A stretch of DNA of 64,000 nucleotides from the NCBI RefSeq assembly GCF_009914755.1, contig NC_060927.1; one strand, 5' to 3'. This DNA comes from the human T2T-CHM13v2.0 reference genome, Homo sapiens. Positions 1 through 64,000 of this stretch are shown here, in pieces (within the stretch, counting starts at the first letter, position 1; every line of letters starts with the position of its first letter). The notes under the pieces were generated by a model that did no database searches, was not told the origin of the DNA, and was given only the letters and a program-made list of their open reading frames with translations. Both the position numbers and the translations under genes were made by a program.

Positions 1-50
1 ATATATACACATACTATTTACCCACAACAATTAAAAATTAAAGAAAGAAA
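1..50 (+). mobile_element. 3' tail of an older L1 (L1MA-type), cut by the window edge
   Basis: atatacacatactatttacccacaacaattaaaaattaaa followed by an A-rich tail resembles the L1MA 3' terminus. Confidence 0.55.
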
Positions 51-51
51 A

Positions 52-110
52 ATATTCACAGACAAGTGAACCTGCACAGTTCAAACCCTTGCTGTTCAAG
101 GATCAACTGC
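52..110 (+). mobile_element. Tigger2/MER8-like DNA transposon terminal fragment
   Basis: gtgaacctgcacagttcaaacccttgctgttcaaggatcaactg resembles the reverse complement of the Tigger2/MER8 terminal repeat CAGTTGACCCTTGAACAAC. Confidence 0.6.
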
Positions 111-244
111 ATAAACATTTCTCATTCCTAATAAACAGGAGTTTTAATTTAAAAACCTAAAAGTAAATTAATAGAATTCAAGCCTTGAATGTATGTAATT
201 GAGGGGCTGGCACATAACATTAGGAATTATACTAGAATACTATT

Positions 245-2320
<2,076 letters not shown>

Positions 2321-3707
2321 TAAGTGCAACATTGGTCCCCCTAAGCCCTTACAAAAAAAATCTGCTACAGGATTATCTTCAGCCAACAAAAAGATACATG
2401 GAGAGGCCATGGTTAAAGGACAGGTGCTATTTAATTCATTTAATTGTAAAACTAAAGTTAAGCAATGGTGATAAATATGATTGTAAAATAGAATGTGAAG
2501 TTAAAATCCACGACAATACAAATACAATAGTGTAATTTTAAAAATTGAAATATAGGAGGCAAAGAGGAGGTTAAAGTACCCAATAAAAGAGTTAATAATT
2601 CTATAACTATATTTGGTGGTTAATTGGTGGTGAATTTAGAGCAAAGAGAAGTAGAAGGAAGAGGAATTATACTAATTTCACCTTTCATAAAGGGAAATCA
2701 ATTGATACTATACATAGAGGATAACTTAAAAAGTAATGAATTAAGAATACATCTTCAAGGTGACCATTAGAAAAATATTAAAATACCCCAAAACTTTAAA
2801 ATTACAAAGAAGAGTATGTATATAAGATTATAAGATCTTTAATTATATATATAAGATTATATATATATACACATTTTTGTATATATAAAAAAAGTAAGTA
2901 CAGAAAGCATATTTTTTAATTAAACTTTAAGTTCTAGGGTACATGTGCACAACATGCAGGTTTGATACATAGGTATACATGTGCCATGTTGGTTTGCTGC
3001 ACCCATCGACTCATTATTTACATTAGGTATTTCTCCTAATGCTATCCCTCCCGCAGCCCCCCACTCCCTGACAGGACCCCGTGTGTGATGTTCCTCACCC
3101 TGTATCCAAGTGATCTCATTGTTCAGTTCCCACCTATGAGTGAGAACATGCAGTGTTTGGTTTTTTGTCCTTGTGATAGTTTGCTGAGAATGATGGTTTC
3201 CAGCTTCATCCATGTCCCTGCAAAGGACATGAACTCATCCTTTTTATGACTGCATAGTATTCCATGCTGTATATGTGCCACATTTTCTTAATTCAGCCTA
3301 TCATCGATGGACATTTGGATTGTTTCCAAGTATTTGCTATTGTGAATAGTGCCACAATAAACATACGTGTGCATGTGTCTTCATAGTAGCATGATTTATA
3401 ATCCTTTGGGTATATACCCAGTAATGGGATTGCTGGGTCAAATGGTATTTCTAGTTCTAGATTCTTGAGGGATCACCACACTGTCTTCCACAATGGTTGA
3501 ACTAATTTACACTCCCACAAACAGTGTAAAAGCGTGCCTATTTCTCCACATCCTCTCCAGCATCTGTTGTTTCCTGACTTTTTAATGACTGCCATTCTAA
3601 CTGGCATGAGATGGTATCTCATTGTGGTATTGATTTGCATTTCTCTCATGACAAGTGATAATAAGCATTTTCTCATGTGTCTGTTGGCTGCATAGAAGTC
3701 TTCTTTT

Positions 3708-9381
<5,674 letters not shown>

Positions 9382-12300
9382 AGAAGTCTTCTTTTGAGAA
9401 GTGTCTGTTCATATCCTTTGCCCACTTTTTGATGGGGTTGTTTGTTTTGTTCTTGTAAATTTGTTTAAGTTCTTTGTAGATTCTGGATATAAGCCCTTTG
9501 TCAGATAGGTAGATTGCAAAAATTTTCTCCCATTTATATGGTGCCTGTTCACTCTGATGGTAGTTTCTCTTGCTGTGCAGAAGCTCTTTAGTTTAATTAG
9601 ATCCCATTTGTCTATTTTGGCTTTTGTTGCCATTGCTTTTGGTGTTTTAGACATGAAGTCCTTGCCCATGTCCTGAATGGTATTGCCTAGGTTTTCTTCT
9701 AGGGCTTTTATGGTTTTAGGTCTAACATTTAAGTCTTTAATCTATCTTGAATGAATTTTTGTATAAGGTGTAAGTAAGGGATCCAGTTTCAGCTTTTTAC
9801 AGATGGCTAGCCAGTTTTCCCAGCACCATTTATTAAATAGGGAATCCTTTCCCCATTTCTTATTTTTGTCAGGTTTGTCAAAGATCAGATGATTGTAGAT
9901 GTGTAGTGTTATTTCTGAGGGCTCTATTCTGTTCCATTGGTCTATATCTCTGTTTTGGTACCAGTACCATGCTGTTTTGTTTACTGTAGCCTTGTAGTAT
10001 AGTTTGAAGTCAGGTAGCATGATGCCTCCAGCTTTGTTCTTCTGGCTTAGGATTGACTTGGCAATGCAGGATCTTTTTTGGTTCCATATGAACTTTAAAG
10101 TATTTTTTTCCAATTCTGTGAAGAAAGTCATTGGTAGCTTGATGGGGATGGCATTGAATCTATAAATTACCTTGGGCAGTATGGCCATTTTCACGATATT
10201 GATTCTTCCTATCCATGAGTATGGAATGTTCTTCCATTTGATTGTGTCTTCTTTATTTCATTGAGCAGTGGTTTGTAGTTCTCCTTGAAGAGGTCCTTCA
10301 CATCCCTTGTAAGCTGGATTCCTAGGTATTTTATTCTCCTTGTAGCAATTGCAAATGGGAATTCACTCATGATTTGGCTCTCTGTTTGTCTGTTATTGCT
10401 GTATAGGAATGATTGTGAGTTTTGTACATTGATTTTGTATCCAGAGACTTTGCTGAAGTTGCTTATCAGATAAGGAGATTTTGGGCTGAGACAATGGGGT
10501 TTTCTAAATATACAATCATGTCATCTGCAAACAGGGACAATTTGACTCTTCTTTTCCTAATTGAATACCCTTTATTTCTTTCTCTTGCCTGATTGCCCTG
10601 GCCAGAACTTCCAACATTATGTTAAATAGGAGTGGTGAGAGAGGGTATCCTTGTCTTGTGCTGGTTTTCAAAGGGAATGCTTCCAATTTTTGCTCATTGA
10701 GTATGATATTGGGTGTGGGTTTGTCATAAGTAGCTCTTATTATTTTGAGATGCGTTCCATCAATATCTAGTTTATTGAGAGTTCTTAGCATGAAGGGCTG
10801 TTGAGTTTTGTCAAAGGCCTTTTCTGCATCTATTGAGATAATCATGTGGTTTTTGTCATTCGTTCTGTTTATGTGATGGATTATGTTTATTTATTTGCGT
10901 ATGTTGAACCAGCATTGCATCCCAGGGAGGAAGCCAGCCTGATCGTGTTGGATAAGCTTTTTGATGTGGTGCTGGATTCGGTTTGCCAGTATTTTATTGA
11001 GGATTTTTGCATCCATGTTCGTCAGGGATATTGGTCTAAAATTCTCTTTTTTTGTTGTGTCTCTGCCAGGCTTTGGTATCAGCATGATGTTGGCCTCATA
11101 AAATGAGTTTGGGAGGATCCCCTCTTTTTCTATTGATTGGAATAGTTTCAGAGGGAATGGTAACAGCTCCTGTTTGTACCTCTGGTAGAATTTGTCTGTG
11201 AATCCGTCTGGTCCTGGACTTTTTTTCGTTGGTAGGCTATTAATTATCACATCAGTTTCAGAGCCTGTTATTGGTCTATTCAGAGATTCAACTTTTTCCT
11301 GGTTTAGTCTTTGGAGGGTGTGTGTGTCCAGGATTTTATCCATTTCTTCTAGATTTTCTAGTTTATTTGCATAGAGGTGTTTATAGTATTCTCCAAAGGT
11401 AGTTTGTGTTTCTATGGGATCGGTGGTGATATCCCTTTTATCATTTTTTGTTGCATCTATTTGATTCTTCTCTCTTTTCTTCTGTATTAGTCTTGGTAGT
11501 GGTCTATCAATTTTGTTGATCTTTTCAAAAAACCAGCTCCTGGATTCATTAATTTTTTGAAGGGTTTTTTGTGTCTTTATCTCTTTCAGATCTGCTCTGA
11601 TCTTAGTTATTTCCTGCCTTCTGCTAGCTTTTGAATTTGTTTCCTCTTGCTTCTCTAGCTCTTTTAATTGTGATGTTAGGGTGTCAATTTTAGATCTTTC
11701 CTGCTTTCTCTTGTGGACATTTAGTGCTATACATTTCCCTCTACACACTGCTTTAAATGTGTCCCAGAGATTCTGGTACATTGTTCTTTGTTCTCATTGG
11801 TTTCAAAGAACATCTTTATTTCTGCCTTCAATTCGTTATTTACCCAGTAGTCATTCAGTGGCAAGTTGTTCAGTTTCCAAATAGTTGAGCAGTTTTGAGT
11901 GAGTTTCTTAATCCTGAGTTCTAATTTGATTGCACTGTGGTCTGAGAGACAGTTTGTTGTGATTTCTGTTCTTTTACTTTACTGAGGAGTGCTTTACTTC
12001 CAATTATGTGGTCAATTTTAGAATAAGTGCAATGTGGTGCTGAGAAAAATGTATATTCTGTTGATTTGGGGTGGAGAGTTCTGTAGGTGTCTATTAGGTC
12101 TGTTTGTTGCAGAGCTGAGTTCAAGTCCTGGATATCCTTGTTAACCTTCTGTCTCATTGATCTGCCTAATATTGACAGTGGGGTGTTAAAGTCTCCCATT
12201 ATTATTGTGTGGGAGCCTAAGTCTCTTTGTATATCTCTAAGGACTTGCTTCATGAATCTGGGTGCTCTTGTAGTGGGTGCATATATATTTAGGATAGTTA

Positions 12301-14298
12301 CATCTTCTTGTTGAATTGAACCCTTTGCCATTATGTAATGGTCTTCTTTGTCTCTTTTGATCTTTGTTGGTTTAAAGTCTCTTTTGTCAGAGGCTAGAAT
12401 TGCAACCCTGCTTTTTTTTTTTTTTTTTTTTTTTGCTCTCCATGTGCTTTGTAGATCTTCCTCTATCCCTTTATTTTTAGCTTATGTGTGTCTTTGCATG
12501 TGAGATGGGGCTCTTGAATACAGCACACTGATGGGTCTTGACTCTTTATCCAATTTGCCAGTCTGTGTCTTAATTGGCACATTTAGCCCATTTACATTTA
12601 AGGTTAATATTGTTATGTGTGAATTTGATCCTGTCATTATGATGTTAGCTGGTTATTTTGCCCGTTAATTGATGCAGTTTCTTCCTAGCATCTATGATCT
12701 TTACAATTTGGCATGTTTTTGCAGTGGCTGGTACCAATTGTTTCTTTCCATGTTTAGTACTTCCTTCAGGAGCTCTTGTAAGGCAGGCTTGGTGGTGACA
12801 AAATCTCTCAGCATTTGCTTGTCTGTAAAGGATTTTATTTCTCCTTCAGTTATGAAGCTTAGTTTGGCTGGATATGAAATTCTGGGTTGAAAATTCTTTA
12901 AGAATGTTGAATATTGGCTCCCACTCTCTTCTGGCTTGTAGGGTTTCTGCCAAGAGATCCGCTGTTAGTCTGATGGGCTTTCTTTTGTGGGTAACTCGAC
13001 CTTTCTCTCTGGCTGCCCTTAACATTTTTTCCTTCATTTCAACTTTGGTGAATCTGACAATTATGTTCCTTGGGGTTGCTCTTCTCAAGGAGTATCTTTG
13101 TAGTGTTCTCTATATTTCCTGAATTTGAATGTTGGCCTGCCTTGCTAAGTTGGGGAAGTTCTCCTGGATAATATCCTGCAGAGTGTTTTCCAACTTGGTT
13201 CCATTCTCCCTATGACTTTCAGGTACACCAATCAAACTAGATTTAGTCTTTTCCTATAGTCCCATATTTCTTGGAGGCTTTGTTCATTTCTTTTTACTCG
13301 TTTTTCTCTACCTTGCTTTCTCACTTTATTTCATTAATTTGATATTCCATCACTGATACCCTTTCTTCCACTTGATCGAATCAGCTATTGAATCTTGTGC
13401 ATGCATCACGAATTTCTCGTGCCATGGTTTTCAGCTCCATGAGGTCATTTAAGGTCTTCTCTATTCTGTTTATTCTATTTAGCATTTCTTCTAACCTTTT
13501 TTCAAGGTTTTTAGCTTCCTTGTGATGGGTTCTAACCTGCTCCTTTAGCTCGGAGAAGTTTGTTATTATTGACCTTCTGAAGCCTACTTCTGTCAACTCG
13601 TTAAAGTCATTCTCCATCCAGCTTTGTTCTGTTACTGGCGAGGAGCTGCAATCCTTGGGAGGAGAAGAGGCACTCTGATTTTTCGAATTTTCAGCTTTTC
13701 TGCTCTGGTTTCTCTTCATCTATGTGGTCTTATCTACCTTTGGTCTTTGATGTTGGTGACCTACAGATGGGGTTTTGGTGTAGATGTTCTTATTGTTGAT
13801 GTTGATGCTATTCCTTTCTGTTTGTTAGTTTTCCTTCTAACAGTCAGGTTCCTCAGCTGGTGGTCTGTTGGAGTTTGCTGGAGGCCCACTCGAGACCCTG
13901 TTTGCCTGGGTATCACCAGTGGAGGCTGCAGAACAGCAAATATTGCTGCCTAATCCTTCCTCTGGAAGCTTCGCCCCACAGGGGCACCCACTTATCTGAG
14001 GTATCTGTCAGCCTCTACTGGGACGTGTCTGCCAGTTAGGCTGAACAGGTGTCAGCGACACACTTAGGAGGCAGCCTGTCTGTTCTCAGAGTTCAAACGC
14101 CGTGCTGGGAGAAACACTGCTCTCTTCAGAGCTATCAGACAGGGACATTTAAGTCTGCAGAAGTTGTCTGCTGCCTTTTGTTCAGCTAAGCCCTGCCCAC
14201 AGAGGAGAAGTCTAAAGGCAGTAGGCCTTGCTAAGCTGTGGTGGGCTCCCTCATTTTGAGCTTCCCGGCCACTCTGTTTACCTACTGAAGCCTCAGCA

Positions 14299-14625
14299 AT
14301 GGCGGATGCCCCTCCCCAAGCCAGGCTGCCACCTCACAGCTCAATCTCAGATTGCTGTGCTAGCAGTGAGCAAGGCTCTGTGGGCATGGGACCTGCTGAA
14401 CCAGGCACAGGAGAGAGTCTCCTTGTCTGCCCATTGCTAAGACTTTGGGAAAAGTACAGTATTTGGGTGGGAGTATCCCATTTTTCCAGGTACAGTCTGT
14501 CACAGCTTCCCTTTGCTAGGAAAGGGAAATCCCCAACCCCTTGCACTTCCCGGGTGAGGCAATGCCCTGCCCTGCTTCAGCTCACCCTCCATGGGCTGCA
14601 CCCACTGTCCAACCACTCCCAGTGA
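14299..14625 (+). other. L1 ORF0 homologue (antisense ORF in the L1 5'UTR), open for 108 codons
   Basis: MADAPPQARLPPHSSISDCCASSEQGSVGMGPAEPG... is similar to primate L1 ORF0 (MAGAPPPASLPPCSLISDCCASNQRDSVGVGPSEPG...). Expression is unknown. Confidence 0.75.
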
Positions 14626-14859
14626 GATGAACCAAGTACCTCAGTAGGAAATGCAGAAATCACCCATCTTCTGTATCAATCACGCTGGATGCTGCAGACC
14701 AGAGCTGTTCCTATTTGGCCATCTTGGAACCTGGACCAGCATATTTTTAAATGAAAAGAAGATATAACCTACTATAAAAAGTGGTATAACTGGCCAGAGC
14801 CCATTCAAGGGACTGGTCAGTCTTCAAATTCTCCAGTCTGAGCCTTTCAGGAGTGCCTC

Positions 14860-15845
14860 AATCCCAGCTTTCTACCTTTGAAAACAGCAAGAATTTTGTC
14901 TCTGCAACAGTTTTTCCTAGAGCCAATCACGTGTCATGCCTGGAACAGGGATCATACCCAAATTGCCCTTGGCCTGAATAATCACAAAATCCACATCTGT
15001 AAGAAGAATGGGAGCCAATAGCAAAACCTCATAAACTCCAGAAGCACAATCACAGGTACTGACTGGGCTCCCAAGCATGACCACATTATCATTTGCATGA
15101 GTCAGAAAGATGGTGTCTGGAAGCTAACCCTGGTGATCCTGAGAATTGATCATGCAACTACTTTTGTGAAGTGGTCCCTCCTAGAGAACAAAATTGTTGT
15201 AGGTAGTGGAGCATCGCTTTTTATGTGTGTGTGAAAATGAATAGTGGATAAGCAAGTTAATTTAAAGGCCAATTAATTTCATTGTCCTTTGGATTGGCAT
15301 TCCAACAATGTTTTGCTAGTAGCAGGTTCATGTGACTTCAAATGAAGAGTGTTTCTGCATACATTAATGTTTGAAAACCCAACCAGTATGCCATGGGACA
15401 GCAAGATGCCTTTTGATTAGCTGATGTCATAGCTTGGTGCCACTGGAGACTGGGTCCCAGGTTCAATTTGTCTATGGGAGCTCTCTGGCCTGGATGAGCT
15501 ATGATAGCAACATGTTCTTTACTGATGCTTCAGAGTGCAGATTTCAACTCTGAAAGAAGTTGCTGCCTGTCATGAATATATCATTTGTCTTGGAGAATAA
15601 CATTGTTGTAGCCACTGGCCAAGACTGCTGCTGAAGGCTCTGTAACTATGATGGTGATGGATACTTGATCTTAGTCTCCAAACTAGATATTCCAAAATAG
15701 AGCATGCAGCATAAAATGTCAGCCATGGAACACTTCCACACGCATACAAAAGAGCCACAACCACAGACAGCAATATAGCTACAGAGAAGCTGCTTCATAA
15801 CATCATCACTCAAATACCTATTTATGAAGTGGAAAAGCAATATTT
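14860..15845 (+). pseudogene. ARPC1A: Processed pseudogene of ARPC1A (Arp2/3 complex subunit 1A), 3'-truncated
   Basis: From 14896 it translates [41 protein letters not shown], compared with ARPC1A [42 protein letters not shown]. Later blocks: SQKDGVWKLTLVILRI, DWHSNNVLLVAGSCDFK, PWDSKMPF, SKLDIPK, MSAMEHF, IYEVEKQ. It is intronless, the ATG has become TTG, and there are stops and frameshifts. The 5' boundary is approximate. Confidence 0.9.
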
Positions 15846-16197
15846 TAAAATCTTTTTTTCTTTTTTAAAAATCTTTTATTTTAAAAAAATATTGTGGGTG
15901 CATTGTGGTTGTATATATTTATGGGGCACATGAGATGTTTTGATTACATGCAATGTGAAATAACCATATAATGGACAATGGGATATGCATCCCCTCAAGC
16001 ATTTATCCTTTGAGTTACAAACAGTCCAATTACATTCTTTAAGTTGTTTTAAAAGATACAATTATTATTGACTGTAGTCACCCTATTGTTCTGTCAAATA
16101 GTAGGTCTGATTCTTTCTTTCTAATTTTTTCTACCCATTAACCATCCGCAACACCTCCCTAACCCCCCACTACCCTTCTCACCCTCTGGTAATTTTC

Positions 16198-16577
16198 TGT
16201 ATTAGTCCATTCTCACACTGCTATAAAGAACTACCTGAGACTGGGTAATTTATAGATAAAATAAATTTAATTGACTCACAGTTCCACATGGCTGGGGAGG
16301 CCTCAGAAAACTTATACTCATGGTGGACAGTGAAGGGGAAGCGAGGCATGTCTTCTCATGGCCAGAGAAGGAGGAAGAGAGAGCAAAGGGGGCAGTGCTG
16401 CATGTTTTTAAACAACCAGATCTTGTGAGAACTCTATCATGAGGCAGCACTAGGGGGATTGTGCCAAACCATTAGAAACCACCACCATGATTCAGTCACC
16501 TCCCACCAGGCCCCACCTCCTGGGAGATTACACTTCAACATGAGATTTGGGTGGTGACACAGAGCCAAACCATATAA
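16198..16577 (-). mobile_element. MST (MSTA-like) MaLR solo LTR inside the L1MA 3'UTR
   Basis: Runs from tgtattagtccattctcacactgctataaag to gacacagagccaaaccatat. Confidence 0.85.
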
Positions 16578-17871
16578 GCATTCTACTCTCTCTGTCCATG
16601 AGTTTAATTGATTTTATTTTTAGATCGCACAAATAAGTGAGAATATTTAATGTTTGTCTTTTTGTGCCTGGCTTATTTCACTTAATAATCTCCAGTTCCA
16701 TCTATCTTGTTACAAATGACAGGCTTTTATTCTTTGATATGATTGAATAGTACTCCATTGCATATATGTAGCATGTTTTGTTTATTTATTCATGTATGGA
16801 TGGATGCTTAGGTTTTTTCCAAATATAGGATAGTAGATGTCTTTTCAATATACAGATTTTTTTTCTTTTGAATATGTACCCAATAGTAGGATTGCTGGAT
16901 CATATAGTAAGTAGCTCAGTTTTTAGTTTGGAGGAACCTCCAAACTGTTTGCAGTTTTGCTATTTCATATTCCCACCAACAGTGCATGAAACTTCCCTCT
17001 TCTCCATATCCTTGCCAGCATTTGTTATTGCCTGTCTTTTGGATATAAGCCATTTTAACTTAAGCGAGATGATATCTCATTAGTTTTGATTTGCATTTCT
17101 CTGATGATCATTGATGTTGAGCACCTTTTCATAAGCCTGTTTTCCATTTGTACGTGATGTTTTAGAAAAGTCTATTCAAATATTTTGCCCATCTTTTGAT
17201 CAGTTTATTAGATTTTTTTCATATAGAGTTGTTTTGAGCTTTTTATATATTTTGGTTAGTAATTCCTTATCAGAGGGGTAGTTTGAAAATATTTTCTCCC
17301 ATTCTGTGGTTTGTTTCTTCACTTTGTTGATTGTATCCTTTGCTGTGCTGAGCTTTTTAACTTGATGTGATCTCATTTGTTCATGTTTGCTTTGGGGGTG
17401 CTTGTGGGGTGTTGCATAAGAAGCCTTTGCCCAGACCAATGTCCTAGAGATATACCCCAATCTTGTAGTAGTTTCATAGTTTGAGGTCTTATATTTAAGT
17501 CTTTAATCCGTTTTGATTTGATTTTTGTATATGGTGAGATGTAGAGGTCTATTTTCATTGTTTTGCACAGGGATATCCAGTTTCCCCAGTGCCATTTATT
17601 GAAGATGCTGTCTTTTCTGCAGCATATGTTCTTGGCACCTTTGTCAAAAATGAGCTCACCGTAGGTGTGTGGATTTGTTTCTGGATTCTCTATTCTGTCC
17701 CATTGGTCAATATGTCTGTTTTTATGCCAGTACCATGCTATTTTGGTAACTATACCTCTGTAGTATAATTTGTACCTCTGTAGTATAATTTGAAGTCTGG
17801 TAATGTGATTCCTCCAGTTTGGTTCTTTTTGCTTAGGATATCTTTGACTATTCTGAGTCTTTTGTGGTTAT

Positions 17872-18005
17872 ACATATATAATATAATATATATAATATAT
17901 ATATTATTACTATATAATATAATATATATATTATTACTATATAATATAATATATATATTATTACTATATAATATAATATATAGTAATAATATATATAATA
18001 TATAT
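17872..18005. repeat. AT-rich 27-bp tandem repeat ending in a 21-bp inverted repeat
   Basis: Unit tatataatataatatatatattattac at 17911-17937 and 17938-17964, plus partial copies. Inverted arms at 17950-17970 and 17977-17997. Confidence 0.9.
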
Positions 18006-21000
18006 AGGTGTTCCCATATTGGGTACATATGTATTTTAAAATTGTTATATCCTCTTGCTGAATTGACCCCTTCATTATTTTATAGTGATCTTCTTTTCTC
18101 TTCTTATAGTTTTTATCTTGAAATCTATTTTTTCTGATATAAATATAGTGACTCCTCCTTTTTTTGGTTTCAATTGGCATAGAATATCTTTTTCTATGCT
18201 TTTATTTTTAGTCAACATGTGTCTTTATAGGTGAAGTGTTTTCTTGTAGGCAGCAGATCAATGGATCTTTTTTTAATCCATTCAGTCATTCTGTGTCTTT
18301 TGATTGAAGAGTTTAATCCATTTACTTTCAAAGTAATTCTTGGTAAGTAAGGACTTACTCCTGGCATTTTGTTATTTGTTTTCTGGTTGTTTTGTGTCTT
18401 CTCTTCCTTCTTTCATTCCTGTCTTCCTCAAGTGAACATGATATTTTTGGGTGATATGATTTCGTTTCCTGCTTTTTATTTTTTGTGTATTCATTGTATG
18501 CTTTTTGGTTTGAGATTACCATGAGGCATGCGAATACTATCTTATAACCCGCTATTTAACCTGATAACAACACTATTTGCATAAACCAACAGTGAAAAAT
18601 AAAACTAATAAAAACTCACCTTAAGTTTGTCCTCCTGCTTTTTAACTTTTTGTTGTTTCTATTTATGTCTTATTGTACTATGTCTTGAAAAGTTGTAGTT
18701 ATTATTTTTTATTGTTTCATCATTTAGTCTTTCTACTTAGGATAAGAGTAGTTTACACACCACAGTTACAGTGTTATAATATTTTATGCTTTTCTGTGTA
18801 TTTACTATTACCAGTAAGTTTTGTACCTTCAGGTGGTTATATATTGCTCATTAATGTCCTTTTCTTTCTGATTGAAACACTTCCTTTAGCATTTCTTGTA
18901 GGATGGATCTGGTATTGATGAACTCCCTCAGCTTTTGTTTGTCTAGGAAAGTCTTTATTAGTTCCGCATGTTTCAAGGATATTTTCACCAGATATACTAT
19001 TCTAGGGTAAAAGGTTTTTCCTTCAGCACTTTAAATATGTCATACTACTTTCTCCTATCCTGTAAAGTTTCCACTGAAAAGTCTGCTGCCCAGCATTTGA
19101 AGTTCCATTGTATGTTATTTGTTTCTTTTCTCTTGCCACTTTTAGAGTCCTTTCTTTATCCTTGACTTTTGGGAGTTTGATTATTAAATGCCTTGAGGCA
19201 GTATTCTTGGAGTTAAATCTTATTGGTGTTCTATAATCTTCTTTACTTGAATATTAATATCTTTCTCTAGGTTTGGGAAGCTCTCTGTTATTATTCCTTT
19301 GAATAAAACTTCTACTCCTATCTCCTTCCCTACCTCCCCTTTAAGGACATGTCTTAGGTTTGCCCTTTTGAGGCTATTTTCCAGATATTGTAGCATGCTT
19401 CATTCTTTTTTATTCTCTTTTCTTTTGTCTCTTCTGATTATGTATTTTAAATAGCCTGTCTTCAGGCTCACTAATTCTTTCTTCTGCTTGATCAATTCTA
19501 TGTAAACACTCTTATGCATTCTTCAGTATGCCAGTTGCATTTTTCAGCTCCAGATTTTCTGCTTGATTCTTTTGATTATTTCAATCTCTTGTTAAATTTA
19601 TCTGATAGAATTCTGAATTCCTTCCCTATGTTATCTCGAATTTTTTTTTTTAGTTTCCTCAACACAGCTATTTTGAGTTCTCTATATGAAAGGTCACATA
19701 TCTCTCTTTCTCCAGGATTGGTCTCTGGTGCCTTATTTAATTCATTTGGTGAAGTCATGTTTTCCTGGATAGTGTTGATGCTAGTAGATGTTCTTTGGTG
19801 TGTGGGCATTGAAGAGTTAGGTATTTATCTTAGTCTTCATGGTTGGGTCTTATTTGTATCCATACTTCTTGAAAGGCTTTCCAGATATTTGAAAGGACTT
19901 GGGTATTGTGATCTAAGCTGTATCTGCTTTGGGGGCACCCCAAGCCCAGTAGTGCTATAGTTCTTGCAGACTCATAGAAGTACTGCTTTAATAGTCTTGG
20001 ACAAATCTGGGAGAATTATCTGGGTTACATGACAGAGACTCTTATTCTTTACTTACTTTCTCCCAAACATACAGAGTCTCTCTCTCTCTCTATTCTAAGC
20101 CACCTTAAGCTGGGGGTGAAGTGACACCCTTGTGGCCACCACTACTATTATTGTGATGAGTCAGACCTAAATTTAGTGTAGCACTGGGTCTCACCCAAGG
20201 CCTGCTATAATTACTCCCTGGCTAATGCCTATGTTCACTCAAGGTCCTGGGGCTCTATGATCTGCAAGTAGCAAAGCCAGCCAGGCTTGTGTCCTTCTCT
20301 TCAAGGGTGGCAAGGCCCCCTAGGTCCTGGGTAGGTCCAGAAGTGCTGTCTGGGAGCCAGGGCTGGCACTCAAAACACAAGACAGAGTCCTTCCTACTCT
20401 TCCCTCCTTTTTTAAAAGCAGAGGAGCTCCACCCCATAGCCGCCACCACCCCAGGCCATGAGAAGTACTGTCATGCTACCACTAACATTCCAATAAGGTC
20501 CAAGGTCACTTAAGTCAGCTTATTGTGAATGCTGCCTGGCCTGGGACTCAGCCTTCACGGCAGTGAGTTACCCTCTGGCCCAGGACAGGTCTAGAAATGC
20601 CATCTAAGAGTCATGTCCTGGAATCAGGGACCCCAAGAGCCTGCTTGGTGCTCTCCTCCTCTGTGGCTGTGCTGATATCTAAGGTACAAGACAAACTCCC
20701 CTTTACATTTCCTTCTGCTTTTCTCAAGCAGAAGGAGTTTTGCCCCATAGCCACCACAGCTGATAATGTGCTGAGTCTCACCTGAAACTGGCAAGTCTCA
20801 GGGGTTCATCCAAGGCCCTTAACATTGCACCTGGATATTGCTGCTGGTTATTCAGGGCCTAGGGGCTCTACAGTTAGGAGGTGATCAATGCTGCCAGAAC
20901 TGGGTTCTTTCCTTCAAAGCACTGGGTTCCTTTCTGGCCCAGGTGATGTTAAGAAATTTTTTCTGAGAGATACGGCCTGGAATAGGGGCCTCAAGACTCT

Positions 21001-21786
21001 GACCAGTGCCCTATCCTGATGTGACTGAATTGGTATCCTAGATGCAAGACAAAGTCCTCTCCACTCTTTTCTCTCCTGTCCTTAATCAGAAAGAAGGGGT
21101 CTCTATTGGAGCCATGAGCTGTGCAGCCTGGGGTTATGGGAGAGGTGATACCAGCAGTCCCTTGGCTGACCCAGCTGGTGTCTCAATATGTTGTTTGCCC
21201 CCGACTCTGCCCCACCCAGTCCACTATCTCTGGGCCTAGTTCAGCACTAGGACTCACCTAAGAGTTGTAGTCCTTATGCCCTACACTGTCTTTCAAATTT
21301 ATTTGGAGACACAGAGAGCTGTAGCCCTTGGTGGTGATGTTTCCACATACTCAAGTTCAGACTGCTGGGATTGGCAGTTCCCCTCTGGCTAGGGATGGTT
21401 GAAATTCTCTCTCTGTGGATGGACATCAGCTGAGTTTGGTTTAGTTTACCTTTCTGCTCTAACAGGACAGCACTGATTTCAGTGCCTCACAATTGCTGTT
21501 TTCTCCCTCCCTCCCTCCCTGAGCACCCAGATACTCTACACACCACATCACCACTACCAAAAGGAGGGGTGGCATCAGTGATTCAGAACTGTTTTTTCTA
21601 TCTCCTTAGTGCCTCTTCTAATGATATGAAGTTAAAACCAGGTGTTATGAGTGCTCACCTGATTCTTGGTTCTTATGAAGGTGGGTTTTTTTTTCTGTGT
21701 AGATATTTGTTAGCTTGGTGTCCTTGCTGGGGTCAAGGGGAGATGATTGGTGGAGTTTTCTATTCTGCCATCTTGCTATGCCTCCT

Positions 21787-24700
21787 ATCTTTGCCCGTTA
21801 TTGAATTGAGTAGTTTATTTTGTTATTGTTGAGTTTTAGGAGTTCTTTATATATTCCAGATAATAATAGTCCCTTACCAGATATATGATTAGCAAATATT
21901 TTCTTCCATTCTATGTGTGGCCTTTTTACTCTGTTGATAGTGTCATTTGAGGTACACAGTTTTTAAATGTTTATGAAGTCCAGTTGTCTATTTTTTCATT
22001 TCTTGTTTGTGCCTTTGATATCATATTTTAGAAATTGTTACCAAATGTAATGTCATTAACTTTTGCCCTTTGTAGCTTCTAAGAGATAATCAAGTTTTAC
22101 CTGCACCATCAAGTTTTACCTGCACAATTTAGTGAAGAAACTATTCTTTCTTAACTCAATGGGCTCAGTATCCTTGTCAAAATTGATTTGACCATATGTG
22201 AGAGTGTTTGTTTATGGGATCTAGATTCTACTCCAATAGTCTATATGTCACTCCTTATAACAGTACCAAAATGTCTTATTACAGCTGTGTAGTAAGTTTT
22301 GAAATCAGAAATTGTAAATCTTCCAACTTTATTCTTCTCTTTCAAAATTATTTTGGCTATTAGATTTGGCCATGAGATTCCAGATGAAGTTAAGGATGTG
22401 TTGTTCTATATCTGCAAAAAAAAAAAAATGGATTTTCATAGAGGTTGCATTGAATCCATAGATCACTTTGGTTTATATTGACATCTTAACAATATTAAGT
22501 CCTCTAATCCATGAACATGGGATATGTTTTCCTTTGTTTATATGTTCTTTAATTTTTTCAGTAATGTTTTATAGATATCATTATACAAGTGTTTCACTTC
22601 CTTGGTTAAATTAATTCTTAAGTATTTTATTCTTTTTCATGCTATTGTAAATGAAATTTTTTATAATTTCCTTTGCCGATTGTTTATATAAAGAAATGCA
22701 ACTGACTTTTATGTGTTGACTTTATATTCTACTGCTTTACTAAATGTATTTATTAGCTCTAACAGTTTTTTGTGGAATCTTTGTTTTTATATATGGCTTT
22801 TATTATATTGAGATAATTTCTTTCTATTTCTAATTTGTTGAGTGTTTTTATTATAAAAGGGTGGTGAGTTTCATCAAATGCTTTTTCTGCTCAATTGAGA
22901 TGATCAGGTGGGTTTTTCCCCTCTTTTTTTGAGTCTCTATCTGAGTCTGCTTGGTATATTTATTTTATTAATTTGTAACCTTAATATATTGCAATGATTA
23001 ATTTTCACATGTTAAATCATCCTTATATTCCAGAAATATATTCCACTTGGTTATAGTCTATAATTCCATTAATATGCTACTGAATTCTATTTAATAGTAT
23101 TCTATTGAGTATTTTGCATCACTGTTCATGAGGAATATTAATATAGTCAATATAGTTTATAGTTGTAGTGTCTTTCTCTAGCTTGGTAACAGGGTAATGC
23201 TGGCCTTATAGATTGAGTTAGAAGTATTGGTCCTCTTCAATTTTTGAAAAAGTTTACAAGGACTGATATTATTCTTCTTTAAAGATTTGGCAGAATACAC
23301 GAGTGAAGCCAACAGGTTCAGGGCTTTTTTTCTTTCTTTTTTTTTAATCAGAAGATTTTTTTTGTTACTGATTAAATCTTTTTACTAGTTATAAGTCTAT
23401 TCACGGTTTGTATTTCTTTGTGACTTGGTCATGGCAAGTTTTGTGTTTCAGGAATTATTTTTTCATCTAGATTATGCAATTTGTTGGCATACAAATGTTC
23501 ATAATACTATCTTAAAATTCTTTTTATTTCCGTAGAATCAGCAATAATGTCTCCATCTTCACTTCTGATTTTAGTAATTTGACTCTTCTCTCTCTGTTTC
23601 TTCTTACATGTAACTAAAGTTTTATCAATTTTGTTGATTTTCTGAAGACCCAACTTTTGATTTCATTGATTTTCTCTGTGGTTTTTCTATTCTCTAATTT
23701 TTAATCTCTGCTCTAATGTTTATGTTTTCTGTTACTTGCTTTGGGTTCTTTTTTTCTTTTTCTGCTTTCTTGAGTTGTAAAGTTAGGTTGTTGCCTTGAG
23801 ATTTTTCTTATTTTTTATTATAAGTATTTATAGCTACAAATTTCCCTCTTTGCACTGCTTTCACTGTATCTTATATGTTTTTGGTATGTTGTATTTTTGT
23901 TTTCATTTATCTCTAATTATTTTCTAATTTTCATCCTGATTTCTGCCTTGATCCATTGGTTAAGAGAGTGTTGTTTAATTTCCACAAGTTTGTTAATTTC
24001 TCAATTGTACTTCTGTTATTGATTTCTAACTTCATTCCACTGTGCTCATAGAAGACACTTTGTATGGCATCTATCTTTTTAAGTCTATCAAGACTTCAAT
24101 TATGGTCTTACATATGGCCTATCCTGGAGGATGTCTCATGTGCACTTGAAAAGAATGCGTATACTTTTGTTGATGTATAGAGTGTTATATATCACTGTTA
24201 GATCTAGTTGGTTTATTGTATTAAGTCCTCTTTTCTCTTACTTCTGTCTGGTTGGTCTATCTATTTTTCAGTGTGGAATATTGAATTGTACAACTATTAT
24301 AGAACTGTATATTTCTATTTTCTCTCATTTTTTGCTTCATATATTTTGATGGTCTCTCATTAGAGGCTTAAATATTTATAATTGTTGTATCTTCTTAATA
24401 TGTTCAGCTTTTTAGGAAATATAATGTCCTTCTTAGTCTCTTTTAACTTTATAAATTTAAAGACCATTTTGTCTGATATTGATATGGCTACCCCACTCTG
24501 TTTTGGATACCATTTGCATGGAATCTCTTTCTCCATCCTTTCACTTTCAATTTATTTGTGACTCTGTATCAAAAGTGAGTCTGTTATAAACCATGTATGG
24601 TTAGACTATGTGTTTTTATCCTTTCAGTCAATCTCTATCTTTTGAGTAGAGGCTTTAATTCACTTACATTTAAAGTAATTGCTGATAAAGAGGGATTTCT

Positions 24701-25526
24701 GTTATTTTATGATTTCTCTTCTATAGGCCTTATAGCTTTTTTGTACTCCATTTTTTTATTACTGTTTGTGTGTGGTCTTGTGTGTGTTTAGCTGACTGTT
24801 AAATGGGATGTTTAGATTCCTTTCTCATTTCCTATTGGTATATTTTATAGCTAATTTTATGGTTACCATTTGGCTTACATTTAATATCCTAAAGTTATAA
24901 CACTAAGATTTGAATTGATACCAGCTTAACTTCAATAGCATACAGAAATTCTGATACTTTACAGCTTCTTTCTCACTTCTTTCAGTTGTTTATGTTCTAA
25001 AATTACATCTTTATACCATATGTACCCCACAACATGAACTAATAATTCCTTTAAATATATTTATCTCTTAAATTATGTAGAACCCAAAAGGTGTGGTTAC
25101 AAACCATTGTTCCAATAACACTAGCTTGTACAATTGCCCTTGTATTTGTCTTTATTGAGATCTTTATTCCTTCATATGGCTTTGAGTTACTACCTAATAT
25201 CCTTTTATTTCACCCTGCAGGACTCCTTTGCACATTTCTTACAGGGCGGATCTGGTGGTAACAATCTCCCTTAGCTTTGTTTATCTGGTAATATTTTAAT
25301 TTATTCCTTACTTTTGAAGGACACTTTTGCCAGATATAGGACTCTTGGTTGAAATTTTTTTTCCTCTTAGCATTTTAAATATATTGATTCCTGCCTTCTA
25401 CTTTCCATCCAAAGTTTTCATAATCAGCATCAAGGATATGCTGATTATCTTATTAAGGATGCCTTGTATATGATGAGTCACTTCTCTATTGCTGCTTTCA
25501 AGGTTCTCTCTTTGTCTTCGACTCTT

Positions 25527-25559
<33 letters not shown>

Positions 25560-27216
25560 AGGTTCTCACTTTGTCACCCAGAATAGAATGTAGTGGCCTG
25601 ATTGATCATGGCTTCTAGCAGCCTTAACATCCTGGACTCAAATAGATCCTCTTGCCTCAGCTTCCTGATTAGCTGGGACTGTAGGCATTTGCCACCACAC
25701 TTGGCTAATTTTTTTGCTTTTCCTTTTTTTTTTTTTTTTTTTTTTGTAGAGACCAGGTCTTCCTATGTTGCCCAGGATGGTCTCAAACTCCGGAACTCAA
25801 GCAGTCTTCCTGCCTTGGCCTCCCAAAGTGCTGGAGTTATAGGCATGAGCCATCTTTGACTTTTGAAAGCTTTGTAACAATGTCTCAATGTGAGTCTTTT
25901 TGAGTTTATCTTCCTTGGAATTCATTGAGCTTCTTGGTTGTTTATATTCATGTGTTTCATCAAATTTGAGAAGTTTTCAGTCATTATTTATTCAAATATT
26001 TTCTCTGCCCCTTTCTGTCTCTCTTCCTTTTTTTTCTGAAATTTCCACAATATTGACTTTTTACTTAATGGGGATGCATATGTCACTTAGCCTCTGTTCA
26101 CCATTTTGAATTTTTTTCTTTCTGTTTTTCAGACTTGATAATATTCACTTTTTAATCTACAAGTTTGCTAATTCTTCTGTCTGCTCAAATCTGCCTTTGA
26201 ATTCTTCTAGTGAATGTTTCATTTCGGTTATTATACTTTTAAGCTCCAGAGTTTCTTTCTGGTTTCTTTTTAGGTTTTCTATCTCTTTACTGATATTTAT
26301 ATTTTGTTCATACATCCTTTACTTGACTTTCTCCCCATCTTTCTTTAGTTCTTTAAGCATCATTAAGACAGTTGTTTTAAAGTATTTATCTAGTAGGTCT
26401 ACCCTCAGGACTTTTTCAGGGATAATTTCTGTTGCTATTTTTTTCTTTCAATGGGCCATCCTTCCCTGTCTCTTTGTGTACATTATGATTTTTTTTGTTT
26501 AAAAGGGAACTTTTTAATTTAATAATGTAATAACTCTGGAAATCATATTTGCTCCATTTTCTAGGGTTTATTTTGTTGCTGTTATTGCTTTAGGTTTTAT
26601 TTATTAATTTGCTTTATAGTTGTAATCTGTCTCTGTGCCAAGGACTGGTCTGGGGTGTAATCTTAAGGTCTTCTTAAGCCTTTTCTGAGCTTTTCTCTGG
26701 ATATGTGTGGTCATTTTCTAATTTTCCCTGTATATGCAGTTGTCTTCTTAATGTCTAATTCTTTAATGTCTGGCTCTCGAAAGAAGAAAAAGAGAAAAAT
26801 GAAGGAGTTAATGGAGTGGCAGTGGAGCTTTAAATCCCTTGGAAGTCACTTCAGACAGAGGGTGTAGGGCTTGCGGGAATGAGGGTAAGTGCAACAACAA
26901 TGGCTGCCCAGTTCTTTGTTTGCACTTCTGTGATCAGAAGCAGTCATCAATGATCAGGACACAAATCCCTGATTTTTTAAGGATAGAGGGGGGTTTTGTT
27001 GGTCCACCCTGTCTCCTGAAAGCTGTATGCAAACTGTTCCAGGAACATGTGCACAGCTGCCTGGCAGGGGATTGGGAGTGGGGCATAGGTAGCTACTACT
27101 GAGCTAAGAGCTAAAATTGACCAAAATTAGCTGCAATTTACCATCTAAGCCTTCCCCTGAAAGTTGTATGTCTTCAATAAACTCCAGAGTTCCACAGTAG
27201 TTCTTTCAAATTCTGT
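21787..27216 (-). mobile_element. Old L1M (L1MB/MC-class) element, degenerate with internal deletions
   Basis: T-rich antisense ORF2 homology from 21800 to 24700, then inter-ORF, ORF1 and 5' region ending near ccatctcagaatcctcc. Confidence 0.7.
25527..25852 (-). mobile_element. AluJ
   Basis: Poly(T), diverged dimeric Alu with a long middle T tract. Degenerate TSD tcttcgactctt (25515-25526) / tctttgactttt (25853-25864). Confidence 0.85.
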
Positions 27217-27855
27217 CAGTGCAATTGTTATCTAGAGTGTTCTGGTGCTTCCTATTCCATCTCAGAATCCTCCTGTTTGGCTTTTTTTTTTTAATGGTTT
27301 CTATCCCTTTGTTGAACATCTCTTTTTTCAGGTATTGTTTTCCTGATTTTGTTTAGTTTTTTCTTTCTTCTTTGTTCTTCTTAGGTCACTGAAATTCTAA
27401 AGATGATTATTTTGAATTCTTTGTCAGACATTTCTTAAAGGTCTCTTTCTTTGGGGTTGGCCACTGGAGGTTTATTTTGTTCCTGTGGTGGTGTCGTGGT
27501 TCTTTGATTTTTTCTTTGATTTTTTTTTCATGTTCCTTGAAGTCTGCAGTCACTTCCTCCAGTCCTTACTCACTGGCTTCAGAAAAGCCTTTCACCAGGC
27601 AATTCACTAGAGATTCTGGCTTGTAGGTTTTCTGCTGAGAAATCCACTTTAGTCTGATGGGCTTCCTTTTGTAGGTGACCTATCCTTTCTCTCCAGCTGC
27701 CTTTAAAATAGTTTCATTCATTTTGATGTTGGGGAATCTGATGGTTATGTGTCTTGGGGATGGTCTTCTTGTGGTCTTCTTTGCTGGGTTTCTCTGCATT
27801 TACTGAATGTGAATGTTAGCCTCTCTAGCTAGGTTGGGTAAGTTCTTATAGATGA

Positions 27856-28518
<663 letters not shown>

Positions 28519-30989
28519 GATGATATCATAAATGTGTTTTCTATGTTGCTTCCATTCTCTCCATCAGTTTCAGAAATGCCAATGAGTCATAGATTCAGTC
28601 TCTTTGCATAATTTCATATTTCTCAGAGGTTTTGTTCATTCATTTTCATGCTTTTTTCTTTATTATTTTCTGACTCTATTATTTCAGAAAGCCAGACTTC
28701 AAGCTCTGAAATTCTTTCCTCAGCTTAGTCTATTCTGTTGTTAATACTTGTGATTGCATTATGAAATTCTTGTAGAGTGTTTTTTAGCTCTATCAGCTCA
28801 GTTACATTCTTTCCTGCACTGGCTGTTTTGTCTGTCCGCTCCTGTATTATTTTATTGTGATTCTTAGCTTTTTTAGGTTGGGTTTCAACATTCTTCTGAA
28901 TCTTGATGATCTTCATTCCTATCCATATTCTGAATTCTATTTCTGTCATTTCAGCCATCTCAGCCCAGTTAAGAACTCTTGCTGGAGAACTAATGTGGTA
29001 ATTTGGAGGAAAGAAGACACTGGCTTTTTGAGTGGTCGGAGTTCTTGCAGTAGTTCTTTCTCATCTTTATGGGCTGATGTTCTTGCAGTCTTTGAAGTTG
29101 TTGTCCTTTGGATGAGTATTTTTTTCTTTTATTCTATTTGATGACCTTGGGGGTTTGATTGTGGTATAATATGGGCCCAGCTAACTACTTTCTTCATTAT
29201 GGCAAGATTTTTGGGGACCAAGGCTCAGCTTAGGACACCTGGACTGCAAGCTTTAACTCTTGAGGACTCCTTTCAGGCCTTGCCTTTGATCTCCAGCTCC
29301 TTGAGTTTAGGAATCTACTGCACTAGAGGGGCCAGAGTGTCCTGGCCACTGGTCACAGCATTCCAATGGGTAATGCCAACCATGGAGACAAAGCACTTCG
29401 TAGGGTGGTGGCAGCAGATTCTGTTCTTATTTGCACATGCTAGCAGCAGCAGCAGTGCAGCAGTGTAGACTCTCATTGGCTGCAGCAGGGTGCTGGTAGG
29501 TACCAGAGTGCCAGCCTTTGAGCAGGCATTCACAGCAGTAGTAGTGGCAGTATGTCTGGGGCGTGGGGGGCAGTGTGGACCAGGGGCCCCTGTAGGCAAC
29601 TGTGCATGCATTCATGCTAGTGGTGGTGTTATCATGGGAGCACCGGTGGGTGCTGTGTGTGCCCTCTGTGCATATTCATGCTGGTAGTGGTGGCCGCCCA
29701 GTGCCAAGGCCAGGGCCACTATTTTCTGTGCCTAATTTTGCACCAGTGGCAGTGTTGCTGCACAGGTGGGGCACAGGCAGGGCAGGGCCAGTGGGCTCCT
29801 TGACTGCCAATGCTTCAACAACAATGGTGGTACCGCTGGGAGAAGTGGGACAAGGTGCACTCCACTGGCAGTAGTGTCATGACAGGGTGCTCATGCATAT
29901 TTACGCTGGCAGGGAAGGGAAGGCTATGTCTACCTGCACACACATGTGCTGGCAAAGCAATGTGGAGGTGGCTACGGGTGAGTGCCTGTGGGCAAAGCAG
30001 CATGGAGGCTGCTGTTGGGGGAGGACTCAGTGTGGTGCAGGCAGGGGCACTCTGCTGGAGCACTCTGCCAGTCAGGCACAGTCCACCAGCACAGGAGCTA
30101 TGATAAGGACCCCCAGGAGGTACCTAGGGGCTGCACTACAGACAGGCTTAGCCAGGCTGGGGGCCTGGGAGAGGCCAGAAGACTGAGGGGTGCTTAGGTC
30201 AGACTGGCTCTGTCTCATGGGCAAGACCACCCTATAGAGTTCAGGCCTCACAGTTTCCCTAGGGTTAAAGCTCTTATGGGAGCAAGTTGAGCCTAGGGTG
30301 ACGGGCATCACTGGTCTGCTCCATTACAGGTGCTCCCACACCAAACCCTCTGGGCGCTAGCTGGAGTTCTTTCCTTAATGCTTCTCTCTTCTCTAAGCAG
30401 CTTTCCCTGCCAATTCAGATGTCCATTGTGGCTAAGGGGTCTCCTCCTGCTGGGATTCCAGAGGCCCATGGCGATAGCAGGTTCCTTCTTGACTGCTCAA
30501 CTCACCCCTTTTGCAGGAGTCATTGGGGTCAGGGAACAAGTCGTGGTGTGTGGTAGCCCAATGCAGGTTTCCCAGCTTTCTTCTCCTTTAGCCCAGCCCC
30601 TGTGTCTTCCCTCCATCTGCTCTCAATGCCTTCCCTCTGAAGATCTGATAGGAGTGTGCCAGTCTCCCCAGTATCCTGGTCTCTTGGTGGGAGATGTTCC
30701 CCTGGCTGCATCTAGTCAGCCATCTTAGAGCAGGAATTCAATCTATGCTTCTATTTCTGTTGGAAAAAAATTAATTAGACTAATTGCAGAAGGATACTGA
30801 AAGAAAATATTAACTTTTTGTCTAAATGGAAGTGAGACTCTAAGGAAGTTAAAATTTTAAAAATTAAAGCTATTTTTAAAAGAATAAGTAAATTGGAGGT
30901 AGAAACTACAATACCCAGAGATCACTGCTAGAACATGACGTTGCTTAATATATCCAAGAGTAAAACTTGTTCTTAACCTTCTTAACCAA

Positions 30990-33265
30990 ATAATTTTATC
31001 TCAGTATATTAGGAACCTACAGCAAGTAGGTAACAATGTATCAGGTAGAAAATCTAGGGAAGAATTAATGAATCCAGTAAGAAAACAACAGGGACCCTTT
31101 GAGGCATGGAAGTTTGAGATGGGAGCATAGAAAAGGAAGCAAGGCACTCAGTTGGATTGGCTCACACCTAGGAGGGATGCTCCAATGCAGGAGAAACGGT
31201 AAGTGAGAGATTCCTAGCAGTCCACATTCCAACCACAAATGCCTGCAGTCCTAGCTATAAGAAAGCCCTTTGGCCCTCTTGGGCCCTGAGCCTAGTATAA
31301 GGAGCTTCCTGGAGTCCACAAGACTGCATTGTTTCAGGGAGGGAATTCGTGCTGGGACCTCTGGGACCCAAGCTGCTACAATATGATGCCATTTTGAGAG
31401 CAGAGTAAACACCAAACTACATCCCGCCCTGGTGCCCAATGACTCCTGCATCTCCAACATCCCTCCACATCCACCCAGAAGGCTGTAGTGTTGCTATGCC
31501 AGCTGACCCAGTGGTATAACTGCATTTCTGGCACCTGAGCCATGCAGCACCCTACATCCCAGGGAGCAGGTGATCTAGCACATCAGAGAGGCTGTATACT
31601 CACATGCCCCACCCAGGGGAGCAGGGATCAGCCTGCCTGCCCTACTATGGACACCACTAGTGCCTGTATATCACACCCAGAGGCCTAGGGATTGGGCCAT
31701 TTGGCTCACTACTGGCACCCATGCATGCCACCCAGTGGCCTGCAGACTGGTCCTACTGGCCTGATGACACCACCAGTCTCTGTGCACTCCACTCAGGCAC
31801 CAGAGGACCCACCTGCTATTGACACTGCCAGTGCCAATGCATGCATCCTACCCAGGGACTCAAGGAGCAGGCCACCTCACCTGCCAGCACCTGTGTGCTC
31901 CACCCAAGGGCCCAAAGACCAGCCTACTCAGGGCCCATACTACCACCACTGACACCTGCATGTGCCCCCCAGGGAACCAAGAACTGGCCTACTGCCATCA
32001 CTGCTGATGCTCACATACCCCACCAAGAGGCCTGAGGACCATCCCACTTGGCACCTCCATCCCCAGCAAATCCTTACCACAGCCTCCAAAAACAACTGCA
32101 GCCTATGCCACTAAGGAACTTGCAGACATCTCCAATACTGATTACAGCCAAAGTAATCACATGGAGACTACGCTATGGTGCCCATCCAGAACCAAAGCCA
32201 AAGCCATGTACCCAACTTACATTATAGATACATCAACAGGAAAAAATATTTCTCTATGGAAGCTACTTTATAAAATTGGGAAAAGTGACAGTTATACCAG
32301 CTGTGGAAATATCAATGTAAGGACATGTGAACACAAAAAATCAAGAAAACATGATACCTCCAAAGGAACACAATAATTCTCCAATAACAGACCCCAAAGG
32401 AAAAAAAAGATCTATGAAATGCCTGAAAAGGAATTTAAAATAACGATCTTAAGGAAATCTAGCAAGATACAAGAGTATACAGATAAATACAAAGAAATAA
32501 GAAAAACAATTCCTGAGCTGAATGAGAAATTCAACAAAGAGATAGATATCATAAAAAAGAACCAAACAAATCCTAGAGCTGAGGAATTCAGTGAATGGAA
32601 TAAAAAAATACAATTGAGTACTTTAACAGTAGACTAGGCCAAGCAGAAGAAAGAATTTCTGAACTTGAAGCCAGGTCTTTTGAAATAACCCAATCAGACA
32701 AAGGTGGTATGGGGGTGTTGTGGAGGGAGGAAAAGAGGGAGGGAGAAAGAAGAAAGAATGAGAAGGAATTAGGAAAGCCTAGGAGTTGTGGAAAACAAGC
32801 AAACAAATAATCAAATTTTAGAAGTTGCAGAAAGAGAAAAGAAGGAAAAAGGCATAGAAAAATACTGCATATTCTAACTTATAAGTGGGAGCTAAATAAT
32901 TTGTACACATGGACATAGAGTGCAGAATAATAGACATTGAAGACTCAGAAGGGTGGGAGGGTGGGAGGGTGGGAGGGGGAGTGAAAGAGGAGAAATTACT
33001 TACCAGGTACAGAGTACTTATTCAGATGTGATTCCACTAAAAGCCCAGACTTCATCACTATGCAATATATTCATGTAACAACAAAATTGCACTTGTACCC
33101 TTTAAATTTATACCAAAAAAAGAAAACTTAATGAAACAATAACTGAAAAGTTCCTAAGTCTTGGAACAGATATAAACATACAGATATGGAAAGTTCAATA
33201 ATCCCCAAATAGATTTAATTTTAAAATGTCCTCTCCAAGGCACATTATAGTCAGAATCCAAAAAG
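30990..33265 (+). mobile_element. 5'UTR/ORF1 fragment of an old L1M element
   Basis: C-rich, internally repetitive 5'UTR (31400-32100) leading into ORF1-like MPEKEFKITILRK (32419). ORF1 homology resumes after 33120. Confidence 0.7.
32862..33120 (+). mobile_element. Short 3'-end L1 (L1PB/L1MA-type) inserted into the L1M ORF1
   Basis: cttataagtgggagctaaat...cactatgcaatatattcatgtaac...cacttgtaccc followed by an A tail; flanked by agaaaa on both sides. Confidence 0.8.
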
Positions 33266-33359
33266 CCTGGATCTCAGTGTGCATTACATGTGCCTCTTAA
33301 ACCCTACTAAATATGTCTTCAAAATTTCCACTCCTTCTGAAATATTTTACCTGACCCTG

Positions 33360-33590
33360 TAGTCAAATGTTTAAGCATACAGACAGTAAGTGAGCAACTC
33401 TGGATTAGAATTCTGATTATTACGTATGTGATATGAGAAAATTTTCTTACTGATTTTTTCTGAGCTTTAGTTTCTTCATCTTCAAAATCAGGATAAGAGA
33501 AAAAAACACCTACATTGCAGGATTGTTGTGAAGGTTAAATGAGGTAATGTGTACAAAGTGCCCAGCATTTAAGTGTTTGATAAATGTTAA
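33360..33590 (+). mobile_element. MIR
   Basis: Core tctgagctttagtttcttcatcttcaaaat...ggattgttgtgaaggttaaatgaggtaatg. Confidence 0.7.
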
Positions 33591-34029
33591 CTCCCATTTT
33601 TTAACATGCCAGCCCATTTAAATGGTGAAAACTAATTTTCATCTTTGCACTATCTGCAAGGGAATCCAGGAAATGTACAATTACACCTTTTCAAACTCTA
33701 TAATACAGTAAGGCTATATTGTAGTGGATACCAAGTACTAGTTCTTCATGTTCAACATGGCCAATAAACATGATTTTTCTCTGTGGCACTCTATCTTCAT
33801 TTGTATGACCAAAGAAACACATTTTAAAATGTATTCTATGTATTGCTGAACTACGAGATGATGTTTCAAATATAATTTGTTAGCATTAAGAAAAATAAGA
33901 CATACTTTAATGCATTGCCAAGTTTTTAAGTTCTATCAAAACAGAGCCAAACTCACAAGGTCTAAATAAACAGTACTCTTATCTTGGACGTGAGTAGTTT
34001 TATACTCTGGAACAAGACCGACAATCGTA

Positions 34030-34235
34030 ATTAACTTTTGTTCTGAGTTTACTGTATGCCAGCACATATTCTAGCATTTGACATGTATTATCACAAAAAC
34101 TCCATTAGGTAGGTAATAATATTCCAAATTTACAGAAGAGGCAACTAATGCATGAAGATTTCAGTAATCTATACAGCTAGTAAGTGGCAGAACTGAGATT
34201 TGATTCCAGGCAGTCTAGCCTGGCCCCAGAACCAA
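34030..34235 (-). mobile_element. MIR
   Basis: Antisense core tttacagaagaggcaactaa...cagctagtaagtggcagaactgagatttga. Confidence 0.7.
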
Positions 34236-34282
34236 TGTTCTTATGTACCCTTCTTAACTGCACAGTAAGATGCTTCTGTTCT

Positions 34283-36282
34283 TCTAGGGTTTTTATGGTT
34301 TTAGGCTTTAGGTTTGAGTCTTTAATCCATCTGGAGTTAATTTTTGTATAAGGTGTAAGGAAGGGGTCCAGTTTCAGTTTTCTGTATACGGCTAGCCGGT
34401 TTTCCCAGCACCATTGATTAAATAGGGAATTCTTTCCCCATTGCTTGTTTTTGTCAGCTTTGTCAAAGATCAGATGGTTGTAGATGTGTGGTATTATTTC
34501 TGAGGCCTCTGTTGTGTTCCACTGGTCTATATATCTGTTTTGGTGCCAGTATCATGCTGTTTTGGTTACTATAGCCTTGTGGTATAGTTTGAAGTCAGGC
34601 AGCTTGATGCCTCCAGCTTTGTTCTTTTGGCTTAGGATTGTCTTGGCTATATGGGCTCTTTTTTGGTTCCATATGAAACTTAAAGTAGCTTTTTTTCTAA
34701 TTCTGTGAAGAAAGTAGCTTGATGGGAATAGCATTGAATCTATAAATAGCTTTGGGCAGTATGGCCATTTTCACGATATTGATTCTTCCTATCCATGAGC
34801 ATGGAATGTTTTTCCATTTGTTTGTGTCCTCTTTTATTTCTTTGAGCAGTAGTTTGTAGTTCTCATTGAAGTGGTCCTTCACGTCCCTTGTAAGTTGGAT
34901 TCCTAGGTATTTTATTCTCTTTGAAGCAATTGTGAATGGGAGTTCACTCATGATTTGGCTGTCTGTTTGTCTATTATTGGTGTATAGGATTGCTTGTGAT
35001 TTTTGCACATTGATTTTGTATCCTGAGACTTTGCTGAAGTTGCTTATCAGCTGAAGGAGATTTTGGGCTGAGACCATAGGGTTTTCTAAATATACAATCA
35101 TGTCATCTGCAAGCAGAGACAATTTGGCTTTCTCTTTTCCTATTTGAATACCCTTTATTTCTTTCTCTTTCCTGATTGCCCTGGCCAGAACTTCCATTCA
35201 GGACATAGGCATGGACAAAGATTTCGTGACTACAACACCAAAAGCAATTGCAACAAAAGCCAACATTGACAAATGTGATCTAATTAAACTAAAGAGCTTC
35301 TGCACAGCAAAAGAAACTATTGTCAGAGTGAACAGGCAACATACAGAGTAGGAGAAAATTTTTGCAATCTATCCACCTGACAAAGGGCTAATATCTAGAA
35401 TCTACAAGGAACTTAGACAAATTTACAAGAATAAAACAGCCCCATCAAAAAGTGGGCAAAGCTGTGAACAGACACTTCTCAAAAGAAGTGGCCAAAAAAC
35501 ATATGAAAAAAGCTCATCATCACTGGTCATTAGAGAAATGCAAATCAAAACCACAATGAGATACCATCTCAGGCCAGTTAGAATGGCAATCATTAAAAAG
35601 TCAGGAAACAACAGATGCTGGAGAGAATGTGGAGAAATAGAAAACTTTTACACTGTTGGTGGGAGTGTAAATTAGTTCAACCATTGTGGAAACAGTGTGG
35701 CGATTCCTCAAGGATCTAGAACCAGAAATACCATTTGACCCAGCAATCCCATTATGGGGTATATACCCAAAGGATTATAAATCTTTCTACTATAAAGACA
35801 CATGCACACATATGTTTATTGAAGCACTATTTACAATAGCAAAGACTTGGAACCAACCCAAATACCCATCAATGATAGACTGGATAAAGAAATGTGGCAC
35901 ATATACAGCATGGAATACTATGCAGACATAAAAAAGAATGAGTTCATGTCCTTTGCAGGGAAATGGATGAAGCTGGAAACCATCATTCTCAGCAAACTAA
36001 CACAGGAACAGAAAACCAAACACCACATGTTCTCATTCATAAGTGGGAGTTAAACAATGAAAACACATGGTCACAGGGAGGGGAACATCACACACCGAGG
36101 CCTGTCGGGGGGTGGGGGGAAAGGGGAGGGAGAGTATTAGGACAAATACCTAATGCATGTGGGGGTTAAAACCTAGAAGACAGGTTTATAGGTACAGCAA
36201 ACCACCATGGTGCATGTATACCTATGTAACAAACCTGCACATTCTGCACATGTATCCCAGAACTTAAAGTAAAATTTTTTTT
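34283..36282 (+). mobile_element. 5'-truncated, 5'-inverted (twin-primed) L1, L1PA7/8-like
   Basis: Inverted ORF2 segment on - at 34283-35196; sense segment from 35194 to the 3'UTR at 36282. TSD aagatgcttctgttct (34267-34282) / aaaatgcttctattct (36283-36298). Confidence 0.9.
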
Positions 36283-36654
36283 AAAATGCTTCTATTCTAT
36301 CTTTTTAAACTCCAAGCACTTAAAGTACTTTCATTGTATATTTAAGTTATGCAACAAAAAGTTTAATACTATAATGACAGAATACATGGTAGAGATATAG
36401 AACCAATTTTAATCTATGTTACACAGCCAAAATATAAAAAAATGAATCTTATACTTAATAAATATCTTTTGAAATTTTTGGCTAACTACTAAAATTATGA
36501 CTAAGTCTTAAAAGAACAAGGACTTAACTATATTCATGTGGTTTAGAAAATAAAGGAATTGTTGCTCATCTTCATTTGTTAATCTACACGCTTGTATTCC
36601 TTTGTATTAAGAGTTAATCATTATATGTATGCTGCCTTCCTCCTCTTGGCACAG

Positions 36655-36825
36655 ACCATGTAAATGGACACTGCACAAGTCCAACTTCTCAGAGTTGCAG
36701 TTCTGGAAAACGTCTTTCTAGTGCCGATGTTTCAAAAGTAAATCGCTGGGGTCCTGGAAGACCACCATTTCGAAAGGCCCAGTCAGCAGCCTGCATGGAG
36801 ATTTCTTTACCAGTTACAACAGAAG
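36655..36825 (+). CDS. STXBP5L: STXBP5L (tomosyn-2) internal coding exon, 171 nt, hypervariable region
   Basis: Acceptor ccttcctcctcttggcacag and donor AG|gtatgt. Open frame (D)HVNGHCTSPTSQSCSSGKRLSSADVSKVNRWGPGRPPFRKAQSAACMEISLPVTTE, phase 1-1, in frame with the next exon. Missed by the ORF track. Confidence 0.9.
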
Positions 36826-37772
36826 GTATGTTAAACATATTAAATTTTTTTGTTACAGTTAAAATTTGGTTTACAATGGTAATGGGAACAGAGATATGGG
36901 ATGGAGATCACATATGAAAGATGTTAAAAAACTACTAATCAGTGAATACCTGAGAGCCTGATGGGGCTGTGGCCATAACTCCAACTCCATTCCTCACTCC
37001 ACCTCCTTCCTCACCTCTAAAACCAGAATGCCTCTGCTTATAGGTAACTACCCCCTCCTCTGTACAAAGGGAGACCTATGCCTAAATCTGTTCCCTACCC
37101 TTCCCATAATAATTAAGAGTTTATTTCAATCCCAATGGTAAGCTTTTTGGTGTCTCTATCTGTAGATATTTAATGTATTGCAACCTTAATTTCCTCAATT
37201 GTCAAATGAATGTGACCAAGAACAAAGGCAAGATATTAAATTCTAAAGTTTGCAATTTTCATCTTCATATATTTTTAAAAGGAAGGTCTATTTGCTTATT
37301 TATGGAATGAGTGTGGGGCGGTGGGGGAGGGGAGTAAATTACAAGAGCCAGAGACCAGAAATTTTTACAGAGGCAAAAAAAGGGAATTTTGTAACTTTGC
37401 TGCAACTGTCTTATTGATAAGGAACTTTAGAGAAAGAGATAGGAAAAAAATAATTTTAGGAAGATTTGCTATAGTAATTCTATGCTGTGAAGTAAGTCTC
37501 TATTTACTACTCCTGAAAACTTTTGACAGTGATCTATATTGGTCTTCAAATTTAAAAAAATTATATTTAAGTTTTTGGTTTTTTAAATATTATGCTATAC
37601 TAAATCTGATCCCTTAGATATGCAGATAATGATGTTATTTCTCTAACAGGTGTCTGTGAGTATCAACTTTGTATGGTGATGAACCATGAATGGAAAAGAT
37701 TTGGAGCCATATAATATCTAGCATGTTATAAAAGAAGCAATATGTAATGATTATAAAAGAAGTAGCCCCCTT

Positions 37773-38049
37773 TTAATTTTTATTTTTTAAAGAGTTAGGA
37801 TCTCATTCTGTTGCTGAGGTTGGATTACAGTGGCATAATCATAGTGCACTGCAGCCTCTAACTCCTGAACTTAAGTGATGCTCCTGCCTCAGCCTCCCAA
37901 GCAGCTGGAGGTACAGGTGCACACCACCACATCCAGCTTATTTTTCAGTTTTTGTAGAGACAGTGTCTCACTAAGTTGCCCAGGGTAGTCTTGAACTCCT
38001 GGCCTCAAGCACTGGGGTTACAGACAGGCATTAGCCACCACAACCAGCC
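37773..38049 (-). mobile_element. AluJ with an internal deletion in the left monomer
   Basis: Diverged Alu sequence flanked by agaagtagc on both sides. Confidence 0.85.
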
Positions 38050-38984
38050 AGAAGTAGCACTCTCAATCACTGTAATGAGAGGTGGGAATTTTGAATTTTA
38101 GATACTTCTACCTCTAATTTGTCCTGGATTCTGGGAAAATTACTAAACTCTAAGTTTGTCTCCAAATCTGTAAAACATATAACCTCCAAGCTCCCTCTCA
38201 TCTCTAAATTTTATGACAAACAATTATTTTTATAAATTTGCTAAGAGATAAAAAGGAGAAATTAGGAATACTATATTTTGTTTCCTAGAAAAAAGTCTGA
38301 GGAGCCTGTATTTATCCTCTTTCTATAAAAACAATTATGAGTTACATGTGTACCTATCAAGAGGGAAAAGAGAGTGAAGGCTGTAGAAAGAAAAATCTGA
38401 AGAACTTGTACTCTGGAGAGATTATAAGAGCAGGACAACCTTGATAACATTTCACTGAGCTGTATGAGTTTATGCTTATTGGAGCGTGCACATGTACAAG
38501 TGTTGATGAGAGGAGAACCTGAAACCATCCTGTTTTTTTTTTTAAGTGAGCTGAAGCACTCTCAGAAAGATTACCACTATCAACAGGATGGCATATAGTC
38601 TGTACTCTTTGTTTAGCCCTAGGCAAAGTTAGGACTGCATTTGAATTAAAGGTAACAGCCTGAAACCAGTTCAGGGAGATAAAATTTGCATTTTGGCCTT
38701 GGTAGAAATGTTAATTTTTAGAATTGTAATTACCCCAGATATAGAATATGTTTGCCGCAGAAGATTTGTGATCCTGATAAGCCCTTTCATGCCAATCGCC
38801 ACAGTATTGTCATTGGAACTGACAAGAAACTGTTAGGGATTCTTCCAACAATTCAGAGGTAGGAGGGAAGCACAATTTAAGTGATGTCAGAAATTCTTGT
38901 AACCATTACTATTTAGACTAAATCTTTTCTCTAGGTAAAAGAATTTCAACAAACTTGTGAGTTAACGTAGAGAAAGAAAAATGG

Positions 38985-39105
38985 TGAGCTGGAGCTCAGG
39001 AGCCTCCAATTCTAGTCCTAGGTCTGCCTAAGCTTATGAATTATACTTCTAGACTTCAGTTTCTCCATCTTCAAAATAAGCTGGTGAACTGGATAAGCTC
39101 CCTCT
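38985..39105 (+). mobile_element. MIR fragment
   Basis: ttctagtcctaggtctgcc...cttcagtttctccatcttcaaaat core. Confidence 0.55.
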
Positions 39106-39190
39106 CAGGTCAATTAACAAACAATGAAATTTTACTTCCTCCTCATAATTTTGATTTATATATATTAAATCTGATGTTATTGTGGAAATA

Positions 39191-39197
39191 TACTAAC
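39191..39197 (+). promoter_or_regulatory. Consensus branch point TACTAAC
   Basis: Perfect TACTAAC with the branch A at 39196, followed by a T-rich tract and the AG at 39229-39230. Confidence 0.7.
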
Positions 39198-39230
39198 AAT
39201 TTGTGTGGTTTTTTTTATTTATTTCCATAG

Positions 39231-39470
39231 AAAACCGAGAAAATTCCTATAATCGTTCTAGAAGCTCTAGTATCTCCAGTATTGACAAAGATTCTAAAGA
39301 AGCAATTACAGCACTATACTTCATGGACTCCTTTGCACGGAAAAATGACTCTACCATCTCTCCTTGTCTGTTCGTTGGAACCAGTCTGGGAATGGTGTTA
39401 ATCATCTCCTTAAACCTACCATTAGCAGATGAACAAAGGTTTACAGAGCCAGTCATGGTATTGCCAAGTG
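39231..39470 (+). CDS. STXBP5L: STXBP5L (tomosyn-2) internal coding exon, 240 nt
   Basis: Acceptor tttatttccatag and donor TG|gtaaga. Encodes (E)NRENSYNRSRSSSISSIDKDSKEAITALYFMDSFARKNDSTISPCLFVGTSLGMVLIISLNLPLADEQRFTEPVMVLPS(G), a tomosyn/Lgl-family segment; phase 1-1. Confidence 0.95.
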
Positions 39471-40937
39471 GTAAGAGTTTGTATTCATTCATTCCTTCAC
39501 TGTTACTTTTTCAAATTTAGATATAAGGTATTATAAACATAAATTTGTATTGATTTGGAGCAAAGGTTATAAGTATTCTGCACAATGGGAACTATTAAGA
39601 ATTTTATACATCATATACCATCCCAACATCTGTCATGTTGTAACTTTCCTTTGGGGTAAAAGAGTACAACCATTTCTTCGGTAGTAAACTGTGTAAGTGC
39701 CAACCTGAACAATGACATGGGAAATAAGTTCCTGAAAAGCACTGAGGAAAACCTTAATGCAAAACTTAAATTTATTTTTAACAAATTGAAGCATTACCCA
39801 AAGTTCCATGCCAGATCAGAGCATGAGTGTTTTTACATCATCCTTGAAGAACTCAGAATAATTAAGCTAGAAGCTATCTGACCTAAGGTGGATTTCTAAA
39901 GACTTTTATAACCTTCCCATCTTGTTTCAAAAGCATGCCACACAATTTCTTTCCTTTTCATGCTAGTGCCTAGAGAATTTGACCAATGTTGTAAGTATTG
40001 TTGCCAAGCATATGTTGTATTCTCTTCCTCCTTGAATTATCTTTTTTTTTTGAAGAAGAGATAAGTATGATTCCTCCTGTTATTCCTAATTTGTTCTTAT
40101 CACTAATTTTATTGTTTCCCTGTTTCCTATATAAGAAATTTTCAGATAGTTTTTAAGTCAAAAAATTTCATTACTCTGCAGGATAAGGGTTTTATTTTAA
40201 AAGGATATATATTATATAGAAGGTTACACTTGTGTTTTCTTTAACTAGTGTGCTAAGTTCATATGACAAGATTGTAGGTAGAATAGTCAGTTCTCTACTA
40301 ATGTGGCAAATTCAGATTTGTGTTTTAAAAGTTAATCGTGATGACAATTTTATTTTAACATATAGTTCACAATGAAAAATATATTTTACTATATTCCTAA
40401 TTATAAAGAAATATACACAATTCTTTTGACTGGTGAGTTAGTTGGAGTCAAATCAGTGATACCATAATGAATTATTAATTATTAATTCAATTCATTATTT
40501 AACTCAATAAAAGATTATATATATTGGACATCTAATATGTACCGGGCATTCCTCACAAGTTTAAAGGTACAGTCAGCTTCCACTGTCACACAAGTTTAAA
40601 GCTGTAAGTGAAAGACAATTTCGTAATTAGAAATATTCTAACAATTGTGGTTTTCTGTATCACAAGCATAGAAATAAGCAATCCCTGGACTAATAAAGCA
40701 GATCTCTCAATATTATAGGGAAATTCTTTGTCATTCTTAGCACATATACTTAGACCAAAAAATGATGACAAAATACAAAATAAGTATAGATTTAACTTTT
40801 GACACTATTTTGTAAATATTTGAAAACTTTTTCTTTATCTATTTAATAAGATTTAATGGGAAGCTATCTTCTCCAAGTCTCTATGTCACTATTCTTTCAA
40901 GACTCTAGTTAATAATATGTGTCAACATCAGTTCATT

Positions 40938-41352
<415 letters not shown>

Positions 41353-42034
41353 AATTAATTAAATCAAATGTGCCACACTTATACAAGATGTTAATAATAA
41401 AGGAAATGACAGAAGGGGTATGTGGGAACTCTTTATACTATCTGTTAAATTTTCTTTAAATCTGAAACTGCTGTTAAAAATACACTCTATTAATTTGTTG
41501 AATAAAGATGTATATAAAGGAGAAAGCCATGAGTCTGGGTTCCCATGTTTGTTCTGTAATTAACCATTACAAGAAAGAAAGTCTACTTGGGAGCCATAAT
41601 TTATGGCAGTAAAAAGAAAGGAGGGAAAAGATAAGGGTGACAGAAATCTTGTTTAAATTTAAAGTAGAAAATTTTGTGCTTCCTCTTTCAGAGCCTACTT
41701 ATTGACTAACTGTCCCGGTCTTCACTCTCCTTGCCATATTTATTTTCTTTCCTATACCCATGAGTCTCTGCCCAAGCTTATGGGAACTATTATGGGTACT
41801 GTTTATGTTATTATGGTTGCTGCCATAGCTTATGGGAACCATTAAAGAAGGTTTGGATTTAGGGGCATTTAGCACTTGTCCATTGTCAGTGCTGAAGTGA
41901 GTGACATGCTCTCTGACCTTGAATGCATCTTTTTTCCTGTGAGAACGTTGTTAAATAAACTTTTGTTAGTCGGCCTAGGAAAATTCATGAGTCAAATAGT
42001 TTCCTTAGACTTGAAAACAGTCTACTTTGAAATT

Positions 42035-42600
42035 TATCCACTCATTCAACAAACATTTACCAAGCCCATACCACCGAAATAAGCACTGGGGATACAGTGG
42101 TCCCTGTTTTCGGAGACTTGTAGGGAAAAACAAAATTAAACACAAAATTACAATAAAGAAAGTATAATAATGGAAATTACACTAAGAGAAATAAAGAATA
42201 CCATGGCAGCATGGCAGGGGGATTTGGGGAAGAGCTCCCTAACAAAGATGACATCTGAAGTGGAAGTTGGACAAGTTTGGGAGGAAGTGTACAGTACTGG
42301 CGTTTAAGAGTAATTCAGAGGCTGGGCGCAGTGGCTCACAATTGTAATCTCAGCATTTTCGAAGACCAAAGTGAGAGGAATGCTAGAGCCCAGGAGTTCA
42401 AGACCAGCCTGGGCAACACTGGGAGACCCTGTCTCTAGAAAAAAAATTTTTTTGAAAGACTAAAGTCAGTACAGTGTGAGTAAAAATCTAGAAGTAAGAG
42501 AGGACATGGCATAGCTGGAGACTGTAGATAGAATGATACTAAATGAGGATGGAAAAATAGGCAGGGAATGATTATACAGTGCCTTATAAATCGTGAAGAA
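42035..42600 (-). mobile_element. L2 fragment interrupted by a + strand FLAM/Alu monomer (42320-42446)
   Basis: cactcattcaacaaacatttac is an antisense L2 3' end. The monomer runs ggctgggcgcagtggctcac...gaccctgtctctagaaaaaaa. Confidence 0.65.
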
Positions 42601-43064
42601 GGAAAAGACTACCTAGTAGATTATTTTTTCAGTACAAAACTTGTGATGCAAAACATTGGGTTTTTTTTCAAGATCTAGTTATTAAATTTTAAATTTTATA
42701 ATTGTTAAAATCAAAATATAAAGGAAAAAAATGAAAATTCTGCCACTAGCAAACTTTGTCCCTTCTCTGTCCCCGTCCCCATCCTCATTTCCTCCCCTAG
42801 GAATTTTACTCTCCACTAGCAACTTGGTGAGAAATTTGTTAAAACTCATTTTAAGTTTTATTTATTTCTACTTAACTCTTTATGCTGCCAACTATAAATT
42901 ATTCTATAATGATCAGTTCTGCCATACAAAGTACCTAGCATGCTTTGTAACATATATAATATATATGTGTATATATAAAATATATATCTCTCATAATCAA
43001 ACTCAAGATTTAAATTCATGATTAAAGTCAAGATTCTCCAGAATAAATTCATTCTCCTTACCCC

Positions 43065-43488
43065 AGTGGTAGATGCTTTTTCATTGCTATAAATGAATAC
43101 CTGAGATTGGGCAACTTATAAAGAGAAGAGGTTTAATTGGCTAATAGCTCTTCAGGCTGTACAGGAATCATGGTGCTGACATTTGCTTAGCTTCTGGTGA
43201 GGCCTCAGGAAGCTTCCAGTCATGGTGGAAGGCAAAGAGGGAACAGGCACATTACATGGCAAGAGGAAAAGCAAGAGAGAGAGGAGGGAGGTACCACATA
43301 ATTTTAAATAACCAGATCTTATGTGAACTAGCACAGAGAGAACTCACTAATCGCCAAGGAGATGGCGCTAAGCCATTCATTAGGGATCCATCCTCATGAT
43401 CTAATACGTCCCATTAGGCCCTACCTCCAACATTGGAGATTACATTTCAACATGAGATTTGGAGGGAACAAACATCCAAACCATATCA
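43065..43488 (-). mobile_element. MST (MSTB-like) solo LTR
   Basis: ttgctataaatgaatacctgagattggg...ggaacaaacatccaaaccatatca. Confidence 0.85.
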
Positions 43489-44336
43489 ACTTCCAAACTA
43501 GTTATTTTTAACACTCTTTCATTTCTGTTAGTAGTAGAATATTAACAGAAATGTAATTAATAGCCATCATACTACCTAAATAGCCTCCATAACTTCAATT
43601 TTTTTCTTCTGATCCCTTTTACTCACTGCCTTCATACTGGTCATATACCAGTATTATTTTCATCATTGAATTTTCACTTTTGGACCTACCCTGTCTACTC
43701 TAGAGTTGTCCCAGCCTTACTCCCTAAGTCAAACTTATTTTCCAGCATTCAATTCCATTAAAGTCCATTTCTCCATTGAAGAACTAGTAAATTAATTTAT
43801 ATAAATATGAAAATAGGTTAATGTGCTTTCTTATGGATATAATATAAAACTGGTTAATAGGCTTTGTCTGGAAATTATTTAATTGAAATTAGAATGATAT
43901 TATTTTTAATGCTAAGTCTAAACCTTGATGAAAAACTTTATTAAAGTATTATTTAGTTAAGGTCTTTTGATATAAGATGGGTATATTTCAAATATACTTA
44001 TGAAATTCACACATTTTATCTCTTCTAAACTGCAATAAGAACTAATACAATAATAACATTGTAAAATCAAACATAATCATTATATTTGACTGAACAAGAA
44101 TAATAAAGGCCTCATACACAATAGTCAACATATATACTCCCCATTTATAGGTTTCAATATTTAGCACCTTTTGGAGTTACCAGTATCTCTTATTCTATTT
44201 CATATGTTCAAGTGTACCCATTGTTTAGCTCCACCTTATAAGTGAGAACATGTAGTTTTTGACTTTCTCAGTCATTTTATTTAGGATAACAGCCTCCAGC
44301 TGCATTCACATTGCTGCAAAGGGCAATAATTTCATT

Positions 44337-50481
<6,145 letters not shown>

Positions 50482-50705
50482 GCAGTCTTTACATTCTTTT
50501 ATATAGCAATTGAAAGGAATCCTTGGCATTTAGACCTTCCATTCCCCAGCTCCACCATTCTTTTCCAGCCTTATAGTCTTTGACCTTTCACTACATATCC
50601 TGGGCCCTAGACAAACCAAACTCCTTGTCATTCACTTAATAAGCCCAGTGTGTAGTCAAGTATAAAGCAATGATTTCATTTTATTATGACTGAGTAGTAT
50701 TTCAT

Positions 50706-50708
<3 letters not shown>

Positions 50709-50738
<30 letters not shown>
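50709..50738. repeat. (TA)n microsatellite
   Basis: About 15 perfect AT units. Confidence 0.9.
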
Positions 50739-50741
<3 letters not shown>

Positions 50742-52520
50742 ATTTTTAATCCAATTGCCCATTGATAGACACTTAGGTTTATCCCATGACTTTGCTATTG
50801 TAAGTAGTGCTGCAATAAACATACACGTGCTTGTGTCTTTTTGATATGATTATTTCTTTTCTTTTGTATAAATAGCAGGTAGTGGGATCACTTGATCAAA
50901 AGATAGTTCTATTTTTAGTTATTTGAGACATCTCCATATTGCTTTCCATAGAAGTTGTACTAAACTAATTCCCACCAATACTGTATAAGCGTTCCCTTTT
51001 CTCTGCATCTTTGCCAAAGTCTATTTTTTTATTTTTTATTAATAGCCATTCTGACTGGTATAAGATGGTATCTTATTATGGTTTTAATTTTCATTTCTCT
51101 CATGATTAATGATGTTGAGCATTTTTTTTTTTCGTTTCTTGGCCATTTGTATGTGTTGTTTTGAAAAGTGCCTGTTCATGTATTTTGCTCACTTTTTAAT
51201 GGGGTTATTTGTGTTTTCCTTTTTGAATTGCTTGAGTTCCTTGCAGATTCTGGGTATTAGCCCTTTGTCAGATGCATTGTTGGCAAATATTTTTCCCATT
51301 CCTCAAGTTGTTTATTCACTCTGTTGTTTATTTCTTTTTCTGTGCATAAGCTTTTCAGTTTAATTAAGTCCTATTTGTCTATTTTTAGTTTTGCCGCATT
51401 TGCTTTTGAGGTCTTAGTCACGAATTCTTCACCTAAGCCAATGTCCACACAAGAGTTTTTGCTAGGTTTCCTTCTAGCATTTTTATAGTTTCAGGTCTTA
51501 CATTTAAATCTGTAATTCACCTTGAGTTACTTTTTGTATATGTTGAGAGATATGGGTCCAGTTTTATTCTCCTGCATATGGTTATACAATTTTTGCAGAA
51601 CCATTTATTAAGTAAGATGTTCTTTTCTCAGTGGATGCTTTTGTTGACTTTCTCAAAGATCAGTTAGTTGTAGGTATATAGTTTTATTTCTGGGTCTTCT
51701 ATTCTCTTCCATTTATCTATCTATGTTTATACGAGTACTCTGCTGTTTTGGTTATTATAGCCTTGTAGTATAATTTGAAGTCAGGCAATGTGATACCTGC
51801 AGCTTCATTCTTTTTGCTTAGGATTTCTTTGGCTATTCAGACTGTTTTGGTTCCATATGAATTTTAGAATTATTTTTTCTACTTCTGTGAAGAATGCTGT
51901 TGGCAAATTGATAGGAATTGTGTTGAATCTGTAGATTGTTTTGGGCAGTATGGTCATTTTAATGATATTGATTCTTCCAATCTATGAGTATGGGATGTTT
52001 TTTCATTTGTTTGTGTCATCTCAATTTCTTTCACTAGTGTTTTTTAAATTTTCCGTGTAGCAATCTTTCACCTCCTTGATTAATGTATTCCTAGGTATTT
52101 TTAATAGCTGTTATAAATGGGATTGATTTCTTCTTTTGGTTCTCAGCTTGATCATTATTAGTGTATAAAAGTGGTACTGATTTTTATACATTGATTTTTA
52201 TATACTGAAACTTTGCTGAGGTCATTTATCAAATCTAGGAGTCTTTTGAAGGAGTCTTTAGGGTTTTCTAGTTATAAGATCATATAATCAGTGAACAGCA
52301 ATAATTTGACTTCCTTTCTTCCAATTTGAATGCCTTTTTTTTTTCTCTTGCCTGATTGCTCTGGTTAGGACTTGCATAGGAGTGGTGAAAGTATACATCC
52401 TTATCTTGTTCCAGTTTTTAGAGGGAATGCTTTCAACATTTCCCTGTTCAGTATGATGTTGGCTATGAGTTTGTCATATATGACTTTTATTATTTTGAAG
52501 CATATTCTTTGTATGTCTAG

Positions 52521-52814
<294 letters not shown>

Positions 52815-55609
52815 TGTTGAGGGTTTTAAAGGATTTTTAGATTTTTAAAATTCACTGAAGAAAAATGAAATTCCCTTCAGGTATTATTATCAAAAATAAA
52901 ACTTCATTTACCCTTTTGTCATTTTTTAGTGGCATGAATTCAGACTTTTGCCAGAATAGGGCCCCTTCTTATATAGACAGATGAAAAAAAATCTATTATC
53001 ATTCTTTGTGAAAATTCAATGAACTAGATATATAGTTCTTTTCTTAATAGAGCAGAAATAGTAAGTAACCCTTTAGATGTGTGACTGGCAAACATTGAAA
53101 GACTGTCAATTATACACATCCTTACTTGGGCATGTAGTTTTGAGGTATTTGCAATTTTACATCTTTTTTCAGGCTAAACCAAACGGAAAACAAAACAAAA
53201 CTCTTCTATTTCACATAAGAAAAGTCTGAAACAGAAGAAATAATCTTGGACTGTGGAAATATAAATTCAAAATGATGAAAATTTTTTCAAACAAATAAGA
53301 AATTAAAAATTATGACTTTTAATTAAGGCTGAGTTTTCCAAAAGCATAGTCTTACAGATGAGTATGATACATATGTTAAATTGTTTCTGCTAAACCTTTA
53401 GTCATTAATAAAATATTCTTGCATTTTTTTCTGGTCAGGTTCCATTTTGTTTACAAATAGGTTTTTGAGGGTGGTATGCCTCAATTATAGGAGCAGATTT
53501 ATTATGATAAATACTGAGATCAGAAAGCATGTGCAACTGCATCATAGAGTGATTACATCTAGGCATTATTGCCAGCCAAGTTTGATAAATATGCCCAATA
53601 AGTATAATTGTTCTCTGTGTCAGCCCTTGTTGAAGGAATACTCACAGCAATGGTGATACTGCTATCATAGCTACCATTAAATTACTCATTGTGAGTGGTT
53701 GTCCCGCTTTCCTCAGGTTTTCTTCCACCAGCTGTGACAGCTTCTTGATCTGTCCCCAGGTGGGTGGCTGTGTTCGACAGGTGTTGCTTGTGACAGTTGG
53801 GGTCCTCCTCAGCGTCAGTCTCGACATGGCTGCAACCGAGGGGTCCTCGGGATCCTCCCAGAATCTCTTCCTTGGCATCTGGCTTATGAAAAAGTTTCAG
53901 GTGTCTTGATGGTATCCAAATTGGCTGTTGATTTTGGCCTGGAGAAACACAAGCATAACCTCTACTCCAAGTTATTATTTTACCTATTTCCCAACTTTTT
54001 GTTATCAGATCTCCCCACCAAATCAGTTGTTCTGCTTCTCTTTGCAGCTGGTTTCTGTAGATGCTGTTCAGCTGCTGATAACATCTGGCCTTTGGGCAGG
54101 CTCAAAAAATTTAGTTAATAATGCCAGATTCAGTTGTATCTGCAGTGTTCCATATTCTCTATTTCCCCCTTTCTGCTTTTGCAACTGCTCTTTTAAGGAA
54201 AGATTCATTCTTTCCACTATGGCTTGTCCTTGAGAATTGTATGGGATACCAGCAATGTGTTTAATATTCCACATGGAGAAAAATGTAGCTAGAGCTTGGC
54301 TAGTATAGCCTGGGGCATTATCTGTTTTAGTAGAGGCTGGAATGCCCATCACCACAAAACACTGCAAAAGGTGATGTTTAACACAGGCAGAGACTCTTCT
54401 GATTGGCATGTAGCCCAAAGTGAAAAAAGGTGTCCACACATACATGTGCATATGCTAGTCTCCCAAATGAGAGAATATGTGTGACATCCGTTTGCCAAAG
54501 AGAGTTAGGTTCCAATCCTCGAGGATTAACTCCTCCTGTAAAAGATGAAGAATGTACCATTTGGTAAGTTGGGCATCACTGGATAATATTTTTAGCTTCT
54601 TTCCAGGTAATGCTGTATCTGCATTTGAGACCAGAGGCATTAACATGGGTTAAATTGTGAAAGTGTCTAGCATTAGATATTGCATTAGCAACTAGGTGAT
54701 CAGCCATTTGATTCCCTTCAGTCAAAGGTCCTGGAAGAGGTATATGAGCCCTAATGTGAGTGATGTAAAAAGGGTGCATTCTACTTCTAACTGCTGTTTG
54801 CAATTGGGTAAATAAAGTCATCGGTTGTTCATCTGTATGAAATTGTAACTGAGCATTTTCAATTAACTGTGTGGAATGAACCACATATGAAGAATCAGAA
54901 ATCACATTAATAGGCATAGCAAAAGCAGTCAATACCTCAATTACAGCTACAAGCTCCGCTTTTTGAGCTGAAGTATAGGGTGTCTGGAAAACTTTACTTT
55001 TCGATCCAGAATAAGAAGCTTTACCATTACTAGACCCATCTGTGAAACAATGAAAATACTTAGCAGGCTGCAGGTTGTTTACTGCAGGAATTGTAAATGC
55101 AAACCGTTCACATTCTTGCTCAGCTAAGGGGATAGTAAAGAAACGGTCTTTTAAATCTATGACTATTAAAGGCCAATTTTTAGGAATTATAGCAGGAGAA
55201 GGCAATCCTGGCTGTAATGCTCCCATAGGTTGTATAACTGAACTGATGACTGTTAAATCAGTTAACATTCTCCATTTACCTGATTTTTTCTTAATTACGA
55301 AAACTGCAGAATTCCAAGGCGAAAATGTTGGAGCTATGTGCCCATTTTCTAATTGTTCAGTAACTAATTCCTCTAACGCCTCCAGTTTCTCTTTACTTAG
55401 CGGCCATTGTTCTATCCAAATTGGCTTATCTGTTAATCATTTTAAAGGTATAGGTTCTGGACGCTTAACAATGGCCGCCATCAAGAATGATATCCTAATA
55501 TTTGGTGGGAACATCGTCTTTCCACTTGAAGCGGTACTTTCAAAGCTTGCAAATTTTTTTCTAGTCCCATACCAGGGACATACCCCATTTCATGCATTAT
55601 ATGTTGACT

Positions 55610-56266
55610 TTAAGGGCTATATAATTGTTCTGGAATTAGAACTTGTGCTCCCCATTGCTGTAATAAATCTCTTCCCCATAAATTTATAGGTACAGAAATT
55701 ATAATTGGTTGAATAGTCCCAGGTTGTCCATCGGGCCCTTCACAATGCAAAATATAACTACTTTGATATACATCAGGGGCTTTACCAACTCCAACTATGT
55801 TAAATTGAGCAGGTTGAATTGGCCATGCAGACAGCCAGTGCTGTAGAGAAATGATTGAAATGTCCACTCCTGTATCTACCAAACCTTTAAATTTCTTTCC
55901 CTGAATAGTTATTTCACAGGTAGGACGTTTATCAGTAATTTGATTTACCCAATAAGCAGCTTTGCCTTGTTTATTTGTGCTTCCAAATCCTCCTGTTCGT
56001 TTAATTTTACTTTTTCCGATTCCCACATACGGCACAATCAGGAGCTGTGCCATGTGCTCTCCTGGCTCTGCCTTCCAGGGAACAGAAGTAGATATAACAA
56101 TTTGAATTTCCCCATTGTAATCTGAGTCAGTGACTCCTGTATGTATTTGTACCCGTTTTAAACTTAAACTAGACCTTTCTAAAAGTAATCCTATTGTCCC
56201 CGCTGGCAAGGATCCACAGACTCCTGTTGGGACCTTTTGTGGGGGTTCCCCAGGCAGAAGGCTCAC
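55610..56266 (-). pseudogene. HERV dUTPase-protease reading frame, open for 218 codons
   Basis: dUTPase motifs (GVTDSDYNGEI, RTGGFGST) and aspartyl protease DTG/GRDLL motifs. Conserved dUTPase positions look altered (LLERSS, GVTDSD). Confidence 0.8.
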
Positions 56267-57278
56267 AGCTTTTGTGCAGCATAAATCTACTGCAGCACTA
56301 CCGGCTGTGGTGGGGGACAGATATTGTACAGGGGTGAGGGAATGGCCTGAGCTGGAAATGCCCCAGTTTAGAACAGCGCCCAGGATGGGCCCCTCATGGC
56401 TTTTCCCAAAATCGGGTTCCCATCTTTATCAAACCTAGAGTGACACTGCTTAGCCCAATGTTTTCCTTTTTTACATTTTAGACATATTTCAGGCTCAGCA
56501 GTTTTCTTTTTTCCCTTATCTGGCGGCCTGACTTGCTGGTTTTTTCTACATTCTTTTTTAGTATGACCATGCTTCCCACAGTTAAAACAAGCCCCAGGAA
56601 ATGAGTATTTCCTTTATCCACTCTCAGTCCTGCCATTGCCTGTGCCAACAAAGTAGCTTTATGCAGATTACCTCCAATACCATCACAGGCCTTGATATAA
56701 TCAACTAAATGTGCTTTCCTGAATTTAAAAGGAAAAGGCTCAAATGTAGCTATAATATTTCCCTGCTGATCTGGGGGCTGTATTCTAACAGGGAACTGCC
56801 AAGCCTCTAAATCACCCTCTCTTCTAGCTTGCTGAATTCCTACCTGAATAAAACTAAGAGTGGTCGCTCGAGGCACTGCTCGAACAGACACTGGGGCAAC
56901 TACTTTTCACCCAGTGTCCTCCGGAAAAGAAAGATCTGGAGGGTCAGGCCACTCTTTTTCTTCAAAATAATAATGAGGGGGTGCAGAAGGGTAGGGATGA
57001 ACCTCTCCCTCCTTTTCCACTTTAGTTTTAGCTGGCAAATAAGCCTGGTCTGTAACCTCTTCTGTACTTCATTATACTCTCCTTCCTCCTCCTCATCAGT
57101 GTGAAAAAGTTCCAAGGTGGAATGAACCAGACCCCACACTTGTCCCATTGTTACCCTGATGCTTCTGAGCTCCCCTTCTTACTCACCATGGGGATTGCTT
57201 TAAGAGTACTCGGGTGTCCTCCAGCTAGTTCCATGTTCTCCAACCATTGCTCCAGTGACCCTTCAACCTGGATTCAAG

Positions 57279-57296
57279 CCCCCATGATGGATGCCA
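57279..57296 (-). promoter_or_regulatory. Degenerate tRNA-Lys primer binding site
   Basis: The minus strand reads tggcatccatcatggggg 2 nt after the LTR end, compared with TGGCGCCCAACGTGGGGC. Confidence 0.7.
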
Positions 57297-57298
57297 CT

Positions 57299-57807
57299 TG
57301 CTGAGACCAGCTCGGTTGGGGAGACCCTAACTCAGTGGCACTAGAGGAATTAAAGACACACACACAGAAATATAGAGGTGTGAAGAAGGAAATCAGGGAT
57401 CTCATAGCCTTCAGAGCTGAGAGCCCTGAACAGAGATTTACCCACGTATTTATCAACAGCAAGCCAGTCATTAGCATTGTTTCTATATTAAATTAACTAA
57501 AAGTATCCCTTATGGGAAATGAAGGGATGGGCTGAATTAAAGGAATAAGTTGGGCTAGTTAACAGCAGCAGGAGCATGTCCTTAAGGCACAGATTGCTCA
57601 TGCTATTGTTTGTGGCTTAAGAATACCTTTAAGCAGTTTTCGGCCCTGGGAGGGCCAGGTGTTCCTTGCCCTCATTCTGGTAAACCCACAACCTTCCAGC
57701 GTGGGCGTTACGGCCATCATGAACATGTCACAGTGCTGCAGAGATTTTGTTTATGGCTAGTTTTGGGGCCAGTTTATGGCCAGATTTTGGGGGGCCTGTT
57801 TCCAACA
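57299..57807 (-). mobile_element. MER9-type 5' LTR (509 bp)
   Basis: The minus strand begins tgttggaaacaggccccccaaaatctggccataaactggccccaaaact and ends ctcagca (TG...CA termini). Confidence 0.9.
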
Positions 57808-57824
57808 CCTATCACTTTTGTCTG

Positions 57825-57950
57825 CATCAAAATCACTTGAAGCATTCATTACAACACAGATTACTGGGCCCTGCCCCCAAAGTTTCTGATTCAGTAGGTC
57901 TGAGGGAGGGTCTGAGAATTTGCATTTTTAGCAAGTTCCCAGATGTGCTG
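57825..57950. mobile_element. MER5A-like hAT MITE fragment
   Basis: cagattactgggccctgccccc...tgattcagtaggtctg...gaatttgcatttttagcaagttcccag. Confidence 0.75.
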
Positions 57951-58958
57951 AGTCTACAAAAATGAAACCTTACTTGTCCCTTTTGTCTACTGATGCACAG
58001 GGTTCTGCTCCCAGAAGGCCCTCTGCTCTTAAAGTCTTAAAATTCTTAATAATTTTATCTTTTGATGTATGCTTTGTAAGTAAAGACCAATGAGACAATG
58101 GAGCATGCACCAGGGGCTTGAAGCCTCTGCTCATGAGCAGTCTGCCTCCCACCTACCTCTCACCCAGGCGATGACTTAGTTTGTCGGGAGAGAGGCATTC
58201 CACTTTCACTTTCCACTGCTTTTGGGGCCTGGAGTATACATAGAGGTGGTCGGGGTCAGGCACATGCCTGGTGACATTTTGGGGCATGGAAGCAGCCATC
58301 CTTATCCTGAGTTGGTAGTACTTGGTGACTCTAGCATGTGATCGGCCAACCAGAGGCCATGTCTCAGATTGAGAGTCTTAACCAGTCCTGTTCCAGGTAG
58401 CTAGCACTTCCTAGCAAACAGTTTTAAAGACTTTCTGGGAGTCACCCCTCTTCTATGGTTTGAGGTGGCAGGATGGGGTCTTATTGCTGTAAAGAGGAGA
58501 AACTTAGCAGCCATCAGACTCAAATGTACTTAAGTAACTGAAGTCATGTGGTGAGACCCTCAGATGCCTGTGAAAGTCTGCAGTCATCTTGCAAGCATTC
58601 TCAAGCTGCAAGAGATATCCCCATACCTAAGAATGTGCTCCCTCAGGTCTGGTCTGGACTTGAATGACCCTGTCTTCCACCTTCCAACCTTCCTGAGACT
58701 GACTGGTTTGTCTCTTCTGGCCAACTCCCTGTGAATAATCATTTCATAGCTCTGGAGACTAGCTATTGTGTTTTTGCTACAGTTCAAAATAGAGGTTAAA
58801 TGTTCTTATATAGAATATTATGAATAATAAAAAAAGTTAACTTTCCTTTACATAGAACATAAATAGCAAATATAAAAACACTAAAGAGATAGACCACAGA
58901 AGAAAGAAAAAAGCTTTATAATTTGCAACCTTCAATGGTACCTCTTCTCCCAATTTTT

Positions 58959-59942
58959 TTTTTATATGTTTTGCTCATTTATATGAAATCCAAGAGCAGG
59001 CAGTATTAACATATGACAGAATAAATGACAGCAATGGTTGCCCCCTGAGAGGCTGCCTGGCTGCATGTGTTCAGTATGCGGGTTCACAGGCAGTATATGC
59101 ATTGCTCTGTTCATTTTTCAAATAACAAATCAGTTTTTAGCTGTGTGTCTCCCTTCAAATCTCCACTGTTTCTTCCGAATTCTGTAGGGCACCACGATTG
59201 CTTTCCTAACCTCTAGGAGCATCCCCTACCTACTATTGCAACTAGCACTTGTGGAAGTCAGTGTGGCGATTCCTCAGGGATCTAGAACTAGAAATACCAT
59301 TTGACCCAGCCATCCCATTACTGGGTATATACCCAAAGGACTATAAATCATGCTGCTATAAAGACACATGCACACGTATGTTTATTGTGGCACTATTCAC
59401 AATAGCAAAGACTTGGAACCAACCCAAATGTCCAACAATGATAGTCTGGATTAAGAAAATGTGGCACATATACACCATGGAATACTATACAGCCATAAAA
59501 AATGATGAGTTCATGTCCTTTGTAGGGACATGGATGAAATTGGAAACCATCATTCTCAGTAAACTATCGCAAGAACAAAAAACCAAACACCGCATATTCT
59601 CACTCATAGGTGGGAATTGAACAATGAGATCACATGGACACAGGAAGGGGAATATCACACTCTGGGGACTGTGGTGGGGTCGGGGGAGGGGGGAGGGATA
59701 GCATTGGGAGATATACCTAATGCTAGATGACACGTTAGTGGGTGCAGCGCACCAGCATGGCACATGTATACATATGTAACTAACCTGCACAATGTGCACA
59801 TGTACCCTAAAACTTAGAGTATAATAAAAAAAAAAAAAAAGGAATTAGATTTACAGTGACAAAGAGAATGGTGGAGGACAATGAGCACATAAGAGATTTC
59901 AAATAAAACCTTGAAGACAAAAAGTGGTCAGAAAAGTGCTAG
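58959..59942 (-). mobile_element. Complex L1HS (pre-Ta) insertion: twin-primed, with a 3' transduction; the L1 moiety (59249-59840) reads on +
   Basis: TSD ttctcccaattttt at 58945-58958 and 59943-59956. The 3'UTR has gatgacACGttagtggg and aaaacttaGagtataa, diagnostic of L1HS pre-Ta. Confidence 0.9.
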
Positions 59943-60094
59943 TTCTCCCAATTTTTGAACAAAAAGTCCCCCATAATTTGTAGGCCTAGTGCATTTTCAT
60001 TTTGTGCTAGGCCCACAAATTGTGTAGCTGATCTTGAGTATATAAGATAAAATAGAAGTTTAAAAATCCATAATTAAGACTGAACTGGAGTAGT

Positions 60095-62530
60095 CAGGAA
60101 GTTAATAAATGTTTATTGAGCACATGACATGTCCAGATATTATAATAAGCACTGAAGATAAAGTAATGACGAAGTCATACGAAGTTTCTGTCCTCAAAGA
60201 GCTTACATTCTAGATAGGAATTGAGAAGTTCCGTGGAAGTTGAGAGACAATTAAAGTTTAAACAATGTATGTAAGGGAAAAGGAAAGCAAATATCTCAGG
60301 CTCCTTAAGACTCCAACTTTAATATAATTCTTCAGCCTCACTGGAACCTTAATCTATTGATCCTACCATTTTCATTGTCATTCACCCCCTTCATGTTCCC
60401 CCTTTCTAACTTTAATTTCACAGTCAAGCTCTATAATGCTTTTCTTTCATGCATTGTCAACTCTCTTGCCTCCTTTTTGCTTTGTTTGCTTTGTCATACT
60501 TATTCAGCTTAATCTCAAACCTGATTAAATTCAACTCTACCTATCCTATTTCTAGACCCATGTAGCTGAATATGGCTAGAGAAAAATACATAACCACACT
60601 AAAGTGTCTCATTTTACCATAAATCATCACTAACTTCAAGTGGGCTCTTATGCTGCTAGGTAATCATACTATATTTTCCTAGTCCTTGCCCCTGCACTCC
60701 TGGACAACAATTGCATATTTTCTTGTTTATCCTTTTGGTTGTGTGTGTATGTGTGTGTGTTTTGTTTTGTTTTGGTATAGATGAGGTCTCACTCTGTCAC
60801 CCAGGCTGTAGTGCAATGGTGCAATCATAGCTCACTGTCGCCCTGAACTACTAGACTCAAACGATCCTCCCATCTCAGCCACCTGAGTAGCTGGGACTAC
60901 AGGCATGCCATCATGCCTGGCTAACAATTACGTATTTTCTCTAGTCTCTTTAAATCTCCAAAACTTGCTTTTCTGTCTTCAATCTCAGCAATCACCATGT
61001 GTCCTCTTTTATTGAGAAAATTGAAACAATCAGATAAAAACTTCAACAGCTATCATCACATCTACCAACCTATCTGCTTGTATCTTCATGGCCTGCATAT
61101 TCTCTCCTGTTACAGTTACTAAACTAAGCTTCTAACTAGGTGATTCATTTAACAGAATCATTCTATCTCCTGGCCTATCCTAAAGGGAATCAAGGTTGGA
61201 AGCAGGGAGAGCAGTGAAGAGGTTAATACAATAGTCTGGATGAAAAATGGATAGAGGCTTGTGTGAACTGTGTGGTAGTTATTCACTATATTCCACTTAT
61301 ACTCTAGACTCTGTTTGTACACTAGACTCCACTTATATACTAGACTTTACCTGCTTTCACCTACTTCAGAAAGTCAATCCAGCAATTTTTCCTTTGTTTC
61401 CTTTATAATAAATGTTTTTCTTTCTACTGAATCATTATATAAATATATTGTTATATCTTCCATTAAAAAAGAGAAACAATGGGTTCTAGGCTGTATTAGT
61501 CATGGGCAATATAGTAGTGAATAAAACAGACAAAAGTCTTTGCCTTCATAAAACTTACTTTCTATGGTAGAGATAGATAATATGTGTGATAAATAAGTAA
61601 TTATATGGGATATTAGACACTAATAAGTACTAAGGAAAAAATTAGAGCAGAAAAGGAGATAGGAATTCTTGGTCATTTCTCAGGAAACATCTTATTTGAC
61701 ATATCAGCAACGTATTACACAGGCTACCATTCCTACCTTAAAACACTTCAAATTCTAGAGTGCTATTTTCACCTGATTTTCTTCCTACCTTCTAGCTATT
61801 CCTTCTCAATCTCTTTAGCTTGTTCCTCCTCCATTTCAGTGGACTTAAACCAGAATGCCCCAAGACTGATTCTTTGAAACTTTTCTCTTTATATTGAAGC
61901 ACTAGATGAATTCAGCCAGCTTCATGCCTTTAAATGTCTGATGGATCATACATTTATATTTATAGTCTGGACCTCTCCACAAATTCCTAACATATATCCA
62001 GCTATTTGATATCCATTTGGATGTTTAGTAAGTATCCCAAACTTAACATGTTCAAACCTGAGCTCCTGGTATTCCTCTCATTCCTCTCACACTTTTCTAC
62101 ATCTATTAATGACAATTCCATTCTTCCAGTTTCTCAGGTCAAAAACACTGGAATCACCCTTGACCCCCATATTTCTTTCATACCCTAAATCCAATTTGTT
62201 AACAAATCCTGCTGGCACAACCTTTACAATACACTCAGATTCTGACATTGCTCACCATCTGTACTATTACCACACAGTTCAACCAAGCCTCTATCCATTT
62301 TTCACGCACACTAATACACTAACCTCTTCACTGCTCTCCCTGCTTCCAGCCTTGGTTCCCTTTAGGATACACCCAGGAGGTAGGGTGATTCTGTTACATG
62401 AAAGTTAGATTACATCACTTCCATTCTCAAAATCCTTCCATCTCACGCCAAGTAAAAGTCTAGGTCTTTACCATGTCCTGAAAGAACCAACATGATGTGG
62501 CTCTACTTTATCTCTCTGATCTTACCTCCT
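60095..62530. mobile_element. Composite of L2 fragments in both orientations, with an Alu right-monomer/AluJ piece at ~60760-60925 (-)
   Basis: aaatgtttattgagcac (antisense L2 end); pyrimidine-rich L2 body, e.g. ccaaacttaacatgttcaaacctgagctcc and gattacatcacttccattctcaaaatccttcca. Confidence 0.65.
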
Positions 62531-62549
62531 ATGAATCTTCTTGGCATTC

Positions 62550-62755
62550 TAGAAAGTCAAGACCTATAAAGAATCTGAGATTTTATTCTACTTGTAAGCT
62601 AATAAAGTTAGGTTGCCAGTTTCGATGCTGATAGAAGACATGAAACTCCTGGCTCAGGGACAAAGGATAATTTATTATTCACAACAGTCATAGAATATCA
62701 GTATTTTGTGCTGGTTTCCTGAACCCTAATTCCCACAGGATGATGAAAAGAAGCC
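62550..62755. mobile_element. Probable ERVL-type LTR fragment (MER54/MER74-like; family uncertain)
   Basis: aagaatctgagattttattctacttgtaagctaa...gaagacatgaaactcctgg resembles old ERVL LTRs. Confidence 0.4.
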
Positions 62756-62763
62756 TTCCCTTC

Positions 62764-63188
62764 TTTATTAGTTTGCTCAGGCTGCCATAATGAAATACCA
62801 CAGACTCAGTGGCTTAAACAGCAGAAATTTATTTTCTCACAGTTCTGGAGACTGAAACTCTAAGTTCAAGGTGCCAGCAGGGCAGATGTCTAGTGAGGTC
62901 TCTTCCTTTGGGTTGCAGATGGCTGCCTTCTTGCTGTGTGCTCACATGGCCTTTCCTTTGTGTACACATAGGGAGGGGGAGAGAGAGAGAGAGCATGTAC
63001 TCTGGTATCTCTTTTTAAAAGGACACTAATTCTATCAGATTAGAGCCATACCCTTATGATCTCATTTAATCTTAATTATTTCCTTAAAGGCTCCCTCTTC
63101 AAATAGATCCATAGTGGGGGTTGGGCCTTTAACATATGATTTTTTTTACAAGAGGTTGGCAGGGGATGCAAACATTCAGTCTATAACA
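62764..63188 (-). mobile_element. MLT1A-like MaLR solo LTR
   Basis: tattagtttgctcaggctgccataatgaaataccacagact...aacattcagtctataaca. Confidence 0.85.
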
Positions 63189-63234
63189 CTATTTAAAATT
63201 TATCTACCTTTTTTCAAGAATTCCTATCTTCTTT

Positions 63235-63442
63235 TCTGCTCTTTTTCCTTAGTACTCATTACTATCTAATATCCCATATGATTACTTATTTATCAGACAT
63301 ATTATCTATCTCTACCCTAGAAAGTAAGTTTTATGAAGGCAGGGACTTTTGTCTGTTTTATTCACCACTATATTGACTATGACTAAAATAGAGCCTAGAG
63401 CACATAGAATGTACTTGATACTGTATGTATTGATTGAATGAA
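63235..63442 (+). mobile_element. L2 3' end
   Basis: ctagaaagtaagttttatgaaggcagggactttt...ttgattgaatgaa terminus. Confidence 0.7.
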
Positions 63443-64000
63443 GGTTGTAGTCGGCAAGGCTGGTGATTTGGGAAAGCTGGAGTAAAGTACACTCCTAGCC
63501 AGTGAGTTCTTCTTTAAGAGGAAAGTCCTAATTAATTAAGATCTTATTATTGAAGCCCATAAGTTTAAGCATACTTTGTAAGTGTATTTCTGAAGTAGTA
63601 GCTGCTTATAATTTAGATTTACTTGAGTTTTTTCCAGTTGGAAAAGATTAAAGAAAGAATTCTAAACGATTAATAATACATTGTTTGGAAAACTTAAACC
63701 CTGTATAAACCTAATGAACAGAATATAATCAAAGCATTTATGACTAAAAATTAAGAAACAAAGCAGCTGTTTTGGCAAGGGCAGCTTATTGAGAAATTCA
63801 TTTTGATGCTGAAGATTGTATGCAATGAGTATAAGTAAAATGGCTTTCAAAATGTGGATTTCTTGTCTTTTTAACCTACTGTCAGCCATCTCTAAATCAA
63901 GGATGAAAAGATATACTTAGAAAAGTCTTTCTATGGCAGGTAGTTAGGAAAATGTGGTTTTACTGAACAGCAGGATCAATCCTAGGTTAATTTTAATTAA

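What the first reader, a model, noticed from the sequence alone, without database searches (positions are those of the whole stretch)
58945..59956. Human-specific L1HS insertion with the twin-priming inversion inside a 3' transduction
Seen: the 590-bp L1 piece has no adjacent TSD, but a perfect 14-bp TSD (ttctcccaattttt, TTTT/GA site) brackets 984 bp. The order is poly(T) to 58963, unique DNA 58964-59248, L1 3' end on + with its A-tail 59249-59840, then unique DNA 59841-59942. The two unique blocks join: gtgctagtt at 59936-59944 is the reverse complement of aactagcac at 59240-59248. The reconstructed RNA is L1 3' end, poly(A), ~380 nt of source flank, then TATAAA 14 nt before the new poly(A); it reads through an AATAAA at 59902. 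Inference: one event, truly antisense to STXBP5L, although repeat annotation would show a sense L1 flanked by 'unique' DNA. The ACG/G diagnostics indicate pre-Ta, so it is recent, possibly polymorphic and traceable to a source L1.
Basis: partly seen in the sequence, partly recalled or inferred. Interest (0 to 1): 0.8.

Follow-up and report, generated by a model that had tools for sequence, protein, structure and literature searches.

The report
Inverted L1 insertion carrying chr2 flank
A single, fairly recent jumping-gene (L1) insertion in an STXBP5L intron carried about 380 bases of chromosome 2 DNA with it and was partly flipped as it inserted, which is a tidy example of a known process and not a new one.

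Summary
A perfect 14-nt target-site duplication (58945-58958 / 59943-59956) brackets 984 bp. In order these are a short poly(T), 285 nt of unique DNA, 577 nt of L1 3' end plus A15 on the + strand, and 102 nt of unique DNA.

In this assembly the two unique blocks map head to tail on the minus strand of chr2 (230839591-230839971) at 99-100% identity. They overlap there by the 11 nt that appear as an inverted duplication in the window.

The best reading is one L1 insertion in minus orientation. Its template was an L1 read-through RNA with a 3' transduction of about 381 nt. It was twin-primed inside the transduced part, with 2-nt microhomology at both the 5' junction and the inversion junction.

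The chr2 locus has no L1 within 8.5 kb upstream, and an 84%-identical paralogue shows it is the uninterrupted ancestral state. The progenitor L1 is therefore missing from this genome (polymorphic or lost). A less likely alternative is that the junction arose by template switching.

ACG/G marks the L1 as pre-Ta. Divergence suggests roughly 2-7 Myr with wide error. Human specificity and polymorphism could not be tested. Inversions inside transductions are already in print, so interest is modest.

The parts
58945..58958 (.). Left copy of the 14-nt target-site duplication TTCTCCCAATTTTT. The first-strand nick on the + strand falls after 58958, in the pre-insertion site TTTTT/GA.
   Evidence: (D1, 100% identity). 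The nick position is inferred from the TPRT model.
58959..58963 (-). Terminal poly(A) tail of the inserted copy, seen as T5 on the + strand. It merges with the T5 of the duplication into a T10 run (58954-58963). Base 58963 could also be the last templated A of the chr2 sequence.
58964..59248 (-). Distal 285 nt of the transduced chr2 sequence, RNA sense on the minus strand. This is the product of the first cDNA, primed at the + strand nick. It contains the TATAAA used (58983-58978 on the minus strand), 14 nt before the tail.
   Evidence: (G000:C2:230839592-230839876, minus strand, 99%), (2 mismatches).
59240..59250 (.). Left arm of the 11-nt inverted duplication AACTAGCACTT. Positions 59249-59250 (TT) are the 2-nt microhomology shared by the chr2 sequence and L1 at the inversion junction.
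   Evidence: I12. (overlap at L007rc 8622-8632). (8 of 8 L1 copies inspected read ...CAACCA|TTGTGG at this point).
59249..59825 (+). L1 3' end: the end of ORF2 plus the 3' UTR, 577 nt, 5'-truncated. It carries ACG at 59732-59734 and G at 59817, and its own AATAAA at 59823. It is part of the second cDNA, so it is inverted relative to the true orientation of the insertion.
   Evidence: (40 of 40 scored genomic copies at 99% or more). PMC12350158 and PMC7026601 for the meaning of ACG.
59826..59840 (+). A15 run: the A-tail between the L1 and the transduced DNA. It is read as the genomic tail of the progenitor L1. The last 3 A could instead come from chr2 (AAAGG).
59841..59942 (+). Proximal 102 nt of the transduced chr2 sequence, RNA sense on the + strand. 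It contains an AATAAA (59902-59907) that was read through.
   Evidence: (G000:C2:230839870-230839971, minus strand, 100%).
59934..59944 (.). Right arm of the 11-nt inverted duplication AAGTGCTAGTT. Positions 59943-59944 (TT) are shared with the duplication. They form the 2-nt microhomology where the top-strand 3' end primed internally on the RNA.
   Evidence: (I12).
59943..59956 (.). Right copy of the 14-nt target-site duplication.
   Evidence: (D1).

Best explanation
One L1-mediated retrotransposition event inserted 984 bp into an STXBP5L intron, in minus orientation (antisense to the gene).

The template was a read-through transcript of a pre-Ta-type L1 that sat on the minus strand of chr2, just upstream of position 230839971-230839974 in this assembly. 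That site is about 1 kb upstream of an HSR-domain exon of a + strand Sp100-family gene. Transcription ran past the L1's own AATAAA and a second AATAAA 62 nt into the flank. It was polyadenylated about 381 nt downstream, after a TATAAA that is followed on chr2 by a T/GT-rich stretch.

At the chr3 target:
1. L1 endonuclease nicked the + strand at TTTTT/GA.
2. The first cDNA copied the tail and the distal 285-287 nt of the flank.
3. After the second nick 14 nt away, the freed minus-strand 3' end (...GGGAGAA) paired by 2 nt with the RNA at ...GCUAGUU, inside the transduced part. It primed a second cDNA through the proximal 102 nt of flank, the A15 tail and 577 nt of L1.
4. The two cDNAs were joined at a 2-nt microhomology (TT). 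The first cDNA had run 9-11 nt past the internal priming point, which left the inverted duplication.

What is shown: the anatomy, the chr2 origin and contiguity, and the absence of an L1 at chr2 in this genome. What is inferred: the order of the enzymatic steps, and that a progenitor L1 once occupied, or in other people still occupies, the chr2 site.
For: - Boundaries: perfect 14-nt duplication with a T run on one side only. A chr6 copy of the old repeat that forms the target spans the site uninterrupted.
- Origin: the two unique blocks are the only matches in the genome apart from themselves and an 82-90% paralogue (3 of 3 candidates scored in each). They abut on chr2 with an 11-nt overlap, which is exactly the inverted duplication (L007rc 8523-8632 and 8622-8909).
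- Direction of transfer: the chr2 sequence continues into its flanks, and an 84% paralogue is collinear across both ends (596 of 707 aligned columns). The chr3 copy ends in a tail and a duplication. So chr2 is the donor.
- Divergence: only 2 mismatches in 381 nt. At both, the chr3 copy keeps the paralogue's base.
- L1 piece: it differs from the most common base among its 29 nearest copies at only 3 of 577 sites. 29 of 29 share ACG and G.
- Literature (passages read in each): ACG defines pre-Ta (PMC12350158 methods; PMC7026601). A 14-nt duplication and 2-nt microhomologies fit 5'-inverted L1s, where the duplication length peaks at 14-16 bp, about 70% have 2-5 bp of 5' microhomology, and about 30% of species-specific L1s are inverted (PMC2912911). 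Inversion breakpoints inside transduced sequence are reported (PMC13009371). A donor L1 absent from the reference and polymorphic has precedent (PMC6425141).
Against: - No L1 lies upstream of the transduced sequence on chr2. The 577-nt L1 piece gave no alignment anywhere in the 10 kb fetched, 8.5 kb of which is upstream in RNA sense. The junction there reads as plain ancestral sequence. The defining feature of a 3' transduction, a progenitor L1 at the source, is therefore not met in this assembly.
- The implied endonuclease site for that progenitor (CTTT/AT on the opposite strand) only imperfectly matches TTTT/AA.
- No sibling insertion with the same transduction exists in this genome.
- The terminal tail is very short (about 5 A beyond the duplication), which is unusual for a young insertion.
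- The 11-nt inverted repeat alone is not beyond chance (0.45 expected).
Confidence: 0.85

Rival explanations
1. Template-switch chimera with no progenitor L1 on chr2. L1 proteins acted in trans on a polyadenylated non-L1 transcript from the minus strand of chr2. The insertion was twin-primed as above. The second cDNA, on reaching the A-rich stretch (or the 5' end) just upstream of GGAATTAG, jumped onto the poly(A) tail of an L1 RNA and copied its last 577 nt.
For: - The chr2 locus is uninterrupted ancestral sequence with no L1.
- chr2 has AAA just before GGAATTAG, which could pair the nascent TTT with a poly(A) tail.
- L1 chimeras with other RNAs formed by template switching or twin priming are documented (PMC13174262, passages read).
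Against: - It needs three uncommon steps together: trans-mobilisation, twin priming and a switch.
- In the chimeras described, L1 is the 3' partner where priming starts, not the 5' partner.
- The jump would have to land within 12-15 A of the L1 3' UTR.
- No CpG island or other promoter sign lies near the site.
- No other retrocopy of this chr2 stretch exists in the genome.
- A missing progenitor is ordinary for L1.
Confidence: 0.08
2. An ordinary, uninverted L1-plus-transduction insertion on the minus strand, followed later by a separate chromosomal inversion of 59249-59942.
For: The two segments lie in opposite orientation.
Against: - A later inversion does not create the 9-11 nt inverted duplication of template sequence.
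- One breakpoint would have to fall exactly at the edge of the target-site duplication.
- The 2-nt microhomologies at both junctions are the signature of twin priming.
Confidence: 0.02
3. Two nested, independent events: a retrocopy of chr2 RNA, later split by a separate + strand L1 insertion.
For: The repeat mask shows only 59246-59851 as a repeat, flanked by 'unique' DNA (hub annotation in the finding).
Against: - The L1 piece has no target-site duplication of its own.
- The DNA on its two sides is in opposite orientation relative to chr2, with an overlap. A nested insertion would leave its flanks collinear.
Confidence: 0.01

Closest known systems
L1 5' inversion by twin priming (Ostertag and Kazazian 2001; the paper itself was not held, and is cited from reference lists and from the description in PMC2912911)
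   Same: Two segments of one RNA in opposite orientation inside one target-site duplication. A 14-nt duplication. Microhomology at the 5' junction and at the inversion junction. A small duplication at the inversion point.
   Different: The internal priming point lies in the transduced flank, not in L1. As a result the whole L1 part is inverted, and the part carrying the terminal tail contains no L1 sequence at all.
L1 3' transduction (partnered transduction)
   Same: L1 3' end, own A-tail, unique single-copy DNA from another chromosome, polyadenylation signal, second tail, all within one target-site duplication.
   Different: The donor locus carries no L1 in this assembly, so the progenitor is inferred and not seen.
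Inversion breakpoints within transduced sequence, seen by nanopore sequencing in colorectal cancer and germline (PMC13009371, passages read)
   Same: The same combined structure. That paper reports inversions in 30% of partnered and 16% of orphan transductions, with breakpoint clusters in the downstream transduced sequence of some sources.
   Different: Those are mostly somatic or polymorphic insertions from Ta-era sources with known progenitors. This one is a resident copy in the assembly with pre-Ta markers.
L1 chimeric retrocopies made by template switching or by twin priming on a second RNA (PMC13174262, passages read)
   Same: L1 and non-L1 sequence joined within one TPRT event, with segments in opposite orientations.
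   Different: Here the + sense segment itself contains both L1 and chr2 sequence separated by an A-tail, and the two chr2 pieces overlap. One composite RNA is the simpler template.

Membership tests
L1 endonuclease-dependent TPRT insertion | Target-site duplication of about 7-20 bp flanking the insert | tested here: met
   14 of 14 nt identical. About 0.01 expected by chance.
L1 endonuclease-dependent TPRT insertion | T-rich nick site (TTTT/AA-like) at the tail end | tested here: met
   The pre-insertion site reads TTTTT/GA. A purine follows the nick, so it is one base off the consensus. The consensus is as stated in PMC2912911.
L1 endonuclease-dependent TPRT insertion | Poly(A) tail at the 3' end of the inserted copy | tested here: met
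   T10 run at 58954-58963, of which 5 T lie beyond the duplication. Short.
L1 3' transduction | Unique DNA between the L1's own A-tail and a second terminal tail, mapping to one locus elsewhere | tested here: met
   chr2:230839591-230839971, 99-100% identity, contiguous.
L1 3' transduction | Polyadenylation signal 10-30 nt upstream of the end of the transduced DNA | tested here: met
   TATAAA lies 14 nt before the tail. On chr2 a T/GT-rich stretch follows the cleavage point.
L1 3' transduction | A full-length L1 immediately upstream of the transduced DNA at the source locus | tested here: not met
   No L1 alignment in the 10 kb fetched. The junction is collinear with an 84% paralogue. The feature could still hold in other haplotypes or species, which could not be searched.
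Twin-priming 5' inversion | Two segments of the same RNA in opposite orientation, adjacent or overlapping on the template | tested here: met
   11-nt overlap on chr2. Orientations.
Twin-priming 5' inversion | Microhomology at the 5' junction and at the inversion junction | tested here: met
   TT at 59943-59944 and TT at 59249-59250. Typical range is 2-5 bp.
L1HS pre-Ta subfamily | ACG at the 3' UTR diagnostic triplet (positions 5929-5931) | tested here: met
   ACG at 59732-59734. Definition from PMC12350158 and PMC7026601.
L1HS pre-Ta subfamily | G at the second 3' UTR marker (position 6015; this marker is recalled and comes from no call) | tested here: met
   G at 59817 in CTTAGAGTAT. 29 of 29 nearest copies share it.
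Human-specific insertion | Empty orthologous site in chimpanzee and other apes | not testable with these tools
   No primate genome other than the window's own assembly is held. The divergence-based age is 2.2-7.5 Myr, with 95% limits of 0.5-17 Myr, so it does not decide the question.

The most novel reading that the evidence does not exclude
The L1-chr2 junction was not made by read-through from a progenitor L1. Instead, the reverse transcriptase twin-primed on a trans-mobilised antisense transcript from the 5' part of an Sp100-family gene, then switched templates onto the poly(A) tail of an L1 RNA. That would be a chimera with L1 as the 5' partner inside an inverted arm, a configuration not described in the passages read.
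Probability: 0.07. Interest if true: 0.5.

Novelty: new member of a known kind. Interest (0 to 1): 0.22.

Why it matters
- Annotation: this is a clean worked example of how repeat masking can mislead. The mask shows a 0.6-kb sense-strand L1 flanked by 'unique' DNA. In fact 984 bp were inserted at once in the antisense orientation, and 387 bp of 'unique' intron are a copy of chromosome 2.
- Lineage: the copy preserves the flank, and at two positions the older base, of a progenitor L1 locus that is empty in this genome. It can therefore be used to look for a polymorphic or extinct source element in an Sp100-family gene.
- Limits: neither point changes what is known about L1 biology. No effect on STXBP5L is shown.

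Tried and rejected
- A look for a promoter or first exon near the chr2 source found none. It used CpG counts over the first 4 kb of L007 and a short recalled N-terminal motif over all 10 kb. The idea that the unique DNA starts at a divergent promoter therefore has no support, though the check is crude.
- Catalogue searches gave nothing:
  - The supplementary workbook of PMC12350158 had no row near either locus by coordinate prefix. The stored file is cut and the hg38 prefixes were my own rough guesses, so this is not evidence of absence.
  - The supplement of PMC9311842 cannot be read here.
  - The supplements of PMC2912911 were listed but not read.
- Full-text searches: STXBP5L with L1HS found 0 papers. 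SP140L with LINE-1, polymorphic and source found 1 irrelevant paper.
- Two founding papers are not held: PMC311219 and PMC156586.
- PMC12016303 had nothing on inversions inside transductions in the passages shown.
- Nested insertions and a later inversion were both considered and rejected on the geometry (see rival explanations).

Full report
**Observation**

- TTCTCCCAATTTTT occurs at 58945-58958 and 59943-59956 at 100% identity (family D1). The two copies enclose 984 nt.
- With the local base composition, about 0.01 exact 14-nt direct pairs are expected in the 1501 nt examined.
- A T10 run (58954-58963) lies just inside the left copy. The A run at 59826-59840 is 15 nt.
- The inverted repeat at the ends of the two 'unique' blocks is 11 nt, 59240-59250 against 59934-59944 (I12). 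By chance about 0.45 such pairs are expected, so it proves nothing on its own.

**Where the unique DNA comes from**

The window's own assembly can be searched.
- The reverse complement of 58964-59248 matched three places: itself, chr2:230839592-230839876 on the minus strand at 99%, and chr2:230924719-230924988 at 82% (3 candidates, 3 scored).
- Block 59841-59942 matched three places: itself, chr2:230839870-230839971 on the minus strand at 100%, and chr2:230924982-230925083 at 90% (3 of 3 scored).
- A blastn of window 58700-60200 against 10 kb of chr2 (L007) gave two alignments. Window 59835-59944 matches L007rc 8523-8632 in one orientation, and window 58963-59250 matches L007rc 8622-8909 in the other.

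On chr2 the two blocks therefore form one uninterrupted stretch. They overlap by 11 nt, and that overlap is exactly the inverted duplication.

**Direction of transfer**

- On chr2 the stretch runs on into its flanks.
- The paralogue 85 kb away is collinear with it across both ends, with 596 of 707 aligned columns identical (84%).
- On chr3 the same DNA stops at an A-tail, a T-tail and a target-site duplication.
- The chr3 flanks belong to one old interspersed repeat, with 17 other matches at 71-83%. A chr6 copy of that repeat (L039) crosses the site without the insert and with the duplicated stretch present once.

So chr2 is the donor and chr3 the recipient.

**Anatomy and mechanism**

In RNA sense the template reads as follows:
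1. L1 3' end, 577 nt (59249-59825).
2. A15.
3. The chr2 sequence from GGAATTAG to CATATA, 381 nt, plus up to 3 ambiguous A.
4. The poly(A) tail.

The terminal tail is on the left as T's, so the first cDNA was primed on the + strand after 58958, at a TTTTT/GA site. The insertion is therefore in minus orientation, antisense to STXBP5L (the gene's strand comes from the hub annotation).

The first cDNA covers 58964-59248/59250. The rest (59249-59942) is in the opposite orientation and starts right at the other copy of the duplication. The two share TT (59943-59944). This is what internal priming by the second nicked strand predicts.

The inversion junction also shares TT (59249-59250). chr2 would continue with T, whereas L1 continues with G. 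8 of 8 L1 copies inspected read CAACCA|TTGTGG there.

The first cDNA ran 9-11 nt past the internal priming point, and that gives the inverted duplication.

These features match what is reported for 5'-inverted L1s (PMC2912911, abstract and passages read):
- Duplication length peaks at 14-16 bp.
- Only 4.6% lack 5' microhomology, and about 70% have 2-5 bp.
- About 30% of human- or chimpanzee-specific L1s are inverted.

The order of the enzymatic steps is inferred from that model. It is not shown here.

**Polyadenylation**

- The template passed the L1's own AATAAA (59823) and a second AATAAA at 59902.
- It ended 14 nt after a TATAAA (58983-58978 on the minus strand).
- On chr2 the cleavage point is followed by ...CATGCTTTTGTGTCTGGCTTCTTTTGC. 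From general knowledge of poly(A) sites, this looks like a downstream U/GU-rich element. No such stretch follows the AATAAA that was bypassed.

**The missing progenitor**

- The L1 piece gave no alignment anywhere in L007, which reaches 8.5 kb upstream of the transduced DNA in RNA sense.
- The junction on chr2 reads ...CATTAAAATGATAATAAA|GGAATTAG.... The paralogue has the same uninterrupted sequence with one substitution. In this assembly chr2 is therefore in the ancestral, never-filled state.
- No other place in the genome carries the transduced DNA. There is no filled copy and no sibling insertion.

The common explanation is a progenitor allele that is absent from this haplotype, either still polymorphic or lost. 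There is direct precedent for a donor L1 absent from the reference and polymorphic (PMC6425141, passages read).

The implied nick site for that progenitor would be CTTT/AT, which is acceptable but not ideal.

The alternative is that no L1 was ever there. In that case the second cDNA switched from a chr2 transcript onto an L1 poly(A) tail. Chimeras made by switching or by twin priming on a second RNA are documented (PMC13174262, passages read). I rate this at about 8%, for these reasons:
- It stacks trans-mobilisation, twin priming and a precise jump.
- It puts L1 in the unusual 5' position.
- Nothing near the site looks like a promoter (no CpG island in 4 kb).

**Where the donor site lies**

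Pfam HSR (PF03172) exons lie on the + strand at chr2:230840950-230841084 and 230842045-230842236. A parallel pair lies beside the paralogue. The donor site is thus about 1 kb upstream of the first HSR-coding exon of a + strand Sp100-family gene, and the template RNA was antisense to it. I take this gene to be SP140L and its neighbour to be SP100, but that is recollection and not a tool result.

**Subfamily and age**

- The L1 piece matched 40 of 40 scored genomic copies at 99% or more, out of 1046 first-look candidates.
- It was compared with the 29 nearest copies that were fetched as loci, out of the 39 scored matches other than the window's own. It differs from their most common base at three sites:
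  - 59388 T, a CpG decay shared by 5 of 29.
  - 59445 T, shared by 0 of 29.
  - 59489 A, shared by 4 of 29.
- All 29 share ACG (59732-59734) and G (59817).
- ACG is the pre-Ta marker (PMC12350158 methods; PMC7026601, which also gives GAG for L1PA2 or older). The second marker, G at position 6015, is recalled.
- The transduced DNA differs from chr2 at 2 of 381 sites. At both, the chr3 copy has the paralogue's base, so both changes are on the chr2 side. Alternatively, they distinguish the lost progenitor haplotype from this one.
- Counting 3-5 changes over 1339 site-lineages, at 0.5-1.0e-9 per site per year, gives 2.2-7.5 Myr with 95% limits of 0.5-17 Myr.

The copy is young and fits pre-Ta. The numbers cannot place it on one side of the human-chimpanzee split. 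No ape genome or population catalogue could be consulted, so 'human-specific' and 'polymorphic' stay open.

**Rivals rejected**

- A later chromosomal inversion would not duplicate template sequence. It would also need a breakpoint exactly at the edge of the duplication.
- Nested independent insertions would leave the DNA on both sides of the L1 collinear. Here the two sides are opposite and overlapping.

**Comparison with what is known**

Each component is textbook. The combination is also in print. Nanopore work reports inversions in 30% of partnered and 16% of orphan transductions, with breakpoint clusters in the downstream transduced sequence of some sources (PMC13009371, passages read). 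Long-read callers also note that inverted or transduction-bearing L1s are mislabelled by repeat masking (PMC7026601).

I found no paper naming this particular insertion. STXBP5L with L1HS gave 0 papers, and SP140L with LINE-1, polymorphic and source gave 1 irrelevant paper. These searches cover open full texts only, and supplements that might list the locus were not readable.

**Verdict**

The insertion is a new, well-resolved member of a known kind. Its one notable feature is that the progenitor locus is empty in this genome. Interest is 0.22.

Noticed in passing
L007 (G000:C2:230838500-230848499) and L003/L006 (G000:C2:230923219-230926583): The donor stretch and its 84%-identical paralogue lie 85 kb apart. 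Each is about 1 kb upstream of a pair of + strand HSR-domain exons, so this is an old tandem duplication within the Sp100-family gene cluster.
   Followed up: partly
window 58823-58958 and 59957-60037: The target of the insertion is itself an old interspersed repeat, with 17 other matches at 71-83% for the left flank. Its family was not identified. A chr6 copy (L039) spans the site.
   Followed up: partly
L036 (G000:C4:127455562-127459138): One of the 29 nearest L1 copies is itself 5'-inverted. Its first 1007 nt align in reverse orientation to the same region of another copy.
   Followed up: no
L029 (G000:C5:1558677-1562253); also L027, L023, L011, L036: Five of the 8 nearest L1 copies inspected have two A runs after the L1 end, separated by 2-7 other bases. 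These could be very short 3' transductions or interrupted tails. L029 is the only one of the 29 copies compared that shares both minority bases with the window copy (T as at 59388 and A as at 59489), so it may be a close lineage relative.
   Followed up: no
window 59823-59840 and 59902-59907: Because the L1 arm is inverted, two AATAAA hexamers and an A15 run lie in the sense orientation of the STXBP5L intron. Whether they are ever used as premature poly(A) sites is unknown.
   Followed up: no
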